Below are positions 1 to 64,000 of a DNA stretch of 64,000 nt, piece after piece. Source of the stretch: a virus (taxonomy: Duplodnaviria > Caudoviricetes); IMG/VR virus record IMGVR_UViG_3300009095_000001, positions 33,538 through 97,537 of that record; one strand, written 5' to 3'. The notes below the pieces were generated by a model, which had not been told where the DNA came from, ran no database searches, and saw only the letters and a list, made by a program, of their open reading frames with translations. The translations under genes were made by a program, and so were the position numbers. How positions within the stretch are numbered: position 1 is the first letter of the stretch; each line of letters opens with the position of its first letter.

Positions 1-1
1 G

Positions 2-547
2 GGCCTGGTCGACGAGCTGATCGAGAGCACGGGCGAGGCGGTGGTGCTGTCGGGCTGGCACCACGCCGTCTACGATATTTGGCGGGAGAAGCTCGCGCGG
101 TGGAACCCGGTTTTCTACACCGGCAAGGAAGACAGCAAGGCGAAGGACGCGTCCGCGCGCGCGCTGATCAGCGGCGAGAGCAAGCTGCTGATCATGAGCC
201 TGCGCGCGGGTCAGGGGCTCGACGGCCTGCAGCACGTCTGCCGGCGAGTCGTGCACGGCGAGCTCGACTGGTCGCCGCAGGTGATGCAGCAGCTCACGGG
301 CCGGCTACATCGCGACATGCAGACCGAGACCGTGATGGAGTATTGGCCGATCACCGACGAAGGTTCCGACCCGGTGATCATGGACACGCTCGGGGTGAAG
401 CGCTGGCAGAGCGACGCGGTGATCGACCCCAAGGGCGAGCGGCTGCTCGAGGTGAAGGCGGACCCCAACGCGATGCGGGTGCTCGCCGAGACCTACCTGC
501 GCAAACGCGGGCTGGACCCGGCCAATCCTCCGCTGGTGGTGGCCTAG
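2..547 (+). CDS. SNF2/SF2 helicase, C-terminal domain (5' partial)
   Basis: LLIMSLRAGQGLDGLQ (motif V), ELDWSP and QLTGRLHRDMQ (motif VI); frame is open from the window start. Confidence 0.85.
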   Translation, partial: GLVDELIESTGEAVVLSGWHHAVYDIWREKLARWNPVFYTGKEDSKAKDASARALISGESKLLIMSLRAGQGLDGLQHVCRRVVHGELDWSPQVMQQLTGRLHRDMQTETVMEYWPITDEGSDPVIMDTLGVKRWQSDAVIDPKGERLLEVKADPNAMRVLAETYLRKRGLDPANPPLVVA

Positions 548-613
548 TCGCGGTCGTAATGAGCCGCGGAGGTTAGCCGGAACGGCGCTTGACTTTCACC
601 CGAAGATTCTCGC

Positions 614-1438
614 GTGACCACGGCCCCGCCCGTCGACTACCCTGTGGGCGTGGCGACCCCGATCGACCAACGTGCTGGTGTTCCCCGCCATGTCTCCGAG
701 TCGAAGACAGCGCGGATGCGGACTGTCTCCGATCCTGACCCACCGACGCCCGACCCTGATGAGGATAGTAGCGATGGTGAGCCAGATCGTGATCGGAGGC
801 CCCGGAAGCGCGGCCGGGAAGATTCGCGGTCCATGTCCCGATCCGCGGTCGAGCTGGCCGATGCCGCGATTCGGCGGCGCGTTGGGTCGGGATTCGATCC
901 AGAGGCGAAGGAGATGTTTGCCGACGAGCTCGAGCGACAGGTCGACAGACTGATCGCTCATGTCTCCGAGCGCGAGGAGAAGACTGACCGGATCGAGATC
1001 GCTCCGCCCAAGCCGCAAGCCCAGCCGCGCAATTCGGCCGGCATCCTGATCTTGACGACGTGCACCGCGGTGCTGCTGGTCTTCGCGATTCTCGCGGGCG
1101 CGCTGGTCGGCGTGCGCCTGGCCGACCGGCTTACGGCCGTCGACGCCGCCCAGCGCGAGCGGATCGCCAGCGTCGAAGCGCGCGTGGTCGAAGCGGAGAA
1201 CCGGCAGATCGAGCTCAAGGCCAAGCTCAGCGAGACCGAGAACAAGGTCGGAGCCGCCGACACGGTGCTCAGCGATCACGAGCGCAGGGTGAAGATCCTC
1301 GAAGAACGGCAATCGGCGCTCGTCGTGTACCTCTTGGAGAGCACCGGCCTGCTGCTCGAGGATCGTGGTATCAAAGCACCGACCGTGCCGCCGATCCTGC
1401 GAATCTCGGAGGCCGAAGCCGAACTACGGAGCAAATGA
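614..1438 (+). CDS. Single-TM coiled-coil membrane protein (start uncertain)
   Basis: Hydrophobic GILILTTCTAVLLVFAILAGALVGV followed by a heptad-rich segment; stop overlaps next start (ATGA). Confidence 0.6.
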   Translation: MTTAPPVDYPVGVATPIDQRAGVPRHVSESKTARMRTVSDPDPPTPDPDEDSSDGEPDRDRRPRKRGREDSRSMSRSAVELADAAIRRRVGSGFDPEAKEMFADELERQVDRLIAHVSEREEKTDRIEIAPPKPQAQPRNSAGILILTTCTAVLLVFAILAGALVGVRLADRLTAVDAAQRERIASVEARVVEAENRQIELKAKLSETENKVGAADTVLSDHERRVKILEERQSALVVYLLESTGLLLEDRGIKAPTVPPILRISEAEAELRSK

Positions 1439-1749
1439 TGACCAATAACAAAATACTCGCAATCGTCGCCGCCCTCGCCCTCAGCATCGGCTTCGGTGGT
1501 GGCTACGCGACTTCGACCATGACCGATGGCGATCCGCAGAACATCTGCGATATCGAGCGGCCGCAATACTGCGAGCCGTGCGGAGCTGCGGCCCCATGCC
1601 CGCAGGGCAAATCAGGCTGGTTGTGCTGCTCTCCGGTGTCGGGTGTCTGCGTCGAGGCGTTGGGCTCGTGCCCGGGCAGCCACGACTTCGGCTACTGCGA
1701 GAACTACACGGTCGACAGCAGCGGCGCGGCCACCTGTCACAAGGCCTGA
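1435..1749 (+). CDS. Small secreted Cys-rich protein
   Basis: Signal-like KILAIVAALALSIGFGGG; 10 Cys in the mature part; ATG overlaps upstream TGA. Confidence 0.7.
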   Translation: MMTNNKILAIVAALALSIGFGGGYATSTMTDGDPQNICDIERPQYCEPCGAAAPCPQGKSGWLCCSPVSGVCVEALGSCPGSHDFGYCENYTVDSSGAATCHKA

Positions 1750-1765
1750 CGAGATCGAGCACAAG

Positions 1766-1806
1766 CGAGCGCCGGGGCGGGACCATCGCTCCGGCGCTCG
1801 TCGTTT
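1766..1806 (+). terminator. GC-rich hairpin, possible terminator
   Basis: CGAGCGCCGGGGCG / CGCTCCGGCGCTCG stem between convergent genes; weak U tract. Confidence 0.4.
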
Positions 1807-1937
1807 GGGAAAATGGCGAGGGCCCGGTGCACCGGGTTGCAGCGGTACCACTAGCATGCGCTCGATGGCTGCCCCGCGGGCCCTCTAATCTGTGCTTCCG
1901 ACCGTGTCGTCGAAGTGCGACAGCGGCCGGCGATTTT

Positions 1938-2336
1938 TCAGCCGTCGCCCAGCCGGCGCAGCACCGTGCGTCGATGCGTCTCCGTATCCACGCCCTCGAA
2001 CCGACCCTCGCCCAGCGTGTCGCTGATCTGGTCGAGCTGTTCACCGCTAGCCAGATGGACCGCGAGCCGCAGCGCTTCAATGTGCGTGATCGGGTCGACC
2101 GGCCGCTCGAGCGCCATGGCGATTCCGTCGAGCAGGTCGCCGTCGCCGAGCTCGCCCACGATCGCCGTGATCCGGGCGATCGACTTGCGATGGTGGTCGC
2201 GGTCGAGCGACCTGTTGAGCTCGACCAGCAAGTCGCCTAGCGGTCCGGCGGAGACGCCCATGGACTGCAGCGCGGCGACGGAGCGCTCGACCAGCGCGCG
2301 GGGGATGACGACCGAGGTGTACTCTTTGAGGCTCAT
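1938..2336 (-). CDS. Hypothetical protein
   Basis: Last ORF of a coupled minus-strand operon; protein-like composition. Confidence 0.6.
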   Translation of the reverse strand: MSLKEYTSVVIPRALVERSVAALQSMGVSAGPLGDLLVELNRSLDRDHHRKSIARITAIVGELGDGDLLDGIAMALERPVDPITHIEALRLAVHLASGEQLDQISDTLGEGRFEGVDTETHRRTVLRRLGDG

Positions 2337-3469
2337 ACGGGTGCGTGGATCCTGGTGTAGCCCAGCAGCGAGCGGGCGTGTTCGATCTCTTCGGGCGTGA
2401 CGGTGCCGAGCAGCTGATCGGCGAGCATGCGCGCGCGCGTGTGCCGAGGTTGTTCGCGATCACCAGGCCACCGGCTGACGAATCGGGCCCGGATCGCCGC
2501 GGTGATCATCTGCTCGCGCGCATCGGCGAGTGCCTCGCGGACCGGCCTCACCGTCTCCGCGTCAATGTCGGCCGCGCGGTTCAGGTACTCCGGCTCGCAG
2601 CCGTTCGACTTCGGAAACGCCGTGCTCAGGCGCCGCGCCTTGTCGAGCACCGCGAGCTCGAGCGTGCGCACCAGGTAGTCGCACCGCTGCGCCGACGCGA
2701 CGAGCAACGCCTCGGGCTTGGGCTCGGGGGAGTCCGGGCCTTCGCCAACCAGCCGCGGCCCTTCGTAGGTGTCGCCGAGAAGCTCAGCGCACATGTCGAG
2801 CTGGTCGGACGTGCGCGGGTCGTCCGGCATGCCCGCCAAGATCTCGCACAGCTTGGAGTCGTCGTAGCTCGCCCGCTTGGGCTTGGGCTTCGCCGGCGCG
2901 TGCGGTCGACGGGTGAAGTTTGGCCGGCTTGTCGGTGGCGGGCTCGCGGGCAGCCGCTCCATGTAGCTCTCGCCGATCACCAGCGCGGCGCGTTCGAGCC
3001 GGACCATCTTCCACGCAGCCCGGTCGAGCTCAGCCTCGCTGACGCCCGCGAGCACGGCCGCCTTGGCGATCGCCACCAGCCGCGGATCCGCCAAGCTCTC
3101 CACGCGGCGGATCGGGTACGCCACGCCGTTGTCGAAGTCGTAGGCCCCGCGGCCCCATCCGATCGCTTCGACCTCCGCGACCGCAGCGAGGAACCGCGAG
3201 CGCCAGGCGATCGTCAGCTGCTCAGGCAGCGGGTCATCGGTCTCGCCGAGCAGCTCAGCACCCAACCGCTCGCGGACCGAGCCAAAGCCGCTGGGCAGCT
3301 CCGGCACGTAGCCATCCCGGGCGCGGCGGATCAGCGTGTCCGCGTGGGCCAGCAGCGCGCGCGCGCGCGTCTGCGGGTGCAGGAGACGGCGGCGATCGGC
3401 GAAGCGGCGGCAGTGCAGCCACGATGCCTCGCGGGCTTCCAAATCAAGCGACACAGCCGGCCTCCACAA
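2333..3469 (-). CDS. Hypothetical protein
   Basis: Long ORF overlapping both neighbours; no motif recognised. Confidence 0.6.
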   Translation of the reverse strand: MWRPAVSLDLEAREASWLHCRRFADRRRLLHPQTRARALLAHADTLIRRARDGYVPELPSGFGSVRERLGAELLGETDDPLPEQLTIAWRSRFLAAVAEVEAIGWGRGAYDFDNGVAYPIRRVESLADPRLVAIAKAAVLAGVSEAELDRAAWKMVRLERAALVIGESYMERLPASPPPTSRPNFTRRPHAPAKPKPKRASYDDSKLCEILAGMPDDPRTSDQLDMCAELLGDTYEGPRLVGEGPDSPEPKPEALLVASAQRCDYLVRTLELAVLDKARRLSTAFPKSNGCEPEYLNRAADIDAETVRPVREALADAREQMITAAIRARFVSRWPGDREQPRHTRARMLADQLLGTVTPEEIEHARSLLGYTRIHAPV

Positions 3470-4028
3470 ATCGGCGCTCTTTCAGCGCGCTCATGCTGTA
3501 CTTCACCAGCACCACCATGCCCACGCCGCGCGCGTCCGCTTCGTCGCTGCGCGCCTTGTCTGCTCGCGCCCGCTCGGTCTTGGTCTTGCCGCCGCGCTTG
3601 AGCAGCAGCGGCCCGGTCTGGATCTCGATCGCCTTCGTGACCTCGGCCTTGGGCGCGTTGCCGTTGCCCGTGACGAGCTTTTTGATCTCGCTCGGGGGCA
3701 CCATCGCGGTCGGCAGCTGCCAGCGCGCAGCCTCCATTTCGAGCACCGCCGCCTGGCCGAACAGCACGCGCGCCGACTTCCAGTCGCGGCCCGTGAGCCC
3801 GTAGAGGATCGGGCGCTCGAACGCGATGCCGCATAGCCGGTCGACGTACTTGCGGACGAATTTCGACAACTGCGTGCGGAAGCTGGCCCATCGGTCGCCC
3901 TCGTGCTCGCCGTCGTCGATCTCCCAAAAGCCGGACGCGTACAGGTGACCGTCGACGGTCCACAGTGCCCAGCCCACGATCGACGCGAGATCGAGGCAAA
4001 GGATCAAGTCGTGCTGTCCAGCGGACAT
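3444..4028 (-). CDS. RuvC-like Holliday junction resolvase
   Basis: ILCLDLASIVGWA, IAFERP, PSEIKKLVTGNGNAPKAEV, DEADA: RuvC acidic residues and the GNGxAxK motif. Confidence 0.85.
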   Translation of the reverse strand: MSAGQHDLILCLDLASIVGWALWTVDGHLYASGFWEIDDGEHEGDRWASFRTQLSKFVRKYVDRLCGIAFERPILYGLTGRDWKSARVLFGQAAVLEMEAARWQLPTAMVPPSEIKKLVTGNGNAPKAEVTKAIEIQTGPLLLKRGGKTKTERARADKARSDEADARGVGMVVLVKYSMSALKERRFVEAGCVA

Positions 4029-4447
4029 GCTGTGACGACCTCCCGCCGCCGACGCTCATTCCCCAGCCGCGCCAGCACCCGACTTTCGAGCAGCCGCGCT
4101 TCGTCGCCTTTATCGCTGGCGATCATGGCGGCGACCTTCTCGATCGCCGACATGGCCGTGGAGTGCGTTCGGTTCATCTTGCGACCGATCTCTGTGTACG
4201 TCGCTCGCGTCAGCACGCTCGACAAGTACATCGCCAGGTGCCGCGCTTGGACGGCTTCGGGCCGCTGGCTCCTGCCGGTGATCGTCTCGCGCTCGAGACC
4301 GAGCTCGGCCGCGACTGCATCGATCACCACGTCGACCTCGGGCGGACCGTACTCGGCCGCGCGAGCCAACAGCAGCTCGGCCAGCTCTTTGCCCCTTGGC
4401 CCGCGCGCGACGGCGAAGACCAGCTCCGTCAGCTGCTCGACGGTCAC
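4004..4447 (-). CDS. Stand-alone DnaA C-terminal (domain IV) HTH protein
   Basis: ARHLAMYLSSVLTRATYTEIGRKMNRTHSTAMSAIEKV matches DnaA domain IV; GTG start overlaps upstream stop. Confidence 0.85.
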   Translation of the reverse strand: MTVEQLTELVFAVARGPRGKELAELLLARAAEYGPPEVDVVIDAVAAELGLERETITGRSQRPEAVQARHLAMYLSSVLTRATYTEIGRKMNRTHSTAMSAIEKVAAMIASDKGDEARLLESRVLARLGNERRRREVVTACPLDSTT

Positions 4448-5031
4448 CAGGCCCTCCCGCGCGGTGCGTCGGCCCGGCGTCGACCGGTGCGGGGTTCGGG
4501 CGCCGTCGTGGTCGCGGCCGGCCGTGCAGGCGTGAGCGGGCCGAGCCGGGTCGGCGCAGCTTGGCGGGGTTCGGGCTTGGGCTCGGGCTCGGGCTTGGCT
4601 CGCGTCCAGCACAGCGCTGCGCAGACCAGATTACCCTTGCCGCTGGTGAACTTGGGTGCGCCGCAGTGGCAGCGCTCGAGCTTGGCGACGCTGGCCTCAA
4701 GCTCGTCGACGCGCTCTTTGATGCGGCCGACGATCTCCGGGATCACGCCTTTCCGGTACACGCGGGGGCTCTTGCCGAGCGGGCGCGGGGGCGTGCCGGT
4801 GTAGATGATCGACACCCGGATCGCGTCGGTGTCCTTGACCCGCGTCGCGCTTCCGCTGATCGACGTGTACACGCGGCACTCCAGCCGGAAGTCCAGGCAC
4901 CGCACGAACACGCGCTCGCGGCCCGCCTGGGGCCCTTCCTCGAAGCCCCAGCTCTCGAGCTGCGCGATCATGTGCTCGGCCAGCTCCCGACGGCTCGCGG
5001 CGCTCTCGGGGTTGTAGGTTCCAAGGATCAC
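4444..5031 (-). CDS. Hypothetical protein with C-terminal CxxC...CxxxC zinc ribbon
   Basis: RCHCGAPKF...VCAALCW; coupled to neighbours. Confidence 0.6.
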   Translation of the reverse strand: MILGTYNPESAASRRELAEHMIAQLESWGFEEGPQAGRERVFVRCLDFRLECRVYTSISGSATRVKDTDAIRVSIIYTGTPPRPLGKSPRVYRKGVIPEIVGRIKERVDELEASVAKLERCHCGAPKFTSGKGNLVCAALCWTRAKPEPEPKPEPRQAAPTRLGPLTPARPAATTTAPEPRTGRRRADAPRGRAW

Positions 5032-6755
5032 GCCTCACCCCGCTTCGGCGCAGGGATCTCGATCAGCTCCGACTTGGCGCGGGTATAGGCCACGTAAGCC
5101 GCGTTCTCCTCTTGCCGGATCTGCCACGGCTGCGTCGCGCGGAAGCTCATGATCCGGTCGTATTCGAGGATCACGACGCGGTCAGCTTCGAGACCCTTCG
5201 CGCGGTGGATCGTCGAGAGCGTGATCGCGGCGTCCTTGTCCGCGAAGATCCGCTCGATCGCGGAAGCCAACGCGCGCGCATCGGTGGCCCCGGAGCTGCG
5301 CCACACGATCCGCACGCACTCGATGCGATCGCCGAGAGCGTCGATCGAGTTTTGTGCGGACTGCTCGTTGCGGGCGCGCTTCTTGATCTTCGCGGTCTCG
5401 GCCAACTTGAACGCGGCGAGCCCAGACTCGAAGGTCGAGCGCCACCCGTCGCCCCGCGGCGCGAGCTTGGTCGCACGCTTGACGATCTTGAGCAGACCCT
5501 TGCTCATGTCGGGTCGCCCCCGGACGTTGGCCGACGTACCCGCCGCGATCAGCTCGAAGCACAGCTCGACTAGCGGCGCGGTCCGGCGGCAGATCACCAG
5601 GTCGCCGCGCTTGGCCGCGTCCACGTACTCGGACCGCTCCATGCGCCGAACGGTCCCGACGGGCGCACCCGGTCGAGCCTCGATCTCCGGTTTCCACTGC
5701 CGGGCGATATCGAGGTGGGAAGTCGGGCATCGGTAGCAAACCGACAACGGCAGGATCTTGGCCCGCGCCTCGCGGATGATCGCCGCGAAGCTCTCGTCGT
5801 CAGCCCCCGCGAAGCCGTTGATTGCTTGGGCAGGGTCCCCCACGAACATCATGCGACCGCCTCGCTTGACGCTCGACAAGAGCAGCCGACGCGCCGCGGT
5901 GCTGATGTCTTGGCACTCGTCGACCATCACCCAGTCGTACTGCTTCGGCCGCAGCCCGAGCACGTTCGGCAGCCATAGCATGTCGGTGAAGTCGACCAAC
6001 CACTCGCCCTCTTCGGGCACTTCGCAGCCAAGGCAAAGCGCGTTGTAGACCGCGACCACGACCAGCGGCCACAGCACGGGATCGACCTCGACGTCGTAGC
6101 GATCGGCAAGCTCCGCGAGCTCGCGCTCGAAGGTGGGCGCATCGAAGTCGACCAGGAACAGCCGGCAGAGTCGAGTCAGGTCGACGCACTCTACGACGGG
6201 AAAGCCGATCTCTTTGTCCTTGATCAACGTGAGCTGCTCGCGGGTCACCGGCTCACCGCACAGCGACGACACCTGCTCGGTCGGGTCGGCGTCGGGGTCG
6301 GGCTTGAAGTCGGCCGCACGCTCGATCACCGCCTCGCTCGCCTTCGCGAACATGTCGGCGTATTTCGTCTCTTGGTCGTCGACCTTCACCTGCACGCGCC
6401 CGCCCAAGCCGATGCGCGCGTAGGCGTAGAAGCGCAGGCACGCGAGCCCGTGGCGGTGCACCGTCGCGGCCTTCATGTTGGTGCCGACGAGACGCTCCTC
6501 GAGCTCATCCGCGATCGGCTTGTTGAAGGCGCAGTAGAGCCCTTCCCCGGACATGAGCTTCGACGCGAGGACGCTCGTCGTCGTCTTGCCCGAGCCCGCG
6601 CAGGCGTCGACCACCGCGTTCCCTCGGCCGTTTCGGATCCAGTCGAAGATCGCCGCCTGGTAGGCCGACGGATCGAACTTGAGCCCGAGCAGCGCCTTGT
6701 AGTCGACGGGGCGGCGAGATTGAGCGACGGGGGCCATGCCAGCAGCAGCCATCAT
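5028..6755 (-). CDS. UvrD/Rep-like SF1 helicase
   Basis: ACAGSGKTTT, VDECQD, VGDPAQAINGFAGA, CYRCP, STIHRAKGLE, YVAYTRAK. Confidence 0.93.
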   Translation of the reverse strand: MMAAAGMAPVAQSRRPVDYKALLGLKFDPSAYQAAIFDWIRNGRGNAVVDACAGSGKTTTSVLASKLMSGEGLYCAFNKPIADELEERLVGTNMKAATVHRHGLACLRFYAYARIGLGGRVQVKVDDQETKYADMFAKASEAVIERAADFKPDPDADPTEQVSSLCGEPVTREQLTLIKDKEIGFPVVECVDLTRLCRLFLVDFDAPTFERELAELADRYDVEVDPVLWPLVVVAVYNALCLGCEVPEEGEWLVDFTDMLWLPNVLGLRPKQYDWVMVDECQDISTAARRLLLSSVKRGGRMMFVGDPAQAINGFAGADDESFAAIIREARAKILPLSVCYRCPTSHLDIARQWKPEIEARPGAPVGTVRRMERSEYVDAAKRGDLVICRRTAPLVELCFELIAAGTSANVRGRPDMSKGLLKIVKRATKLAPRGDGWRSTFESGLAAFKLAETAKIKKRARNEQSAQNSIDALGDRIECVRIVWRSSGATDARALASAIERIFADKDAAITLSTIHRAKGLEADRVVILEYDRIMSFRATQPWQIRQEENAAYVAYTRAKSELIEIPAPKRGEA

Positions 6756-6765
6756 GACGGCGATA

Positions 6766-6809
6766 CCCGAGTTTCCTACAATCTATTCCGCGATTGTAGA
6801 AAACTCGGG
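6766..6809. promoter_or_regulatory. 18-bp inverted repeat containing CTACAAT-N10-ATTGTAG (operator candidate, copy 1)
   Basis: CCCGAGTTTCCTACAATC / GATTGTAGAAAACTCGGG, one mismatch; same core at 12122-12145. Confidence 0.6.
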
Positions 6810-6851
6810 CGCGTTCGTTTTCGATCGTTTGGAGGCGGGACGCTCCAGTCT

Positions 6852-7889
6852 CTACAGCTGTTCGAGCGCTCGGGTGAGCGCGTCGTCGCTGAGCAGGTGG
6901 AGGCGACGCCAGGTCTCGCCGTCGACCACCGTCGATTCGTCCAGCCCCGCGGCCAACTTGAACCCCACCAACGCCGCACGGGTCTTCGCGCCAGGCTTTC
7001 CGTCGGGCCGCAGAGTCTTCGCGTCGATCAACCCGATCGGGTTCCAGCGGTGGCCGACAAGCAGCGCCTGCACGCGGGCCACGACTTCGTCGCGCTCATT
7101 CGACGGCAGCTTCCCCAAGTCGACCACCGGCAGCTCCAAGGTGACCACCACCGGCTTGGGTGGCTCGAGCCGCGGGATCAGGCGGAGCTTGGTGAGCCCT
7201 TCGAGCTCCGTCAGCTGCTGCGCTCGACGGGTCCGCGGATCCGGGCTCGCAGCCGAGCAGCACACCACGTTCGCGTCGACCCTGGTCTTGATGCCCGGCA
7301 CGACCGCGCGCGCGGTGAATTGGTGCACGAACGGCCGCCAGCTCCCGACATGCATCGGCTCGGGCAAGCCCGCTTCGCTCGCGTGGTCGGCCTGCCACAG
7401 CGCCAGGTGAGCGAAGCGATCGGACCGACCCCAGCGCGCCGACCAGACGTCCGCGCCGGTGTAGATGCCGGGGCTGCGACCGAGCTCGGCCTCGCAGGTC
7501 TCGATCCACTGCTCACTCCAATCGAGGTTGCGGTTGACGTTGTCGGGGACGTTCGCTCCGAGCGAGCCGAAATACTCGCTGTCGAGCCACGGCATGATCA
7601 CGCCCTCGCCGTGCATCGATCCCACGACCCGAGCGAAGTGCTGCGCCTCAGCATGTGCATCGTTCGGGTCCGCGGTGTCGGTGTCGATCCGCGCGAAGTG
7701 GTAGGCCGCTCGGAAGCGCAGCGCTCGCGACCGATCCCAGTTCTCGCGGAAGCGAGGGTCTTCGTGCGTGCGACCCTCGCTGGCTTTGATGAACGCGCCG
7801 ACGCAGCCGGCCTTGGCCAGCGCCTCGAAGTCGATCAGGCCCTGGTGATGACTGACGTCGACGATCCACGCCTCGCTCTGCCAGCTCAT
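6852..7889 (-). CDS. GH25 muramidase (endolysin) with C-terminal peptidoglycan-binding domain
   Basis: VDVSHHQGLIDF, IKASEG, AYHFA, catalytic WLDSE, GIYTG; C-terminal DGKPGAKTRAALVGFKLAAGL...VVDGETW. Confidence 0.9.
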   Translation of the reverse strand: MSWQSEAWIVDVSHHQGLIDFEALAKAGCVGAFIKASEGRTHEDPRFRENWDRSRALRFRAAYHFARIDTDTADPNDAHAEAQHFARVVGSMHGEGVIMPWLDSEYFGSLGANVPDNVNRNLDWSEQWIETCEAELGRSPGIYTGADVWSARWGRSDRFAHLALWQADHASEAGLPEPMHVGSWRPFVHQFTARAVVPGIKTRVDANVVCCSAASPDPRTRRAQQLTELEGLTKLRLIPRLEPPKPVVVTLELPVVDLGKLPSNERDEVVARVQALLVGHRWNPIGLIDAKTLRPDGKPGAKTRAALVGFKLAAGLDESTVVDGETWRRLHLLSDDALTRALEQL

Positions 7890-9127
7890 CAGTGCACCAC
7901 CGGGGGGCTCTTGCCGCCTTCGTTGGGCTCGAGCGCGAGCTGTTGCGGGCCGTCGTCTTCGACCTCGCCGTCGACCGCGGGCACCTTGGGTGCCAGCTCA
8001 GCGAGCCGCTCGCGAAGCACCGGAACGACCTCGTCGCGCGAGGCCTCGCCGCGCTCGAGCTCCTCGTCGAGCAGCCAGCCGATCACGACCGGATCGCCGC
8101 ACGCCGGGACCAGCTGCTCGAGCACGTTCACAGCGATTTCGCCGGCCGCAGTCGCCAGCGCGGCCGCAGCTCGGTCGGGCTTGATTTGGAGCGTGCGATT
8201 CTCGTCGACGCAGTCCATGTCGCTGAGCAGTCGCGGGTCGTCGTGAGTGGAGGCCTCGGCCTGTAGCGCCTTGAGCACGCGCTCGCGCGGCTTCTTGCGC
8301 TCGCTTTCCAGCACGTAGATCCCGAGCAGGGTCTCGGCGCGGGTGAGGTGGGGCAGTCGCTCGCGCAGCGACTTGTCGCCGAGCTTGCCGCTCTTGGTCT
8401 GGACCGGCTTGGCGTTGCCCTTCGCGGGCCCGTCCTCGGTTTTGGCCGTGGACTCGCGCGTTTCGGTGTGCTCGAGCACGCCGGCCAGAGTGCCCACGAT
8501 CGTGTGCTCTTGGGCGCCCAGCTTGATCGTGATCTTGCCGTCGCTGACGACCAGCTCCACGCGGCCGTGTCCGATCGCCCGCGAGACCACGCCGTCGACG
8601 TGGCTGATCTGCCAGTTGGTGCCCGGCAAGCTCAGCTGCTGATCTTCGTCCAGGTCGATCGTCTCGGGGACGAACGGAGCATCCCAGGCCGACTCCTCGA
8701 TCTGCAGTTTCACGCTCTCGGGCGACTTGCGATCCCAGTCGATCCGCAAGCGCGGGCGCTGAGCGTGGCGGGCCAGGGCCTTGCCGCGATCGTTTCGGGC
8801 GTCGGCGTTCGCCTCCGCTGTCTTCGCGGCGGTCTTGAGCTTGCCCGCGAGAGTGCGGTCTTCGTGCTCCTGACTCTCGAGCACGATCAGCTCGCCGGCG
8901 AGTCGCATCTTGCGATCGGTGGCGACCGCTTCGGTACGCTCGTCGATCTGCCGCTCGCACTCTGCCCACGCTTCCGCGTGCTGCAGCGCCTGCGATTCGC
9001 CGTCGAAGATGCCCGGCTTCCCGAACTTGCTCCTGCTGTTGTAGACGACCTTGCCCCCGCGCTTGACGAGAGCGAGGAACCCGTGGCCGTCCTCGGACGG
9101 CTCGACCAATGCTTCGATGGTGCTCAT
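7889..9127 (-). CDS. Hypothetical protein
   Basis: ATG at 9127 overlaps the DnaB stop; upstream part of the track ORF is a shadow of dnaB. Confidence 0.65.
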   Translation of the reverse strand: MSTIEALVEPSEDGHGFLALVKRGGKVVYNSRSKFGKPGIFDGESQALQHAEAWAECERQIDERTEAVATDRKMRLAGELIVLESQEHEDRTLAGKLKTAAKTAEANADARNDRGKALARHAQRPRLRIDWDRKSPESVKLQIEESAWDAPFVPETIDLDEDQQLSLPGTNWQISHVDGVVSRAIGHGRVELVVSDGKITIKLGAQEHTIVGTLAGVLEHTETRESTAKTEDGPAKGNAKPVQTKSGKLGDKSLRERLPHLTRAETLLGIYVLESERKKPRERVLKALQAEASTHDDPRLLSDMDCVDENRTLQIKPDRAAAALATAAGEIAVNVLEQLVPACGDPVVIGWLLDEELERGEASRDEVVPVLRERLAELAPKVPAVDGEVEDDGPQQLALEPNEGGKSPPVVH

Positions 9128-10797
9128 GCTGCTTCCTGTTGTGATTTGTTGCGTGGAAGGAACCTGTAAAACTGGCCAAAGAAATCTGCGTAGACGGTAC
9201 CCGTCGGACCGTGCCGGTTGAGCTGCACGATGATCTCGGCGGTGCTCAGCTTGGTAGTCGCGCTCGCCAGCTCCTGCACTTCGGTGCGCCCGAGCGGGCA
9301 GTCGTGCAGTAGAAGCTCGAAGCGCCGCTGCTGCGCCTGGTCGTTGCGGATGGCGATCAGCTCGTCGAGATCGTTGAGCATTCGCGCGACGCCGATCCCT
9401 GTGTTCTTGCAGCCATCGACGGCGCGCTTGCGGAGGATCTTGATCTGGTCGCGGTACTCCTGGTGCTTCGGGTCGTAGACCACCGGCCGGTAGCAACCCA
9501 TGAGCACGTCGCCGTACTGCTCGATCTTCCCGCTGCCCTCGTTGTCGCTCGCCTGCGGTCGTCGGCCTTGTCCGCTCTCGTCGTCGATCGGTCGCTTCTC
9601 CAAGTCGCGATTGAGCTGCGACAGCAGCAGCGACACCAGCCCGAGCGCCTTGCTCTCGTCCTTGACGAACTTGACCTTGGCGCCGGTCCGCTCGTTGATG
9701 TTCTGCTTCGCGGTCTCGGGAAAATCGACGAACGACTGCAGGAAGTCGAGCATCACGAGCGCGGGCTCGCGGACTGGTCGGCCTTGCTGATCGCGGTCGA
9801 TGATCGGGTGCTCGGATCGCCAGCGCCGGATGATCCCGAACGCCTTGCGGAGATCGCCGGAGTGCTCGTCGGGGCACCATTCGATCGGCGCCGAGTCGAG
9901 CAGCTTGCGAGCCGCGTCGACGCGCTCGCGGTTGTGTTCGTACCAGCGCTGCGTCGGTGCACCGATCGCGCTCGCGTCGAGCCCGGCCAGGTTGGCGAGC
10001 AGCCGCTCGTACAGCTCCGCGTTGCGCATTTCGTCGCAGACGATGAACACGGGCGTCGGCCGATCCTTGAGCTTCCAGCGGACCGGGAAGCCATCGACGC
10101 GATCAAACATCGCCTCGATCAGCACCTGCAACGCAAAGCTGGTCTTGCCCATCTTCGGGCGACCGCTCACGAACAGCAGCCAACCGGGCCGCGGACCACG
10201 GCGCTTGCACATGCTGTCGAGCTTCGCAAAGCCGGTGCTGATCGACCGCGTGCGGCCGCTGAGCTCAAGCTGAAACTCGCGCTCCCAGTCGTCGCCGACT
10301 TGCTTGATCGAGAGACCCCGCTTGCCGCCGGCCCCGTTGCGCGCAACGTCGGTGAAGCGCTCGGCCGTGCGTGCGAGCTCGGCCGCCAGCTCATCGCCGG
10401 TCAGCGGGTTGGTGAGCAGCTGCTGTGCGAACGCGCGGGCAAGCTCGATCGCCGCTCGAGCTTGGGCGTGCTCGGCGATCAGGACCGCGTGCACGAGCAG
10501 CTCTTGCTTGTTGCGAGCGCAGGTCTCGGCGACCCGAGCGATAGCCTGGGGACCTCCGACGGTGCCGAGCGTGCCGCGGCTGCGGAGCTCCGACTCGAGC
10601 GTGATGCGGTCGATCGACCGGCCCTTCTCGACCAGCATCTGCAACGCGTCCCAGCACGCCTGGTGAGCTTCGATGCACATGCCGTGGTCGCCGATCACCG
10701 ACCGCACGTCGGCGATGGCTTCGGGTCCCCAGCGCAGGCATGAGCCGAGCACCGACAGCTCCGCCGCGGCATCGTGGGGAAGCTGGCGGCCGATCAC
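9124..10797 (-). CDS. dnaB: Replicative DNA helicase, DnaB-like
   Basis: PHDAAAELSVLGS N-terminus, STGFAKLD, GRPKMGKTS, MLDFLQ, LSQLNRDLEKR, SGKIEQYGD, NRHGPTG. Confidence 0.93.
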   Translation of the reverse strand: MIGRQLPHDAAAELSVLGSCLRWGPEAIADVRSVIGDHGMCIEAHQACWDALQMLVEKGRSIDRITLESELRSRGTLGTVGGPQAIARVAETCARNKQELLVHAVLIAEHAQARAAIELARAFAQQLLTNPLTGDELAAELARTAERFTDVARNGAGGKRGLSIKQVGDDWEREFQLELSGRTRSISTGFAKLDSMCKRRGPRPGWLLFVSGRPKMGKTSFALQVLIEAMFDRVDGFPVRWKLKDRPTPVFIVCDEMRNAELYERLLANLAGLDASAIGAPTQRWYEHNRERVDAARKLLDSAPIEWCPDEHSGDLRKAFGIIRRWRSEHPIIDRDQQGRPVREPALVMLDFLQSFVDFPETAKQNINERTGAKVKFVKDESKALGLVSLLLSQLNRDLEKRPIDDESGQGRRPQASDNEGSGKIEQYGDVLMGCYRPVVYDPKHQEYRDQIKILRKRAVDGCKNTGIGVARMLNDLDELIAIRNDQAQQRRFELLLHDCPLGRTEVQELASATTKLSTAEIIVQLNRHGPTGTVYADFFGQFYRFLPRNKSQQEAA

Positions 10798-11891
10798 GGG
10801 TGACCTCCGTCGTCGAGCAGACCCTGCAACGCGATCGGGTCGTCGTCGAGATCGTCGTCATACCGGGGCGCATAGTCGGACGTCGATCGAACAACGGCGA
10901 GTTCTGGCTCGTTGGCCATGCGGTCGAAATGCTCTTTGCGGAACCAGTAATCCGCGAGCCTGCGCATCGAATCCCAACCGCTGTCCATCACCCTGCCCCT
11001 GTCGCGATCAAGCTCTCGACGGGCTATCCGCACGACCTTGCGCGCGACGGCGAGAAGCTCCGCCGTGGTCGCGCCCTTGGGGGCGTTGGAGCGGCAGAGC
11101 GCGAGGAGTTTCTTGCGGCGCTTGTCCGTGAGTCCGAGGAATTCTACGCGGTGACTTGGCCGCCAACGGGCCCACGCATCCGCGCGCTCTGCGTTGTACT
11201 CCCGCCAGAACTGCGCGATTAGCTCATCGTCGGTTGGGTCTTGGGGCTGATCCTCGAACCCCAACCCGGGGAGGGGGAGGGCCGAGCCCTCGCTTGGGGG
11301 TACTGGGGGACCGGGGGGAACTGGGGGAATTAATTGGGTTGGCAGATTTTCGCCAACTTTTTGCAGATTCTCGCCAACTTTTTGCAGATTCTCGCCATCG
11401 CCTGGCAGATTTTCGCCGGCAGATTTTCGCCAAATCCTGGCAGATTCCTGCAAGTCTGTTGCAGATTCTCGCCAGTCCTCGCGGGTTTTCTGCTTGGCAG
11501 ATTTTCGCAACTTCTTGCGACGTTTCTCCATTTCCGCCGAATCCTCGATTGCCTCGCTCGGCGGGGTCAGCTCGACATAGCGACCTTCGACGGATGCGAG
11601 CCCGCGGTCCACGCAGCCTTTGATGTAGTCGCGGATCGTACGGTCGGCCTTGTCCGGGTGGACGTGCTGACGAAGGTCTTCGACCAGGCTCTCGCTCGGG
11701 CCCATGCGAGACCCGTCGGCCCGCTCGTAGGCCGGGGCCTTCACCGTGCATCGACGCAGGTGCCTTTGGGCTTCGTGTGGAGCTCGGCCCCACCACCACA
11801 TGAGCGTCAGCTTCTCGCCGTCGGACAATCCTGGAAGTGCCCAGATCTGCGGCGGCGCTCCGGGGGCATACGTGCCCTTGTCATCGCTCAC
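10794..11891 (-). CDS. Putative replication initiator (lambda O-like position, internal iterons)
   Basis: Directly upstream of DnaB; HTH-like RTIRDYIKGCVDRGL; central ENLQKVG repeats; LTDKRRKKL C-terminal motif typical of phage initiators. Confidence 0.7.
   Translation of the reverse strand: MSDDKGTYAPGAPPQIWALPGLSDGEKLTLMWWWGRAPHEAQRHLRRCTVKAPAYERADGSRMGPSESLVEDLRQHVHPDKADRTIRDYIKGCVDRGLASVEGRYVELTPPSEAIEDSAEMEKRRKKLRKSAKQKTREDWRESATDLQESARIWRKSAGENLPGDGENLQKVGENLQKVGENLPTQLIPPVPPGPPVPPSEGSALPLPGLGFEDQPQDPTDDELIAQFWREYNAERADAWARWRPSHRVEFLGLTDKRRKKLLALCRSNAPKGATTAELLAVARKVVRIARRELDRDRGRVMDSGWDSMRRLADYWFRKEHFDRMANEPELAVVRSTSDYAPRYDDDLDDDPIALQGLLDDGGHP
11342..11510. repeat. Eight iteron-like copies of GCAGATTYTCGCCA; probable origin of replication
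   Basis: Copies start at 11342, 11363, 11384, 11405, 11419, 11440, 11461, 11497 (mostly 21-bp spacing). Confidence 0.8.
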
Positions 11892-12121
11892 GATGCCCCC
11901 GTGATGACACAATCTGGCGTGTGTCCCATTGGACTGACGTCGGCCGCATATGGCCAATTGTGGCTTGCCGTGACCGTGGCCGTTCGGCTATCTTCGCTAT
12001 CGCGCATCGACTGCGTGTCCCCTACTCCGCGGTTTGATGTTGAGGCTCACGGCTTGTCCCCGTGGGCCTCTGTCTTTTCTACTCTCGCGAAGACCACGCT
12101 CGCAACCGTGCGGTTTACGCT

Positions 12122-12149
12122 CTACAATAGGCGATCAGATTGTAGAAAA
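12122..12149. promoter_or_regulatory. CTACAAT-N10-ATTGTAGAAAA palindrome (operator candidate, copy 2)
   Basis: Same half-sites and spacer length as 6776-6799; intergenic, upstream of the initiator. Confidence 0.6.
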
Positions 12150-12286
12150 GTCCGGCGCACTATCGAGCACGATCTACGCGAATCATCTGCTGTTAGCGGT
12201 TTCGCGGTGGTTTTCGATGGAGGGCATTCTCGACATTCCCGATGGGGCGCCCGGCCACAGTCCATGCGGCCGGGCGGCTGGGTTGG

Positions 12287-13051
12287 TCAGGTCAGCTTGG
12301 CGAGCTCGGCCTTGGCCCACTTCTCACCGCGAGCGAGACCCTTGTAGAGCGACTCCAGAGCGTCGTGATCGTCGTGGTCGAGCTGCTCGGCTGACTCCTT
12401 GCCGACGTACGCGAGCATCTGAGCCGGCTTCACGTTGTAGCCCTCGAACGCCTTCACGCCCGGGGCCCATCGCGAGATCGCGGGTTCTCGCTTCGTGCTC
12501 GAGCGCTCGGGCTCGGGACCGCTCTCGCCGTCGTCGTCCTCGCCCGCCGCGATGCCGGCCATGCTCGTCAACGCGTAGCGCTTGACGTAGGTGATCGCGT
12601 TGCCGACCGACTGGATCGCGCGCAGGCCCTTGAGCGCCTCGAAGGGCACGCAGAAGTCGGCCTCGACCCACTCGCCATCGCAGGCCAACCGCGTGGTGAT
12701 GTAGAGCTTTTTGTCGCTCGGGTTGGTCCACGGGGTCTGGTAGCGCGCGACACCGTGCTTCGACAGCGGCTCGCGGATCGCCACGACGACCGCGGCCAGG
12801 TCGGCGTACTTGCTCTTGAGGTGGGGATTGTTCTTGTTGAGCTCGGCGTTCCGCATCTCGCCCTGGGCAGCCGAGAGCGCGCGGTCGAGCTTCGGCGTCG
12901 CTCGGTGACTCCACCGATAGGGCCCGACGCGCAGCGTCGCCTCGATCTCGGCCGCGAGCGCGTGGTCGTCGTGATGATCGGGCTCGGGAGGCTCGCTGCC
13001 GTCGCTCGGGACTTGGTCGTCGTATTCGGTGTTTTCGTCGTAATTGCTCAT
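12287..13051 (-). CDS. ERF-family ssDNA-annealing protein
   Basis: NPHLKSKYADLAAV, PLSKHG, QSVGNAITYVKRYALTSMAGIAAGEDDDG. Confidence 0.92.
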   Translation of the reverse strand: MSNYDENTEYDDQVPSDGSEPPEPDHHDDHALAAEIEATLRVGPYRWSHRATPKLDRALSAAQGEMRNAELNKNNPHLKSKYADLAAVVVAIREPLSKHGVARYQTPWTNPSDKKLYITTRLACDGEWVEADFCVPFEALKGLRAIQSVGNAITYVKRYALTSMAGIAAGEDDDGESGPEPERSSTKREPAISRWAPGVKAFEGYNVKPAQMLAYVGKESAEQLDHDDHDALESLYKGLARGEKWAKAELAKLT

Positions 13052-14010
13052 CGTCGATTGCTCCAACGGGAGGTCGGCAGCGTGACCACGCCCCGACCCT
13101 CCCCGGGTTTCTTCCAGTCGTCAGTGATTCGCCGGTCCACGATCTCGGCGAGTCGTTTGCGGTACTCTGCGCGACCTTGTTCGATTTCATGTTCTGGCAG
13201 CTTGTAGACCCATGTTTCGTGATATCCCGCGTCGTCGCCCTCGCTGCCGATCACGACGAAGTAGAACCCCACGTCGCGACCGGTCAGCGCCGCGATTGCG
13301 TCGGAGTACATCGCGTCCTGCACGTGGTAGCCGTAGCGGAAGACGCTGCGCATGAAGCCTTGCGGTTCGGGGTCGCCGGCCGTCTTGAGGTCGGTGACCA
13401 CCAGCCCCGGTTCGAGGTCGGTCCCGTAGACGTGCTCGCAGTCGAGCTCGACCAGGCGATCGAGCCGGCACTTCACGAGCAGCCCGCTGGTCGGCTCGCG
13501 CCACAGCACGGTCTGCTCGTTGCGGCCGGGAGCGCTGAGCAGCGCGGCGGCCTCGGGATGCGACCAGGCGCTGGCGACCATCTGCCGGATGCGATGAAAG
13601 TCTGCCAGGCTCACGTCGATCCGGTCGTGGATCTTGGCCATGAGCTGCTCTCGCTGCTCACACGCTTCTCGCCATTGTTCGTAGAGCTTGCGCGCGTGCC
13701 TTCCCTCGGGCGTCGACTTGCTTGCGTTCCCGCTCGCGCCCTTCGGTCGCGGGACTTCGGGGATGCCCACGCGTCGGACCCACTCGGGCAGTTCGAGCAC
13801 GGCCAGGTGCACGTAGACGCCTCGGTCCTTCGCGTCGCTGCTGTCGTCGGGCACGTCGATGCGAAGCCCTTGCTCCCACCGTCGCCAGAACGTGCGTGGC
13901 TTCGCAGCGCACAAGCTGAGCGACGAGCGGGTGAGCGCGTCGGTGTCCGCGAAGTATTGCTCCGCGGTCCAGTCGACCAGCATCGCCTCGCCTAGTTCGA
14001 GCAGCTTCAC
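13048..14010 (-). CDS. PD-(D/E)XK exonuclease, RecE/DUF3799-like
   Basis: GVYVHLAVLE, EQTVLW, KCRLD, DLKT, YGYHVQDAMY. Confidence 0.88.
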   Translation of the reverse strand: MKLLELGEAMLVDWTAEQYFADTDALTRSSLSLCAAKPRTFWRRWEQGLRIDVPDDSSDAKDRGVYVHLAVLELPEWVRRVGIPEVPRPKGASGNASKSTPEGRHARKLYEQWREACEQREQLMAKIHDRIDVSLADFHRIRQMVASAWSHPEAAALLSAPGRNEQTVLWREPTSGLLVKCRLDRLVELDCEHVYGTDLEPGLVVTDLKTAGDPEPQGFMRSVFRYGYHVQDAMYSDAIAALTGRDVGFYFVVIGSEGDDAGYHETWVYKLPEHEIEQGRAEYRKRLAEIVDRRITDDWKKPGEGRGVVTLPTSRWSNRR

Positions 14011-14047
14011 GAGTGTGCAGACCCGGCGAGCGCGACGCCCATTCCCA

Positions 14048-14494
14048 TCACACCATCACCACGTTGTGATCGCGAGCGGCCGACAGCTCCGTGCCGAGCT
14101 GGTCGAGCGCGAGGTAGAGCGACGTCGGGCTGACGTCGAGAAACGGGACGCGGCGGGTCCAGCTGATCACCCCGCCGCCGGGCGTGTTCCACTGCAGCTC
14201 GAGCTTGACCTCGGAATCGCGCACGACGACCAAGTCCTCGCTCGGTCGCAGCCACAGCACACCGCCGGCGAGCTCGGCGACCGGCCCCGTCAACGGTAGC
14301 ACCCGACGCGCGAAGCCTTCGCGATCGTCGGGCGACTGGACCATGCTTCGGACGCGGCGAGGGAACGCGTGGGCGCTGGAGTCCCAGGTCACCGATCGCT
14401 CGAGTCGTTCGATCGTGATGCGCTCGCCGAGATCGATCTTGGCGATCATGTAGACGAGCGCGGTCGAGAGGTTGGCGAGAACCTTGCTATCCAT
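14048..14494 (-). CDS. Hypothetical protein
   Basis: ORF in operon; preceded by the conserved hairpin element. Confidence 0.55.
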   Translation of the reverse strand: MDSKVLANLSTALVYMIAKIDLGERITIERLERSVTWDSSAHAFPRRVRSMVQSPDDREGFARRVLPLTGPVAELAGGVLWLRPSEDLVVVRDSEVKLELQWNTPGGGVISWTRRVPFLDVSPTSLYLALDQLGTELSAARDHNVVMV

Positions 14495-14563
14495 ACGGCC
14501 GAAGCCCCGCCGCCCATCGCTTGCGCGACGCGGTCCGGGGCGGAGCTTCGGAGCAGCGGTCGA

Positions 14564-14797
14564 CTACTCGCTGGCGTTGTCGACCTCCATCGCCGCGTAG
14601 TTCTCGGCCAGCCAGCCCGACACCGTCACTGCATCGACGTTGACGCCGGCCGCCTGGGCTGCGGATTTCTTCGCCTTCGCCTTCGCCTCTGCTCGCGTCT
14701 GCCCGCTCGCGTGCCAGCACAACAGGCCCTGTCGAGTGGTGATGGCTTCACCGTTCTCGCGGCGGATCACAAAGCTCCAAGTCGGCTGATCGTTCAC
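14564..14797 (-). CDS. Small hypothetical protein
   Basis: ORF preceded by the same hairpin element as 14494. Confidence 0.55.
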   Translation of the reverse strand: MNDQPTWSFVIRRENGEAITTRQGLLCWHASGQTRAEAKAKAKKSAAQAAGVNVDAVTVSGWLAENYAAMEVDNASE

Positions 14798-15401
14798 AAT
14801 GCCGAAGCCCCGTCGCTCGGCTTTCGCTGCGTTCGGGGCTCCGGCTCAGTCTCTTCTCACCCGAAAGACCTCCCGGCTGGTGGCGCCCGTTTCCCGCGGG
14901 TCGCTTCGCGTGCGGCGTGCCGCTGTGTTCGAGCTCAGCGCTTCATGCCGGGCAAACGGCCAAGCGCCGTCAGTATTCCTCGGGTTCGTACTCGCGCAGG
15001 TGCTCGCCTTCGGGCAGGTCGACCTCGATCACGGTCCCCGCGGCGTGGAGCTGGAACAAGTAGCGGTCCATCCCGTGGAGCGTGCCGGCGAGTAGAGCCT
15101 CCGGAAAGGCGAGCGGGCGACGCTCGAGCTGATGCGCGCTCTCTCGGATGATCTCGGCCTCGACGTCCCGGGCTTCGAGCAGCCCGACGATCAGGAGTGG
15201 TTTTGATGGGAGCTAATACCATGAAGCCGAGCAGCTGCGCGACAGCATGCGGTCGCTCGCCGTCAACTGCCCAATCATGGACTCGGTCGAAGCGATGGTC
15301 GTGTGGTGGGTCGAGAAGCTGATCGGGATTCAGACCCAGCTTAGCGCGCTGCTCTCGGTCGAACTTCCCGACGGCTCGACGACCTACTCCTGGCACCCCG
15401 A

Positions 15402-15764
15402 ATGATCACCCGCGAGCAGCTCGACGCGATGGTGCGCGAGCATCTGGAGACGCACCCGAGCAGCTCCGCGCACGAGATCGCGGCTGCCCTGGGGTCCCCC
15501 GATGACAAGCGCCGCGACATTCGGCGTGTCTACGTCGCGCTCGACCGGCTGCGGTCAAGCGGCGACGTGATAGGCGACACCAGCTGGCCCACGCGGTGGC
15601 GGCTGACCGAGCTCGCTGATAAGCCGATCCGTCTCTCGACGGCGCAGGCGAAGCGAGCGGTCTCGCTGCTGCTCACGGCGGCGGGGCTCGGGCTCGACGA
15701 CGGCGCGCTCGAGGCTGAGGCGATCGCGATGGCGCAGCTGCTCGCGGACCAGCTTGGCGCGTGA
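15402..15764 (+). CDS. Winged-helix DNA-binding protein
   Basis: SSAHEIAAALG...VYVALDRLRSSGDV...TRWRL. Confidence 0.6.
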   Translation: MITREQLDAMVREHLETHPSSSAHEIAAALGSPDDKRRDIRRVYVALDRLRSSGDVIGDTSWPTRWRLTELADKPIRLSTAQAKRAVSLLLTAAGLGLDDGALEAEAIAMAQLLADQLGA

Positions 15765-15979
15765 GCAAGCGCCAGCGTGCCGGACCAATCGATCGGCCTC
15801 GAGCTCCGACTGGTCCAGCATGCGCGACCCCTACGAACTACTCGCGGACCCGGCCGAGCTCGGGCTGCTGGACATTCGACAGCGATTCGGCCTGACCAGC
15901 CCAGAAGAGGACGCGGAGCTCGAAGCCGTGGCCCGCGAGCGCGAGCGCCGTCGGAGCTTCGCGGCGGCTGGTGAGATCG

Positions 15980-16261
15980 TCACCCAGCGAGCAGCGACCA
16001 CAGCATGATCACGACGCTGCCGAGCGCGACCGTGATCAGGACGCTCCACGCGGCGGTCTCGGCTGCTGATCGGACCATGGCGGGATCGTGACCCCGGCCG
16101 TCGGTCCGTCGAGGTCAGGTCATCCGCCAGGCCAACCGCAAGCCGCCAGCGAAGCCGAGCAGCCCGAGCGCGAGGTAGTCGGCGGTCGAGCACGTCACCA
16201 CGACCGCGAGCAGGGTCAGGGTGTGCAGGCCAAGCAGCGTCTTCATGTCGAGCGTACCCAT
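15980..16261 (-). pseudogene. Small multi-TM protein with in-frame TGA at 16115-16117 (candidate immunity gene; pseudogene or split)
   Basis: My translation: MGTLDMKTLLGLHTLTLLAVVVTCSTADYLALGLLGFAGGLRLAWRMT*PRRTDGRGHDPAMVRSAAETAAWSVLITVALGSVVIMLWSLLAG; same size and position as 17919-18191. Confidence 0.45.
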
Positions 16262-16373
16262 GGTCTCGGTCTGGCCCGGTAGCGCGCGGACGCCAGCGAT
16301 CGCGGCGGAAGCAAGCCGCGCAGCCGGGCCGGACGATCGACGCTCGAGAAGGTCCGACCCGGCGAGGCTGGCG

Positions 16374-17048
16374 TCAGCCGCAGACCGCGGGGGCCGGCTT
16401 CTTTTTCTTTTTCTTGGCCTGCGCCGCAGCGTGGCAGGTGCAGACGGTGTCGACGACCGCCTTGGGGCAGGTGACCCCCCAGCCCGGATTTGTTGGCAAG
16501 CACGAGAACACGGCGACGAGCACCCGCAGCGCGCAGTCGAACCACGGCCCGGGCTGCGGACGGTTGGGCGGGCTGACGTCCTGCTCTCCGAGCGTGGCGA
16601 TGATCAGCTCGATCCGGCTGGCGATCTCCAGCTGCGTGGCTTCCTCGCTGGGGTCGGTGCTCGTGCTGACCACCGCGACGTTTTCGAGATCGACGAGCGC
16701 CCAACTCCGCGCGTCGGCGAAGGTGGCATTGACCGCGACCACGGTTGGTGAGCCGTCGACGGGGTCGAGCTCCACGCGAGCGACGAGCAGTCCGTCGTGA
16801 TCGAGAGCGTCGAGCACCACGATCCCGTCGTCGTCCAGTTGCATGACGACGGAGTGCAGCTCGTTGGGCCAGGGCGCGGGCTCGAGCTGGTGAGGGTCGA
16901 GCAGCTGCTGCGTGTCGGGCTCGGGCTTGCCGGGCTCGGCCGTGCTGGTCTCGCTCGCGTCGTTCGGGTGGTGCTGGGCTGGCCCGGCGTCGGTGCAGGC
17001 GAAGGTCAGCGCCAGGGCGGTCAGGAGTGAGGTTATGCGTGTGTGCAT
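16374..17048 (-). CDS. Lipoprotein with acidic N-domain and six-Cys cationic C-terminal peptide (paralog A)
   Basis: Signal plus lipobox-like TFAC; C-terminus WFDCALRVLVAVFSCLPTNPGWGVTCPKAVVDTVCTC...KKKKKK...VCG. Confidence 0.75.
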   Translation of the reverse strand: MHTRITSLLTALALTFACTDAGPAQHHPNDASETSTAEPGKPEPDTQQLLDPHQLEPAPWPNELHSVVMQLDDDGIVVLDALDHDGLLVARVELDPVDGSPTVVAVNATFADARSWALVDLENVAVVSTSTDPSEEATQLEIASRIELIIATLGEQDVSPPNRPQPGPWFDCALRVLVAVFSCLPTNPGWGVTCPKAVVDTVCTCHAAAQAKKKKKKPAPAVCG

Positions 17049-17382
17049 CCGGGGACCGTGGCCGTGCGGGCAAGCGCAGCCAGGGTGCCAGATTGCTGTT
17101 CAGTCTCGCCGACCCGCGCGCCGATCGGGATCAGTCTCGAGCGCGCGAGCACGAAAAAGGCGGCTCCCACCATTGGGAGCCTCTGCCCGCCGCGCGGCTC
17201 GGCTCGGTCCGCAGCATCCAGCCGCCCGCGTGGCTCGACGAGATCCCGCTGCCCGGAGCTGCGCCGCCTTGGCTGGGCGCGGCCGCTTGCTGAGCGGCGG
17301 GCCGAGCGAGAACAGCGAACAGTCTCAGCGGGCGCGACGGCGAGCGCGTGACTGGCCCGCTGGCCTGCGCAGGCTTGTCGTG

Positions 17383-17937
17383 ATGATCAACCAATCGATC
17401 CTTCTCGCTCTCCTACTCAGCCCACCGCCAAGCTCGCCGCACGAGATCGATGCGCCGGACTTCGCCGACCAGCTCGACCACGTGGACGTCACGGTCAGCG
17501 ACGACGATGCGGTCGTGGTCGCCTTCGATGAAGCCGGCGAGGCCATCGCCTCGCTCTCGATCTGGGTCGACGCTCGCGGGGTGACGTGGCTCGCGACCGA
17601 CTACGCGGACGGCTACTCGCTGGTCAGCGTCGACCCGATCACCGATGAAGTCACCCGCGAGGGTGATCTCGACGACGCCGTGCTCGCTGATCGCTACGAA
17701 GCGCTGCTCGATTACCTCGATGACCCGGCCGCACCATGGGAAAAGAAGGGCAAGGATAAAGGTGCCAAACCGAATCACACGTGGAAGAAGTGCGCCTTTT
17801 ATGCGGTGAAGGGCGGCGTGGCGTGTGCCCTCGTCAGCCCGTTCGGCTGCGTGTGGGGTGGGGTCAAGATGGCGTGCGCGTGTGTGCCCAAGGTCGTCAA
17901 GGAATTCGAGGAGTACTCATGCCCACTCGGCCTGTAG
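17383..17937 (+). CDS. Secreted protein with acidic N-domain and six-Cys C-terminal peptide (paralog B)
   Basis: MINQSILLALLL; N-domain aligns by eye to paralog A; WKKCAFYAVKGGVACALVSPFGCVWGGVKMACAC...SCPLGL. Confidence 0.75.
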   Translation: MINQSILLALLLSPPPSSPHEIDAPDFADQLDHVDVTVSDDDAVVVAFDEAGEAIASLSIWVDARGVTWLATDYADGYSLVSVDPITDEVTREGDLDDAVLADRYEALLDYLDDPAAPWEKKGKDKGAKPNHTWKKCAFYAVKGGVACALVSPFGCVWGGVKMACACVPKVVKEFEEYSCPLGL

Positions 17938-18191
17938 ATTGGTCGTGGTCACGTGGCTGGGCGATCGTCGCCGCCTTGCTGTTGGTCGTCGAGGCTGGTG
18001 CGAACGCCTACTTCAACGCTCTCGATCAGCAATGGCTGGGCATGGCGCTCGCGGCATCGCTCCCGCTCGCCGCCGGATACACATGGTGGACAAGGCGGTC
18101 GCTGGGTCCCGAAGTGGCCGCGGTCGCGGACAACATGCTCGTCTACGTCATGTTTGCGCTCGGGCTGTACGCCTGGGTGATCTGGCCGTGA
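17919..18191 (+). CDS. Small 3-TM membrane protein (candidate immunity)
   Basis: 90 aa, three hydrophobic segments; start overlaps the end of paralog B. Confidence 0.7.
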   Translation: MPTRPVDWSWSRGWAIVAALLLVVEAGANAYFNALDQQWLGMALAASLPLAAGYTWWTRRSLGPEVAAVADNMLVYVMFALGLYAWVIWP

Positions 18192-18638
18192 CCGTGAACG
18201 CGGCAACGGCCGGCGCGCCGTGAATGGGTCGCCGACCCGGCGGTGGTGCCGAGCCGAGCCGAGCGCTCGGCAGCATCGAGCCAAGCGCGAGCGCCCACTA
18301 GCGTGAGTTTTCGTGCGTCGCGTCGACGTTCCGATCGGCCGCCTATCGACCGATCGGAACGCCGAACGAATGACCTAAAGACCACCGCGCGGGCAAGTTG
18401 AGACAACTGCGCACGCGGCGGTCGGAGCGTGGCGATCTGACACACCGGGGTGTTATCGTGCGCACAAACGAGCCGGCCTGTTGGCGCAGACCGGCTCAAG
18501 ACCACCAGGGAACGACGAATGAAGGCTCAAAACATCGATTTGGTAGATGAGCGCACTTTAGCGCGTTGGGTTACGCGTGACCAGCACCCCGGCCTGCGGG
18601 TGGGGAATGTCGTCGGGGCACGCGGTGTCCGGAGGCGC

Positions 18639-19256
18639 ATGACCGGACAACGACTGACCATCACCGCGGCTCTTGCCGCCTTGCTCGTGATCGCCGGCTG
18701 CGATCCCGAGCTCGACACCACCAACACCGAATTGCGCAGTATCTCGCCGATCAGCTGGTCGAGCGTGGGCTGCATGACCAACGGCGGGACCGATCGCTGC
18801 TACGCGCGGACGGACGAGGGGACCGACTTTCGGATCCCCGTCGTGAGCGCGTGCTCGCTGGCCGCCAAGGTCGAGAGCGGCGAATACGTCGAGACCGACG
18901 ACGGCTGGTATTGGAGCTGCGACTACGGGCGCTCGCCGGAGACCTTCACCGACGCGATGTGCTTCCACGATTCGGCGACGCACGTGGTGTGCTTCGGCGG
19001 GAGCGACGGCTGGTACACGAAGGTCGAGCCGTACTGCGCGGGCGCGAAGTACAACGTGCCGGTCGATCCGTACTGGCCGGAGACGGCGTGCCGCGGAGGG
19101 CTGGCGAGCACCTACCACAACTACGATGGCATCTACGTCGTCGACGGTGGCACGCCTTGGTGGGGCCGCGCGGCGAATGGAGACGACGCGTTCTACGGCT
19201 CGCCGTCGTGCGCCATCCCGACCCTTCACCCCGCGGGCAACCCCTACGATTGCTGA
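18639..19256 (+). CDS. Cys/Trp/Tyr-rich lipoprotein
   Basis: GGAGG RBS; LTITAALAALLVIAG-C lipobox; many further Cys. Confidence 0.8.
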   Translation: MTGQRLTITAALAALLVIAGCDPELDTTNTELRSISPISWSSVGCMTNGGTDRCYARTDEGTDFRIPVVSACSLAAKVESGEYVETDDGWYWSCDYGRSPETFTDAMCFHDSATHVVCFGGSDGWYTKVEPYCAGAKYNVPVDPYWPETACRGGLASTYHNYDGIYVVDGGTPWWGRAANGDDAFYGSPSCAIPTLHPAGNPYDC

Positions 19257-19298
19257 AAGGAGTCCGCCATTCCTCGATGACGGGATTCAGTGACCACC

Positions 19299-19760
19299 AT
19301 GCGTAACGCAATTCTAACAACCATCCTCCTTTGTCTCTCCATGCCCGCTTGTGACGCCGACGATGAGGACTTTCGTGGCGATTACGACAGCATGCTCGTC
19401 GACTGCGACCAATATGGCCAATGCTGGGCGATTCAGCCTGGCGGCTGGGATGCTTGGGCGGCAGCCATCACGAATGTCCAGATCGATGATGCAGTGGCAG
19501 CTGGCGTGCTGGTGTCGACGCGCACCAAGATCGCTGGCGATCAGTGCTGGCGGATTGCAGGGACCGACGGCCACATGTGCGCAGTGTTCCTCGGCACGGT
19601 CAAGCTGATCGGCCGCCCCGAGTCCGAGTTGGTCCTCACGTCGCCAGCGCAATCGTGCTGGTTCGAGGGGCTGTGGGACTACAACCGGTCGGGCTCCGGC
19701 ATGTGCTTCGGGGTCATTGAAGGCGTAGCTGTCCAGCTTAGCTACGCACCCCCGTTCTAG
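19299..19760 (+). CDS. Cys-rich lipoprotein
   Basis: MRNAILTTILLCLSMPA-CDADDEDFR; three Cys pairs. Confidence 0.75.
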   Translation: MRNAILTTILLCLSMPACDADDEDFRGDYDSMLVDCDQYGQCWAIQPGGWDAWAAAITNVQIDDAVAAGVLVSTRTKIAGDQCWRIAGTDGHMCAVFLGTVKLIGRPESELVLTSPAQSCWFEGLWDYNRSGSGMCFGVIEGVAVQLSYAPPF

Positions 19761-19780
19761 CCCCGGATAACGACCAGACG

Positions 19781-19814
19781 AAAGCGACCAGGCGAAGCTT
19801 GGTCGCTTTTTGTT
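19781..19814 (+). terminator. Rho-independent terminator (probably bidirectional)
   Basis: AAAGCGACCAGGC-GAA-GCTTGGTCGCTTT-TTGTT between convergent genes. Confidence 0.8.
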
Positions 19815-20860
19815 TACCTCTGCGGGTTGACTACGCGGATGGTGGATTCACGAATCTTGCACGTAGCAGCGGCGTTTGGATCACACTTCAATCGATAGAG
19901 TCGGCCCACGGACACGCCTGGAGTCAGTCGCCTGGCGATGCGAAAGAACGACCACTTCGCTGCGTCAGAGTTGTCGTTCCAAAATACCGTGACGGGGTTC
20001 CCCTGGTCGCTATATGTTCCGGATCCGTCGTCGTATTGTAGCTGTAAGACCACGTTGTCTCCGCCGCCGGTGTTGACCTGCCCCCATCCCTCCGCGATGA
20101 CGAGCACCTCGCTAGACTGCGGCAAACAGCGAACACTAGTGACCAGCGCAAGATTGGTAGCTTGAAGCGCGGTCTCGGCCTCTTGCTCTCCTGTCGCGTA
20201 GGTCCACCCGTTTGTGCTGTGGTGCACATAGTTCAGCGCAGGGTCGTCCGTCGGCCGATAGACCAGATTTCCGTTGCTATCGGCTACGAGTTCACGCTCG
20301 CTCGCCGGGGCAACGGCCGGCGAGAGCTTGACTACTCCGGTTGTCAATTTCGCTCCGGTGGTGATCGAAACGTCGGCCTTGTGCTCCGCTGTGTCGTTGA
20401 ACGCCGCAGGTTTATTGAACGTGGCCGTGTTATCGAATGTCGCGGTATTCTTGAACACCGCTGCTCCGTTGAAGGTGAACGTGACCGTCGCCGACGTCGA
20501 CACCGGACCGTTGAATTCCGTGGTCCCGTTGAAGTCCGCCTCGGACCCGTTCGCCATGATCAGCGAGCTCCCGGACTCAAACTCCACCGTCGCGTTGTCG
20601 CTCACAAACAACTGCGCGCCGTCGAGAAGCGTCGGCGTTCCCGACCACTGCCAGCTATTCAGCGCCGTGGCGACCTGGTCGAATACCAGCCCGTCCAACG
20701 TCCCGCCCTGGCTCAGCACGATGTTGACGAGCTCCATCTGAACCGAGTTGCACCACTCAGGGCTGAGCTGCGTGGGTGGAGTGTCCGTCGTGCCTTTGAA
20801 CCCGTGGAGCCCGGGCCCGAACATGTTGGCGACAGCCGTAGGAGTGAGGATGACCTGCAT
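19814..20860 (-). CDS. Tail fibre protein (Mu gp49/S-type N-terminus)
   Basis: GFKGTTDTPPTQLSPEWCNSVQMELVNIVLSQGGTLD...DQVATAL anchor motif; hexapeptide F(N/D)xxAx shaft repeats; lower-GC C-terminal domain. Confidence 0.75.
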   Translation of the reverse strand: MQVILTPTAVANMFGPGLHGFKGTTDTPPTQLSPEWCNSVQMELVNIVLSQGGTLDGLVFDQVATALNSWQWSGTPTLLDGAQLFVSDNATVEFESGSSLIMANGSEADFNGTTEFNGPVSTSATVTFTFNGAAVFKNTATFDNTATFNKPAAFNDTAEHKADVSITTGAKLTTGVVKLSPAVAPASERELVADSNGNLVYRPTDDPALNYVHHSTNGWTYATGEQEAETALQATNLALVTSVRCLPQSSEVLVIAEGWGQVNTGGGDNVVLQLQYDDGSGTYSDQGNPVTVFWNDNSDAAKWSFFRIARRLTPGVSVGRLYRLKCDPNAAATCKIRESTIRVVNPQR

Positions 20861-20914
20861 GCGCGCAGACTAACACGTTCGACAGCGGGCGATCTCGGCT
20901 GCTACCTTGTCCAC

Positions 20915-22762
20915 GTGGACGGGACCGAACGCAGCGACGACGACGAGTTCGTGCTGCTGCAGTATCAGCGCGAGTGGGTCGATGAGCTGATCGTCAACAG
21001 CGTCTGCCCGGTCTGCAGGTCAGCCAGCGTCGCGCCTCCGGGGCCGATGGGACTGAGCAAAGAGGAGCGTGAGCTGGCTATCGCTGAGCAGCGAGAGCTC
21101 GCTGCTCAGCTCGAGGGGCACGATACCCGGTGGCTCGCGAAGACCGAAGATCAGATCGCTAATCTCGAAAAGCGGTTGGTGGCGGATGGCAAATGCGATC
21201 GCTACGGCTGCTACGGCTGGCTAGTCGCCAAGAAGAAAAACTTCACCGTCGTCGCTGAAAAGAGCCGCCAGATCGGATTCACGTGGGGCACCGCCTGCGG
21301 AGCGGTGATCGTCGCATCGCTGCCGAGGAACCAGGGCGGGCTCGACGTCTACTACATGTCGACGGGGCAGGATGATGCTCGCGACTTCATCAACGAGTGC
21401 ATGCGGTGGATCATCGAGAAGTTCTCGCCGATCCTCGAGCGCTGCCCGGAAGTCGAAGAATTCGATTGGATCGACGACGACGATCCCGTAGCCATCCAGA
21501 CCTTCCGCATTCGGTTCCCGAGCGGGTTCGCTATCTACGCGCTGCCAAGCCGACCTGCCCGTATGCGAGGCAAGAAGCGGTGCCTAGCGATCCTCGACGA
21601 AGCGGCGCAAAACGACCTCGACGCGTGGATCAAGGCCACGGGCGCTCTCAAGTTCTGGGGTGGGCAGCGTGCGATCATTTCGACGCACTACGGATCGGAT
21701 AGCGCCTTCTACAAGTACGTCCAGCGCGTCAAGGCGAGCATTGCGGACGGCAAGCGGATGGCGTCGCTGCATAGCGTGTTCCTGCATGACGCGCTTCGGC
21801 AGGGCGTCTATCGCCGCATGTGCAGGCTTGCGCGCCCACAGGTCCGGTGGACGCAGGAGCTCGAGGACGCGTGGGTAGAGGAACTGCGAAACGAGTACGG
21901 CGATGGCTTCGACGAGGAGTGCCTGGGTATCGTCGCGGGCGCGAGCAATCAGCTGATCGGCCGCCAGCTCGTCGTCGCTGCGCAGACGCTGTCGCCCGCC
22001 GAATGCCCGATCGTCGAGATCTGCGGCGGCGATGAACCCCGCATGTGGATCAACGGCGACCTGGTCGAGAGCTCGGACAAGCCTTGGCCGCTGCCCACCG
22101 AGAGCGTGCAGGAGACCGCTTCGCCCGAAGAGCGCGAGCGGATGGTGCGTGGCTGGCTCGACGCGCACCTCGCATCGACCCTCAAGCGCATCAACGCGCT
22201 CGGCCACGACATTCACGTCGGCGACGACTACGGCCGCTCGGGCGATATCAGCTACAAGGTCATCGGCACGAACGACTCGGCCAACCGTCGCGCGGTCCGG
22301 CTGGTGATCGAGTGCGATCGCGTCCCGTTCACGATCCAGTCCCAGATCGCCGACTACTGTTGGCCGATCCTGACTCGCCTGCGCAGCGGCTCGGGCGACG
22401 GCAACGGCAACGGCTCGCAGTGTGCCGAGCGGGCGAAGGACATGACCCGCGGGAAGATGGCGGTGACCATGCGGCTACCCGACACCGCATTTACTCGGCT
22501 CCGCACTCGGCTCGAGCACGGGACCCTCGCGCTTCCGCGGCACAGCAAAGAGCTCGCCGACGACCTGACCTCGCTCAAGCGCAAGGGCAATGGCAAGGGC
22601 ATCGACGCACCGCAACGCAGGACCGATCGCGGCCAGCAGCGGCACGCCGACGGTGCCTACGCGCTTGCCCACTTCGAGCACAGCATTGATACTGACGGTC
22701 AGGTCGTGCAGCTTTCGTCTGTTCGACGCGTGAAAAGGTCACTGTTCCCGACGAGGCGATGA
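20915..22762 (+). CDS. terL: Terminase large subunit (Mu gp28-like)
   Basis: LLQYQREW, EKSRQIGFTW, ILDEAA, IISTHYG, FDEEC, GDDYGRSGD, HADGAYALA; GTG start at 20915. Confidence 0.92.
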   Translation: MDGTERSDDDEFVLLQYQREWVDELIVNSVCPVCRSASVAPPGPMGLSKEERELAIAEQRELAAQLEGHDTRWLAKTEDQIANLEKRLVADGKCDRYGCYGWLVAKKKNFTVVAEKSRQIGFTWGTACGAVIVASLPRNQGGLDVYYMSTGQDDARDFINECMRWIIEKFSPILERCPEVEEFDWIDDDDPVAIQTFRIRFPSGFAIYALPSRPARMRGKKRCLAILDEAAQNDLDAWIKATGALKFWGGQRAIISTHYGSDSAFYKYVQRVKASIADGKRMASLHSVFLHDALRQGVYRRMCRLARPQVRWTQELEDAWVEELRNEYGDGFDEECLGIVAGASNQLIGRQLVVAAQTLSPAECPIVEICGGDEPRMWINGDLVESSDKPWPLPTESVQETASPEERERMVRGWLDAHLASTLKRINALGHDIHVGDDYGRSGDISYKVIGTNDSANRRAVRLVIECDRVPFTIQSQIADYCWPILTRLRSGSGDGNGNGSQCAERAKDMTRGKMAVTMRLPDTAFTRLRTRLEHGTLALPRHSKELADDLTSLKRKGNGKGIDAPQRRTDRGQQRHADGAYALAHFEHSIDTDGQVVQLSSVRRVKRSLFPTRR

Positions 22763-22763
22763 A

Positions 22764-25130
22764 ATGACCAAAGCAGCCAAGAGCCGAGCGAGCGGTGCGA
22801 AATCGGGTGTGAAGTCGGTAGCGAAGTCGGGGGCAAGGGGAGCGAGGGTGAGCGCGAAGCGGCCAGCAGCGAAGGTCAGCAAGCGCGGCGACAGCAAGCC
22901 CGCGGCCAAGGCCACCGCACGCACCGACGGCACCAAGACCACGCAGAAGATCGGCGACATTGCTGCGATCCTGCGCGGCGAGTTCACGCCCGGCATGCCC
23001 GGCTGGCTGTTCGGCGAAGCGGCCTATGCTTGGTATCTCAGCAACGGCGTCGCGCGGCAGATGATCGGCCGCTTCGCCAGCCTGATGACGAAGCCAGCCC
23101 ACAAGTACACGCACACCGACGTGCGCGACTTCGACTGGGCCCCCACGATCAGCAAGCTCGACGACCTCAAGTACAAGATCGCGTGCCGCATGGCTGCGAC
23201 GTGGGCGTTCGTTTTCGGCGCGGGAATCATCGAGCACGTGGTCGACGATTGCGATCGCGACGGCGAGCCGCTCGAGCTCGTCAACGTCCGCGCGTACAAG
23301 GGCGTCCGCATCCACACCTCCTACAGCCTGCGGCCGCAACACGGCTACGACTGGAAGACCGCCGAGTGGTTCGAGACCGTCCGCGTGGGAGCTCGCCGGC
23401 TCATCCATCGCTCGCGACTCACGATCATGGTCGTCACCGACACGCCCGACGGCATCGTGATCCCGTCGATCAGCGGATGGCCGCCGAGCTGGCTCGAGAG
23501 CATCTACCAGTCCTTCAACGAGTGGACGAAGATCGAGTGCGACGTGTCGGCGATCGTCCGCACGTTGTCGATCTTGCACCTGCAGCTCGAAGGCTGGGCG
23601 AAAGCAGCGGCGAACCCAGACAGCGTCGAGGCAGCAGCCGTCGCGGCTCGGATCGAGCAAGCCCTGGAAGGCCTGAGCTCGCACGGTCTGCTCGTGACCG
23701 ACAAGGCGGACGCGCTCGGCGAAGCTTCCCGCCAGATCACCGGGCTCGACAAACTCGTCGAGCGCAAGGCCCTGCGTGCAGCGGCGAGCTCAGGCGTTCC
23801 GAAAGAGCTGCTGCTCATGGAGGCCGAGGGCAACCTCGGGCTCAACTCCGCGCCAATCGACGCCTACTACGATCTTGTCAGCGGCTGGGCGGAGCAGATG
23901 ATCGTGCCCGCGATCACCCGCGCGTCCGAGATCGCGCTCGCGGCTCAGCGCTACAAGGCCAAGCTGGCGGGCGAGCTGCTCGTCGTGCCCTCGCAATTCA
24001 TCGTGGTTCAGGACGCGATCCAGCAGGCGACCGGAAAAGAGCGGGCCGAGCAGCGCAGGGCCAACGCGGACGCGCGCGCTTCCGATGCGACGAAGACCGG
24101 CGTACCGCTCGAGGTGATCCTCGGCGACCCCACGCTGCGCGAGGACTACCCGGATATCGACGCGTTCCTCGAAGCCAAGGCCACGCGCGAGCAGCAAGCC
24201 CGCGAGAAGGCGCAGGCGTCCGGGCTCGACAACCCCGAAGGCGAGGATCTGATCAGCGCCGCGCAGGCGGCCAAGGCGTTCGGGATCACCGGGAGCACGC
24301 TGATCAAGTACGCCAAGCAAGGCATCGTCCGCGGGCACCAGGTTGGTGGTCGGTGGAAGTTCTATCTCTCGCAGGTGACTCAGGCGCTCATGGGCAAGTC
24401 GCCCGAGCAGATCGAGCAAGCCGTGGATCAGCGGCTCGACGATATCGGCCTGTCCGAGTCCACCAAGTTTGGCGACGTGTGGGGCGCGAGCGATGCGATG
24501 CGGGAGATCTTCGCGGTGCTCGAGCGCATCCGCGACACCACGCTCTCGGTGCTGCTGCTGGGCGAGACCGGCACCGGCAAAGAGGGCATCGCTCGGGGGC
24601 TCCACGTCTCCGGGCCATTCGTCGCGCTCAACTGCGCCGAGCTCGACTACGAACCGCGCGAGGCTGCGAAGCGACTGCGCGAGGCTCTGACCGCGGCGGC
24701 CGGCGGCACGCTGTTCTTGGATGAAGTCGGCGACTGCCCGCGGGACGTTCAATCCGCGCTGCTCCGCATCCTGGCGACCGAGCACGAAGCCCGCATCGTC
24801 TCGGCAACGTCGCGCTCCATGGACTGGCTGCGGCCGGATCTGTACTACCGGCTGGCCGAGGTCGAGATCGAGATCCCACCGCTGCGCGATCGAGAGGCCG
24901 ACGTCATCACGATCGCGCAGGGCATCTACGAGAGCTACACCAGCGAGCGCGGCTACGAAGCGGCCGAGCCTGCGTTCACCGAAGCCGCGATCGCAACGAT
25001 GCTGGCCTACCCGTGGATGGGCAACATCCGCGAGCTTAAGTCGGCCGTGTGCCGCGGCGTCGAGCTGGCGCCTCGGGCCGCTCCGGTCGGCATCGAGCAC
25101 CTGCAGCTCAACATGCGAGGCCAGCGTTGA
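22764..25130 (+). CDS. Portal protein (DUF1073-type) fused to excisionase-like HTH and sigma54-activator-like AAA+ domain
   Basis: Follows terL; YLSNGVARQMI, IHRSRL, ITGLDKLV, AASSGVPKELL...GLNS...YYDLV; then ISAAQAAKAFGITGSTLIKYAKQGIVRGHQVGGRWKF; then GETGTGKE, FVALNCA, GGTLFLDEVG, LRPDLYYRL, IPPLRDR, YPWMGNIREL. Confidence 0.85.
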   Translation: MTKAAKSRASGAKSGVKSVAKSGARGARVSAKRPAAKVSKRGDSKPAAKATARTDGTKTTQKIGDIAAILRGEFTPGMPGWLFGEAAYAWYLSNGVARQMIGRFASLMTKPAHKYTHTDVRDFDWAPTISKLDDLKYKIACRMAATWAFVFGAGIIEHVVDDCDRDGEPLELVNVRAYKGVRIHTSYSLRPQHGYDWKTAEWFETVRVGARRLIHRSRLTIMVVTDTPDGIVIPSISGWPPSWLESIYQSFNEWTKIECDVSAIVRTLSILHLQLEGWAKAAANPDSVEAAAVAARIEQALEGLSSHGLLVTDKADALGEASRQITGLDKLVERKALRAAASSGVPKELLLMEAEGNLGLNSAPIDAYYDLVSGWAEQMIVPAITRASEIALAAQRYKAKLAGELLVVPSQFIVVQDAIQQATGKERAEQRRANADARASDATKTGVPLEVILGDPTLREDYPDIDAFLEAKATREQQAREKAQASGLDNPEGEDLISAAQAAKAFGITGSTLIKYAKQGIVRGHQVGGRWKFYLSQVTQALMGKSPEQIEQAVDQRLDDIGLSESTKFGDVWGASDAMREIFAVLERIRDTTLSVLLLGETGTGKEGIARGLHVSGPFVALNCAELDYEPREAAKRLREALTAAAGGTLFLDEVGDCPRDVQSALLRILATEHEARIVSATSRSMDWLRPDLYYRLAEVEIEIPPLRDREADVITIAQGIYESYTSERGYEAAEPAFTEAAIATMLAYPWMGNIRELKSAVCRGVELAPRAAPVGIEHLQLNMRGQR

Positions 25131-25504
25131 CGATCAGCGAGCGCCAGTTTCCGATCATCGCTCCGCGCGACAACAGGGGCCGCGTGCTTGGGGGCTGCCC
25201 GGAGTCCGTGCCCTGGTCGTTCGTCGAGCCCCACCGCGCGCAGGCGCTGGCGAATCATTCGCAGACCTTGGAGCGGTTGGCCGAGCGTGGCGGGCTCGCG
25301 CCGAGTGAGCTGCACGCGATCGTGCACGATCGGCCGTGGGTACCGATGGACCGCGACAAGGCGGTGGCTTGGCTGGTCGAGCGAGTGCAGACCATGGCGA
25401 TGGAGCAGGCGCTGCGGCGGGCTCAAGTCGAATCGCTGGACAGCTACACGGTGACGACGGTTGGGCCGGTGCAGTCAGGCACGTTGCGGGAGTTCAAGCG
25501 GTGA
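25127..25504 (+). CDS. Phage hypothetical protein
   Basis: PHRAQALANHSQTLERLAERGGLAPSEL; TTG start overlaps the portal stop. Confidence 0.7.
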   Translation: MTISERQFPIIAPRDNRGRVLGGCPESVPWSFVEPHRAQALANHSQTLERLAERGGLAPSELHAIVHDRPWVPMDRDKAVAWLVERVQTMAMEQALRRAQVESLDSYTVTTVGPVQSGTLREFKR

Positions 25505-25902
25505 CGAAGGGCGATCGCGTCTGCATCATCGGCGGTCCGCGGGTCGGCAAGACGACCCTGGCCAGCTTGATGGAGAACGTGCTGCACACCGACGACCTGG
25601 TCGGCCGGCTCGAATGGTCGGCCGCGAGCGAGCTGGTAGCGACCGACTGGCTCATGCGTCCCGGGCCGTGGGTAATCGAGGGCGTTGCGGTCGCGCGGGC
25701 GCTGCGAAAGTGGCTCGCCGCCAACGCCAAGGGCAAGCCGTGCGATCGCGTGCTCGAGCTGACCAAGCCGCTCGTGGAGCTGTCGAAGGGTCAGGCGGCG
25801 ATGGCCAAGGGGCACGAGACGGTGTGGCAGCAAGTGCGCCCGCTGCTGCTCGAGCGCGGAGTGGTGGTGGAGCTGGGCGCGTTGCAGGAGATCCAGCGGT
25901 GA
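25501..25902 (+). CDS. Small P-loop kinase (nucleotide-kinase-like)
   Basis: VCIIGGPRVGKTTLA, LHTDD, WVIEGV. Confidence 0.8.
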   Translation: MTKGDRVCIIGGPRVGKTTLASLMENVLHTDDLVGRLEWSAASELVATDWLMRPGPWVIEGVAVARALRKWLAANAKGKPCDRVLELTKPLVELSKGQAAMAKGHETVWQQVRPLLLERGVVVELGALQEIQR

Positions 25903-26564
25903 CCATTGGCGAGCGACTGCGACGCGAACGGAAGCGCGCCGGGCTGACTCAGGCTGAGCTCGCGCTCGCGCTCGATGTGCACCATGCCTACGTGTGGAAG
26001 ATCGAGAACGGGAAACGTAGGCCGTCGAAGCGCCTGATCGACAGGTGGTCGGCTGCCACGGCATCGACGCAAGCTGACCTGTTGCTCGAAGGCCCGGCCC
26101 TGTTCGACCTTGCGTTTCCGATCGACCGACGGATAGACGACCCGTTCACCGCGCGGCGCGTGCTCGACGTCGTGCCGGCGGGCGTTCGAAAGCAGGTTTC
26201 GGTCTGGCCAAGCAGCAATGAGACGGTGCTGCGGCTGCGCGCTCGCGGGTCAGCGTTGCCGTCTGCGATCGGCCTAGCCGGCACAACGGCCCCGGGCATC
26301 GGTCAACTCGGGACACCGACAGTCTCGCCGCTGCGCGCAGCCGATGAGCTCGTCGCCTGGATTCGAGCAGCAGACGAACGCCATGCAGCGGAGCAAGTCG
26401 AGGCACGCATGGCCGCTGCTGCTGCTCGTGGATGCGTCACGATCGGCAGGTTCGGCGCGGTGTTTGTGGCTCGCGTGGCCGCTCTGAGCAAGCACGCGTC
26501 GGTGGCATTGCAGGATTTGGTCGAAGAATCGCCAATCGGTCTTTTTGTGCCAGCCGCATGGTAG
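25899..26564 (+). CDS. XRE-family HTH protein with C-terminal extension
   Basis: IGERLRRERKRAGLTQAELALALDVHHAYVWKIENGKRRPS. Confidence 0.85.
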   Translation: MTIGERLRRERKRAGLTQAELALALDVHHAYVWKIENGKRRPSKRLIDRWSAATASTQADLLLEGPALFDLAFPIDRRIDDPFTARRVLDVVPAGVRKQVSVWPSSNETVLRLRARGSALPSAIGLAGTTAPGIGQLGTPTVSPLRAADELVAWIRAADERHAAEQVEARMAAAAARGCVTIGRFGAVFVARVAALSKHASVALQDLVEESPIGLFVPAAW

Positions 26565-26604
26565 GCGCGAGAGATTGGCTATTTGATCACAAAAAATGAC
26601 ACAG

Positions 26605-26643
26605 CCGCTCGCGCGTGTGCAAGACAAGCACGCGCGCGAGCGG
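26605..26643. promoter_or_regulatory. 16-bp inverted repeat upstream of the head operon
   Basis: CCGCTCGCGCGTGTGC-AAGACAA-GCACGCGCGCGAGCGG. Confidence 0.45.
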
Positions 26644-26656
26644 GTACCACATTGGC

Positions 26657-26770
26657 GTGGACCAGTCGAAAAAGTCGAGCGAGCAGGCGAAGCCCAAGGC
26701 CGCGCCAAAGCCCGCGCCGACCAGCGACGAGCGGCCGGTTGATGGAAAGCCCATCACGAGGTTCGGATGA
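26657..26770 (+). CDS. 37-aa peptide coupled to the protease gene
   Basis: My translation MDQSKKSSEQAKPKAAPKPAPTSDERPVDGKPITRFG; TGA overlaps ATG 26767; TACCAC 6 nt upstream. Confidence 0.45.
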   Translation: MDQSKKSSEQAKPKAAPKPAPTSDERPVDGKPITRFG

Positions 26771-28551
26771 CCCAAGCCAGCACGCAAAGCGCCGCAGCAA
26801 CCGACGCCGCGGTAGCTGATCCTGCGGTGACCGGCAGCGAGGGCGCGGCCGATCCCGGCCAGGCTGCCGAGCCACCGCCCGCCGATCCCGGCCAAGCTCC
26901 GGCCGCGGAGCCCGGCCAAGGCGAGCCCGGCCAGGGTGACGATGGCGAGCTGCCGACCGCCGACAGCATCACGCTGGCGCTTCGCGGCGTCGCTGCTCTG
27001 CCGCCGATCAAGCGGGAAGCTCGAGGCTGGACCGACAAGGCGATCGCGGGCGCGATGGCGCTGCTGACTTCGATGGGGGTAGCCCCGCATGCCGACGCAG
27101 GCGAACGGGTCTACCGCACCTGCACGATGGACTTCGCGCTGGGGTCCGAGGATCGCGTCGCGGTGGATCGGGCGCTCGCCATCGCCGACGAGCTCGGATC
27201 GCAAGCCGACGGTGCCAAGGTCGACGCGGCGCAGATCAACGCGATTGCGGAGCGGCTACGCGCTGACGGATTCGCCGACAAGGTCACGACCGACGGCCGG
27301 CTGATCGTCACGGGCTACGCCGCGCGCACGGGCTCGCAGCTCTACGGCGACGGCAAGAGCACCTGGTACGAGTACCGGAGCGAGGACGAAGTCGAGAAAA
27401 GCCTCAAGAGCTTCGACTTCGCGACGTTCACCGACGACCACCCGCCGGTGCTCGTGACGGCGGATAACTGGCGCGAGTACGCCAGGGGCATGCTCGGCAC
27501 GGGTGCGGAGCTGCTGCCGCCCGACGAAGACGGCTTGCGCTTCGTCAAGGTGCAGATCTGCGTCGGCGACATTGCGGTGATCCGCAAGATGCGTGACGGC
27601 AAGGTGCAGCTGTCGACCGGCTACACCACGATCGCGGTGCGCGATCCTGGCGTCGATGCGCAGGGCATCCGCTACACGTTTCGGCAGACCGACATTCAGG
27701 TCAACCACCAATCTCTCGTCGATGAAGCTCGCGCGGGCGCCAAGGCTCGCGTGCTGATCGACGGCGCTTTTGTTTTCGAGGCCAGCAAGGACGACGTCAT
27801 GACGACCAACAACGCGAACGCGAACACCCCGAAGCCGAAGACCGATCAGCCCGAGGGCGCGATCCCGTCGAAGAAAGACCAGCTCGACCCCGAGGCCGCG
27901 ACGGGTTTGCTCGACGCGATCAAGGCTCTCCTCAACGGAGAGATCGAGCCCGCGGGCGCCTACGCCAAGATCGCCGAAGTGCTCGGCCTCGATCCGGCGA
28001 TGGTCACTCAGCACCTGGGCGGTGGCGAGATCATGGAGCTGGACGGCGTCAAGCTGCTGGTCAGCAAGGACGCGGCCGCGAAGCTCCGCGCTCGCGAGCA
28101 GAAGCTCAGCACCGACGCTGCCCAGCGCGATACCGATCTCGCAGCGACCAACGGCGAGCTCGCCGGGCTGCGGCGCACGGTCGAGAAGCTCGAGGCCGAT
28201 GCGATCGCCCGCGCGACGGTCGACCTGGAGAACGAGATTGCCCCGCTGTGCCCGCAGCTCGTGAAGTCGTGGGCGGACGGCAAGCGCCCCGCCACGATGA
28301 CGAAGATGCGCGAGGCGGCGATCCTCGATCTCGATCCGCTGGCGAAGGTCGATCTCGACAAGGCGCGCGGGACTGACGAGAAGCCTCCGCCGACCTACGA
28401 CGCGTTCGTGGAGTCGCTCTACGGCTCGACCAAGCGCCATGCTGCGGTTCGGGCCAAGGCCACGACGACGAACTCCGACAGCCGCTTCTCGGCCCCGGCC
28501 ACGATCAAGACCGGGGGCTTCCACGGCAATACCGGAACCCCCGGCAACTGA
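26767..28551 (+). CDS. Prohead protease/scaffold, DUF2213 family
   Basis: DGRLIV...AARTGSQLYG, YRSEDEV, TFTDDHPP..VTADNWRE, GKVQLSTGY, QTDIQVNH.SLVDEARAG. Confidence 0.88.
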   Translation: MTQASTQSAAATDAAVADPAVTGSEGAADPGQAAEPPPADPGQAPAAEPGQGEPGQGDDGELPTADSITLALRGVAALPPIKREARGWTDKAIAGAMALLTSMGVAPHADAGERVYRTCTMDFALGSEDRVAVDRALAIADELGSQADGAKVDAAQINAIAERLRADGFADKVTTDGRLIVTGYAARTGSQLYGDGKSTWYEYRSEDEVEKSLKSFDFATFTDDHPPVLVTADNWREYARGMLGTGAELLPPDEDGLRFVKVQICVGDIAVIRKMRDGKVQLSTGYTTIAVRDPGVDAQGIRYTFRQTDIQVNHQSLVDEARAGAKARVLIDGAFVFEASKDDVMTTNNANANTPKPKTDQPEGAIPSKKDQLDPEAATGLLDAIKALLNGEIEPAGAYAKIAEVLGLDPAMVTQHLGGGEIMELDGVKLLVSKDAAAKLRAREQKLSTDAAQRDTDLAATNGELAGLRRTVEKLEADAIARATVDLENEIAPLCPQLVKSWADGKRPATMTKMREAAILDLDPLAKVDLDKARGTDEKPPPTYDAFVESLYGSTKRHAAVRAKATTTNSDSRFSAPATIKTGGFHGNTGTPGN

Positions 28552-28594
28552 GCCCGCTGTTCCACGACTTCCCGGCAAGACAGAGGACTGACCG

Positions 28595-29398
28595 ATGACG
28601 ACCACGCTTCGCTACCAGATCAATCCGACTCGCGGCCAGCGGGTCTCCAGCAACCCCACGCGCTCGCGGCTGTGGCCCGGCAACAACACGATCAAGACGC
28701 TCACGGTCGGTGGCACCTATGTCGACGGGACCTACAGCTACACGATCGGCGGCGTCGAGGTGTCGGTGAGCCTGACCGGCAGCTCTCTTGCTGGTGCCGC
28801 GGCAGCGCTCAAGGCCAAGCACGACTCGCTGCCGACCGCGCTCGAGCAGGCGGAGGCCATCGTCGATGGTGCGGTCTTGCGCCTCGACTCGCGTACGCCC
28901 GAGACGACTTTCACGCTGGGGAGCTTGACGGCCCCCGGCACGGCCACGCTCACGGAAGACGACGAGACCGAGTCGAGCGGTGCCCGGCTGCGGCCCGGTC
29001 TGTTCGTGGCGTTGCACAACACCAAGCCCGAGTGGCTCCGCCGTCTGACGACGGGCGACACCGCGGCCGCGATCTTCGGCGTCACGCAGGAGGGCCCCGA
29101 CATGGAGACCAGCGACGGCGACGAGGACTCCGTCGACGGCTGGGATCCGGGAGCGATGGTCACCGTGCAGGGGCACGGTGAGATCCCCGTGATCTGCGAG
29201 CAAGAGGTCACCAACGTCAACGCGGCGGTGTACGTCCGCGTCGTCGCGACGGGCGACGAAGAGGCGGGCGCGGCTCGTCTCGATGCAGACAGCGGCGACG
29301 CGGTCGCGGCCAGCAACGTCCGTTGGTCGGGCCTCAGCTGGACCGACGATGACGGCCAGATCATCGCGATGGTGATCATCAGCAACCCCGCGGCCTGA
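28595..29398 (+). CDS. Head decoration/cement protein
   Basis: Between protease and capsid; PGLFV, IFGVT, GAMVTVQGHGEIPV, VYVRV. Confidence 0.7.
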   Translation: MTTTLRYQINPTRGQRVSSNPTRSRLWPGNNTIKTLTVGGTYVDGTYSYTIGGVEVSVSLTGSSLAGAAAALKAKHDSLPTALEQAEAIVDGAVLRLDSRTPETTFTLGSLTAPGTATLTEDDETESSGARLRPGLFVALHNTKPEWLRRLTTGDTAAAIFGVTQEGPDMETSDGDEDSVDGWDPGAMVTVQGHGEIPVICEQEVTNVNAAVYVRVVATGDEEAGAARLDADSGDAVAASNVRWSGLSWTDDDGQIIAMVIISNPAA

Positions 29399-29443
29399 GC
29401 CTGACCGCACGCATCCAACCTCCACAACCACAGGATCAGAACG

Positions 29444-30535
29444 ATGCCCTTCGACAAGCCCAACCGGAAGCCCCTCTACGACTTCAAGGACCCGGCGAAC
29501 CGCCACGACGAGGAGACCCTTGTTCCGGTGCTGGACAAGGCCGCTCAGCTCGCCGCCCAGAAGTGGGGCGACACCGAGATCGCCCGCAAGCTCGGATTCG
29601 ACTCGGGCCAGATCGCGTCGCTGTCTCGCTGCGCGACGACGGCCTTCATCGAGGGCTTCTACCGGCGTCAAGCCGCCGAGACCCCTTGGGCCAACGGCGA
29701 GATCATCACGATCACCGACGGTGGCGTGGGTATCGGCGCCACGCGGCTCGAGTGGGGCGAGACTGCGGTCCGCAACCCGTCGCAAAACTACGGCTTGACG
29801 GCGCTCGACCAGAGCCCCGAGCGAGCGCTCGACCTCGCCGTGCGGATGCACGAGGCGAAGCCCGGCAAGATCGCCCACAAGATCCAGCTCGGGTTCCACG
29901 AAATGGCGCAGGCCGCCATGGCTGGCTGGAACAAGATGAAGGACAAGGGCGACACGCTTCGCGAGCAGCACATGCTCGACTTCAACGAGGCGATCCTCCG
30001 CGGCATCCCGGCGGCCGGCAAGCTCGGGATCACCAACTACCCCGGCATCAAGCGGATGGTCTCGACCATCGACTGGGCGACCGCCAACGCCGACGTCATC
30101 TACGACGAGTGGACCCAGGCGAAGCGGCTCATGTATACGGACGCGTCCAACCGCGAGCGTGCGATCAAGCCGACCAAGACCCTGATCCCGCTGAGCGTGG
30201 ATGAGCACTTCTCCGACGAACTCTTCAACCCCAGCGGTGGCGACACCACGCTGAAGACGTTCATCGAGAGGAACAACCGCGGGCACGAGGTCATGATGGA
30301 CGACTCGCTGCGGAGCGCCGACACGTTCGGCCACGCGGGCGCGATCCTGCTCGCGCCCGAGGCCGACTCGATCCAGGTGACCTGCCCCGTCTTCGCGCAG
30401 GTCCAGCCGCCGGTGGAAGTGGCCGGCAACCAGTGGGTGATCGAGATCGAGATCTGGACGCTCTTCTACGGCGTGCAGATGCGAGACCCGCGAGCCGTCT
30501 GCTTCGTCGACGGCGGCACCCTCTGGACGGTCTGA
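29444..30535 (+). CDS. Major capsid protein (DUF2184/encapsulin-like HK97 fold)
   Basis: 363 aa; GIPAAGKLGITNYPGI, WATANADVIYD, PTKTLIP, TTLKTFIERN, GVQMRDPRAVCFVDG. Confidence 0.85.
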   Translation: MPFDKPNRKPLYDFKDPANRHDEETLVPVLDKAAQLAAQKWGDTEIARKLGFDSGQIASLSRCATTAFIEGFYRRQAAETPWANGEIITITDGGVGIGATRLEWGETAVRNPSQNYGLTALDQSPERALDLAVRMHEAKPGKIAHKIQLGFHEMAQAAMAGWNKMKDKGDTLREQHMLDFNEAILRGIPAAGKLGITNYPGIKRMVSTIDWATANADVIYDEWTQAKRLMYTDASNRERAIKPTKTLIPLSVDEHFSDELFNPSGGDTTLKTFIERNNRGHEVMMDDSLRSADTFGHAGAILLAPEADSIQVTCPVFAQVQPPVEVAGNQWVIEIEIWTLFYGVQMRDPRAVCFVDGGTLWTV

Positions 30536-30618
30536 GCCACCGTCTGCACCACCAACCCCAGCCCGATAGCGAATGAAGCCCGGGCACCACCCCGGGCGCA
30601 AACAAAGGCACGATCGAC

Positions 30619-31203
30619 ATGGGCGCAGCTACTCACGTTCACGTTTACAACAACACCACGCAGCTCTACGAGTTCGCTGCAGGTGTCGGCAAAGGGCGCC
30701 TGCACTTCAAGCCAGGCACGTGGTCGAAGACACCGGCCGCCGCGCTCGACCGCATCACCGGCGGTTTCGATCGCAACGGCAAGGCCAAGGGCGGCACCGC
30801 AGCGCCGTACTTCAACGAGCCGATCGAGGTCGAGCCGGGCAAATTCCGGCCGGTGCTGCACGTCGGCACGCCGGCGCCGGGCGAACCCGTGCACGAGATC
30901 AAGGAGCTGCCCGGCGTTCGATCGCACTACCGGATGAACCGCCAGCGGGAGCAAGAGCGGACGATCAAGGAACTCGAGCTGCAGGTCGCTCAGCTCGCCG
31001 GCAGGCTCGCCGGCAAGGCCTCCGCGCCCGAGCCCTCGAATACCGTGGATCTCACCGGGCTCGAGCTCGACGAGATCAAGGCGGCGATCAAGGGGCTCGA
31101 CGTCGCCGCGCTCAAGCTCGCGCTCGGTGCCGAGGTGGCCGGCGAGGATCGGGCGCCCATCGTCAAGCTGCTCAAGGCCGCGATCAAGCGCAAGTCGAAG
31201 TGA
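30619..31203 (+). CDS. Hypothetical protein following the capsid gene
   Basis: In-operon ORF with helical C-terminus. Confidence 0.65.
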   Translation: MGAATHVHVYNNTTQLYEFAAGVGKGRLHFKPGTWSKTPAAALDRITGGFDRNGKAKGGTAAPYFNEPIEVEPGKFRPVLHVGTPAPGEPVHEIKELPGVRSHYRMNRQREQERTIKELELQVAQLAGRLAGKASAPEPSNTVDLTGLELDEIKAAIKGLDVAALKLALGAEVAGEDRAPIVKLLKAAIKRKSK

Positions 31204-31209
31204 GCCGCC

Positions 31210-31680
31210 ATGCCGAACTACTGCGAGCGCGAGGACGTGATCCGTTGGTACGGCGGTACCGAGGCCAACGTCCGCATGCATTTCGACTCGCGCTTGTGGT
31301 CGACTCCGCTGACGGAGTTCACGGTTGACGGTCTCACCTTCGACATTCCGACGACGATCTTGCTGCGGATCGACTCGACGATCGAGACCGCGAGCTCGCT
31401 GCTGGACACCAAGATCCTGCAAGCCTACCAGGCGCTGCCGACCACGATCCCTCCCCACCTGCGCCACGCGGCAGCGAAGATCGCCGCTCGCGATGCGCTG
31501 GCCGATGATGGGACCTTGACGGACCGCATCCGCCGGGGCGTCGAAGAGGTCGATGCGTACTTCGACGACATTGCGAACAAGCGGCTCGATCTCGGCATCG
31601 TCACGCCGCGGCCGGCGTATCGCGGACCGGTCGTCAAGGTCGTCAAAATCGGCGGCACGCTCGGAAAGTGTGGGTGCTGA
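31210..31680 (+). CDS. Head-tail adaptor, Mu gp36/DUF1320-like
   Basis: YCEREDVIRWYG, ASSLLDT, IPPHLRHAAAKIA, IANKRLDLG. Confidence 0.8.
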   Translation: MPNYCEREDVIRWYGGTEANVRMHFDSRLWSTPLTEFTVDGLTFDIPTTILLRIDSTIETASSLLDTKILQAYQALPTTIPPHLRHAAAKIAARDALADDGTLTDRIRRGVEEVDAYFDDIANKRLDLGIVTPRPAYRGPVVKVVKIGGTLGKCGC

Positions 31681-32105
31681 TGGATGACCTTCAACTCGAC
31701 GGCCTGGTCGACTTCGAGCTGCTCGAGGCTCGATGGGATCTTTGGTGGCCCGACCGCGCTCTCGACGTGTTCGGCGAAGCGCTCGAGGAAGACACGCGCC
31801 TGCGCTTGGAGGATGACGAGGTCAGCCCCAAGGGTCGGCGCTGGGATCCGTGGTCGGAGGATTACGCCAAGACCCGCGGGCCCCAACACAAGCTGTTGTT
31901 CTCGACCGGCGCGCTGGCTGACTCGCTCGAGTACGACCGCAACGGCGACGTGCTCGGCTTCGGGTCGCCGCTGCCCTACGCGGCCGTGCACCAGTCCGGG
32001 TCCCGCGACGGCCGGCTGAAGGCGCGCGAGTACGTCGGGATCAGCCGCGAGCTCGGCAGGGCGCTCGACCGCATCTTCCCGGCCGACTTTGAAAGGGGCT
32101 GGTGA
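31680..32105 (+). CDS. Virion morphogenesis protein (Mu gpG/P2 gpS-like)
   Basis: SPKGRRWDPWS, LFSTGALADSL, GSPLPYAAVHQSG, AREYVGIS. Confidence 0.88.
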   Translation: MDDLQLDGLVDFELLEARWDLWWPDRALDVFGEALEEDTRLRLEDDEVSPKGRRWDPWSEDYAKTRGPQHKLLFSTGALADSLEYDRNGDVLGFGSPLPYAAVHQSGSRDGRLKAREYVGISRELGRALDRIFPADFERGW

Positions 32106-32710
32106 TGGCCGTCACCGAGCCAGCGCTGCCCGTCCCGCTGCCGCAGAGCAATCTGCGGAAGGCTCGCGACATCGTCGTCGATCAGGTGCAGGCGTGGATG
32201 GGAAGCCACGCGGCCCACGAGACGATCGGTCACAGCGGAGCGGTGACCCAAGAGTTCATCTTGCGGCATGCCGGCATGGCGCCGCGCTCGATCGTGACGG
32301 TGCTCGACGGCGATGCTGCGCGAGTCGGCCACGGCATGTCGATCCAGTGCACGCCGACGTTCGTTTGGTACGTGATCGTCCGAGGCGTGCTTTCGGACCG
32401 CACGACCGACGCGCTCGACTTCATCGGCGAGGCAATGAAGTTCATCTACGCCGACGTGTTCCGCGACGCCGACCCGGAGAAGATCTTCAGCAAGCCGCCG
32501 GTCGCCGGGTCCGTCAGCTTCCGCTCGCGGTATCTCCAGAAGGACGAGAAGACCGCCTACACGATCTGGGGCATCCAGTGGCTGCAAGAAATCTCGCTCG
32601 GTGCAGCGGGTCGCTCGCGACCCGGTGACGGCGTGCTGCTGCTGATCAACGGGACCGACGAATACCCAGGCGATCCCAACGGCGACGAGGTCAAGTTCGA
32701 GGTGACGTGA
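32102..32710 (+). CDS. Tail terminator-like protein (Mu gp37 position)
   Basis: Synteny and size; YTIWGIQWLQEI. Confidence 0.55.
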   Translation: MMAVTEPALPVPLPQSNLRKARDIVVDQVQAWMGSHAAHETIGHSGAVTQEFILRHAGMAPRSIVTVLDGDAARVGHGMSIQCTPTFVWYVIVRGVLSDRTTDALDFIGEAMKFIYADVFRDADPEKIFSKPPVAGSVSFRSRYLQKDEKTAYTIWGIQWLQEISLGAAGRSRPGDGVLLLINGTDEYPGDPNGDEVKFEVT

Positions 32711-32973
32711 TGGCCAAGACACCCAAGCGAATCCAGATCCAGATCAAGCCGGCGATGACCGACGTCGGCAAGGGGCCGCAACTGGCCCAGGTGCCGTACC
32801 CGACCGCGGTCGGAGGGCGCCGTCGCGTGCTCCCGCCCGAGGGCGACACGGTCTCGCTCGAGGGCGCGGCTGGGTCATACTGGCAGCGTCGTATCAACGA
32901 GGGTTCGGTCGTGAAGGTCGAGCCCTCCAAGCCGGCAACGCGAGAGCTCGGCAAGAAGAAAGGTGAAGACTGA
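32707..32973 (+). CDS. DUF2635/Mu gp38-like protein
   Basis: IKPA...LPPEG...YWQRRINEGSVV, directly before the sheath. Confidence 0.8.
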   Translation: MMAKTPKRIQIQIKPAMTDVGKGPQLAQVPYPTAVGGRRRVLPPEGDTVSLEGAAGSYWQRRINEGSVVKVEPSKPATRELGKKKGED

Positions 32974-34403
32974 TGGCGACCTTGGTACCAGGCGGACGCT
33001 ACACAATCAGCGACTTGCGGACGGCGTCGCTGTTCACCGCGAACAAGATCCTCGTGTTCGGGATCAAGACGGTCGCGGGTTCGCTTGCCGTCAACACGCC
33101 CACCCGAGTGTTCTCGGCGGACGAGGCGGCGACCTATGCAGGCCGCGGCTCGCAGGCCCACCAAGAGGTCGCTGCGGTCTTTCAGGCCTACCGCAGCGCG
33201 GACGTGACCCTCGTGCTGATGGCAGCCCCAGCCGGCACGGCTGCGACGGGGACGCTCACCTACGCAGGCGAAGCGACCACGGCGACGCCGATCATCCTGC
33301 AGGTGGAGGATCAGACGGTCGTCGTGCCGGTCGCCATCGGCGATGACGACGAAGCGATCGCAGCTTCTGCCAACGCCGCGGTCAACGAGTACGCCGACTT
33401 GCACGTGACCAGCGGCGTTGCCCTGGCCGTGCAGACGCTGACCGCTCGCAGCATCGGAGCTCACGGCAACCAGATCCGGTTCCGCGTGTTGCAGAACACG
33501 CCCGGGGTCACGATCACGCCGGTAGCAATGTCGGGTGGCGCAGGCGATCCCGACCTGGCCGCCGCGATCGCGGTGCTCAGCGGCACGCGCTACAAATACT
33601 GGGTCCTGCCCGACACCGCCGCGACCAACCTGACGGCCGCGATCACCGAGCTCGACGACCGCTGGACCAAGGATCGGCAGATCGACGGCCACGCGTTCAT
33701 CGGCCGGCGTGACACGGTGGGCAACCTGGCGACGCTCGGGCTCGGCTCGGACACCAAGCACGTGACGATCTTCGGCGATCCGAAGGTCCCCGCGAATCCG
33801 TGGACGTGGGCGGGCCGCGTCGCAGGCCTGCGAGCGAGCGTCGAGAACCCGAAGCTCACGCTCTACGATCTGGACATTCCGGGCCTGGTCGCGCCCGACG
33901 AGACCGAGTACCTGCAGCCCGCCGATCAGCAGACGTTGCTCGCGAGTGGGATCGCCACGTTCCACTTCGTCAACGGCAAGACTCGCGTGCAGCGGATGGT
34001 CACGCTCTACAAAAACAACGGGCTCGGTCAGCCCTCGGAGATCTTCCAGGACGCCGAGACCAAGCTGACTGCGGCCGAGATCCGCCAGCTGCAGCTCGTC
34101 GTGCTGCAGCCCTACATCGGCAAGACGCTCGTCGACGACGTGGGCGCGGTTCAATACGACGTCGACACCGCCGACAAGGTCATCGATCCCGAGGGCATCA
34201 AGCAGGTTCTGATCTCGCTCAATCTCGAGGTCTTCCAAGCGCGTGCGTGGACGGACAACGCCGCCTACTACGAACAGCAGCTCCAGGTCACGCGCTCGGA
34301 TGCGAACGAGCTTACGATCAACACCAGCCCGCCAATCCCGGGAACCAACTACATCAACAAAGGCGCGATCGACATCGTGACCGCATTCAGCGTGCAGGGG
34401 TAA
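32973..34403 (+). CDS. Tail sheath protein (Mu gpL-like)
   Basis: SADEAATYAGRGS, TLTARSIGAHGNQI, MSGGAGDPDL, LLASGIAT, IQ/VQRMVTLY. Confidence 0.92.
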   Translation: MATLVPGGRYTISDLRTASLFTANKILVFGIKTVAGSLAVNTPTRVFSADEAATYAGRGSQAHQEVAAVFQAYRSADVTLVLMAAPAGTAATGTLTYAGEATTATPIILQVEDQTVVVPVAIGDDDEAIAASANAAVNEYADLHVTSGVALAVQTLTARSIGAHGNQIRFRVLQNTPGVTITPVAMSGGAGDPDLAAAIAVLSGTRYKYWVLPDTAATNLTAAITELDDRWTKDRQIDGHAFIGRRDTVGNLATLGLGSDTKHVTIFGDPKVPANPWTWAGRVAGLRASVENPKLTLYDLDIPGLVAPDETEYLQPADQQTLLASGIATFHFVNGKTRVQRMVTLYKNNGLGQPSEIFQDAETKLTAAEIRQLQLVVLQPYIGKTLVDDVGAVQYDVDTADKVIDPEGIKQVLISLNLEVFQARAWTDNAAYYEQQLQVTRSDANELTINTSPPIPGTNYINKGAIDIVTAFSVQG

Positions 34404-34406
34404 GCC

Positions 34407-34784
34407 ATGACCGCGCGACTCATTAGCGACATTCGAGCAATGGTGATCGGGAGCCGCAAGATCCTCGTGAAGGACGGCACCGCGTCGGTCAACTTCGGCG
34501 GCTACACCAACACGGCGGTGCTGGCCGGACAAGAAGTCGTCGGCTTCACGCGGCAAGGCACGGCCGCCGAGGTCGCGGTCACGTGCGCCGTCGAGGCGGG
34601 GACGGACATCGTCCGTGCCTTCACCGCCAACAAAGAGGACATTCGCATCCAGACCGACACGGGCGACGAGTGGCTGATGCGAGCGGCGGCGAACACCGAC
34701 CCGCCCTCGTTCTCGGGCGGCTCCGGCGATGTGGCCGTCACCTACAACGGCAAGCAGGTCATTCAGACCAAGAAGGGGAGCTGA
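34407..34784 (+). CDS. Tail tube protein (Mu gpM-like)
   Basis: 125 aa after sheath; FGGYTNTAVLAG...GFT, TDTGDEWLMRAA. Confidence 0.8.
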   Translation: MTARLISDIRAMVIGSRKILVKDGTASVNFGGYTNTAVLAGQEVVGFTRQGTAAEVAVTCAVEAGTDIVRAFTANKEDIRIQTDTGDEWLMRAAANTDPPSFSGGSGDVAVTYNGKQVIQTKKGS

Positions 34785-34787
34785 CAC

Positions 34788-35654
34788 GTGGCGGATGCAG
34801 CAGAGCTTTACGCCGCGTTTCGATCGATCTGCCCGGTCGACGAGGAAGGCGATCTTCTGCTGCCGCTCGATCAGCTCGAGGACGGCGGCCGCGGTTGGTT
34901 TGCGATCGCCAACGCGGTGGATCGAGTCGCGGAGCCGGCCACCGACACCGAGGCTCCCTACGAGGTCGAGCTCGTCCCGATCCCCCCGCGCATCGCTCCC
35001 GACGGCGAGGAGATCCAGGAGTCCGAAGACGAGCGCCCGACCAAGATCACGATCCGCGGGTTCACGGCGGCCGATCTCTGCGTCGACTACCTCGACGAGC
35101 GGATCAAGCACGCCGTGTTCGCGCGCGCCATGGGGATCGATCTGGACACGGTCGAGTGGCGGATGGATCCGAGCGACGTCGAAGGTGGCATTGCGTTGTG
35201 CGTGCAGGCCAACGGGCGCGACGCGGCCAACCTGTGCCGCGAGATCTACTTTGAAGGCGGAGGCAAGCAGCACCTCGCGGGCGTGCCTGAACTCGCGTGG
35301 ATCGAGGTCGCGCAGGCGCTGCTCACCACGATCGACGGCTCCGTGGGTCGCGTCCGATGCCGGACGCCTGGCATCGGGCTCCTGACGATTGGGCCGCTCC
35401 GCGCCGGCCACCTTCGGCTGCACACGGGAACCGCCGCTCGAGAGACCGAATGGATGGGGCGCCTCGCTGCGATAGCGAAGGCCAGTGATCGCACGCTCGC
35501 GCAGATGCTCACGCTTCGCCCCGAGGATGCAGTACACGCCTGGGGTGCATTCGAGTCCCTGAAAAAAAAAGCGGGACACCAGCCGAGCACCGCAATCGGT
35601 GCGCGGCTGTCCGCCACGTTCTCGGCTTCAAGCAAGACGAAATCGACGACCTGA
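34788..35654 (+). CDS. Tail assembly chaperone (G/E product; -1 frameshift extends it to 35773)
   Basis: Between tube and tape measure; A9 slippery run at 35562-35570. Confidence 0.75.
   Translation: MADAAELYAAFRSICPVDEEGDLLLPLDQLEDGGRGWFAIANAVDRVAEPATDTEAPYEVELVPIPPRIAPDGEEIQESEDERPTKITIRGFTAADLCVDYLDERIKHAVFARAMGIDLDTVEWRMDPSDVEGGIALCVQANGRDAANLCREIYFEGGGKQHLAGVPELAWIEVAQALLTTIDGSVGRVRCRTPGIGLLTIGPLRAGHLRLHTGTAARETEWMGRLAAIAKASDRTLAQMLTLRPEDAVHAWGAFESLKKKAGHQPSTAIGARLSATFSASSKTKSTT
35561..35571 (+). other. Programmed -1 frameshift slippery site G AAA AAA AAA G
   Basis: -1 frame is open to TAG 35771-35773 abutting the tape-measure ATG and encodes a gpE'-like LGFKQDEIDDLTLDEL. Confidence 0.85.
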
Positions 35655-35773
35655 CTCTCGACGAGCTCAAGGACCAGGCCCTCGCGGCGGAGCAACAGCG
35701 CACACGCACAGCCCACGCCAACGCTCACGCCCTCGCAACTGTCCTCGCGGCAGCACTCGGACGACGACGATAG

Positions 35774-38245
35774 ATGGCCACGATCAACGTCATCCTCCAA
35801 GCCAAGGCGCGAGACAAGGGCGTCCACAAGTGGCTATCGCAGGGGACCAAGCTTGCCGACGGATTCGCGGCGTCGCTCGGGCGGGCCAAGACTGCGCTGG
35901 CCGGGCTCGACAGCGGATCGCTGGGCGCCCTCGCAGCTGCTGGTCGCGGCGGCGGCCGAGGAGCTCGAGCAGGCGGCAGTGGCCGAGACAGCTCGACCAG
36001 TGTCGACAAGGCGCAGCGGCAAGCACAGCGCGCGAGCGAGCGGGCCCAACGAACGGAGGAACGCAACGCCCAACGGCAAGCGACCGCGCTTGCTCGTGCG
36101 GGGCAGCAACGCGTCCGCGCTTCGCAACGCGCGGCGAAGAACCTCGAAGCGCTCAGCGACGAGCAGCTGAAAGAGCGCGAGATCCAGCGGGAGATCAACG
36201 CTCGCCGGACCCGAGCCGCTCGCAGCTCGGCGAAGGAGTCGCTGGGCGCTGACCCGACGAAGGCCAAGATGGGCCCGTTCGGCAAGCTCGAGTTCGCCGA
36301 GAACCTCGCGGTTGCGGGCGGCGAGTTCGACCGGTTCGGCAATAAAGTCGAGCAGGGCATCCGCAGCAGCTTCGACGCGTTCAAGGAGTACGAGCACAAG
36401 GTCGCCGAGATCGGCACGATTACCGAAGCGGTGACGGTCGATCAGATCGACGCAATCGCCAAGGCGGCCGTGGGGGAGTTCGGCGGCCAGCCGATCAAGC
36501 AAGCCGAGGCGCTGCAAAAGGTCATGAGCATGGGCGCCGAGACAGCGGCCGAAGCTCAGGCGCAATTGATGGAGGCGAACAAGCTCGGGATCGCCGGCTC
36601 GGCAAGCGTCGAGGACTCGGTCGTCGCGATCTCGAAGGCGATGGCCAACTTCAAGGACGTCGACGCAAAGCAGACCGCGGATGCGATGTTCGCCGTCACG
36701 CAGGCGTCGTCAGCCGAGGTTGGCGATCTCGCGCAAGCGCTGCCCCGTGTGGCGGCCGGCGCAGCTGCAGCCGGGCTCACGCTACAAGAAACGGTCGGCA
36801 CGATCGGCCAGCTCAGCAACAAGCTGCCCGACGCGAATCAGGCCGTGACCGGCATGATTCAGATGCTCAGCAATATCTCGAAGCCGACCAAGCGCGCGCG
36901 CGAGGAAGCGAAGCGGCTCGGCATCGACTTCTCTGTTGCGGGCATCGAGGCGGCCGGCGGCTGGGAAGAGTTCTTGCTCAAGCTTCGCGCGTCCGAGAAG
37001 TTCGACGAGGACACACTGGCCAAGCTGTTCGAAAGCTCCGAGGCTCGCATTGCCGTGGCCGCGATCACCGAGGACATGGAGGGCTTGCGCAAGAACCTCG
37101 CGGCGCAGGAGCGGGCGGCCGGCGGGACCGAGAAGGCCTACGCCAAGATGACAGACACGGCGGCGCACAAAGCTGCGCTGCTCGAGGGGCAGTGGGAGAC
37201 GCTCAAGATCCAGGCCGGAAGCGAGCTCGTGCCGGTGCTGTTGGATGTGGCCAATGCCGTGTCGCCGATCATCACGGGGCTGCGCGAGTGGACCTCGGAG
37301 AATCCGAACACCGCGAGGACGCTCGCCAAGCTCGCGGTGGGCACGGTCGTCATGTCGAAGGCGGTCGGCGCCTTGGTCGGCGCCTACTCGATGTGGCAGA
37401 CGATCAGCGCGATCACGCAGCTGGGCAACATGAAGCTCAGCAAGTCGACCGACACACTGACCACGGCAGTCGACAAGCAGGGGACGGCGATGACCAAGGC
37501 GGCCAAGCGCGGCGGCGGCCTCCAGAAGTTTGTCGGCGCGCTACCAGGAGCCTTTGCGATCGCATCCGCAGGGATCGTCGCGTTCAATCTCGTTCTCGAC
37601 GAGGCCCACCAGAACCTCGACAAGTACGACAAAAAGCTCGACGAGATCGAGGAGCAGCAAAAGAACATCAAGTTCCAGCGAGACCCGACCGCGGAAGAGA
37701 AGGCCAAGTTCGAGGCCCAAAAGGCGGAGAAGATCGCCGCGCTGCAAGAGCAACGCAAGAGTGCGCGCGGCAAAGAACGCAAGCTGATCGACGAGAAGAT
37801 CGCGGCCGCACAAGCATCGACGCTCAAGCCGATCGAGCGGAGCGACGAGGAGCTGCTCATGGAGCGGCGCAATCGTCTGATCGCGGTCGTCAACGCGGCA
37901 CGCGAGAAGGAACGAACCGGCCGAGGTGGCGCCGCTTGGGAGACGCTGACGGGCGGCGACGTCGTCGGTGGGTTCAGCCAGCTCGGCGCCGGCTTGTTCA
38001 ATCGGGCCAGCGGAACACAAGACGATTTTGAAATGCAGCGCATACAGGCTGAACGAGACCTCGCCGAGTTCGATCGGCTGGAGGGGGCCAAACTCAACCT
38101 CGGCGACGACGCTTTCACGATGCCGGACACGGGACTCAGCGCGACACTTGCAGCTCTCCAAGATCTCGTGAAGGCCACGCAAACGGTGGCGGCCAACACA
38201 GCTCCGCGGACCACGGGCCCGAGCATGGAAGCGGGGCTGTCGTGA
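35774..38245 (+). CDS. Tail tape measure protein (TP901-like core)
   Basis: 823 aa, Ala-rich helical; ADAMFAV, DLAQALPRVA, GLTLQET, KPTKRAREEAKRLGIDF, GGTEKAYAKMTDT. Confidence 0.9.
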   Translation: MATINVILQAKARDKGVHKWLSQGTKLADGFAASLGRAKTALAGLDSGSLGALAAAGRGGGRGARAGGSGRDSSTSVDKAQRQAQRASERAQRTEERNAQRQATALARAGQQRVRASQRAAKNLEALSDEQLKEREIQREINARRTRAARSSAKESLGADPTKAKMGPFGKLEFAENLAVAGGEFDRFGNKVEQGIRSSFDAFKEYEHKVAEIGTITEAVTVDQIDAIAKAAVGEFGGQPIKQAEALQKVMSMGAETAAEAQAQLMEANKLGIAGSASVEDSVVAISKAMANFKDVDAKQTADAMFAVTQASSAEVGDLAQALPRVAAGAAAAGLTLQETVGTIGQLSNKLPDANQAVTGMIQMLSNISKPTKRAREEAKRLGIDFSVAGIEAAGGWEEFLLKLRASEKFDEDTLAKLFESSEARIAVAAITEDMEGLRKNLAAQERAAGGTEKAYAKMTDTAAHKAALLEGQWETLKIQAGSELVPVLLDVANAVSPIITGLREWTSENPNTARTLAKLAVGTVVMSKAVGALVGAYSMWQTISAITQLGNMKLSKSTDTLTTAVDKQGTAMTKAAKRGGGLQKFVGALPGAFAIASAGIVAFNLVLDEAHQNLDKYDKKLDEIEEQQKNIKFQRDPTAEEKAKFEAQKAEKIAALQEQRKSARGKERKLIDEKIAAAQASTLKPIERSDEELLMERRNRLIAVVNAAREKERTGRGGAAWETLTGGDVVGGFSQLGAGLFNRASGTQDDFEMQRIQAERDLAEFDRLEGAKLNLGDDAFTMPDTGLSATLAALQDLVKATQTVAANTAPRTTGPSMEAGLS

Positions 38246-39474
38246 GCTTGCCGAGTCTGGTCGTGCAGCTCGCCGGCAACAACCTGCAGCGCGTGCAGTC
38301 GTTCTCGCTGCGCCTCTCGGTCGCCGAGCTCGCGGACCAGGTGCAGGTTGAGGTCGCCGACAACATCCCGCTGACCAGCCTGCGGATCGGTGACTCCATG
38401 GCGGTGTCGATCGCCGGTCGCATCGTGCTCGTCGGCGAAGTTCTGAACTACCACAGCCACGGCACCGCGACCGCAGACACGCTGTCGATCACGGGCTTCT
38501 CGGCGGCGCAGCGCTTGGTCAAGTCGTCGATCTTGGTCGGCGAAGATCAGAGCGTGACGAGCCGGGTGTTCCGCAACCTGAGTGCGCGACAGATCATCGA
38601 GCGCGTGGCGCGACCGTTCGGCCTGGTCGTCGACGTCGGCGAGACCGGCAACGAGATCGCCGACGTCCCGATCGACAAGATCAGGATCAAGAAGAACGAG
38701 GACGCGTGGGACTTCATCAAGCGCGTAGCCAGGCGCCAGGGCATGATCGTGGTCTCGGGCGCGGCGTCGGTCACTCCCGATCGCCAGGCGAAGGCGTCGA
38801 TCAGGCTCACGCGCAACGCCGTCCGCACGTCGCCGGTCACGATCTCCCGACCGCACCCGCGCGTGATCTCCTGGGACTACGAGCTGGACGGGCGAGCCGT
38901 CCACAGTGCGATCGTCGTCCGCCGCAAGAGCAAGAAGCGAAAGAGCGGGGGCGGCCTCGAGCACCTTGGCGCGCCCGCCTACGACGAGTCGGCTCGGTAC
39001 TCTCCGCTGATCGTCGACGGCGAGGCGGGGGCGCGGACTGAGGGCGAGCTGCTCCGGCAGGCCGAGTACGAGGTACGCAAGCGCCGGGCCGACGCGATCA
39101 AGATCACGATCGAGATCGACGGCTGGAGCCCGAACAACTCGCAGGCCTTGTTCTGGCCCAACACCCTGTATCCGCTCGACGATCGGGTGCAGGGATTCAG
39201 CGACACGATGCTGCTCTCCGCGGTCACGCTGACCCGCGACGCCAACGGGGCGGACAAGACCTTGCTCGAGTTCTGCCCGCCCGACGCTCACGCGGTGCTC
39301 GAGGACTTCACGGTCCACAGCGGGGGGATCGGTGGCAGCAACGGGTACCGAGCGAACAAGGATTGGCTGCGCCAGCACAGCCAGGTGGTGACCGAGATCG
39401 ATACCGTGTCGGACACGGTCGACTTCAATGCGGCTAAGCTCGAGCTGCTGTTCAAGCCACCGAAGGACAAGTGA
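38242..39474 (+). CDS. Baseplate hub protein (Mu gp44/gpP-like)
   Basis: ARQIIERVARPFGL, EDAWDFIKRVARRQG, RQAEYEVRKRRA, IDGW...FWPNTL. Confidence 0.85.
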   Translation: MSLPSLVVQLAGNNLQRVQSFSLRLSVAELADQVQVEVADNIPLTSLRIGDSMAVSIAGRIVLVGEVLNYHSHGTATADTLSITGFSAAQRLVKSSILVGEDQSVTSRVFRNLSARQIIERVARPFGLVVDVGETGNEIADVPIDKIRIKKNEDAWDFIKRVARRQGMIVVSGAASVTPDRQAKASIRLTRNAVRTSPVTISRPHPRVISWDYELDGRAVHSAIVVRRKSKKRKSGGGLEHLGAPAYDESARYSPLIVDGEAGARTEGELLRQAEYEVRKRRADAIKITIEIDGWSPNNSQALFWPNTLYPLDDRVQGFSDTMLLSAVTLTRDANGADKTLLEFCPPDAHAVLEDFTVHSGGIGGSNGYRANKDWLRQHSQVVTEIDTVSDTVDFNAAKLELLFKPPKDK

Positions 39475-40121
39475 TGGCAGACCAGAATCTCAAGGGCTTG
39501 GTGAGGCTGATCGACCTGCGCAAGCGCGGCGACAAGGCCAGCGCCGAGTCGATGATCGAGCTCGGCGAGGCGACCAACCCGAGCGGGGACGCGGGCGCTG
39601 TGCCGACGTGCACGGTCGACGGCGACGACGAGGCTGACGTGTTCGAGCCCTACGGCCTGGCCGGGCAGCCCGCGAGCGGCGACGCGCTGCTGTTCGCGAG
39701 CGAAGGCGACAGCGACAACCTCACGGCGATCGTGTCGAGCGTCGCCGGGCGCCCGGCGACAGAGCCCGGCGACAAGGTGCTGTGGACCGCGGCCGGTCAC
39801 CAGATCTTCCTGGCGGACGCGGGCGGGATCACGATCACGAGCAAGGACGGAGCAACGATCACGCTCGACGAGAACGCCTCGATCACGCTCGACGTCGCAG
39901 CGGGCAAGTCGGTCAACGTCGGCGATGCGCTCGCTGAGGCGTTGGTCAAGAGCGGGCCGTTCAAGGCGGCCATGTCGGCCGCGCTCGCGGCTGGGGCATC
40001 TGTGGCTCCGACCCCGATGGCGGGAAACAACGGGTCGCTCGCGTTCCAGGCCGCACAGCTTGCCTGGGACACGTCGCTCGCTAGCGACCCGATCGACACC
40101 ACGAAGGCAAAGGGGACCTGA
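39471..40121 (+). CDS. Baseplate spike/assembly protein (Mu gp45-like)
   Basis: EPYGLAGQPASG, EPGDKVLWTAAGHQIFL, beta-helix ITI repeats. Confidence 0.85.
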   Translation: MMADQNLKGLVRLIDLRKRGDKASAESMIELGEATNPSGDAGAVPTCTVDGDDEADVFEPYGLAGQPASGDALLFASEGDSDNLTAIVSSVAGRPATEPGDKVLWTAAGHQIFLADAGGITITSKDGATITLDENASITLDVAAGKSVNVGDALAEALVKSGPFKAAMSAALAAGASVAPTPMAGNNGSLAFQAAQLAWDTSLASDPIDTTKAKGT

Positions 40122-40123
40122 CC

Positions 40124-41218
40124 ATGGCGATCACCATCGGCACGGACGCATGCGAGCCTGGGACCGTTGCGGGCTTCATCCACGCAGGTCTCGGGCTGGT
40201 CTACGGCGAGGAAGGGGCCGACTCCGACACGGTCCGCGGGGTCGCGTGGGCGATCGCCAGCGGGGTGATCGAAGGGATCCGCACGCAGATCGGCGACGGC
40301 GAGGCGGTGGTCCGCGACGGTTCGACGCTGAGCGGCGGCGAAGGGGGGGGCGGCGGCGGGGCTCCGGCTGACGCGGCCTACGTGGTCGCTACCAGCCACG
40401 CCGACCTGACCAACGAGCGCGTGGCGACGTCGAGTCCGAGCATCACGGTCGACGCGAGCGTCGCGGGTCAGCTGCGATGGACGGTGGCCACCGCGAGCAC
40501 TGCCGCTCCGGGCATCGTCGAGCTGGCGACCTCGGCCGAGACGACGGCAGGGCTCGCGGTGCAGGCCAGCGACACGCGCCTCTCTGATGCTCGCAGCCCC
40601 ACGACGCATGCGAGCTCGCACTCGAGCGGGAGCAGCGACCCGATCACGGTGACGAGCCTGGCCGGGTTCCCGGGCGGGTCGACCAATTTCCTGCGCGCGG
40701 ACGGGACCTTCGCCGCGCCACCCGGCGCGACCATGCAGCCGATCTTGTGCGTGGCTGCGGCCGCGTACCTGCAGACCGGGCTGAACGCGGCCACGCTCGC
40801 GGAGTCCGCGGGAGAGAAGCCCTATCTCGTCTACCCGACTGGCCTCGCTCGATACGCGAGCTGGTTCGTGCAGCTGCCGACCACCTACGCAGGCGGCAAC
40901 CTGAACCTCCGCTTGTGGTGGACGGGGTCGGTCAGCGACAACACCAAGACGGTGATCTGGCAGACGTTGGTCGAGAGGATGACCGTCGGCGAGAGCATAG
41001 GAAGCACCAACACCACGCTCGCCGCGTTGTCGCCCAACGCATCCTCGCCGGGCACCGCGGGGGTGATCATCATCAACGACTTCGTTCGATCGAACACCAA
41101 CCTCGACGGCGCGGCCGCTGGGGATTGGATCAGGATCTTGCTCGGGCGCGCGGGTACGTCGGGACTCGACACGTACACAGGCGACGCGCACGTGCTCGGC
41201 TTTCAACTGACGCAGTAG
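40124..41218 (+). CDS. Tail fibre/spike-like protein
   Basis: Gly linker; ASTAAPGIVELATSAET fibre repeat; DTRLSDAR..THASSH; beta-rich C-terminal domain. Confidence 0.65.
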   Translation: MAITIGTDACEPGTVAGFIHAGLGLVYGEEGADSDTVRGVAWAIASGVIEGIRTQIGDGEAVVRDGSTLSGGEGGGGGGAPADAAYVVATSHADLTNERVATSSPSITVDASVAGQLRWTVATASTAAPGIVELATSAETTAGLAVQASDTRLSDARSPTTHASSHSSGSSDPITVTSLAGFPGGSTNFLRADGTFAAPPGATMQPILCVAAAAYLQTGLNAATLAESAGEKPYLVYPTGLARYASWFVQLPTTYAGGNLNLRLWWTGSVSDNTKTVIWQTLVERMTVGESIGSTNTTLAALSPNASSPGTAGVIIINDFVRSNTNLDGAAAGDWIRILLGRAGTSGLDTYTGDAHVLGFQLTQ

Positions 41219-41221
41219 GCC

Positions 41222-42526
41222 ATGGAGAAGGGCAGCATCAACGACGTCCCGGTGTTCGTCCGCACCACGCAGCTCACGGGTGCCGAGCGCACGGTGATAA
41301 AGGAAGCGCCGAACGTCGACGGCGCGACCGCGATCACGCTCGGGCAGGCGCCGCAGCGGCTCCGCGTCGACTTCATGCTGATCCAGGATGGCGAGTGGAT
41401 CGTGGACGACTACGAGACCGCGTCGCTCGATCTGCGGGCGATGCTGCTTCGAGGCGGCCCGTTCACCCTGCGCGCGCCCGTGCTCGGCGAGGTGACGGGC
41501 CTCTGGCTCGACGGCGAGTATCAGCTGACGCTCTACGACGAAACGCGCCAGCTCGCTAGCGAAGGGTCGCTCACGCTGATCGATGCCGAGCCCCAGCTCG
41601 TGCTCTCCGACTCTGCGATCTCGGCGGTTGAAGCTGCGATCGCGCTGCTGAGCAAGGCCGAGGCGCTGGCCTTCGACAAGGGCCAGACCTTGAACGGTCC
41701 CTACACGGGTGCGCTCGAGACCCTGGCGAACGGCGTGGGCTGGCTCAGCAAGACGCTCGACAAGATCTCCGCCGCATTCGGGGCGGTCAACGAGGTGGCC
41801 GGCGCAATCTCCGACCTTGCGAATTCGATCGAGACCCTGCTCAACACGCCGCAGACGTTGGCCATGTCGTTCATGGGCGCCGCGCTGCAGCTGCTGTCGC
41901 TCATCCCGTCGCAGTCGCAGCAGGGCAACATGGACACGGGATCGGCAGCGGTCCAGGAGCCGACCACCGACAAGGCTGCGGCCGCGCTCATCGACGCGCT
42001 CGATGACGGGACCGACTTCAACTCCGAAGCCTCGCCGCTGCAGGCCGACCGCGTCCCGACGCCGAGCGCCGAGGATCTCGAAGAGAAGGACGAGGTCGCT
42101 GCGGCGACGCAGCTGGTGTTGTCGTCGGTCGTCGTGGCCGTCTGCTTGGCGATCACGAGCACGCAGTTCTCCACCGTCAACAGCGTGCTCGCGGTCGCCG
42201 AGGCGCTCGAGCCCGCCTTTGAGGCGCTGTTCACCGTCGAGAATCTCGACCGCGACGTGTATCAGCACGCTCGTGTGATGCGTCAGGCGACGCGGCAGTT
42301 CCTCGCCGAGACGGCGGCTTCACTGCCGCGCCTGCTCACGCACACCGTGGAGACGACCACCGATGTGTTCTCGCTGGTGCCCGTGCTGTACGACGACCTC
42401 GGAGCCGTCAACGACGACGTGCTGCAGCAGGCGGTCGACAGCATCATTGACCTCAACGCCATGGGACCGGAGATGCTGCGGCTGCTGCCCGGCACGACGA
42501 TCCGCTACCTCTCTCCGCTGACATGA
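41222..42526 (+). CDS. DNA circularisation protein-like (Mu gpN-like)
   Basis: GSINDVPVFV, EAPNVDG...LGQAPQRL, GPFTLRAPVLG; C-terminal LPRL...LY...IIDLN. Confidence 0.75.
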   Translation: MEKGSINDVPVFVRTTQLTGAERTVIKEAPNVDGATAITLGQAPQRLRVDFMLIQDGEWIVDDYETASLDLRAMLLRGGPFTLRAPVLGEVTGLWLDGEYQLTLYDETRQLASEGSLTLIDAEPQLVLSDSAISAVEAAIALLSKAEALAFDKGQTLNGPYTGALETLANGVGWLSKTLDKISAAFGAVNEVAGAISDLANSIETLLNTPQTLAMSFMGAALQLLSLIPSQSQQGNMDTGSAAVQEPTTDKAAAALIDALDDGTDFNSEASPLQADRVPTPSAEDLEEKDEVAAATQLVLSSVVVAVCLAITSTQFSTVNSVLAVAEALEPAFEALFTVENLDRDVYQHARVMRQATRQFLAETAASLPRLLTHTVETTTDVFSLVPVLYDDLGAVNDDVLQQAVDSIIDLNAMGPEMLRLLPGTTIRYLSPLT

Positions 42527-42927
42527 CGACCATCAACCCCAAGCCCGTCTATGAGCTCGCGGGGCAGCAGACCGACGCGCTGACCGAGGAAGTGCTCGCG
42601 GTGTGCTTCACCGACGCGCCCGAGCGTCCATCGGTCCGGCCCGGAGACGCGCGCCGGCACCAACAGTGGTTGGCGCGCCCGCACGAGGGGGCGAGCTCGC
42701 GGGGGTGGCTGAGCTTCGCCCAGCCGCTCGTCGCCAACACACGGACGCTGCTCGAGCAGCGCTACGAGTCAGCCCTGCGCGCCGCGTTCGTCCCGGCCCA
42801 CGCGTCCAGCGTGAAGGTCACCGTCACCCAGACTGCCGTCAACGAGTTTACGATGCGGTGGGTGATCACTCGCCCCAACGGCGGCGTGGCTGAGGGGGCC
42901 GTCGTTCTACCGCAAGGAGGTGGCTGA
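42523..42927 (+). CDS. Baseplate wedge protein (Mu gp46-like)
   Basis: VLAVCFTDA, SRGWL, RWVITRPNG; directly before baseplate J. Confidence 0.7.
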   Translation: MTTINPKPVYELAGQQTDALTEEVLAVCFTDAPERPSVRPGDARRHQQWLARPHEGASSRGWLSFAQPLVANTRTLLEQRYESALRAAFVPAHASSVKVTVTQTAVNEFTMRWVITRPNGGVAEGAVVLPQGGG

Positions 42928-42929
42928 CC

Positions 42930-44036
42930 ATGTTCTCGATCCCAACGTTGAAACAGCTTCGACAACTCGCTCGCGATGACGTCGAGACAGAGATCAACGG
43001 CACGCTCGGGAGCCGCATGCGCGAGGCGATCGCCTTCGCGCTCGCGGCCTTTGGGTACATGTACCTGCGGATTCTGCAATGGCAGGCGCGGCAGATGTTC
43101 GTGGACCTGGCCGACGCCGCGTTCAAGCTGCTCCACGCGGCGATCTACGGCGTCACGCCCAACCCAGCCACGCAAGCGTCCGGGTCGATCAGGGCGACGG
43201 GGGTAGTCGGGTCCGCGATCCCAGCGTTGACCGCGCTCGCTCGCGACGACGGCGCGGAGTACCTGACCCAAGACGCGGTGGTCATTGGCCCCACCGGCGA
43301 GGTGACGATCACCATCACTGCATCCGCTGCGGGTGAGGCCGGCAACACGCTCACGGGCGCCGAGCTCACGTTCACCACACCGCCGGCAGGCGTCGACGCG
43401 GCCGCGATCGTGCTCGGCACCCCGGGCGAAGATGGGCTCGTCGGCGGGTTCGATGCCGAGGATGCGGACTCAGTCGGTGCGCGCACGCTGGTCAAGATCC
43501 AATCGGTTCCGCGAGGTGGCAGCGAGAATGACTACGTCGTCTGGGCGACCAGCGTGTCCGGTGTAGCGAAAGCGTGGGCCTTCGACGCTGCGTTTGGGAT
43601 CGGCACCGTGCTCGTGGTGATCGCCCAAGAGTGGGACCCAACAGATCCTGACGACTCGCCCGAGCCGAGCGACGCGCTGATCGCCGAGGTGGAAGCGAAG
43701 ATCACCGCGAACAAGCCCGCAGCTCTGCAAGGCGTATTCGTGCAAGGGCCGGTGCTGCAGGAACTCAACCCCTACATCGTGCTGAATCCCGACACGCCCG
43801 ACATTCGCACCGCGGTCACGCAGTCGCTCGCGCTCGCGCTCGCGGAGGCCGAGCCCGACGGGATCGCCTACTACGACGACATCGTGAAAGCGATCGATCG
43901 GGCAGCCGGCGAGCAGCATCACCGGCCGTTCGTGTTCGACAGCGAGGGGGGCACGAACTACGGGCCCTACGACACGCAGGTCGGCTCTACCTCGCTGCTC
44001 GTTCCTGGTACGATCACCTGGGCAGCGCCGCCATGA
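42930..44036 (+). CDS. Baseplate J-like protein (Mu gp47)
   Basis: FSIPTLKQL, WQARQMFVDLAD, GEAGN, GGFDAED, PRGGSENDYVVWA.SVSGVAKAW. Confidence 0.92.
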   Translation: MFSIPTLKQLRQLARDDVETEINGTLGSRMREAIAFALAAFGYMYLRILQWQARQMFVDLADAAFKLLHAAIYGVTPNPATQASGSIRATGVVGSAIPALTALARDDGAEYLTQDAVVIGPTGEVTITITASAAGEAGNTLTGAELTFTTPPAGVDAAAIVLGTPGEDGLVGGFDAEDADSVGARTLVKIQSVPRGGSENDYVVWATSVSGVAKAWAFDAAFGIGTVLVVIAQEWDPTDPDDSPEPSDALIAEVEAKITANKPAALQGVFVQGPVLQELNPYIVLNPDTPDIRTAVTQSLALALAEAEPDGIAYYDDIVKAIDRAAGEQHHRPFVFDSEGGTNYGPYDTQVGSTSLLVPGTITWAAPP

Positions 44037-44236
44037 TCGACTTCACCCAGCCAACCCGAGACACCGTGAACGTCATCGCTCGCAACGCGACGGCCCAGCG
44101 CATGCACGGCGAGGACTGGGAGCAATGCGCGGAGGGGTCCGAGGTCGTCGGTGGGTTCGGCATCCGTCGCGTCTTCCACGGCCCGGATGCAGCTCGGCTC
44201 GCAGCGCACGACTTGGAGGTGACCCATGGACACTGA
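44033..44236 (+). CDS. Small hypothetical protein
   Basis: Overlaps both neighbours in the tail operon. Confidence 0.5.
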   Translation: MIDFTQPTRDTVNVIARNATAQRMHGEDWEQCAEGSEVVGGFGIRRVFHGPDAARLAAHDLEVTHGH

Positions 44237-44624
44237 CGTTGGCCGCGCGCTCATGTTGGCGGCTGTTCTCCCGGCTGGCGAGGATCGGTACGTCGCGCTG
44301 TTCGACGGCGACCCCACCGGCGACGGTGTCGAGATCACGCTGGCCGGCTACGCCCGCGTGGCTCACCAGGACTGGACCACGTCGGTGCCGGACGAGGGCA
44401 ACTCGGAGCGATCGAACGCATCCGCGATCGAGTTCCCCACGATCACCGAGGATGGCACCGCGGATCACTGGGCGATCTTCGACGCGGCGACCGACGGCAA
44501 CCTGCTGCGCTACGGTCGGGTGACGGACTTTGTCGGGATGCCATCGCCGATCGTGTTCACGGGCATCGGCGAGGAAGCGACGTTCGCCATTGGGGCAATC
44601 AAGTGCGGCGTTCGGGATGTTTGA
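44226..44624 (+). CDS. Small phage tail structural protein
   Basis: YVALFDGDP, GYARVA, NASAIEFP, HWAIFDAATDGNLL. Confidence 0.75.
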   Translation: MDTDVGRALMLAAVLPAGEDRYVALFDGDPTGDGVEITLAGYARVAHQDWTTSVPDEGNSERSNASAIEFPTITEDGTADHWAIFDAATDGNLLRYGRVTDFVGMPSPIVFTGIGEEATFAIGAIKCGVRDV

Positions 44625-44627
44625 GCG

Positions 44628-45221
44628 ATGGTCCAGATCCTCGTTTACGGTGAGCAGCAGAACGTCGAAGCGGACGGCGAATTGGCGTTTCTCGACGTCA
44701 CGTCGGCGAGCGAGCTGCCGGCGGTTCTTCGCCAGGTCCCCACGGGCGAGTATTGGCACCGCACCGTCGGCTGGCTGCCCGCCGTCGCGCGGGCGATCGC
44801 CAGGTTCTTCTCTCGCCTGCGCCGAGCTCGGGAGAGGGTCTTGCGGCAGATCGATCCGCGCACCGCGGACATTCTGCTGGCCGATCGCGAGCAAGAGCGC
44901 GCGGTTGATCCGGTCGACGGGCAGACGCTCGAGGAACGACGCGCCACGGTGCTCGCCAAGATGCGCGCTTCCGGTGGCGTGACAGCCGACTACTACACCA
45001 GCGTGTGCGTGGACGCGGGCTACCTCGACGCGGTGGTGACCCCGGCCGCCGACCCGTTCACCACGGCCAGCACCGCCGACGACTACCTCGCGGGCGGGCT
45101 GTGGATGGTGACGATGCACGTGCAGGCGACGAGCCTCGGAGCCGCGCAAGACCAGGCGCTACAAGACCTGATCAATGGTCAGCTGCAGGCGGGCTTCCAC
45201 GCGATCTACACGTTCACCTGA
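44628..45221 (+). CDS. Baseplate protein, DUF2313/Mu gp48-like
   Basis: VPTGEYW, QIDPRTADILLAD.E, TLEERRATVLAKMRASGG. Confidence 0.85.
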   Translation: MVQILVYGEQQNVEADGELAFLDVTSASELPAVLRQVPTGEYWHRTVGWLPAVARAIARFFSRLRRARERVLRQIDPRTADILLADREQERAVDPVDGQTLEERRATVLAKMRASGGVTADYYTSVCVDAGYLDAVVTPAADPFTTASTADDYLAGGLWMVTMHVQATSLGAAQDQALQDLINGQLQAGFHAIYTFT

Positions 45222-45532
45222 TAGACGCGAGCCAGAGCTGCGCCGATCGGCGTGTTGTAGCCGAAGGCGCCTGGTGACCCGAACGCAGCATGCAGCTCCG
45301 CAGGCGTCCTGTCTTTCGTCAGGCGTCGCAGGCATCGAGCAAGCTCCACCGCTTCCTGCAGCGAGGTCGTGAGATCGTAGACCTCGCTCTCGGTGTCGTC
45401 GGACGCGAGCTCGCGCAGGCGGTCGATCGCAGTGCTGTACTCGCGGACGCGCGTCTCGATCGCCAACTGTAGAGGATTTGAGTCGGTCATGGCGCGCCGG
45501 ACCACAAGATCCTGGCGCTCATTCCGGCTCAC
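45206..45532 (-). CDS. Hypothetical protein
   Basis: Coupled to 45529-45903; HAAFGSPGAFGYNTPIGAAL. Confidence 0.6.
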   Translation of the reverse strand: MSRNERQDLVVRRAMTDSNPLQLAIETRVREYSTAIDRLRELASDDTESEVYDLTTSLQEAVELARCLRRLTKDRTPAELHAAFGSPGAFGYNTPIGAALARVYQVNV

Positions 45533-45903
45533 GGTGGCGCGATGCCGGGCTCGGAGTACGGCGAGGTCGCGAGGTTCACGTCGCGCGCGCGAACGTTGTC
45601 GGTCCCGCCGATCGCCATCACGCGCAGCTGGTAGGTGCGAGGGTCCGCGCCAGCGTCGATCATGTCGATCGCCGCGAGCGTGATCTCGATCTCCTCGCCA
45701 GCGTCGACCGGGCCGTAGAGACGAGAGGCAACCGAGGTGGGGTAGGTCTCCTCAAATGCGCCGTCGCCCCGCCGGATCTCGATCCCGATCAGCCCGGGCC
45801 CGGAGCGCGCGGCGATGCAGCGACCGCCAACACTCACCCGGTAGCCGATGCGCAGGCGGGGCGTCACGGGCGATTGGGTTTCGATGAAATACTCCGATGG
45901 CAC
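45529..45903 (-). CDS. Hypothetical beta-rich protein
   Basis: TAGCGT-N6-GTG start; TYQLRVMAIGG strand suggests an Ig/Fn3-like fold. Confidence 0.6.
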   Translation of the reverse strand: MPSEYFIETQSPVTPRLRIGYRVSVGGRCIAARSGPGLIGIEIRRGDGAFEETYPTSVASRLYGPVDAGEEIEITLAAIDMIDAGADPRTYQLRVMAIGGTDNVRARDVNLATSPYSEPGIAPP

Positions 45904-45954
45904 GGGCTCACGCTACCACGGGAATCGCGGTGCAGCGGGGTAGGTCCGCGCAGC

Positions 45955-46359
45955 GTGACCGACAAACGAGAACCCACGTGGAGCGAGATCGGCGTCATAG
46001 CGGAAGCCGTCTCGGTGCTGACCAATCGCGAGGACTTGCCGCACGACTTGCTCGTCGAGCTCACGGGGCCGCTGCTCCGGCGTCTGGCGATCATGGGCGA
46101 GCGCATCATCCAGGACCCGCATGGCGACAGCGAGGCCGAGGACGAATGGCCGACGCGCGACGCGGATGTTGCCGCGAACAACCGGCTGCCGGAGCTGCAT
46201 GAAGTGCTCGAGCAGGAGGGGCGCAAGATCCAGGCCGCCGCCCAAGCACGGGCTGCCGAGCGGCTCGGAGCCTCGCCTGTCGTCCAGCTCAACGAGCTCA
46301 CGCGCGATCAGTGGGAAGCCATCGGGATCACGCGCGGATGGATGGATATCCAGTTCTAG
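45955..46359 (+). CDS. Hypothetical protein
   Basis: GTG start; fills the gap between minus-strand genes. Confidence 0.55.
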   Translation: MTDKREPTWSEIGVIAEAVSVLTNREDLPHDLLVELTGPLLRRLAIMGERIIQDPHGDSEAEDEWPTRDADVAANNRLPELHEVLEQEGRKIQAAAQARAAERLGASPVVQLNELTRDQWEAIGITRGWMDIQF

Positions 46360-47135
46360 CTGGGCGTCGCCTGCTCGAGCTCCACGACGTCCGCACCCTT
46401 GCTGTCGTCCGCTGGGGCAGGAGCCGGCCCGAGGAAGTTCCTGCGCGCCTCCTGCCACACGCTCGCTGGCACACCCGGGTCTCGGCCGCGCACGCCAGCA
46501 CGGGCTTCGGCCTCGATCGACTGGTGCAGCTCGCCAGCCTTCCGGCCGCGGCTCTGGCGGTCCAGGGTCAGCGCAGCCAGGGCGGCCCGCCGCATTCCGT
46601 CGCTCTCGTTCGGATTTCGGACCGTCTGCCAGCAGAACGCCGCGATCTCGTCGTCGCTCGGGATCTCCAGCTTCACGAGCTCGATGAGTGGAAGACGCGC
46701 GAGCGGCCCGGGGGGCAGGTGTCCGGGCTCGGGGTCTGGCCTGCGGCCCCTTGGCTTGGGCCCCGGAACCTCAGTCGGCTCGGGGTTCTTGGGTGGGCCG
46801 GAGACAACCTCCACGTCGACCACGACGGGCTCCGTCTTCGCAGCGACAGGAGCCGGCTCGGCCGCCTCGAGATCGGCTGGGGGAGGCTGAGGTGGACGCC
46901 AGCGGTTGAGCAGGACACGCAAGGCCCGCGCGCTCACGTCGTCGGTCGCAGCACCAAGCTCCCGCACGAGCCCGTAGGCGGCACCAAATTCGGGGTCTCT
47001 TTCGATGGCCCGGCGCAGCGACTTCGGGCTGGACCCGACGGCCTTCGCTATCGCGTTGTCGCTCGCTCCGTCCGCGACCAGGCATAGGCACCGGTGCTGT
47101 ACCGCCGGGTCGTTGAACACGCTGGGCATGGCCAT
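46356..47135 (-). CDS. HTH protein, possible terminase small subunit
   Basis: LVADGASDNAIAKAVGSSPKSLRRAIERDPEFGAAY resembles TerS N-terminal HTH. Confidence 0.5.
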   Translation of the reverse strand: MAMPSVFNDPAVQHRCLCLVADGASDNAIAKAVGSSPKSLRRAIERDPEFGAAYGLVRELGAATDDVSARALRVLLNRWRPPQPPPADLEAAEPAPVAAKTEPVVVDVEVVSGPPKNPEPTEVPGPKPRGRRPDPEPGHLPPGPLARLPLIELVKLEIPSDDEIAAFCWQTVRNPNESDGMRRAALAALTLDRQSRGRKAGELHQSIEAEARAGVRGRDPGVPASVWQEARRNFLGPAPAPADDSKGADVVELEQATPS

Positions 47136-47260
47136 ACGGGCACGCTAGCACGGTTTTGCGGAGTCTGGCTCAGCAACCGCCCACGTACGCGGGCCCCGCA
47201 AACAAGCGCCCATCCAACCGCCCAGGGACGAGTGGTCGCCGGCTGGGGTAGCCTGCGCCC

Positions 47261-47653
47261 ATGCTGATCCGCCGACTCGTGCTCTCCGGTGACTTCGCCG
47301 ACGATGATTGGACCGACCCCGCGAACGCGCCTCCCGACACGGCGCGGCCGATCAAGTGCACGTCGTGCCCGATGGTCTTCGCGCTGCAGGGCCGCGAGAG
47401 CGAGGACGCGGACGCGGCGGTGGTCGACGTCGGCGCTCTCGAGGTCGACGCGTACGTGGCGACCAAGCTCGGCGACGGCTACGTGCGCGGCAAGACGCTG
47501 GTCGAAGCCGACTCAGCGCTGAGCGCCCGCATCAAGTTGGTGGCGACGGAGGCTCAGCCCGGCGATATCGTCAGGCTCAACCTGACGCTGACGGGGGTGG
47601 ACACGCTGCCGGTGCTCGACGTGCACCTGCTGAGCGGAGGTCGGCCGCTATGA
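47261..47653 (+). CDS. Hypothetical protein (possibly structural)
   Basis: TAGCCT-N6-ATG start; coupled to the collagen-like gene. Confidence 0.65.
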
Positions 47654-48423
47654 TCGGCGCAGGCGGAGGGTTCCGAGGACCGCCCGGACCGGAAGGTCCG
47701 GCTGGCGAGCAAGGCCCCGAAGGTCCGGCAGGGCCGGATGGCCCCGAAGGTCCCCAAGGCCCGCAGGGCGAGCCTGGCGAGCAAGGTCCGGCTGGTGAGC
47801 AGGGTCCGCAGGGTGAGCAGGGCCCTCAGGGCGAACAGGGTCCGCAGGGTGAGCAGGGTCCGCAGGGTGAGCAGGGCCCTGCCGGCGAGCAAGGTCCCCC
47901 CGGGGAACAGGGTCCGGCTGGCGAACAGGGTCCGCAGGGCGAGCAAGGTCCGGCTGGCGAACAGGGTCCGCCGGGTCCCGACGAATACACGCCCGGCGAC
48001 ACCGACGGCTGGGCTGAGCCTGCGCCCGAGACCTTCACCGACGCGGTTGGCCGGCTCGAAGCCCGCGGCCGGATCCGCGAGTGGTCGCTGCCCCGGACGA
48101 TCTCGATGGTCACGGGCGACACGGTGATCGGCAAGTACTACGGGCCGCCCGCGGCGGTGATCGAGTGCTGCGCGATCAACCAGGATCTGACCGACACGCT
48201 GGTCGATCCATGCGAGCTCACTCCGTCTATCGAAGGTGTGCCGATCGACGACGGCGTGATGACCTTTGCGGCCGGCAGTACGTCGCCCGGGACCCAGGTG
48301 ACCGCCGAGCCGACGGCAGCCAACGTGCTCGCGGACGGCGATCGGATCTCGGTCCAGTCAGGTGGTGGCAACGCGATCGAGGGCACCGCGATGGTGACCC
48401 TCAAGCTCCTGCTGTTGGCCTAG
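47650..48423 (+). CDS. Collagen-like protein
   Basis: About 34 uninterrupted G-X-Y triplets (GPQ/GEQ/GPA) at 47677-47982, then a beta-rich C-domain. Confidence 0.9.
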
Positions 48424-48875
48424 TAGGGGAGCTCGCCGTCGATCACCTGCGTGGGGTCGACGGCCATGTACCCGCTTGCTCGAGCTGCGACGCCGAGTCC
48501 ATCGGGTGACCAGCCTGCTTGGTACGCCTCGCCGATGACCCAGCAGATCGCGGAGAGCTCGAGCTTGTGCCGGAGCTCGAAGGTGAAGATCCCGAGGTGC
48601 TGCTCTTGGTGGTGCAGCCGGCACGCGGGGAAGATGTTGCCGACCAGCACGTCGCTGTCGGGCAGCTCGTCCCAGTCGCCGTGATTGCGCCGGGTCCCGC
48701 GGTGGCAAGGGTCGCCCTTGAGCGCGGGCTCGAGGCACACGACGCAGGGCAAGCGCCGGATAAACTCGCGGAAGCTCTCGTCGACCGGGGGCTTGGGAGT
48801 GCGGTCCGTGCTGACCATCGCGATCGCCGGGAGCGAGGCGAGGTACTCGGTCGCCTTGTCGCTGCGCCGCTTCAT
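48420..48875 (-). CDS. DUF968/HNH-like putative nuclease
   Basis: [33 protein letters not shown]. Confidence 0.8.
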
Positions 48876-49453
48876 CCCGCGCACCGCATGGTGACCGAGG
48901 TCCGCAGCCCAGGCGTCAGCGAGAACATCGGGTCGGCGTCGATGCCTTCGATCGCGTGCTCGAGGTCTCGCGTCGGGCCGGCGAGCAGCGTGACGTCGCC
49001 CGACTGCAGGACGCAGCGCGAGGCATTGCCGTCGGTCCAGATCGCCCAGCGCCCCGGGTCGCCCAGGGAGATCGTGACGATCGGCAGCGACGTGTCGCGC
49101 TCGCTCCGGTCGGCGTGGCGACCAAGCTTCGCGCCGGCCCGGTAGCGGTTGATGATCGCGCTGTCGGGCTCGAAGCGGACCCTGGCGGCGCGCTGGTAGA
49201 TCTCGATCCACTCGCGAGGCATCGGCGGCCACGGGCGCCCGTCGGCCTGCGTGCGCGTGTACCTGTAGCTCCGGCCGTCCGCGATCCAGCCGAGCGCCCC
49301 CGCGCCGGTGATCTCGACCGACATGGGCAGCCCGCCACGCGCGATGGGCTTGAACAGCGGGGCCGCTGCGATCACGTCGTCGACCTGCTCGAGCAAGCGC
49401 AGCTGCGTCGTTCGGTCGAGCCGCATCACGATGGTGTCGGCCGCGGTGATCAT
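48872..49453 (-). CDS. alkB: AlkB-family 2OG-Fe(II) dioxygenase
   Basis: MSVEIT..G.LGW, YRY, PWPPMP, PDSAIINRY, HADRSE, PIVTISLG, SGDV, EHAI, RTSVTMR. Confidence 0.92.
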   Translation of the reverse strand: MITAADTIVMRLDRTTQLRLLEQVDDVIAAAPLFKPIARGGLPMSVEITGAGALGWIADGRSYRYTRTQADGRPWPPMPREWIEIYQRAARVRFEPDSAIINRYRAGAKLGRHADRSERDTSLPIVTISLGDPGRWAIWTDGNASRCVLQSGDVTLLAGPTRDLEHAIEGIDADPMFSLTPGLRTSVTMRCAG

Positions 49454-49623
49454 CGACGCACCCGCATGTGCTGGACCGTGTCGACCAGCAAGAAGAGACT
49501 GCCCAGGACGATCAACGCCCAGCCGATCGGGACGCGAAGGTCATCGCGGAAGCACGCCCAGATCAGCAGGCCGTAGGTCACGACCGCCTTCGACAAGCCC
49601 CACACGACCGTCCTACTCGCCAT
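49450..49623 (-). CDS. Small 2-TM membrane protein
   Basis: Two hydrophobic segments; coupled to alkB. Confidence 0.5.
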   Translation of the reverse strand: MASRTVVWGLSKAVVTYGLLIWACFRDDLRVPIGWALIVLGSLFLLVDTVQHMRVRR

Positions 49624-50221
49624 CGTACGCCTCACACTCTTCGGCCCAGTCGAGGTCACCGTCGCCGTCGTCGGCCTCGTCATCGAACCCACCAGGCGAG
49701 TCGTCCCAGCTGTCGCAGAGGCCACCAGCGAGCACGCCCTCGCACACCTGCATGTCGCATCGGCAGTGCTGCGCGCACGAGTCGTAGTAGGCCTGGTATT
49801 CGGGATCGTCGTAGGGATCGGACTGCTCGGCCTTGAGCTGCGCCAGCTCGCGCTCGGCCGCTTCCGCGCGCGCCTTCCAGTCGGTAGCGAACACCAGCTC
49901 ATGCCCGGCGGCGCACCGCGACTCGGGCGTAGCTGGCTCGATCACGGTCGAGCAGACCGGGCACCACGCCGCCGTGCCGCCGACCAGCAAGGCCCGCTGC
50001 TCGACGTGCCGCCGGTAGTTCGTGCGGATGGTCTGACGGGCCTTGGCCAGCTCGAGCTCAGCACGTTCCTTGGCTGCCCGCTCGGCCCCAAGCTCGCGGC
50101 GCAGCTGACCTAGCTCGGCTTGCAGCAGCGACCGGGCCAGCACAAGCACACGATCTACATCGCCGGCATGAGCTGCGTTGGAGAGCTCGACAGCGGTCTC
50201 GATCACGTCAGCCATCACCAA
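49613..50221 (-). CDS. Hypothetical protein with coiled coil, Cys clusters and acidic tail
   Basis: WCPVC...RCAAGH; CAQHCRC...CEGVLAGGLC. Confidence 0.6.
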   Translation of the reverse strand: MVMADVIETAVELSNAAHAGDVDRVLVLARSLLQAELGQLRRELGAERAAKERAELELAKARQTIRTNYRRHVEQRALLVGGTAAWCPVCSTVIEPATPESRCAAGHELVFATDWKARAEAAERELAQLKAEQSDPYDDPEYQAYYDSCAQHCRCDMQVCEGVLAGGLCDSWDDSPGGFDDEADDGDGDLDWAEECEAYDGE

Positions 50222-50541
50222 CCTCCGAAGGTGAGCGCGACCGCGACGATCACGGCGAGCGCCAAGCTGCCGACGGTGAAGATCAGCGGGAGATCACCGC
50301 TACCCAAGCCGCGCTCGTAGCTGGTGCAGTTGCCGTCCGGGTTGAGGTCACGGCAATCCTCGCCGCTCGGCAGACCGACGAACCCCGTCTGCGGGTCTGG
50401 CTTCGCCGGAACGATCGGGAGCCGGGCGCAGATGTAGTCGCCGCCTCGCAGGCTCGGCCGGATCGAGCGTGCGCGAATGGGGCGTCGGTCGATCGCGTGG
50501 CCGCGCCGCGAGTGCTTGCAGTTCTTGCAGATGTTGGTCAT
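50215..50541 (-). CDS. Small Cys-containing protein with C-terminal TM anchor
   Basis: CKNCKH...YIC...CRDLNPDGNCTSY; C-terminal hydrophobic helix. Confidence 0.65.
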   Translation of the reverse strand: MTNICKNCKHSRRGHAIDRRPIRARSIRPSLRGGDYICARLPIVPAKPDPQTGFVGLPSGEDCRDLNPDGNCTSYERGLGSGDLPLIFTVGSLALAVIVAVALTFGGW

Positions 50542-51593
50542 GGGGTCCCCTTGTGTTCGTACAGCCATCGAAGCGCCCGGATGATTGCATCGCTCTCGGG
50601 CCGCGCGCTCAGCTTCGCCAGCCCCTCGCTCCACGGTCGGCCGAGGTGACAAGCGTGGTCAACCGCCACCAGCCAGTCGTCGCTCTTGAGCTCGACGCCG
50701 AGCACGGTCCACCACACGGCGTGCTCGAGCACGGGCGACCAGTGCAGGGCGAGCAGCAGCTGCGCGAGGCTGTCCGCGTAGATCGGGCTCGGGGTCTTGC
50801 GGTCTTGCTCCTGAATGCGGCAGCCCACCGCGAGCGCGGCCTTGGTGACGGTCTTGACGAAGTCGCGCTGCGGATAGAAGGGTTGATCGGCGATCGGCGA
50901 CCGAAACACCACCATGTAGGGCGCCTCGGGATCCCGCTGTGCGCAGGGTTTCAACGCCTGGCGCCCAGCTCGAGGTCGTTCACCGTTGATGCGAACCCAC
51001 CAGCCGACGCCCGTCCGCGCAGAGTCTCCGCGCACATGGGTCGGCCCGTTCAGATAGCGATGGATCCCACGCGGGCCGACGATCGCGGTCGCGTCGACCC
51101 CAGCCGGCGGGAGCTGGGAGAACCTGAGCGGTCGACCAGGCGAGGTCTCGGCTCGGTCGTCGTCGCGGAGCGCCATCACGTCGACCCACGCCTCGCCGTT
51201 CGCGTCGATCTCCGCCGCCAGCCCACCGTAGTTTTCATCGGTGACGACGAACGCGAACCCGTCGTCGCGCGCCAGATGAAAACCGCCGTATATCTCCGCC
51301 CCAGGTTCGCCGGTGACACGCACCTGGCCGCACGGCACCGTGAGCGTGAAGCGGATCCCCACGTCCGCGCCGAGGCAAACACGCGAGCGCCCGAAGCAGA
51401 GGGCGCGTTCGTCCTTGCCGAGCAAGTCGGGCCGAAAGTAGAGGTAGGCCGCGACCTTGCGCGAGCGACCGATGTTCGGCATGCGGCCGAGCACGGTGTG
51501 AAGGTCGGTGGCGATCGCATCTTTGAAGGCGAGCGGGACCACGGCGGGTTCGTCGACGGCTAGCTCAACATCGAACGCGGACAACTGACTCAC
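50538..51593 (-). CDS. Hypothetical protein
   Basis: 351 aa ORF leading a minus-strand operon. Confidence 0.65.
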   Translation of the reverse strand: MSQLSAFDVELAVDEPAVVPLAFKDAIATDLHTVLGRMPNIGRSRKVAAYLYFRPDLLGKDERALCFGRSRVCLGADVGIRFTLTVPCGQVRVTGEPGAEIYGGFHLARDDGFAFVVTDENYGGLAAEIDANGEAWVDVMALRDDDRAETSPGRPLRFSQLPPAGVDATAIVGPRGIHRYLNGPTHVRGDSARTGVGWWVRINGERPRAGRQALKPCAQRDPEAPYMVVFRSPIADQPFYPQRDFVKTVTKAALAVGCRIQEQDRKTPSPIYADSLAQLLLALHWSPVLEHAVWWTVLGVELKSDDWLVAVDHACHLGRPWSEGLAKLSARPESDAIIRALRWLYEHKGTP

Positions 51594-51632
51594 ACCCGCC
51601 GAAGTGCTAGCGGCCGCTGCTCATTCCTGGGA

Positions 51633-52031
51633 ATGTCGCGAGCGGCGGGCGGTTCGCCGACGACAATGGTCACGTACGAAATCACATTGGACAATCTCGT
51701 CGCCATCGCGGCGAAGCAGCTCGGCATCGAACCGAGCAAGATCAAGGTCACGTCGCGGATCGAGGACATGTTTCCGCAGCTCGTCGACGCTCTCCGAGAC
51801 GCGACGATCATGCTCTCGGAGCTGCCCGGCGATCACAGCATGGAGCTGGCTGACTTCCGCAGCGTTCTCGATCACGCGGAGGAAGGGAGCGCGCTGGTGC
51901 TCGAAGTCCGCTGCGAGCTCAGCGAGGCGAACAAGATCGACCGCCGGATCAAGCGGCTGTCGGCGCCCGACTCCGCGCCCGAGCCCGACCCGCAACCCGA
52001 CGGCGACGCCACGCCCGAGAGTGAGGAGTGA
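51633..52031 (+). CDS. Hypothetical protein
   Basis: First ORF of a plus-strand operon; coupled to the next gene. Confidence 0.6.
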   Translation: MSRAAGGSPTTMVTYEITLDNLVAIAAKQLGIEPSKIKVTSRIEDMFPQLVDALRDATIMLSELPGDHSMELADFRSVLDHAEEGSALVLEVRCELSEANKIDRRIKRLSAPDSAPEPDPQPDGDATPESEE

Positions 52032-52807
52032 GCCACCGCCAGATCGTGGCGATCACCGGCGGGCGTCTGCGCTTCCCGACGCTCGCCGAGCTCGACCAAC
52101 TGCTCGAGCTGCTCGCCAACTGGGGCACGCTCGAGGTCCGACACGGCGCCTGCCCGCCTCGCAAGAACGAGCGGGGCGAGCTGGTCGGCTCGACCGACAC
52201 CTACGTCGCTGCGTGGCTCAAGGCCCGCACCGCGTTGCGAGTCGAGCCCTACCCGGCGGACTGGAAGCGGCTCGGCCGGCCGGCGGGAGCCATCCGCAAT
52301 CGCGAAATGCTCGACGGGGTCAAGCCGGGCAGGCTGCTCCGCGAGCCCCAAGTGCACGCGCTGATTGCCTTCGCCGGGGGCACCGGGACCAACGACTGCC
52401 GAGACGCGGCCGGCGAGCGACGGCTTCCCGTGCACGTGATCGAGCCGATCCCCGAGCCGCACATTTGGAATTCGCACCACGGCAAGCCGCCGGGACCCGC
52501 TCTCTACTGCGGCCGCCCGAGCCCCGTCGGCAACCCCGACAAGGTCCCGCCCAAGCTCACCGCTGAGCAGCGAGCCGCCTTCGCGGTGCAGGCCTTGGCC
52601 GACTACAAGCTCTGGCTGTGGCGTCGCATCAACAAGAGCTCGCGCCTCTACGACCCCGCGGTGGTCGAGTACATCCTTCGCCTGACGCCGGAGCACTTCG
52701 CCGTCTGCAGCTGCGCGCCGCTCCATTGCCACGTCGAGATCCTGATCGCAGCGTGGCGTTGGCTGATGGGAATAGCGCTCGACGCGGCGGCGATTGAGCG
52801 CGCGTGA
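52028..52807 (+). CDS. YspA-like SLOG (DUF2493) + DUF4326 fusion
   Basis: ITGGR, HGAC, YPADWKRLGRPAGAIRNREML, LIAFAGGTGT; then YCGRPSPVGNP...CSCAPLHCHVEIL. Confidence 0.85.
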   Translation: MSHRQIVAITGGRLRFPTLAELDQLLELLANWGTLEVRHGACPPRKNERGELVGSTDTYVAAWLKARTALRVEPYPADWKRLGRPAGAIRNREMLDGVKPGRLLREPQVHALIAFAGGTGTNDCRDAAGERRLPVHVIEPIPEPHIWNSHHGKPPGPALYCGRPSPVGNPDKVPPKLTAEQRAAFAVQALADYKLWLWRRINKSSRLYDPAVVEYILRLTPEHFAVCSCAPLHCHVEILIAAWRWLMGIALDAAAIERA

Positions 52808-53028
52808 ACGTCGGATTTGCTGGTGTGTTGTTCGCTATCGCGCTCGTCTGGGCGATCGCGCTGTGGCGGATCGTTCGGACCAAGCCGCCGGTCCTGCGAG
52901 GGGAACGGCTTCGCCAAGCGGCCGCAGCCTTCGGAGTGCCGCGACGGTCGGGCGAGAGCGAGGCCGATTGGTGCGACCGCGTGCTCGGGGCTATCCGGCC
53001 TCGAGATCAGAACCGGGAGGGCCGCTAG
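52804..53028 (+). CDS. Small membrane-anchored protein
   Basis: N-terminal TM; coupled. Confidence 0.55.
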   Translation: MNVGFAGVLFAIALVWAIALWRIVRTKPPVLRGERLRQAAAAFGVPRRSGESEADWCDRVLGAIRPRDQNREGR

Positions 53029-53030
53029 CC

Positions 53031-53672
53031 ATGTGCTCGCACGGCACTTCGCGAACGCTCCTGCTGCCGACGCCGGACCACACCGACCCCGACGGGCTCC
53101 GCTACAAGCTCCGCCTGTGGCCGGTCGATGCCTGCATCGCGGATATCGTGCAGGCCTTGAACGCGGGCGGGGTCACGACGCTCGGGGCCTGCTGCGGGCA
53201 CGGTCGGGGCGCGGGCGTAATCGACCTGGCGGATGGTCGGGTGCTGGTCATCACCTCGCACGCGGCCGCACACGACGGCTCAGCGCTTCGCCAGCTGCCC
53301 CACGCCCAGCCGATGAGCTGGGACGAACGGCGCGCGGAATACGGCCGAGAGCGCGGGGTTGCGGGCGCCATGAGCAACCCGGACCCGACCACCGACCCCA
53401 CCCTGATCACCAGCCACCGCCGCGCGACCGTCCGCTACACCGAGGACGTCGGCCAGCCGGGGTGCCTCTACGCCTGGATCACCCTGCCCGACGGGCGCAA
53501 GACCAGCGTGACCGAGCGTCTGCTTCGGGTCGCGTGCTGCGACGACGAGAAGCCGTATCCCAACGACGAGGACAAGGTCGATATCCGCCGGAGCTTCCAA
53601 GCGGCCGTCGTCGCGCGCATCGATCAGGAGCTCGACCGCGAGCACGGGAGCTGGGCGGAGGTCCACCACTGA
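53031..53672 (+). CDS. Phage protein with VDxCIA...LN...T..xCCGHG domain plus a second domain
   Basis: VDACIADIVQALNAGGVTTLGACCGHG; possible internal start at 53370. Confidence 0.65.
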   Translation: MCSHGTSRTLLLPTPDHTDPDGLRYKLRLWPVDACIADIVQALNAGGVTTLGACCGHGRGAGVIDLADGRVLVITSHAAAHDGSALRQLPHAQPMSWDERRAEYGRERGVAGAMSNPDPTTDPTLITSHRRATVRYTEDVGQPGCLYAWITLPDGRKTSVTERLLRVACCDDEKPYPNDEDKVDIRRSFQAAVVARIDQELDREHGSWAEVHH

Positions 53673-53878
53673 TGGCTTGCCCCCACGGCTGCAGGACGCG
53701 AGCGGAGCGTGACCGCCACGCCGCGCAGGAGCCCCAAAGCGATGCCGGAGTGCAACTGAAACAGCGGCTCTTGGATCTGATCTGGTCCGGCGCCGACGAT
53801 TGCGAGCTGGCCAGGCTGTTCCCGAACGACAACGAGAGCATCGACGAAGCGGCGAAGCGCATCGCCGAGAAGCCTTGA
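53672..53878 (+). CDS. Small hypothetical protein
   Basis: ATG overlaps upstream TGA. Confidence 0.5.
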   Translation: MACPHGCRTRAERDRHAAQEPQSDAGVQLKQRLLDLIWSGADDCELARLFPNDNESIDEAAKRIAEKP

Positions 53879-53903
53879 CTCCCGAGCCCGCAGCCCGCAG
53901 CAT
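53875..53903 (+). promoter_or_regulatory. Sigma70-like promoter for the tRNA/ncRNA
   Basis: TTGACT-N17-CAGCAT ending 5 nt before the tRNA. Confidence 0.55.
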
Positions 53904-53908
53904 CATCG

Positions 53909-53981
53909 AGCGCGGTGGAGCAGTTGGTAGCTCGTCGGGCTCATAACCCGAAGGCCGTCGGTTCAAATCCGGCCTGCGCAA
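53909..53981 (+). tRNA. Initiator tRNA-fMet (CAT)
   Basis: Full cloverleaf; anticodon stem TCGGG-CTCATAA-CCCGA with three G-C pairs; unpaired 1:72 (A:A); GTTCAAATC T-loop; CCA not directly encoded. Confidence 0.95.
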
Positions 53982-54445
53982 ATCCAAAGGCAAGCCCGGA
54001 AATCTGCCACCGGGCCGGCTCCGCCCGAGGAGTCGAGGAGTAGCCAGGCGCGCGACCTGGCGGTGACGGCTGGGGTCGGGTTCCCCGGCCGTTCGCTTTT
54101 GTGGAATGGGAAGCGACGCGCTGCTATTCACTCGGCACGATGAAGCGGGCGTCCGGTAGCAGCTGACGGCGAGCTCGCTGGTCGATGGGCGCGAGCCCGA
54201 CACCACCCCGCCCGCGCGCTGGGTGGCAGACCGAGACCGGCGCGGCGGCGGTGCACCCCGCATCGACAGTAGGAGCAACGGGGGAGAGGGGCCGGCAACC
54301 CGAGCTGCGGGGGAGCCGGCCTGCTCGCGACTGGAATAGCGGCGCGCGCTCGTGCTTGATCGCGGGCAACAGACGCCGAGCTTCTGCGTCTACCCGGAGC
54401 CGTGATGCTGGCGCGGGGCTTGGAATAGCCGAGCCCCGCGCCGTC
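53982..54445 (+). ncRNA. Candidate large structured ncRNA
   Basis: No credible CDS; about 10 consecutive hairpins with G-U pairs; long-range helix 54003-54011/54222-54230; three TGGAATRG hairpin tips. Confidence 0.55.
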
Positions 54446-54456
54446 TTCGGCCCGCG

Positions 54457-56433
54457 ATGACCGAACACAGCATCACCCTCAAGACCAAGTCCCCTGGGCA
54501 AGGGCCCCACACAATCACCATCCGAAGTAACCACGTCAGGATCGGCCACGCCCGCTCCAACGAGATCATCCTGCATGGCGATCGTGTGCACGTTGTGCAC
54601 GCCGTCATAAAAATCAGCGAGAGCGGAGCGACGGTCGAGAACGCCGCCTGGCCGAAAGGCGGAGTCAAGATCAACGACTTCCAGATGGTGGGAGTCGAGA
54701 CCGCGCTCAAGGTCGGCGACGTGCTGTCGGTCGGCGAGCACACGATCGAGGTCGTCGAGCTGGTCATCCCTCAGAAGGTCGAGCCCATGGATCGGCGCGG
54801 CTACGTCATGGTGCGTTTCAGCGCGGACGCAGCGGCTGAGCTGAGCAAGCCCGCGGACGGCGACACGGTCGAGCGGTTCGGCCACGCCCGCGAGAAGTTG
54901 GGCGAGATTCTCGGCCGCAAGCTCGCCGACGACGAGACCTTGGCGGAGGGCATCGCTGCCGTTCGTGAGCGCTACCAGGGCGCGCGCTCGCAGCTGGCCG
55001 CGGTCGCCAAGGCCCTTCGCCTGGTGCCGGGGGCGAGCTCGGAGGCGATGGTCGACGCGATCAGCCGCCTGCACGAAGATATCGACGAAGCGAACGCGGC
55101 GCTCGCCGAGTGGTGCCCGGAGTGCGACCCCACGCGCTGCTCACTGAGCGGCACGGTTGCGCTGCTGATCGCCGACGTGTTGAAGCCGCAGGCGGACCGC
55201 ATCGCCGATCTCGAAGCGACGCTCGCGGACGGTCACGGCAGCTTGCTCCGCCGCAGTATGCTCGACGTGCTCGGCTGCAATCCGAAGCTCACCGACGCCC
55301 AGCTGGTCTCGATTGTGCGTGAGATTCGCAACCCGTACATCAAGCTCCGCGACGACTTGACCGCGGCGAGCGGACTACAGACCGGTATCTACTACCCCGA
55401 CGAGAGCATCGTCGCGCAGGTGCGGTTGCTGGCGTCCAAACTCAAAGCCGCGCGAGCGGATGGTGAGGAACTGCGAGCGCGGCTCGAAGCGCAGGCGGTC
55501 GAGCTGCGGACCATCTTCGATGCGATCACGATCGCAGAGAACGCGATGCGACGACCAGGCGAGTCGTCCAGCCAGCTCGTGGTGCGGTTGATGGAGAGCC
55601 GCCGGTGGGAGAACAAGCGGATCGGTCGCTTCCGCAAAGCGCTCGAGGCCGGGCTCGACCGTGCGATCAGTGATGACGAGTTCACGCCCGAGGCCATCGA
55701 AGTGATCGCCAGGGACCGGCGCGCCGCGTGGGATAGGATCGACCGGCTCGAGCGGGAGCTTGGAGAGCTGCGCACGGGGACAGCTCAGCTGCTGCAAGCG
55801 CTGAGCGACGCCTCGGGATCCGAGTCGCCGTTCGACGGGAACGTGACCACCAAGGCGATCGAGAGCGGGTTGTGGGCGGTGCGGGCCATGGTCATGCATA
55901 GCGACCAGCTCGAGAAGGGTCTCGCCAAGAGCTGGACCGATCAGCCGACGACCACCGAGGTGGGGGCGCGAGCTGGCTGCGATAGCCGCCTGGTCGAGTT
56001 CTTCTACCTGCTGACCCGCGATGAGCTGAGCTTCGGCTCGGTCAAGAAGCTGCTGCGCGAGCTGGCTCCGCTCGGGTCCGACCTTCGCTACACCTCAACC
56101 GGCGGCGAGGCGATGGCCCGCGAGATCGTGCACGAGCTGCTCACGGGCGAGAAGCCGCCGCGCGAGGCCGAAGCCGACAAGGCGACGGCGGAGCCCAAGG
56201 TCGAGCCTCAAGCCGAGCCGGGGGTGGTCGACTGGACCAGCCCGAGCATTATCGGCCGGCGCGTGGTCATCGTTGCCGGCGAGAACATGGGCTCCCACGG
56301 CGTCGTGGAGAGGGCGTGTGTACCCGGCGACTCGTGGGTTTGGGTCCCGGTGAAGCTCTCCGGCCAAATCAGCAGCTATCGCTACAGGCCGAGCAACGAG
56401 CTCCTGCTCGCGCCCGAGGAGCCAAGCGAGTGA
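54457..56433 (+). CDS. Degenerate FHA domain + coiled-coil + KOW-like C-terminus protein
   Basis: VRIGHARSNEIILHGDRVHVVHAVI...GVKIN...LKVGDVLSVG; IGRRVVIVAGENMGSHGVV. Confidence 0.75.
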   Translation: MTEHSITLKTKSPGQGPHTITIRSNHVRIGHARSNEIILHGDRVHVVHAVIKISESGATVENAAWPKGGVKINDFQMVGVETALKVGDVLSVGEHTIEVVELVIPQKVEPMDRRGYVMVRFSADAAAELSKPADGDTVERFGHAREKLGEILGRKLADDETLAEGIAAVRERYQGARSQLAAVAKALRLVPGASSEAMVDAISRLHEDIDEANAALAEWCPECDPTRCSLSGTVALLIADVLKPQADRIADLEATLADGHGSLLRRSMLDVLGCNPKLTDAQLVSIVREIRNPYIKLRDDLTAASGLQTGIYYPDESIVAQVRLLASKLKAARADGEELRARLEAQAVELRTIFDAITIAENAMRRPGESSSQLVVRLMESRRWENKRIGRFRKALEAGLDRAISDDEFTPEAIEVIARDRRAAWDRIDRLERELGELRTGTAQLLQALSDASGSESPFDGNVTTKAIESGLWAVRAMVMHSDQLEKGLAKSWTDQPTTTEVGARAGCDSRLVEFFYLLTRDELSFGSVKKLLRELAPLGSDLRYTSTGGEAMAREIVHELLTGEKPPREAEADKATAEPKVEPQAEPGVVDWTSPSIIGRRVVIVAGENMGSHGVVERACVPGDSWVWVPVKLSGQISSYRYRPSNELLLAPEEPSE

Positions 56434-56636
56434 CCTGGAAGATCAACAAGTCGCAGCGCCGCCCGGGGTGGCTGGTCGTGATCGGCCCGAAGCACGAGCC
56501 ATTCTACGAGCAGCTCAAGCGCGACGTCCCGGCGCGGCATCGAACCTGGGAGCCCACGCTCCGGGCCTGGCTCGTGCACGAGGACGCCAGGGATACACTG
56601 GAGCGCATCATTGAGGGACACAGCACCGATGCGTAA
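56430..56636 (+). CDS. Small HARP-like hypothetical protein
   Basis: FYEQLKRDVPARHRTWEPTLRAWLV. Confidence 0.55.
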   Translation: MTWKINKSQRRPGWLVVIGPKHEPFYEQLKRDVPARHRTWEPTLRAWLVHEDARDTLERIIEGHSTDA

Positions 56637-56880
56637 TCAGATCATGGTGATCCAGCCCCACTACGATGGGCCCAAGGCTAGCGAGCACGTCCGCGACTTC
56701 TGGGCTCGGCAAGATGCGGACCCTGCTGGCGTCGTGGTCGTGACGGTCGATGACAAGCTCGCGGGCGTGTTCTCGACCTACGGCGCAGCGATGCAGCACG
56801 CCAAGGCGGCGGACGGCCCCGCGGTCGTGGTGCCCAAGCGGCTCGACGATCCTGCGTGGGGAAACGCGGTGATCCAATGA
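56629..56880 (+). CDS. Hypothetical protein
   Basis: Coupled ORF. Confidence 0.55.
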   Translation: MRNQIMVIQPHYDGPKASEHVRDFWARQDADPAGVVVVTVDDKLAGVFSTYGAAMQHAKAADGPAVVVPKRLDDPAWGNAVIQ

Positions 56881-57098
56881 CCGATGCCGCTGTCGCCAGC
56901 CACGCCTCGCAGACGGAGTGCGGGGGCTTGGTCGAGCTCAGCGAGTACGGGCACCCGATGGTGCACATAGGTGAGCTCGAGCTTCGGCTGGTCTGCTGCA
57001 CCCGCTGCGGGCACAAGGCCTACCTCTCGCCAGCAATTCAACGGTGCCCGCGCATGGTGCGGAAATCCCCGGCGGGCCAGCCTGTTGGTCGGGTATGA
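56877..57098 (+). CDS. Small Cys-containing hypothetical protein
   Basis: Coupled ORF; ECGG...CCTRCGH. Confidence 0.5.
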   Translation: MTDAAVASHASQTECGGLVELSEYGHPMVHIGELELRLVCCTRCGHKAYLSPAIQRCPRMVRKSPAGQPVGRV

Positions 57099-57508
57099 CC
57101 AGGCCGACCGTACTCGCTGCAATCACCCACACCGCGCTGCTGATCGCCGTGGCGATCGGCTGCCCCCAGCCCGACCCGATCGTCGCCAAGCCGGCCCCGG
57201 CCGTGCCCGCGACGAAGCCCAAGAGCCCTCCCCGGCGCACCGTCCTGTGCATGCCGCGGGAGGGCGTCCCCGTTGCGTGGGACACTTCGCAGATGAGCAT
57301 ACTTTCGCCCAACGCGTGCGGTGCCGAAGCTGTGCCGCTCCCCTGCGACCGAGGGACCGCCTGCGATCGCTACGGCTGCACGTGCCTCTGCGATGATGAC
57401 TACGGGACCGCGGACTGCGACGAAGCAGCGCTCTACCTTCGGCAAGAGCACGGCGTGGAGCTGGTGACCAGCTGCGAGCACTCGCTCTGCGGATGGGCCC
57501 GACCATGA
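57095..57508 (+). CDS. Cys-rich lipoprotein
   Basis: ALLIAVAIG-C lipobox; Pro linker; many Cys. Confidence 0.7.
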   Translation: MTRPTVLAAITHTALLIAVAIGCPQPDPIVAKPAPAVPATKPKSPPRRTVLCMPREGVPVAWDTSQMSILSPNACGAEAVPLPCDRGTACDRYGCTCLCDDDYGTADCDEAALYLRQEHGVELVTSCEHSLCGWARP

Positions 57509-58137
57509 GCCGGACCGTCAAGCCGCCGTGCCCCATGGGTAAGTTCGTGGTGCTCGAAGGCATCGACGGGAGCGGCACGACCACGCAGCTTGGGCTCGTC
57601 GCCCAGCGCCTGCGCGCCCGCGGCCACGTGGTGCACGAGACCCGCGAGCCGTCCGGCGGGCAGTGGGGCCGGCAGATCCGCGAGCTGCTCGCCGCCCCGC
57701 CGAGCTCGGTCAATCGCAGGACCCTCGCGCAGCTGTTCGCGTCCGATCGGATGGATCACCTGCGCGACGAGATCATGCCCGCGCTGCACTCCGGCAAGGT
57801 CGTGCTCTGCGATCGCTACGTGATCTCGTCGCTGGTCTACCAGGGGCTCGACTGCGATCCCGAGTGGGTTCGCAAGATCAACCGCTACGCGCGTCCGCCC
57901 GACCTGACGATCGTTCTCGAGCTCCCGGCAGAGCTCGCGGTCGAGCGGACGGCTGCGCGGCGGCAAGAGACGGGCGAGTCGGTCGAGATCTACGACCAGA
58001 TCGACACGCAGCGCCGGCTTGCGGAGGCGTACCGCGACGCGATCAAGCGCTACCGCCTGGCGAGCGTGAATGCGACCGCGAGCGTGGGCGTGGTGACGGA
58101 GCTGATCCTCGAGCTCTGCGTGGGAATCGGGCTGTAG
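57505..58137 (+). CDS. tmk: Thymidylate kinase
   Basis: FVVLEGIDGSGTTTQ, TREPSGG, LFASDRMDH, VLCDRYVISSLVYQG, PDLTIVL. Confidence 0.93.
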   Translation: MSRTVKPPCPMGKFVVLEGIDGSGTTTQLGLVAQRLRARGHVVHETREPSGGQWGRQIRELLAAPPSSVNRRTLAQLFASDRMDHLRDEIMPALHSGKVVLCDRYVISSLVYQGLDCDPEWVRKINRYARPPDLTIVLELPAELAVERTAARRQETGESVEIYDQIDTQRRLAEAYRDAIKRYRLASVNATASVGVVTELILELCVGIGL

Positions 58138-58305
58138 GTCCGGTGGTCGGCTGGTCGCGCTGGCTGTGGTGCGCGGGGAGATCCTGCGCCGCGGAGACGA
58201 CCGTCATGAATCACCAGCGCTATCGCGGTGCCGCTTTGTGCTTACCCCACAAGAGCGGCATTCGCCTTTGTGGAATGCTTGGCGCAGCTCTGCGGTCGCG
58301 CGGGC

Positions 58306-58566
58306 ATGAGCAAGAAGGCTCCCAAGAAGCGCGCTCGCAAGTACAAGCACGACACCCCGATCACGTTCTGGCTGTCGATGCACAGCAATCACACCGCGAA
58401 GGAATCGGACACCAGCACGGTCGGCGAGTGGCTCGGACACTCCGCCGAGGAGGTCGAGAAGCTCTCCGATGACGAGATCGAGTCGGAGCTGGACGAAGCC
58501 GAGGGTGAGTGGCTCGTTGGGCAAGTCGACCACGGGTGGTACAAGGGCGAGGCTGATCGTGGGTGA
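58306..58566 (+). CDS. Small acidic hypothetical protein
   Basis: LSDDEIESELDEAEGEW...GWY. Confidence 0.6.
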   Translation: MSKKAPKKRARKYKHDTPITFWLSMHSNHTAKESDTSTVGEWLGHSAEEVEKLSDDEIESELDEAEGEWLVGQVDHGWYKGEADRG

Positions 58567-58852
58567 GCGCATCGTCATCAACGCCAAGGTCGGCGACGAC
58601 ACCGAGCGCAGGCTCAAGGCCGCATGTGCTCGGGGCGCGACCGTGCTGATCGAGGGCAAGCGCTGGGTCTTCAACTACGTCAGCCAGGCCCACGGTCCGC
58701 GCAACAGCACATACCGACAGCGGACGTTCGAGCTGCTCGAAGCACCGCGCACCAGGGACGTCACCGACGACGAACTAGACGCGCCCGACGGCGAGCGCGT
58801 GGGCGACTACGTGCGCCACGGCGACCAGTGGGTGCTTGATCCTGCGGAATGA
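58559..58852 (+). CDS. Hypothetical protein
   Basis: Coupled ORF. Confidence 0.55.
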   Translation: MGERIVINAKVGDDTERRLKAACARGATVLIEGKRWVFNYVSQAHGPRNSTYRQRTFELLEAPRTRDVTDDELDAPDGERVGDYVRHGDQWVLDPAE

Positions 58853-58879
58853 GCCGCGGCGCTTCGCAGTCGAGCGGGC

Positions 58880-59566
58880 ATGAGCACCGAACCCGAGACC
58901 ACAACGACCGAGACCACCGACGCGAAGCTGCCACCGGGCTATCGTGTACGCGCGAACAAGCACGGCAATCCCTGGACCTACTACGTTCTCGATGCGGACG
59001 GCCATTCAATGAGCCGCGAGTACGTCGAGGAGTCCGAGGCCATTGACGAGGCTCTGTGGTTGATCGACCGCGAGAGTGAGCTGATCGAGACCAACCGCGA
59101 GCTGCAAGACGAGAACGCCAAGCTGCGCGACGAGAACATCGAGTTGCACGGTGCGGTCGAGAAGCACGTCGAGTTTGCGCGCGGGATCCTTCGCAATGTC
59201 CCGTTCGTCTGCCACGACTGGACTGGAGATGGCACGCTCGACGATGCCGAGGTCGACGCCCTTGGTCGCGTGCTCGTCGACATTGGCGGCGGCGAGAAGC
59301 GCCACAGCAACATGCTCTCGATGCTGGCCATGAACGCCGCGTGCGGCTGGATCGCTGAGTTGGATCTCGCGCTCGGCCAAGTCCGATCGCTGACAAAGCA
59401 CGGCTATCTCGGCGACGAGCCGCTGACCATGCAGCACTGCCGCGAGTTCGAGGCGCATCTGTACACGCGGGAACGCAACGGCGGAGCGAGCCCGAGCGAT
59501 GCCGTGCTCGACGTCGCCGTGGAGCTGGCCAGGCTCTCGCGAGGGCTACCGCGCGAGCCCGCGTAA
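58880..59566 (+). CDS. Hypothetical coiled-coil protein
   Basis: Heptads NRELQDENAKLRDENIEL. Confidence 0.65.
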   Translation: MSTEPETTTTETTDAKLPPGYRVRANKHGNPWTYYVLDADGHSMSREYVEESEAIDEALWLIDRESELIETNRELQDENAKLRDENIELHGAVEKHVEFARGILRNVPFVCHDWTGDGTLDDAEVDALGRVLVDIGGGEKRHSNMLSMLAMNAACGWIAELDLALGQVRSLTKHGYLGDEPLTMQHCREFEAHLYTRERNGGASPSDAVLDVAVELARLSRGLPREPA

Positions 59567-59604
59567 ATCACGCAATAATGCCGGGCCCGTGCGGTACTAC
59601 CTGC

Positions 59605-59958
59605 ATGAGTGAATACGCCCGCGAATTCGGCAAGCACGTCCGCAGCCTTCGGCGCGCGCGAGGGGTCACGCAAGACGCCCTCGCGCAGCGCTCCGGGCTG
59701 TCGGCAGACACCATCCGCCGCATCGAACACGGCAGCTTCTCGGCCAGCATCGACACGCTCCGCAAGCTCTGCGGCGGTCTCGGTGTCGCGCCCAGCACCT
59801 TGTTCGAGAGCTTCGAGCTTGGGCGGACCGACGAGCGGCGCGAGCTGTTCGACTTGATCTGCAGTCGTTCGCCGGCTGAGCTGGTGCTCGTCGCGAGGGT
59901 GGTCCGCGTTCTGCTCGACGAGCTCGACACCTTTGCCGCGCGAGGCCTGGCCCGATGA
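59605..59958 (+). CDS. XRE-family transcriptional regulator
   Basis: FGKHVRSLRRARGVTQDALAQRSGLSADTIRRIEHG. Confidence 0.9.
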   Translation: MSEYAREFGKHVRSLRRARGVTQDALAQRSGLSADTIRRIEHGSFSASIDTLRKLCGGLGVAPSTLFESFELGRTDERRELFDLICSRSPAELVLVARVVRVLLDELDTFAARGLAR

Positions 59959-60173
59959 CCGCGTTGCAGCACTTCGGGAACAAGGTCCGAGTCGAGCGCG
60001 AGCGGCAGGGACTGTCGCAAGAGGAGCTCGCGCTCCGGGCCGACCTGCATCGCACGTACATCGGCGGCGTCGAGCGGGGCGAGCGGAACATCAGCCTGCT
60101 CAATCTGCTGCGGATCGCCCGGGCGCTTGGGGTCTCGCCGGCCGACTTGCTCGAGGACGAGCCGCAGGTATAG
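59955..60173 (+). CDS. XRE-family regulator, R-M controller (C protein)-like
   Basis: GLSQEELALRADLHRTYIGGVERGERNISLLNLLRIARALGV. Confidence 0.9.
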   Translation: MTALQHFGNKVRVERERQGLSQEELALRADLHRTYIGGVERGERNISLLNLLRIARALGVSPADLLEDEPQV

Positions 60174-60205
60174 AGTCGGGTCAGAACGATCGGGGATGGA
60201 GAGTC

Positions 60206-60243
60206 GCCCGCTCCGGTTTGCTCATGCCGGGGCGGGCTTTTTT
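60206..60243 (+). terminator. Rho-independent terminator
   Basis: GCCCGCTCCGGT / GCCGGGGCGGGC stem followed by TTTTTT. Confidence 0.8.
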
Positions 60244-60749
60244 CATTGGCCGAGCTCGGGCGCGACGATCATGCAAGCCACGTAGGCGTCGGCGAGGTCG
60301 TCGAGGGTCTGCTGGCACGGCGAGGCGAGGTACTTCGCCTGCGCTTCCATGGCTCGGAGTGCGGCCTGGTCGAGCGGGTCGTTGATCGCCGGGACCGGGG
60401 CTAGCTCGAGGCCCTGCTCGGCCGCGGCCTTGGCTGCTCGCTCGGCTTCGCGTCGTCGATCCTCGCGCGCAGCTGCCCAGTCGGAGAGCCAGCACCCGAC
60501 GCCCGAGAGGATCGCATCCCACGGCACTTTCCCGGTGTCGACGTCGGCGGCGGTCAGGCTCTTGCCCGCGCCGCATGCTGCCGCGCCGACGCCGATCAGC
60601 GTGTTGCTGCGCATCGCGGGGGTGCAGGCGAGCGTGCATACCAGGACCCCGAGCGCGACGAGCCTGGTCGATCGAGGCGCTGCGGGGTCGTTCGTCACGG
60701 AGTAGGCGAAGCGCCTGAGGTCATCTGCGGTTGGTATTTTGGTCACCAT
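60243..60749 (-). CDS. Putative lipoprotein/membrane protein
   Basis: TACACT-N6-ATG start; RLVALGVLVCTLA-C; Cys pairs. Confidence 0.65.
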   Translation of the reverse strand: MVTKIPTADDLRRFAYSVTNDPAAPRSTRLVALGVLVCTLACTPAMRSNTLIGVGAAACGAGKSLTAADVDTGKVPWDAILSGVGCWLSDWAAAREDRRREAERAAKAAAEQGLELAPVPAINDPLDQAALRAMEAQAKYLASPCQQTLDDLADAYVACMIVAPELGQ

Positions 60750-60798
60750 GCGCGGAGTGTAGCGGAATAGCGGGCGCACAACGGAGCTTCGCGGACGG

Positions 60799-61659
60799 AT
60801 GCGAGATCGACAGCACCGCGCTGCGGCACGCCACGGCGACGCCGCCCGCGAGATCGCCAACGGCCTGCGCTCGATCCAGGCCAAGAGCGGCCACAACCTC
60901 GCGCGGATCTGGGACGACTGGATCAGCTCGATGGCGCTGGCGATCGCCAACAAGTGCGACCGCCGGCCGGCCGCTGTGGAGCGCCGCGAGGCCGAGTACA
61001 TGCAGATCGTCAAGGCCCACAAGCGCGAGACCATGTTCGCCTATCGCGACATGCTGCACGCCGTCATCCGGGGCATGGACACCGATCTGCCGTTCGACTT
61101 GCTCGGCTCGGTCTACATGGCGCTCGAGCTGGGCAGCAGCCACGCGGGCCAGTTCTTCACCCCCACCGACGTCTGCACGCTCATGGTGAGGATGGCCGTC
61201 GAGCCCGAGGATCTGCGGGAGATCGTCGAGCGCGACGGGTTCGTGACCACGTGCGAGCCGTCGATCGGCGGCGGGGCTATCGTGCTGCCCGTGCTCTCGG
61301 CGATCTACGAAGCCGGACTCGTGCCCTTCCATCATCTGCACGTGGTCGGGATTGACGTCGACTACACGGTGCTGCGCATGGCCTACGTCCAGCTGTCGCT
61401 TCTCGGCGTGCCCGCGGTTCTCTACGTCGGCGACACGCTGCGGATGCAGATGCGCGACGACTGGTTCACGCCCGCGCACGTCGCATTCGGCTGGGGCGCG
61501 AAGCTCCGGCGCCACCGCGAGCGCGAGGCGATGGAGCGCAAGCTGGCCGAACTCGGCGTAGGATTGACGCGTGATCAAGCGAAAGCTGATCCCGCGCCGG
61601 TGGTTCCGGCCGAGCCCGCACCCGCGCCGTCGCAAGGCTCGCTGTTCGATGGCTGGTGA
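60799..61659 (+). CDS. N-6 DNA methylase-like protein (HsdM N-half, no NPPY motif)
   Basis: DLLGSVYMALE...GQFFTP, EPSIGGGAI, GIDVD...MAYVQLSLLGVPA...GDTL. Confidence 0.85.
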   Translation: MRDRQHRAAARHGDAAREIANGLRSIQAKSGHNLARIWDDWISSMALAIANKCDRRPAAVERREAEYMQIVKAHKRETMFAYRDMLHAVIRGMDTDLPFDLLGSVYMALELGSSHAGQFFTPTDVCTLMVRMAVEPEDLREIVERDGFVTTCEPSIGGGAIVLPVLSAIYEAGLVPFHHLHVVGIDVDYTVLRMAYVQLSLLGVPAVLYVGDTLRMQMRDDWFTPAHVAFGWGAKLRRHREREAMERKLAELGVGLTRDQAKADPAPVVPAEPAPAPSQGSLFDGW

Positions 61660-61662
61660 CCG

Positions 61663-62031
61663 ATGACAGACCCGTATCGACCAAAGCCCGAGCGGCAGCG
61701 CTACACCATCACGGTCAACGGCCACGTGATCGAGGGCGAGCACTTCCGCGAGATCGCCGAGCAGCTGCGCGCGCTCGGGCTCACGACCAAGATGATCACC
61801 GACATTGCTGGTCTGGCCGTCATGGCGAAGGGGCCGGTCAAGATGACGATCGAGATCGAAGATCTCGAAGCGCTCGAACGCGGGACCCGTTGCCGTCGGT
61901 GCCAGGGCGTGGGCGTGACCAGGTGGGCCGCGTTCGTATCGGGCCTTGCGTGGCTGTTGGCGGGACTGGTCGGCGCCGACGTCGAGACGCCGCCCTGCCC
62001 ACGGTGTGGCGGGACCGGGAGGGTCGGTTGA
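61663..62031 (+). CDS. Hypothetical protein with CxxCxGxG zinc finger flanking a hydrophobic segment
   Basis: CRRCQGVG...CPRCGGTG. Confidence 0.65.
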   Translation: MTDPYRPKPERQRYTITVNGHVIEGEHFREIAEQLRALGLTTKMITDIAGLAVMAKGPVKMTIEIEDLEALERGTRCRRCQGVGVTRWAAFVSGLAWLLAGLVGADVETPPCPRCGGTGRVG

Positions 62032-62879
62032 TCACGACGCACGCGCAGCGCTGGTACCGACGGCGCGAGAGCTACAGGCCGGTCACCGAGGCCTCGATCG
62101 GCTCGCTCGAGCACGAGGTCGCCGAGATCCCCGACGACACCACGGCCAAGGCGTTTGTCCTCGAGCACCACTACTCGGGCAGCTACGTCAGCGCGAAACG
62201 GCGCTTCGGTCTCTACTGCGGCAAGGCCAAGGTCGATCCCGAGACCGGCAAGCCGACGGGTCACCTGGTCGGCGTCGCCGTGTTCTCGACGCCCGTCAAC
62301 CCGCTAAGCCTGGACCCTGCGCCCGGCGACAAGGACAGCCGCGCCGAGCTCGGTCGGCTGGTCCTGCTCGACGACGTTGCGGCCAACGGTGAGAGCTGGT
62401 TCTTGGCGCGGTGCTTCGAGCTCTTGCGGCGCGAGGGCTTCACGGGGATCGTGAGCTTCTCGGACCCGGTCGCGCGCACGAACATCGATGGCGATCGCGT
62501 GCACCCGGGGCACATCGGCACGATCTACCAGGCGACCAACGGCGTGTATCTCGGGACGTCGAAGGCGGAGACTCGGCTGCTCTTGCCCGACGGCACGATG
62601 ATCCCCAACCGGCTGCTCACCAAGATCCGCAAGGGCGAGAGGGGTTGGCGGTACGGGGTCGAGCTGCTCGAGCACCACGGCGCCGATCCTCTGTTCGCGT
62701 GCGCGGATGCAACGGCCTGGCTCCGCCGCGTGCTGCCGACGATCACCCGTCCGCTTCGGCACACGGGCAATCATAAATACGTGTGGGACTTGGAGCGCCG
62801 CGGGAAGCGGGCACGGCTGCCGCCGTCGAAGCCCTACCCGAAGCTCGCGCTCGGGCAGCTGGGCATCTTCGCGGAATGA
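62028..62879 (+). CDS. Mom-family adenine modification protein (GNAT-like)
   Basis: AKAFVLEHHYSGS, LVGVAVF, ELGRLVLLD, NGESWFLA, IVSFSDP, GHIGTIYQATN.VYLG, KYVW; TTG start overlaps upstream stop. Confidence 0.88.
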   Translation: MITTHAQRWYRRRESYRPVTEASIGSLEHEVAEIPDDTTAKAFVLEHHYSGSYVSAKRRFGLYCGKAKVDPETGKPTGHLVGVAVFSTPVNPLSLDPAPGDKDSRAELGRLVLLDDVAANGESWFLARCFELLRREGFTGIVSFSDPVARTNIDGDRVHPGHIGTIYQATNGVYLGTSKAETRLLLPDGTMIPNRLLTKIRKGERGWRYGVELLEHHGADPLFACADATAWLRRVLPTITRPLRHTGNHKYVWDLERRGKRARLPPSKPYPKLALGQLGIFAE

Positions 62880-62906
62880 CGAAGGCCGCTCCGGGTTGCG
62901 GCTCGC

Positions 62907-63782
62907 ATGCTGATCGCCGAGAGCTTGACCGCACTCACCCAGCGCCTGCGCAACACCGGCATGGTGTACGTCGACCGCGACCACGTGTCGGATCTCGACT
63001 GGTCAGGCGTCGACTACTACGTGCTCCGGCGTATGTCCGGCCGTCGCTTCGATGCGTACCAGCACACCGAGACCGCGCGCGCGATGATCCGCGTCGTGGG
63101 TGACCGGGGCCGACAGACGTACCGCCATTTTCGATGGGCTCCCGGCGCTCGGCCGCACGAGCACTTGTTCAAGTGGTGCATCGATCCGATCGGCCAAGGC
63201 GGCGGCCCGGAGTCGACCGCGAGCCCGGTCGCGGAGAGTCTGACCCTGATCACCGGAGGTCTCGTGTATCGGCGGCTGCGGACGCGGCTCTGGTTCCTCA
63301 ACCTTCCCAGCCTGATCTTCGCGTGCAGCTGGCCGTGGGTTCTCGAGTGGGGCCGCTCGGATCTCTACCTCGCGCTCACCAGGGGCACGCCGTTCGAAAT
63401 GATCGCGGACTGGGTCGGCGTGCAGGGTGGCCATGCGCAGCTCAGCGACGCGCTGATCCGGTGGCATCGGGCGAACGAAGACGTTCGCCCGATGACGCGG
63501 CTTGCCGCTGCGCTCGCGCTGTTCGAGGCAACCGAGCCGCTGCGCATGGCCGGTGGTGCACTGATCGAGCGGCAAGCGGAGGATTGGACCGAGCACCGAG
63601 AGGCGTTCAACGAGTGGGATCGCTGGGTGTGGACGGGCGGCAAGGGGCCCGAGCCCGAGGTGTCCAAGGACGTGAAGCAGAGCCCCGAGACCGCAGCCGC
63701 GCTCGAGCACCTGCTGTCGTTCGGCAAGGGCTGCCCTCGCCGCGACTCGACTCCCAAGATAAAGCAGGCGATGGTCGGGTGA
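62907..63782 (+). CDS. Hypothetical protein
   Basis: 291 aa ORF; no motif recognised. Confidence 0.65.
   Translation: MLIAESLTALTQRLRNTGMVYVDRDHVSDLDWSGVDYYVLRRMSGRRFDAYQHTETARAMIRVVGDRGRQTYRHFRWAPGARPHEHLFKWCIDPIGQGGGPESTASPVAESLTLITGGLVYRRLRTRLWFLNLPSLIFACSWPWVLEWGRSDLYLALTRGTPFEMIADWVGVQGGHAQLSDALIRWHRANEDVRPMTRLAAALALFEATEPLRMAGGALIERQAEDWTEHREAFNEWDRWVWTGGKGPEPEVSKDVKQSPETAAALEHLLSFGKGCPRRDSTPKIKQAMVG

Positions 63783-64000: not shown

Follow-up and report, generated by a model that had tools for sequence, protein, structure and literature searches.

Pore-forming colicins such as E1, Ia, A and N have a buried hydrophobic hairpin of helices that enters the inner membrane from its periplasmic side, and colicin immunity proteins, with three to four transmembrane (TM) helices, recognise this hairpin within the membrane. 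Kin discrimination in myxobacteria has until now been attributed to SitA, Rhs and T6SS systems, with Myxococcus as nearly the only subject of study. The Cdz bacteriocins of Caulobacter crescentus, CdzC and CdzD with CdzI, form a contact-dependent, glycine-zipper system (PMC5380434). The immunity proteins that act against CDI ionophore toxins are very hydrophobic, 72 to 100 residues long, about 30% identical and cognate-specific (PMC11630599). All SitA orthologues have a lipobox, and they carry variable nuclease tips, are paired with soluble immunity proteins (for example, SUKH) and depend on TraAB for delivery (PMC5562445).

Here we analysed two gene cassettes, A and B, in a 64,000-nucleotide stretch (the window) of the 97.5-kb genome of a temperate, marine myxobacterial phage. 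The cassettes lie in an accessory region, with the early genes on one side and the terminase on the other, and the phage carries an integrase, which indicates that lysogens exist. Genes A (16374-17048, minus strand, 224 aa) and B (17383-17937, plus strand, 184 aa) were confirmed as divergent open reading frames (ORFs), with the coordinates given in the preliminary description and with codon GC of the coding type (GC3 of 0.88 and 0.81, respectively). The product of A is a lipoprotein-type member of a six-Cys hairpin family. Its lipobox leads to Cys18 and is followed by a disordered acidic tether to about residue 55, six strands at residues 66 to 132, a helix at 136 to 155, a hairpin with arms at 168 to 182 and 190 to 211, and a Lys-rich tail. 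In the AF2 model, with a mean pLDDT of 78.8, the folded blocks from about residue 61 score mostly 83 to 96 and the linker at 151 to 170 scores 64 to 76. Cys18 is invariant among the 17 lipoprotein-type relatives of A, so the lipobox that had been claimed for this protein is real.

Gene B encodes a non-lipoprotein member of the family, with a short uncharged hydrophobic N terminus, a beta domain at residues 33 to 94, a helix at 98 to 113, a disordered linker at 114 to 133, a hairpin at 134 to 167 and an acidic tail that runs to Cys180 (AF2 pLDDT of 74). Since the hydrophobic stretch at the N terminus of B has neither a basic residue nor an AXA site, it is an atypical signal; of the export signals first assigned to both proteins, the one in A stands and the one in B is not a canonical signal peptide. 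A weak PHROG match covers the beta domain of B (phrog_25380, of unknown function; E of 0.004). The divergent, non-coding spacer between A and B (17049-17382) presumably holds both promoters. It had no coding-type codon bias, no sigma-70 consensus was found in it, and it did not match Rfam; it does contain one terminator-like hairpin, with a G+C-rich stem-loop and then a T-run, on the minus strand at 17181-17162. B and the gene that follows it lie between the arms of a 25-nt inverted repeat, the left one at 17183-17207 and the right one, which is also self-complementary, at 18249-18273, 58 nt past the stop codon of the downstream gene. The arms are 84% complementary, and their core 17-mer occurs at only two places in the 64 kb, with at least 2 matches in 4 of 100 shuffles.

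BLASTP aligned A with B at an E value of 0.004 (23% identity over 163 residues), and a hidden Markov model (HMM) built from relatives of B alone matched A with 35.2 bits (E of 1.5e-9), while the best of 3000 shuffles reached 13.9 bits. When the domains were scored separately with this B-only HMM, the N domain of A matched with an E value of 4e-5, in line with the proposal that the two N domains are alignable, and the C domain with an E value of 6e-6. On these alignments, A and B are true paralogues, that is, diverged copies.

The unnamed family to which A and B belong comprises about 192 clusters at 50% identity. We found it in 6 of the 73 genomes of the order that includes an Enhygromyxa metagenome-assembled genome, with one to seven copies each, and not once in a sample of 400 other genomes of the phylum. 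Chromosomal copies are scattered, mostly among housekeeping genes without mobile-element marks; some adjoin an integrase (a Pfam match in L040 and an integrase-like N terminus in L043), and an apparent DNA methyltransferase, read from motifs, lies next to the copy in L005/L042. Apart from the partner gene described below, no conserved neighbour was seen among 16 loci, no transporter gene lies close by, and we found no export route across the outer membrane. Scans of viral contigs yielded no relatives, and when metagenomes were scanned for A-type loci, the one result was a duplicate of L005. With Pfam, NCBIfam, PHROG and PADLOC, we obtained nothing usable for A, B, the partner and relatives, and no homology or fold match linked A, B or the partner to a known toxin or immunity protein. 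Fold searches with the AF2 models gave best E values of 6e-3 and 4.8e-2 with Foldseek against the PDB, nothing below 1e-2 against BFVD, and Z scores of at most 5.0 and 5.3 in a wide VIA search, within that tool's stated noise. The 3516-aa profile match corresponded to Big_13 Ig-like repeats at profile positions 42 to 84 only, and we treated it as a shared beta-hairpin motif. Judged by these comparisons, A and B represent an undescribed, lineage-restricted family of predicted exported proteins of marine myxobacteria.

Members of this family share a signal or lipobox, a six-strand beta domain with a helix, a linker, and a Gly/Ala-rich hydrophobic helical hairpin with six conserved Cys residues. 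C1, C4, C5 and C6 are each present in 131 to 137 of 140 members, in 85 of which a W stands before C1; a P-Q-x-G motif ahead of Cys1 is also conserved. The WxxCA-type scaffold first noticed in A and B is therefore real and family-wide, with its spacing correct except for the last gap in B, which is 12 residues and not the 13 given before. On average, the hairpin is 32.5 residues long, has a Kyte-Doolittle value of +1.32 and contains 36% Gly plus Ala, about five small-xxx-small motifs and 4.5% charged residues, compared to 25% charged residues in the N domain; it is wholly uncharged in 35 of 137 members. Structure prediction of the tips, a step proposed in the preliminary description, gave a helical hairpin for both A and B, which AF2 packs with the preceding helix into a compact unit. 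The arms of the hairpin, at 11 to 15 residues each, are too short to span a bilayer alone; in A, the residues Asp, Arg and Lys break up the hydrophobic arms, and Cys residues staple them. At the hairpin turn, Cys2 and Cys3 are both present in 114 members and both absent in 23, with 3 of the 140 discordant (Fisher test, 5e-23, not corrected for phylogeny), and their joint loss points to a disulfide. A lipobox-like motif is found in 24 to 25 of about 140 members (about 18%), and B and most relatives have no Cys in the N-terminal region. The family protein is probably extracytoplasmic.

We also compared the divergence of the two domains, because the tails had been reported to differ almost everywhere while the N domains could be aligned, the layout of a conserved carrier with a variable tip. 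Across the family, the mean pairwise identity is 25.6% for the N domain and 29.6% for the C domain (20.3% without Cys), and one homologous six-Cys tip is common to all 140 aligned full-length members, with a divergence no greater than that of the carrier. The variable-tip description thus does not hold, and a tip that is not more variable than its carrier argues against a classical polymorphic toxin. In three close pairs, dN/dS of the hairpin was 0.23, 0.26 and 0.91, the last on few changes, so it was not raised in two of the three and we saw no diversifying selection on the hairpin in these pairs.

The gene downstream of B (17919-18191, plus strand) encodes a 90-aa protein with three predicted TM segments and overlaps the end of B by 19 nt, an arrangement by which B and this partner are predicted to be translationally coupled. 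The partner matched a leave-one-out HMM of its own family with an E value of 2.5e-9, and members of that family are marked by a Pro in TM2, W-x-R-R after TM2 and A-D-x-x-L entering TM3. At 15 of 18 chromosomal loci, the six-Cys homologue is likewise followed by a three-TM gene of 80 to 100 aa, which in many cases overlaps its stop codon, and this bears out the expectation of a consistent small TM gene 3' of the homologues. These genes form one partner family; the chromosomal six-Cys genes without a partner are in L005, L010 and L023. When the phage pair is compared to the Enhygromyxa pair, the partners are 35% identical and the six-Cys neighbours 61%, and by this measure the partner diverges faster than its six-Cys neighbour. 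We considered preferential co-evolution of the partner with the hairpin and rejected it, as partner distances correlated about equally with those of the hairpin (Mantel r of 0.38) and of the N domain (r of 0.35), so nothing points to an arms race between hairpin and partner.

Cassette A is different in this respect, and of the two roughly 90-codon three-TM genes originally placed after A and B, only the one after B is intact. Downstream of A, a 48-aa ORF with two TM segments (16115-16261, minus strand) begins after 112 nt and ends at an in-frame TGA (16115-16117), and a 32-aa ORF with one TM segment (15980-16078, minus strand) follows in the same frame. Both look coding (GC3 of 0.92 and 0.85, respectively), and when they are read through the TGA they give a 93-codon three-TM layout, so the putative gene of about 90 codons is split by this stop codon. 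Read through in this way, the product did not score with the partner HMM (below shuffles), and a database search found no homologue of it. Cassette A is without an intact or recognisable partner. The nearest relatives of A are P0005 and P0007, and its nearest chromosomal relative also lacks a partner gene.

Several loci retain the partner after decay or loss of the six-Cys gene. Intact partner ORFs lie beside remnants or frameshifted pieces of six-Cys genes in five loci (L050, L051, L053, L054 and L055), the six-Cys gene of L016 has a nonsense codon, and in L047, L048 and L052 the partner is present and the six-Cys gene is absent. Such partners had dN/dS values of 0.24 to 0.30, which indicates purifying selection, compared to 0.25 for a paired control. 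Intact, selected partners beside decayed six-Cys genes are the pattern that orphan immunity genes would leave. We also found two mini forms that consist of signal and hairpin alone, a 79-aa gene in L049 that is overlapped by an intact partner and the 96-aa P0158, which suggests that a putative activity of the hairpin would work without the beta domain. The orphan partners under selection and the mini form favour a pair of membrane-active toxin and membrane immunity protein.

We therefore propose, with about even confidence, that A and B belong to a family of membrane-active stapled-hairpin toxins and that the three-TM partner of B would be its cognate inner-membrane immunity protein. To the homology, architecture, gene coupling, distribution, decay pattern and selection on partners that we observed, this reading adds export, disulfides, membrane insertion, toxicity, protection and a route out of the producer, which we infer. 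The Sec pathway would carry the precursor through the inner membrane, a precursor of the A type would also be lipidated, and the disulfides would form in the periplasm, where the beta domain and helix may keep the hairpin soluble or tethered. The working part would be the disulfide-held hairpin of about 32 residues, predicted to insert into a cytoplasmic membrane from the periplasmic side and damage it. A producer, or a cell with an orphan partner, would be protected by intramembrane helix-helix binding of the partner. Carried by a temperate phage, such a pair could be a weapon for lysogens, could make prophage loss costly, or both. The secreted, disulfide-bonded, membrane-active module with a cognate membrane protein that was originally suggested for both cassettes is thus the best reading for cassette B; for cassette A, the missing partner would be awkward if A is self-toxic.

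An alternative that we consider unlikely is a non-toxic envelope complex, in which a tethered periplasmic six-Cys protein docks its hairpin on the three-TM partner and has a structural, sensing or adhesion role. Both kinds of N terminus, the lipobox type and the type with an uncharged hydrophobic helix before a Pro-rich stretch, might serve as tethers and not be cleaved, and tight translational coupling suits stoichiometric subunits. Moderate purifying selection on both proteins without a sign of positive selection and the compact packing of the hairpin in the AF2 models also speak for this reading. However, obligate subunits are not expected to stay intact and selected after their six-Cys neighbours have decayed, the domain needed for sensing or binding is absent from the mini forms, and a core part of the envelope should not be multicopy, scattered, clade-restricted and phage-borne. 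We count this distribution, with copies sometimes beside integrases and in one clade, in favour of the toxin-immunity reading. Less likely again is a module for maintenance or exclusion on phages and mobile elements, with a stable periplasmic toxin and a membrane antidote acting inside the carrier through post-segregational killing or a superinfection block. It would explain why export machinery is not linked, and it fits cassettes in the accessory region of an integrase-bearing phage, chromosomal copies that adjoin an integrase or apparent DNA methyltransferase, and the inverted repeat around cassette B. Most chromosomal copies, though, sit among housekeeping genes and bear no marks of mobile elements, PADLOC gave no match, and orphan partners are better explained by protection against toxins from other cells. 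The toxin-antidote core is common to this module and to the explanation that we prefer, and the target alone differs.

The preliminary description had read the locus as a classical polymorphic toxin, a conserved carrier with swappable tips that is kin to halocin C8 or SitA, and an exported protein whose C-terminal part is rich in Cys, followed by a small gene, does have this outline. A feature-level lead in the ESM Atlas to a "Gpos_C8-like" bacteriocin/immunity cluster pointed weakly the same way, but a test with TIGR04449 did not bear it out, and its score of 0.81 is within the chance range stated for the tool. With one homologous tip in all 140 aligned members, no match to the halocin C8 model TIGR04449 in the phage or at family loci, no twin-arginine motif visible in A or B and a lipobox in only about 18% of members, we regard this reading as very improbable. 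The idea that A is a unimolecular spanin and the small three-TM proteins are holins seems to us hardly credible, and we set it aside on distribution and context. In its favour are the lipobox of A, its beta-rich periplasmic domain and the run of Lys after its hydrophobic C-terminal region; moreover, the small three-TM proteins are holin-sized, the site is immediately upstream of the terminase, as it is for the lysis genes of lambdoid phages, and searches of the phage with three Pfam models (lysozyme, SLT and amidase_2) found no endolysin elsewhere. Against this, the family is multicopy and is found mainly on chromosomes, not in prophages, in genomes where no relative of the phage's terminase was found; no endolysin lies beside the cassette, and there is no PHROG lysis match. 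In addition, a unimolecular spanin has a lipoprotein signal and a single C-terminal TM anchor; A has the lipobox, but its hydrophobic arms are predicted to form a Cys-stapled two-helix hairpin with charged residues, unlike a plain TM segment.

If the toxin-antidote reading is correct, it would add an unrecognised bacteriocin-like family to the myxobacteria and provide a case of a temperate phage arming its marine host. A more far-reaching version, which we advance more tentatively, is that these proteins are a new class of protein antibiotics, in which a Sec- or lipoprotein-exported carrier bears a stapled hairpin of about 45 residues that would attack the inner membrane, with fast-evolving three-TM immunity and with hundreds of clade-confined pairs that temperate phages may move between strains as a marker of self and non-self. 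In that case, the orphan immunity genes would record past encounters. Under the toxin-antidote reading in general, the roughly 190 natural variants and their partners would offer a data set on the specificity of intramembrane helix-helix contacts. As the hairpin is small, stapled and, to judge from the mini forms, separable, it is an easy target for synthesis, structural work and membrane assays. An envelope complex would instead be a clade-specific curiosity of modest interest.

Among known systems, halocin C8 resembles this family in having a Cys-rich hydrophobic peptide at the C terminus of an exported pro-protein, ProC8, whose N-terminal part has a role of its own. ProC8, however, has a Tat signal, and its N-terminal part is the immunity protein, whereas immunity in the A/B family would reside in a separate three-TM gene. 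No RR motif is visible in the N termini of A and B, and the model TIGR04449 (halocin_C8_dom) did not yield an NCBIfam match at an E value of 0.1 or less with A, B and two relatives, or any match at the family loci when the phage and three genomes of the host clade were searched in six frames, where the best score elsewhere (E of 0.35) did not reach the cutoff; the kinship to halocin C8 was dropped on this result. Of the class II microcin traits, we saw no double-glycine leader and found no linked ABC exporter. The points of similarity with SitA are that these toxins are myxobacterial lipoproteins, that an immunity gene lies downstream of them and that prophage-like elements often carry them; A, too, is a lipoprotein, encoded by a temperate phage. 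The A/B family is nevertheless not SitA-like, since most of its members have no lipobox. Its tip is a single hydrophobic fold with no Pfam domain, where SitA has nucleases, and its partner is a membrane protein with three TM segments.

The membrane-acting systems come closer to the proposed mechanism. The CDI ionophore systems likewise combine a membrane-inserting helical toxin with a hydrophobic immunity protein, and the size and fast divergence of the partner match those of the CDI immunity proteins; in contrast, CdiA-CT is a five-helix ionophore at the tip of a giant CdiA filament exported by two-partner secretion, CdiI is a two-helix hairpin, and there is no homology between the A/B family and these toxins. 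The colicin pore domain is a ten-helix bundle of about 200 residues without disulfides, carried on receptor-binding and translocation domains, plasmid encoded and released by lysis proteins, whereas the A/B module has about 45 residues and is predicted to be stapled by up to three disulfides; a VIA match to colicins Ia and N (Z of 4.1) is within noise. The Cdz toxins carry leaders of the RTX type, depend on a type I secretion system encoded next to them, and lack a beta domain and conserved Cys staples, unlike the A/B family, which has Sec- or lipoprotein-type N termini and no linked transporter at the 16 loci and sampled neighbours. Nevertheless, the Cdz toxins are small, hydrophobic, Gly-rich proteins that are thought to act on membranes, they are encoded in the same operon as a small immunity protein with three predicted TM segments, and both systems are patchy and lineage-biased. 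With Cdz compared by description, the Gly-plus-Ala content of 36%, the approximately five small-xxx-small motifs per hairpin and the topology of the partner would fit a Cdz-type pair.

The window covers bases 33538 to 97537 of a 97.5-kb IMG/VR virus record with direct terminal repeats, ~67% GC, baseplate genes of myovirus type, a RecE-like exonuclease gene (13048-14010), and, outside the window, a tyrosine integrase gene, which identifies the virus as a temperate phage. Between its leftward early genes and rightward terminase, amid other small accessory genes, lie gene A (16374-17048, -; 224 aa) and gene B (17383-17937, +; 184 aa), which are, as the preliminary description proposed, divergent ORFs, both with coding-type codon GC. 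Just right of this cassette, 18450-19256 (+; 268 aa) and 19290-19760 (+; 156 aa) encode Cys-rich proteins with lipoprotein-type N-termini, for which Pfam, PHROG, and NCBIfam gave nothing significant (E values of 0.05 to 0.07 at best); together with A, B, and the small membrane protein gene after B (the partner), they make up a cluster of accessory genes for exported proteins that lies between the early region and the terminase. A 348-aa gene (19814-20860, -) whose product resembles phage tail fibre proteins at its N-terminus (phrog_1858, E = 1.9e-7) immediately precedes the terminase, apart from the main tail module at ~35-45 kb. The phage also carries a Mom-like DNA modification protein, a thymidylate kinase, and a tRNA-Met (61656-62876, 57493-58134, and 53909-53981, respectively; all +).

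Compared pairwise, A and B are only weakly similar (BLASTP E = 0.004, 23% identity). A profile built from B relatives only, however, scored A at 35.2 bits, versus 13.9 bits for the best of 3,000 shuffles, and each domain of A reached a score independently. At the sequence level, this profile is decisive for the proposed homology, for which N-domain alignment had been named as the test. The six cysteines are kept family-wide and the lipobox Cys of A is invariant among 17 lipoprotein-type relatives, both in line with the original observation. A 194-aa database protein, P0006, is identical to A for the first ~111 residues and then continues in another frame, suggesting that another source contains the same phage sequence with an indel or with its gene called differently. 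The A-B spacer contains, upstream of A's start, a G+C-rich 8-bp stem-loop followed by TTTTT (17162-17181, -), with no Rfam match. B and its partner are flanked by a 25-nt inverted repeat (arms 17183-17207 and 18249-18273, 84% complementary) whose 17-nt core is absent from the rest of the 64-kb window and had two matches in 4 of 100 shuffles; it may be a mobile-cassette trace, a pair of transcription signals, or chance.

In a set of 5.8 billion proteins, we found 3 relatives of A and 11 of B, one of the latter from an Enhygromyxa MAG. A joint profile retrieved 192 clusters at 50% identity, 113 of them with E <= 1e-10. Members occur in 6 of 73 genomes of the MAG's order, at 1 to 7 copies each, and in none of 400 other genomes sampled from the phylum. 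No Pfam, NCBIfam, PHROG, or PADLOC model matched. The family is new and unnamed, and its general kind is a known one. In the Enhygromyxa MAG (contig DATLLB010001004.1, locus L002, 3224-3624), the chromosomal B homologue is immediately preceded by an array of at least six palindromic units (core GGAGCGAAATCGCTCC) that mostly recur every 42 nt (spacings 42 to 124); the array may be a REP-like element or a set of binding sites.

AlphaFold2 (AF2) models gave A and B one architecture. It opens with either a signal or an acidic tether that is disordered and lipidated; next come six beta strands, a helix, and a linker, in most cases with P-Q-x-G; and it closes, as had been suggested for structure prediction, with a C-terminal helical hairpin, followed by a short tail holding the last Cys. 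Structure searches with both models matched no known fold above noise. The hairpin averages 32.5 residues, with a Kyte-Doolittle value of +1.32, 36% Gly+Ala, and 4.5% charged residues, and its arms are short. Cys2 and Cys3, which border the turn, are jointly present in 114 members, jointly absent in 23, and discordant in 3; this co-occurrence suggests a disulfide and hence a protein that probably folds outside the cytoplasm. Tail net charge is +1.9 (basic) in lipoprotein-type members and -1.6 (acidic) in others. The tip is not hypervariable: mean identity is 29.6% in the C-domain (20.3% without Cys) versus 25.6% in the N domain, contrary to the claim of a variable tip on a conserved carrier, and hairpin dN/dS is 0.23 to 0.26 in two of three close pairs.

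The predicted small membrane protein gene after B was recovered at 17919-18191 (+; product P0003), encoding 90 aa with three TM segments and overlapping B by 19 nt. Most homologues also have such a gene: at 15 of 18 chromosomal loci, the six-Cys gene has directly after it an 80- to 100-aa three-TM gene whose start frequently overlaps the six-Cys stop codon. These partners form one family (P0003, E = 2.5e-9 against a profile made without it), and no other conserved gene was found around the pairs; sampled neighbours were ordinary (DinB, gamma-glutamyl transpeptidase, SppA, Lhr helicase, and, in one case, an integrase). The counterpart claimed after A fared differently. There, a 93-codon frame is broken by a TGA (16115-16117) into 48-aa and 32-aa ORFs, both with coding-type GC3, and the read-through product had no homologue and no score against the partner profile. 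The TGA coincides with the position of the partner family's W-x-R-R motif, as expected of a TGG-to-TGA change; it may be a true mutation, an assembly error, or the boundary of two separate genes. Overall, the preliminary description was mostly correct for B and half correct for A.

Across five genomes, the partner profile found 32 partner genes versus ~22 six-Cys genes. At five loci (L050, L051, L053, L054, and L055) all that is left of a six-Cys gene before an intact partner is remnants or frameshifted fragments, at L016 a nonsense codon interrupts the six-Cys gene at a hairpin Trp, and at L047, L048, and L052 the sequence before the partner contains nothing recognisable. The dN/dS of orphan partners (0.24 to 0.30) equals that of a paired control. 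At L055 (G059:C33, ~740-2730), an ORF that by eye seems to contain an HNH-endonuclease motif stops just upstream of the frameshifted remnant, which may be a trace of the event that disrupted the toxin-like gene. A 79-aa mini member (L049, 9335-9584, +; G055:C41) consists of the family's N-terminal hydrophobic stretch and six-Cys hairpin, lacks the beta domain, and overlaps with an intact partner; the opposite strand carries another partner, an orphan, at a distance of ~6.6 kb. The same build, here with a canonical signal, recurs in P0158, a metagenomic protein of 96 aa. No partner was found at L005, L010, or L023; at L005 a cytosine methyltransferase-like gene comes after the A-like six-Cys gene.

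We give about even chances to the six-Cys protein being a membrane-active toxin and its partner an intramembrane immunity protein. This reading draws on a probably exported and stapled hydrophobic hairpin that can occur by itself, a small membrane protein dedicated to it, co-translated with it, and surviving under selection after its neighbour decays, and a multicopy, scattered, clade-restricted, phage-borne distribution; combined, these features fit toxin and immunity better than a plain two-subunit complex. A non-toxic envelope complex is a doubtful alternative. We go no higher because the six-Cys protein has no evident exit route from the cell, the arms of the hairpin are short, hairpin and partner show no sign of co-evolution, and some six-Cys genes, including A, have no working partner. 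An intracellular addiction or exclusion module, which would share the toxin-antidote core, seems unlikely, and a role as lysis genes hardly credible. The toxin-immunity idea itself is plausible and is now better founded through partner coupling, selection on orphans, and mini forms, while its variable-tip model was wrong. Its framing as a polymorphic toxin related to halocin C8 or SitA is very improbable, as the halocin C8 domain model gave no match and the defining features of SitA are absent.

Among the closest working analogues of the putative toxin and immunity pair are the pore-forming colicins and their immunity proteins, which, like the other two, are not relatives. The others are CdzC/D with the three-TM CdzI (PMC5380434) and the CDI ionophores with their small polymorphic CdiI (PMC11630599).

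Follow-up and report, generated by a model that had tools for sequence, protein, structure and literature searches.

[quoted passage not shown] This question is raised by a gene in the 64,000-nucleotide window analyzed here (positions 33,538 to 97,537 of the IMG/VR record IMGVR_UViG_3300009095_000001), which is part of a complete 97.5-kb phage genome. The open reading frame at 22764-25130 on the forward strand is uninterrupted through all 788 codons and hence specifies a single protein composed, from the N- to the C-terminus, of a disordered basic tail, a PF06381 portal, a short helical crown, a winged HTH and an AAA+ domain with its lid. Such a portal/HTH/AAA+ architecture had been proposed in the initial annotation and was borne out by the open frame, the profile matches and the AF2 models. 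The gene, its parts and its neighbors are as follows:

21047..22762, +, large terminase (TerL), directly upstream; start uncertain, possibly further upstream
22764..25130, +, portal::winged-HTH::loop-less bEBP-type AAA+ ATPase gene, 788 aa plus stop
22764..22937, +, N-terminal tail, aa 1-58; Ala/Lys/Ser/Arg-rich, predicted disordered
22941..24098, +, portal core, aa 60-445; PF06381, phrog_146, portal fold, Pam3 portal 8hds
24099..24218, +, crown / C-terminal helices, aa 446-485; AF2 full-length model
24219..24251, +, flexible linker, aa 486-496; conserved Pro491 and Glu494 (NPEGED)
24252..24389, +, winged HTH, aa 497-542; HTH_17 / excisionase-MerR type, GRWKF wing
24390..24473, +, second linker, aa 543-570; low model confidence, length varies across the family
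24474..24878, +, AAA+ alpha/beta subdomain, aa 571-705; PF00158, motifs, models
24561-24584, +, Walker A GETGTGKE, aa 600-607; motif position
aa 628-640, +, DYEPREAAKRLRE; motif position
24645-24701, +, L1/GAFTGA deletion site; alignment to bEBPs
24702-24725, +, Walker B GGTLFLDE, aa 647-654; motif position
~24774-24791, +, L2 hairpin deletion site; alignment to bEBPs
within 24831-24854, +, arginine fingers R690 and R696, in RPDLYYRL, aa 690-697
aa 705-710, +, PPLRDR; motif position
24879..25127, +, AAA+ lid, aa 706-788; PF25601
25020-25037, +, sensor II Arg756 in GNIREL, aa 753-758
25905..26564, +, XRE-type HTH protein, ~219 aa; just 3' of the fusion in most relatives
26767..30535, +, rest of the head module (protease to major capsid protein)
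26767-28551, +, DUF2213 head maturation protease
28595-29398, +, cement protein, PF22758
29444-30535, +, major capsid protein (MCP), PF09950

The portal part was matched by Phage_portal_3 (PF06381) over aa 88-437 (E 1.6e-21; 76.8 bits vs. a cut-off of 33.8) and by the portal family phrog_146 (E 3.9e-27). In the full-length AF2 model, aa 60-445 adopted a portal fold with a core pLDDT mostly above 80, and a Foldseek search of BFVD with this portal model returned phage portals for all of the best 50 matches, with a lowest E of 1.6e-18. The N-terminal tail (aa 1-58) is confined to closer relatives. At the other end of the protein, Sigma54_activat (PF00158) matched aa 574-702 (E 9.8e-20), with 129 residues spanning 165 model positions, and AAA_lid_14 matched aa 708-787. 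The domain scan suggested in the initial annotation thus recovered the portal and the ATPase, while HTH_17 matched aa 497-538 with 19.7 bits, under the Pfam cut-off of 27. This domain scored above the cut-off in relatives (34.2 bits in P0125, and PF12728 is recorded for P0028-P0037). Besides, the HTH of the window protein matched the excisionase/regulator family phrog_66 (E 1.2e-6), and its AF2 model showed a helix-turn-helix followed by a beta-hairpin wing. Flexible linkers of ~11 and 28 residues separate the crown, the HTH and the AAA+ domain in the AF2 models. The fusion gene holds the sole PF06381 match of the 97.5-kb genome, and is hence its sole portal gene, as well as the single PF00158 match.

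A search for the same architecture in other phages, also suggested at the outset, recovered the in-frame fusion in about 35 protein clusters, 34-100% identical, from independent metagenomes (JGI, ENA, NCBI, and Logan assemblies). The carriers are uncultured soil phages with myovirus genomes of ~80-97 kb. Across this family, the fusion gene always lies in a TerL-portal-(XRE)-protease-cement-MCP synteny; in the window, the TerL stop codon ends 1 nt ahead of the portal ATG. The portal identity within the fusion clade drops to ~30%, and all relatives of the TerL clade of the fusion phage that could be detected in IMG/VR carry the fusion. An artefact or a decaying gene, be it through misassembly, read-through across two genes or a passenger domain that is already dead, has a negligible probability. 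Source-run Logan contigs do break at the Walker A codons (24551-24580). However, this break coincides with k-mers common to many soil bEBP genes (depth spike at 24546-24679), and the two Logan contigs that meet there overlap by 30 nt with no differences. Moreover, a single soil-metagenome contig covers 22000-24580 with zero differences and thereby spans the portal and the HTH and reaches into the AAA+ domain. The fusion is not an assembly artefact. A frame kept open in ~35 independent clusters, invariant catalytic residues and a dN/dS well below 1 also argue against this possibility.

The AAA+ domain is the best conserved segment of the fusion, with a mean pairwise identity of 66% vs. 50% for the portal, and its dN/dS of ~0.25-0.33 indicates purifying selection. 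Because the AAA+ copies borne by portals form a single clade (SH-aLRT 99), a single acquisition can be deduced. A host ATPase domain repurposed on the portal ring, one of the two possibilities raised in the initial annotation, fits with this single clade, with the conservation and the dN/dS of the domain and with its invariant catalytic residues. The domain is ~35-40% identical to any bEBP and stands on a long branch, and the tree shows no resolvable donor lineage and does not place it inside the Myxococcota. As regards the host, the attP-like 3' half of tRNA-Gly(CCC) (genome 3101-3152) had no near-exact attB match in 301 Myxococcota genomes, the best one (88% over 50 nt) corresponding to ordinary tRNA similarity.

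No free-standing HTH+AAA+ protein was found among 1.84 billion representative proteins searched by phmmer with aa 480-788, in which fusion-family members only scored above canonical bEBPs; intermediate high scorers, considered as free forms, turned out to be tandem canonical bEBPs. Likewise, no portal, TerL or HTH relative lay close to the AAA+ matches of 64 other viral contigs, and a scan of 185,579 species genomes for prophage copies returned ordinary bEBPs only. In the cultured phages of INPHARED, tblastn detected no HTH-AAA+ portal but only bEBP-like matches in records resembling host DNA, the portal domain being too divergent for a tblastn link to cultured phages. No published description of a portal/HTH/AAA+ fusion was found in the literature.

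What kind of ATPase was captured can be read from its motifs. The domain shares with bEBPs (NtrC1, PspF, FleQ, ZraR, FlrA) the AAA+ fold with its lid (phmmer E ~3e-27; Foldseek E ~1e-16), and its AF2 model, with a pLDDT above 90, superposes on NtrC1, PspF, FleQ and ZraR with an rmsd of 2.5-3 Å. Walker A and B, both arginine fingers, PPLRxR and the GNxREL sensor II are present in both. Indeed, the Walker A lysine, the Walker B DE, R690, R696 and the sensor II R756 do not vary among 37 family members and, on the evidence of its residues, the ATPase still looks functional. Unlike bEBPs, the portal module lacks the GAFTGA/L1 insertion and, in its own clade, the L2 pre-sensor-I hairpin. With respect to solved bEBPs, ~13-14 residues are absent at ELFGH..GAFTGA and ~12-13 at the L2 hairpin, and a third gap comprises 6 residues. 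This is illustrated by the Pfam Sigma54_activat model, which aligns as two pieces (positions 3-62 and 85-167) with the loop skipped. The module also differs from bEBPs by the lack of a C-terminal Fis-type HTH and of a receiver, FHA or GAF input domain; HTH_8/Fis (PF02954) had no match in the 788-aa protein, which ends with the lid. The replaced GAFTGA loop, the shortened loop-2 region and the missing Fis HTH described in the initial annotation were thus all recovered in bEBP alignments and profile searches. GAFTGA is missing from every family member, yet not to the same extent, since one subclade (P0035-37, P0127, P0128) shows an exact 9-residue excision of GAFTGA and keeps the L2 hairpin, whereas in the main clade more of L1 is gone together with the L2 hairpin. 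With its sigma-54-contacting loop deleted throughout the family, the module has no way to act through sigma-54. In contrast to bEBPs, it sits behind a virion protein, in a phage in whose genome no RpoN (DNA-binding domain) was found and sites resembling the sigma-54 promoter TGGCAC-N5-TTGCW are not enriched (18 vs. 21.3 expected by chance).

TyrR is counted among the L1-deleted, sigma-54-independent bEBP-like regulators. Other L1-deleted bEBPs regulate sigma-70 promoters (10.1101/2023.06.06.543975; PMC6158489). NtrC of Rhodobacter capsulatus and Caulobacter, NtrX and Vibrio VpsR resemble the portal module in that a short deletion has taken GAFTGA out of an AAA+ domain that is intact in other respects and joined to a DNA-binding domain. 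In Caulobacter NtrC, GAFTGA is removed by an 8-residue deletion (10.1101/2023.06.06.543975), comparable to the exact 9-residue deletion of one portal subclade. These regulators work independently of sigma-54, as would the portal module. However, they are free cytoplasmic proteins with a receiver domain and a C-terminal HTH, whereas the portal module has no receiver, carries an HTH of the HTH_17 type N-terminal to the ATPase, is also devoid of L2 and forms the C-terminal appendage of a portal.

These features also bear on the second possibility raised in the initial annotation, a dominant-negative decoy, in which the loop-less AAA+ would join host bEBP hexamers, poison them and stop sigma-54-dependent host responses. 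The bEBP fold and the subunit-interface elements are kept, and mixed rings containing loop-less subunits would be defective in sigma-54 engagement, as established for GAFTGA mutants. Nevertheless, mixed rings are not expected from a domain with so low an identity to any bEBP, a long stem and no identifiable donor. Invariant hydrolysis residues are not required of a passive poison, and the AAA+ domain has a DNA-binding domain attached and is bound covalently to a portal. The decoy is thus unsupported and very improbable.

The position of the module in the virion can be approached by analogy with E217/PB1-like and Pam3 myoviruses, which share with the fusion phage the PF06381 portal family (Pam3 portal 8hds) and a head module with a DUF2213 protease, a cement protein of the E217 gp24/Pam3 gp6 type and a PF09950 capsid protein. 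In these phages, unlike here, no HTH-AAA+ is borne by the portal of any cultured member in INPHARED. The E217 portal gp19 also has a long extension past its crown barrel: of its 765 residues, only 97-528 are resolved, its C-terminal barrel protrudes into the head, and another 237 residues are not resolved (PMC10329688). By analogy, the crown of the fusion (aa 446-485) would be directed into the capsid and, because portal C-termini point into the head, the HTH and the AAA+ domain would lie inside it. The statement in the initial annotation that portals of the PF06381 family have C-terminal cargo domains is consistent with E217 gp19 (PMC10329688) and with portal-fused effectors (PMC5512222). This topology argues against the HTH being a small terminase, a role otherwise suggested by a weak phrog_57 match only (E 0.0045); no TerS was recognised by profiles upstream of TerL.

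For effector domains fused to portal or MuF proteins, packaging and injection have been predicted (PMC5512222, Iyer et al. 2017). Like these effectors, T4 Alt, the N4 virion RNA polymerase and SPP1 gp7, the module is an accessory domain on a head protein of the capsid interior, encoded in the morphogenesis module; as for the portal/MuF effectors, its packaging with DNA is a predicted consequence. In the one outgroup phage whose portal is unfused, the corresponding slot, directly after the portal, is taken by a MuF gene; complete fusion-bearing genomes have no MuF. The described cargoes, by contrast, are nucleases, phosphoesterases, ADP-ribosyltransferases, peptidases and similar enzymes; a transcription-factor-like HTH plus AAA+ ATPase as portal cargo has not been reported.

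Hence, the reading that we favor, tentatively and at less than even confidence, is that the HTH-AAA+ module is a pre-packaged, DNA-binding factor carried on the portal, which acts on the phage genome at or after its delivery. In this reading, a bEBP ATPase was captured once and joined permanently, with a winged HTH, to the portal C-terminus. Each of the 12 portal subunits would thus hold one DNA-binding and one AAA+ domain inside the capsid, on flexible linkers and close to where the DNA channel opens into the head. Because it keeps every residue needed to bind and hydrolyse ATP and to sense neighboring subunits, the module could serve as a sigma-54-independent, ATP-driven oligomerisation or conformational switch attached to a DNA-binding domain. 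It would be packaged via the portal, bound to phage DNA near the channel, and the head protease may free it by cutting the conserved Pro-x-x-Glu linker (aa 486-496), a candidate processing site that we infer from sequence conservation. ATP would then be used only when a new infection begins and the module has again reached a cytoplasm, where it would activate or shield the phage genome as it enters. The module would thereby be the transcription-factor counterpart of portal/MuF-fused effectors, T4 Alt and the N4 virion RNA polymerase. Several points weigh against such a packaged factor. The portal ring stays in the capsid, so that delivery requires a cleavage that is guessed from the conserved Pro and Glu of the linker, and a folded AAA+ domain must unfold for passage through the tail. 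If free diffusion mattered, separate or MuF-borne copies would be expected, but no lineage has any, and this absence may mean that the 12-fold portal context is needed. Finally, the MuF slot is that of one outgroup contig, and the HTH is under the Pfam threshold in the window protein.

The absence of separate copies leads to the main rival, action of the module in situ, at the portal vertex in the producing cell, which appears possible though doubtful. The ring would bring 12 AAA+ domains together and complete their trans active sites, and ATP turnover would aid portal or procapsid nucleation, or the handling of DNA at the inner channel end while packaging proceeds, for instance by clamping or ordering the leading end or by blocking back-slip, with the HTH holding DNA and the loss of L1 and L2 widening the pore for double-stranded DNA. 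Indeed, the module is never seen apart from the portal and is on the sole portal gene, the trans-acting arginine fingers are invariant, such that tethering to a ring would turn the ATPase on, the pore loops have been trimmed progressively, and the linkers are long enough for a ring above the crown. Besides, ATP would be present in the producing cell or the next host only, and not in the virion. However, no precedent exists for an ATPase on the side of a portal that faces the capsid interior, 12 subunits contrast with the 6- or 7-fold rings of bEBPs, and without pore loops there is no obvious DNA-gripping element. Furthermore, a conventional TerL motor is encoded, and many related portals assemble without the module, e.g., that of L168. 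In a more specific form, which we consider improbable, the 12 tethered AAA+ domains would form ATP-dependent rings above the crown, coaxial with the channel (e.g., two stacked hexamers), and act on the genome while it is packaged or as ejection begins, with the HTH holding DNA and L1 and L2 deleted to open the pore for double-stranded DNA.

An unlikely alternative, although less so than such coaxial rings, is that the fusion protein moonlights in the cytoplasm. Late in infection, the unassembled or pre-assembled fusion would bind DNA through its HTH and regulate phage or host genes independently of sigma-54, and its building into procapsids would withdraw the regulator, coupling assembly to gene expression. 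An HTH with an L1-deleted bEBP AAA+ is the composition of known sigma-70-type regulators, and the T7 portal offers a precedent, as it moonlights against host RelA/SpoT (PMC13483052). In addition, Htm (Gp204) of an Escherichia coli phage is a GAFTGA-less, bEBP-like AAA+ protein that reprograms host transcription (10.64898/2026.10.06.757011), which fits with the packaged factor as well. Htm structurally resembles RtcR/PspF/NtrC and is without the GAFTGA loop and the bEBP HTH, but this early protein is free, has a DD variant of Walker B and its own N-terminal domain, and is not fused to a structural protein. An XRE-type regulator gene is conserved beside the fusion in the head operon and a functional link between the two is possible; in the Atlas search, this neighbor fell into generic HTH_3 clusters only. 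Yet a regulator has no need of a portal fusion, and expression from the late head operon comes late for a takeover. Nor is there a conserved internal start that would yield a free HTH-AAA+ form: a Met lies at the boundary in most relatives, but it is a Leu (CTG) here and distant members are without it.

Portals are regarded as passive, nucleotide-free rings, the sole ATPase of the vertex being the terminase, outside. Here, a whole phage clade has kept, over deep divergence, a catalytically intact-looking AAA+ and a DNA-binding domain on the inner end of its sole portal. Should the module prove to be cargo, it would represent the first delivery of a transcription-factor-like protein by a portal, and a natural case of sigma-54 activators that loop excision has turned into sigma-54-independent switches. 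A function in place would mean that the packaging/ejection vertex has gained an internal energy-using part; coaxial AAA+ rings, if true, would make this part a second, internal nucleotide-driven component of the phage packaging vertex. The series of loop losses, from the canonical bEBP to the 9-residue GAFTGA excision and then to the loss of L1 and L2, helps to dissect the bare bEBP core. Either outcome, cargo or action in place, would broaden the known roles of phage head proteins.

The source record is a complete virus sequence of 97,537 bp, and the window (its bases 33538-97537) has a G+C content of about 67%. Starting one base past the stop codon of the large terminase gene (TerL), the ORF at 22764-25130 (+) is uninterrupted over 788 codons and is both the sole portal gene and the sole PF00158 match of the genome. 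The initial annotation had described it as a portal joined to a helix-turn-helix (HTH) and to the AAA+ domain of a bacterial enhancer-binding protein (bEBP, a sigma-54 activator), with no Fis HTH behind it. The same composition was obtained by profile search, with HTH_17 below cut-off and likewise no C-terminal Fis HTH, and PHROGs was concordant (phrog_146 portal, phrog_66 excisionase/regulator). In NCBIfam, the fusion matched solely the central domains of NtrC, NifA, NorR, PspF and similar proteins, far under the equivalog cut-offs. The features below were delimited by profile search and by an AlphaFold2 model built using the family alignment.

Features of the fusion protein (window 22764-25130, + strand)
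aa 1-58, disordered Ala/Lys/Ser-rich tail (AlphaFold2)
aa 60-445, portal core (AlphaFold2)
aa 88-437, PF06381 portal (profile search, E 1.6e-21)
to aa 485, crown helices (AlphaFold2)
aa 486-496, low-confidence linker (AlphaFold2)
aa ~497-542, helix-turn-helix and beta-hairpin wing (AlphaFold2)
aa 497-538, weak HTH_17 match (profile search, 19.7 bits, cut-off of 27 not reached)
aa 543-570, second flexible linker (AlphaFold2)
aa 571-785, AAA+ domain and lid (AlphaFold2, pLDDT above 90)
aa 574-702, Sigma54_activat AAA+ domain (profile search, E 9.8e-20)
aa 708-787, AAA+ lid (profile search)

In BFVD, the N-terminal part of the model matched phage portals (best E 1.6e-18), and its C-terminal part superposes on NtrC1, PspF, FleQ and ZraR at 2.5-3 Å. 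The tail (window 22764-22937), found in closer relatives only, is rich in Ala, Lys, Ser and Arg, histone-H1-like and predicted to be disordered; it recalls E217 gp19, in which 96 N-terminal residues are not seen in the structure.

Among 5.8 billion clustered proteins, about 35 clusters showed the same portal, AAA+ and lid architecture (34% to 100% identity; JGI, ENA, NCBI and Logan assemblies), many of them on 80-97 kb contigs. In IMG/VR, the fusion is present on fourteen contigs with conserved synteny, and a TerL profile scan retrieved fusion-bearing contigs, one more distant phage and nothing else. Besides, one soil-metagenome contig spans 22000-24580 with zero differences, linking the portal and the HTH to the beginning of the ATPase. 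With clusters from several assembly sources and a junction bridged without differences, the fusion is real, as initially proposed, and an artefact is excluded. In a soil metagenome, the Walker A codons are the sole point at which the assembly graph breaks, and depth jumps there; in four soil runs, depth rises 5- to 10-fold at window 24546-24679 (the Walker A region) and the graphs branch there. Because numerous soil-bacterial bEBP genes have the same GETGTGKE codons, and hence the same k-mers, this sharing accounts for the break and the depth jump and is the likely cause of fragmented assemblies of the gene.

The runs that contain the sequence are soil metagenomes. The nearest named bEBPs include other phyla as well as Myxococcota. 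Of 301 Myxococcota genomes searched, none had a near-exact counterpart of an attP-like tRNA-Gly fragment, so that the myxobacterial setting given in the initial annotation was not confirmed. This fragment, the 3' half of a tRNA-Gly(CCC), lies with a following hairpin terminator at genome positions 3101-3185, outside the window. The record is labelled "direct terminal repeats" in IMG/VR, and yet its two ends, compared over 20-200 bases, are not identical; hence, the repeat may have been trimmed.

Aligned with solved bEBPs, the AAA+ domain shows three gaps: 13-14 residues at the ELFGH..GAFTGA site (the L1 insertion), 12 at L2 (the pre-sensor-I hairpin) and 6 ahead of the arginine fingers. In the AlphaFold2 model, the helix that bears L1 in bEBPs is unbroken, and the sensor-I strand follows the next helix after just about 5 residues. 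A focused alignment revealed a series of progressive reduction, from canonical bEBPs with SELFGHxxGAFTGAxxxRxG.FE and the L2 hairpin, through one portal subclade that lacks exactly 9 residues (HxxGAFTGA) and keeps L2, to the main clade, including the window phage, which lacks about 15 L1 residues and the entire L2 hairpin. GAFTGA occurs in no fusion member of the family alignment. The catalytic machinery, in turn, is retained: Walker A GExGxGK, Walker B LDE, R690, R696, PPLRxR and WxGNxR.L with sensor II R756 are invariant in 37 aligned members. Conservation peaks in the AAA+ subdomain (mean pairwise identity of 66%, compared with 53% for the HTH and 50% for the portal core), and Nei-Gojobori dN/dS values of about 0.24-0.34 for AAA+ and lid (0.18-0.29 for the portal) indicate purifying selection.

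A working sigma-54 activator was rejected, since the defining loop and the Fis HTH are missing, no RpoN is encoded by the phage and sigma-54 promoter-like sites are about as frequent as chance predicts (18 found, 21.3 expected). A decoy that poisons host bEBP hexamers, the other use initially suggested, is very improbable: the module is just 35-40% identical to any bEBP, keeps hydrolysis residues needless for a poison, has its own HTH and is tethered to the portal. Of the two initial interpretations, only that of a repurposed domain stands. A free regulator encoded by a nested gene was also rejected, the boundary codon being CTG in the window phage and Met not being conserved in distant members.

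The fusion AAA+ domains group together as one clade (SH-aLRT 99) with a long stem, which points to a single, ancient capture, as judged from the tree; among the 80 sampled bEBPs, neither a sister group nor a donor stood out. In a phmmer search of 1.84 billion representatives, aa 480-788 had no free-standing relatives, only fusion proteins ranking above ordinary bEBPs, and no portal or fusion-type HTH lay near any of the 64 other viral AAA+ loci. The fusion was not found in 185,579 species genomes scanned or in the cultured phages searched. The only outgroup phage whose TerL is related (43% identical; L168:1262-3754) carries an unfused PF06381 portal of 485 aa, followed at once by a MuF-like minor head protein, and no MuF was found in complete fusion-bearing genomes. 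The papers searched hold no description of such a fusion, in line with the initial annotation.

The fusion lies in a Pam3/E217-like module of myovirus morphogenesis genes: TerL, the fusion, three small genes (one of XRE-type HTH), DUF2213 head protease, cement protein, PF09950 major capsid protein, then adaptor, sheath and tape measure.

Small neighbours of the fusion gene
19814-20860 (-), ORF just upstream of TerL, weak tail-fibre N-terminus match (phrog_1858, E 1.9e-7)
25133-25504 (+) and ~25480-25902 (+), two small coding regions by third-position GC, between portal and XRE genes
25905-26564 (+), XRE-type HTH protein, ~219 aa, C-terminal ~160 aa without family assignment

The opposite-strand ORF failed the third-position GC filter, and its status as a real gene is uncertain. 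The two small coding regions had zero family matches and are patchy among relatives, the first being kept in contig L004 and the second in L002 and L005. The repressor-like XRE gene, oddly placed inside the head operon, is kept just 3' of the fusion in most relatives, directly abuts it in L009 and L014, and may be its partner. This conserved neighbour and the precedent of the T7 portal (PMC13483052) would suit cytoplasmic moonlighting of the fusion as a late regulator, an improbable reading overall.

The loss of both substrate-engaging loops favours an ATP-controlled switch, in oligomerisation or conformation, over a remodelling motor. Conservation of the active-site and trans-acting residues speaks for real ATP turnover, which would be possible only where ATP is present, i.e., in the producing cell or the next host. 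Portal structures have established that the C-terminal crown/barrel is turned towards the capsid interior; hence, all 12 subunits would put their HTH and AAA+ inside the head, flexibly tethered where the DNA channel opens into it. In the related E217 portal, the C-terminal barrel projects into the head and another 237 residues cannot be seen (PMC10329688). A role in situ at the portal vertex, whether in nucleating assembly or in handling DNA internally, would fit the strict linkage of module to portal and the trans-acting arginine fingers, which tethering on the ring would engage; it has no precedent, however, and sets 12 subunits against the six- or seven-fold rings of bEBPs, so that we consider it unlikely.

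We tentatively favour, short of an even chance, a pre-packaged DNA-bound factor that would act on the incoming genome after presumed packaging, cleavage, DNA binding and delivery, the conserved Pro491-x-x-Glu494 linker being a candidate site for release of the module. T4 Alt and the N4 virion RNA polymerase are precedents for packaged accessory proteins. Portal- and MuF-fused effector domains (PMC5512222) are a further precedent of this kind. The switch-type action has its parallel in L1-deleted bEBPs at sigma-70 promoters (10.1101/2023.06.06.543975; PMC6158489). Htm, a phage bEBP-like protein without GAFTGA, reprograms host transcription (10.64898/2026.10.06.757011). The fusion joins two known kinds of protein, portal-fused cargo and L1-deleted bEBP modules.
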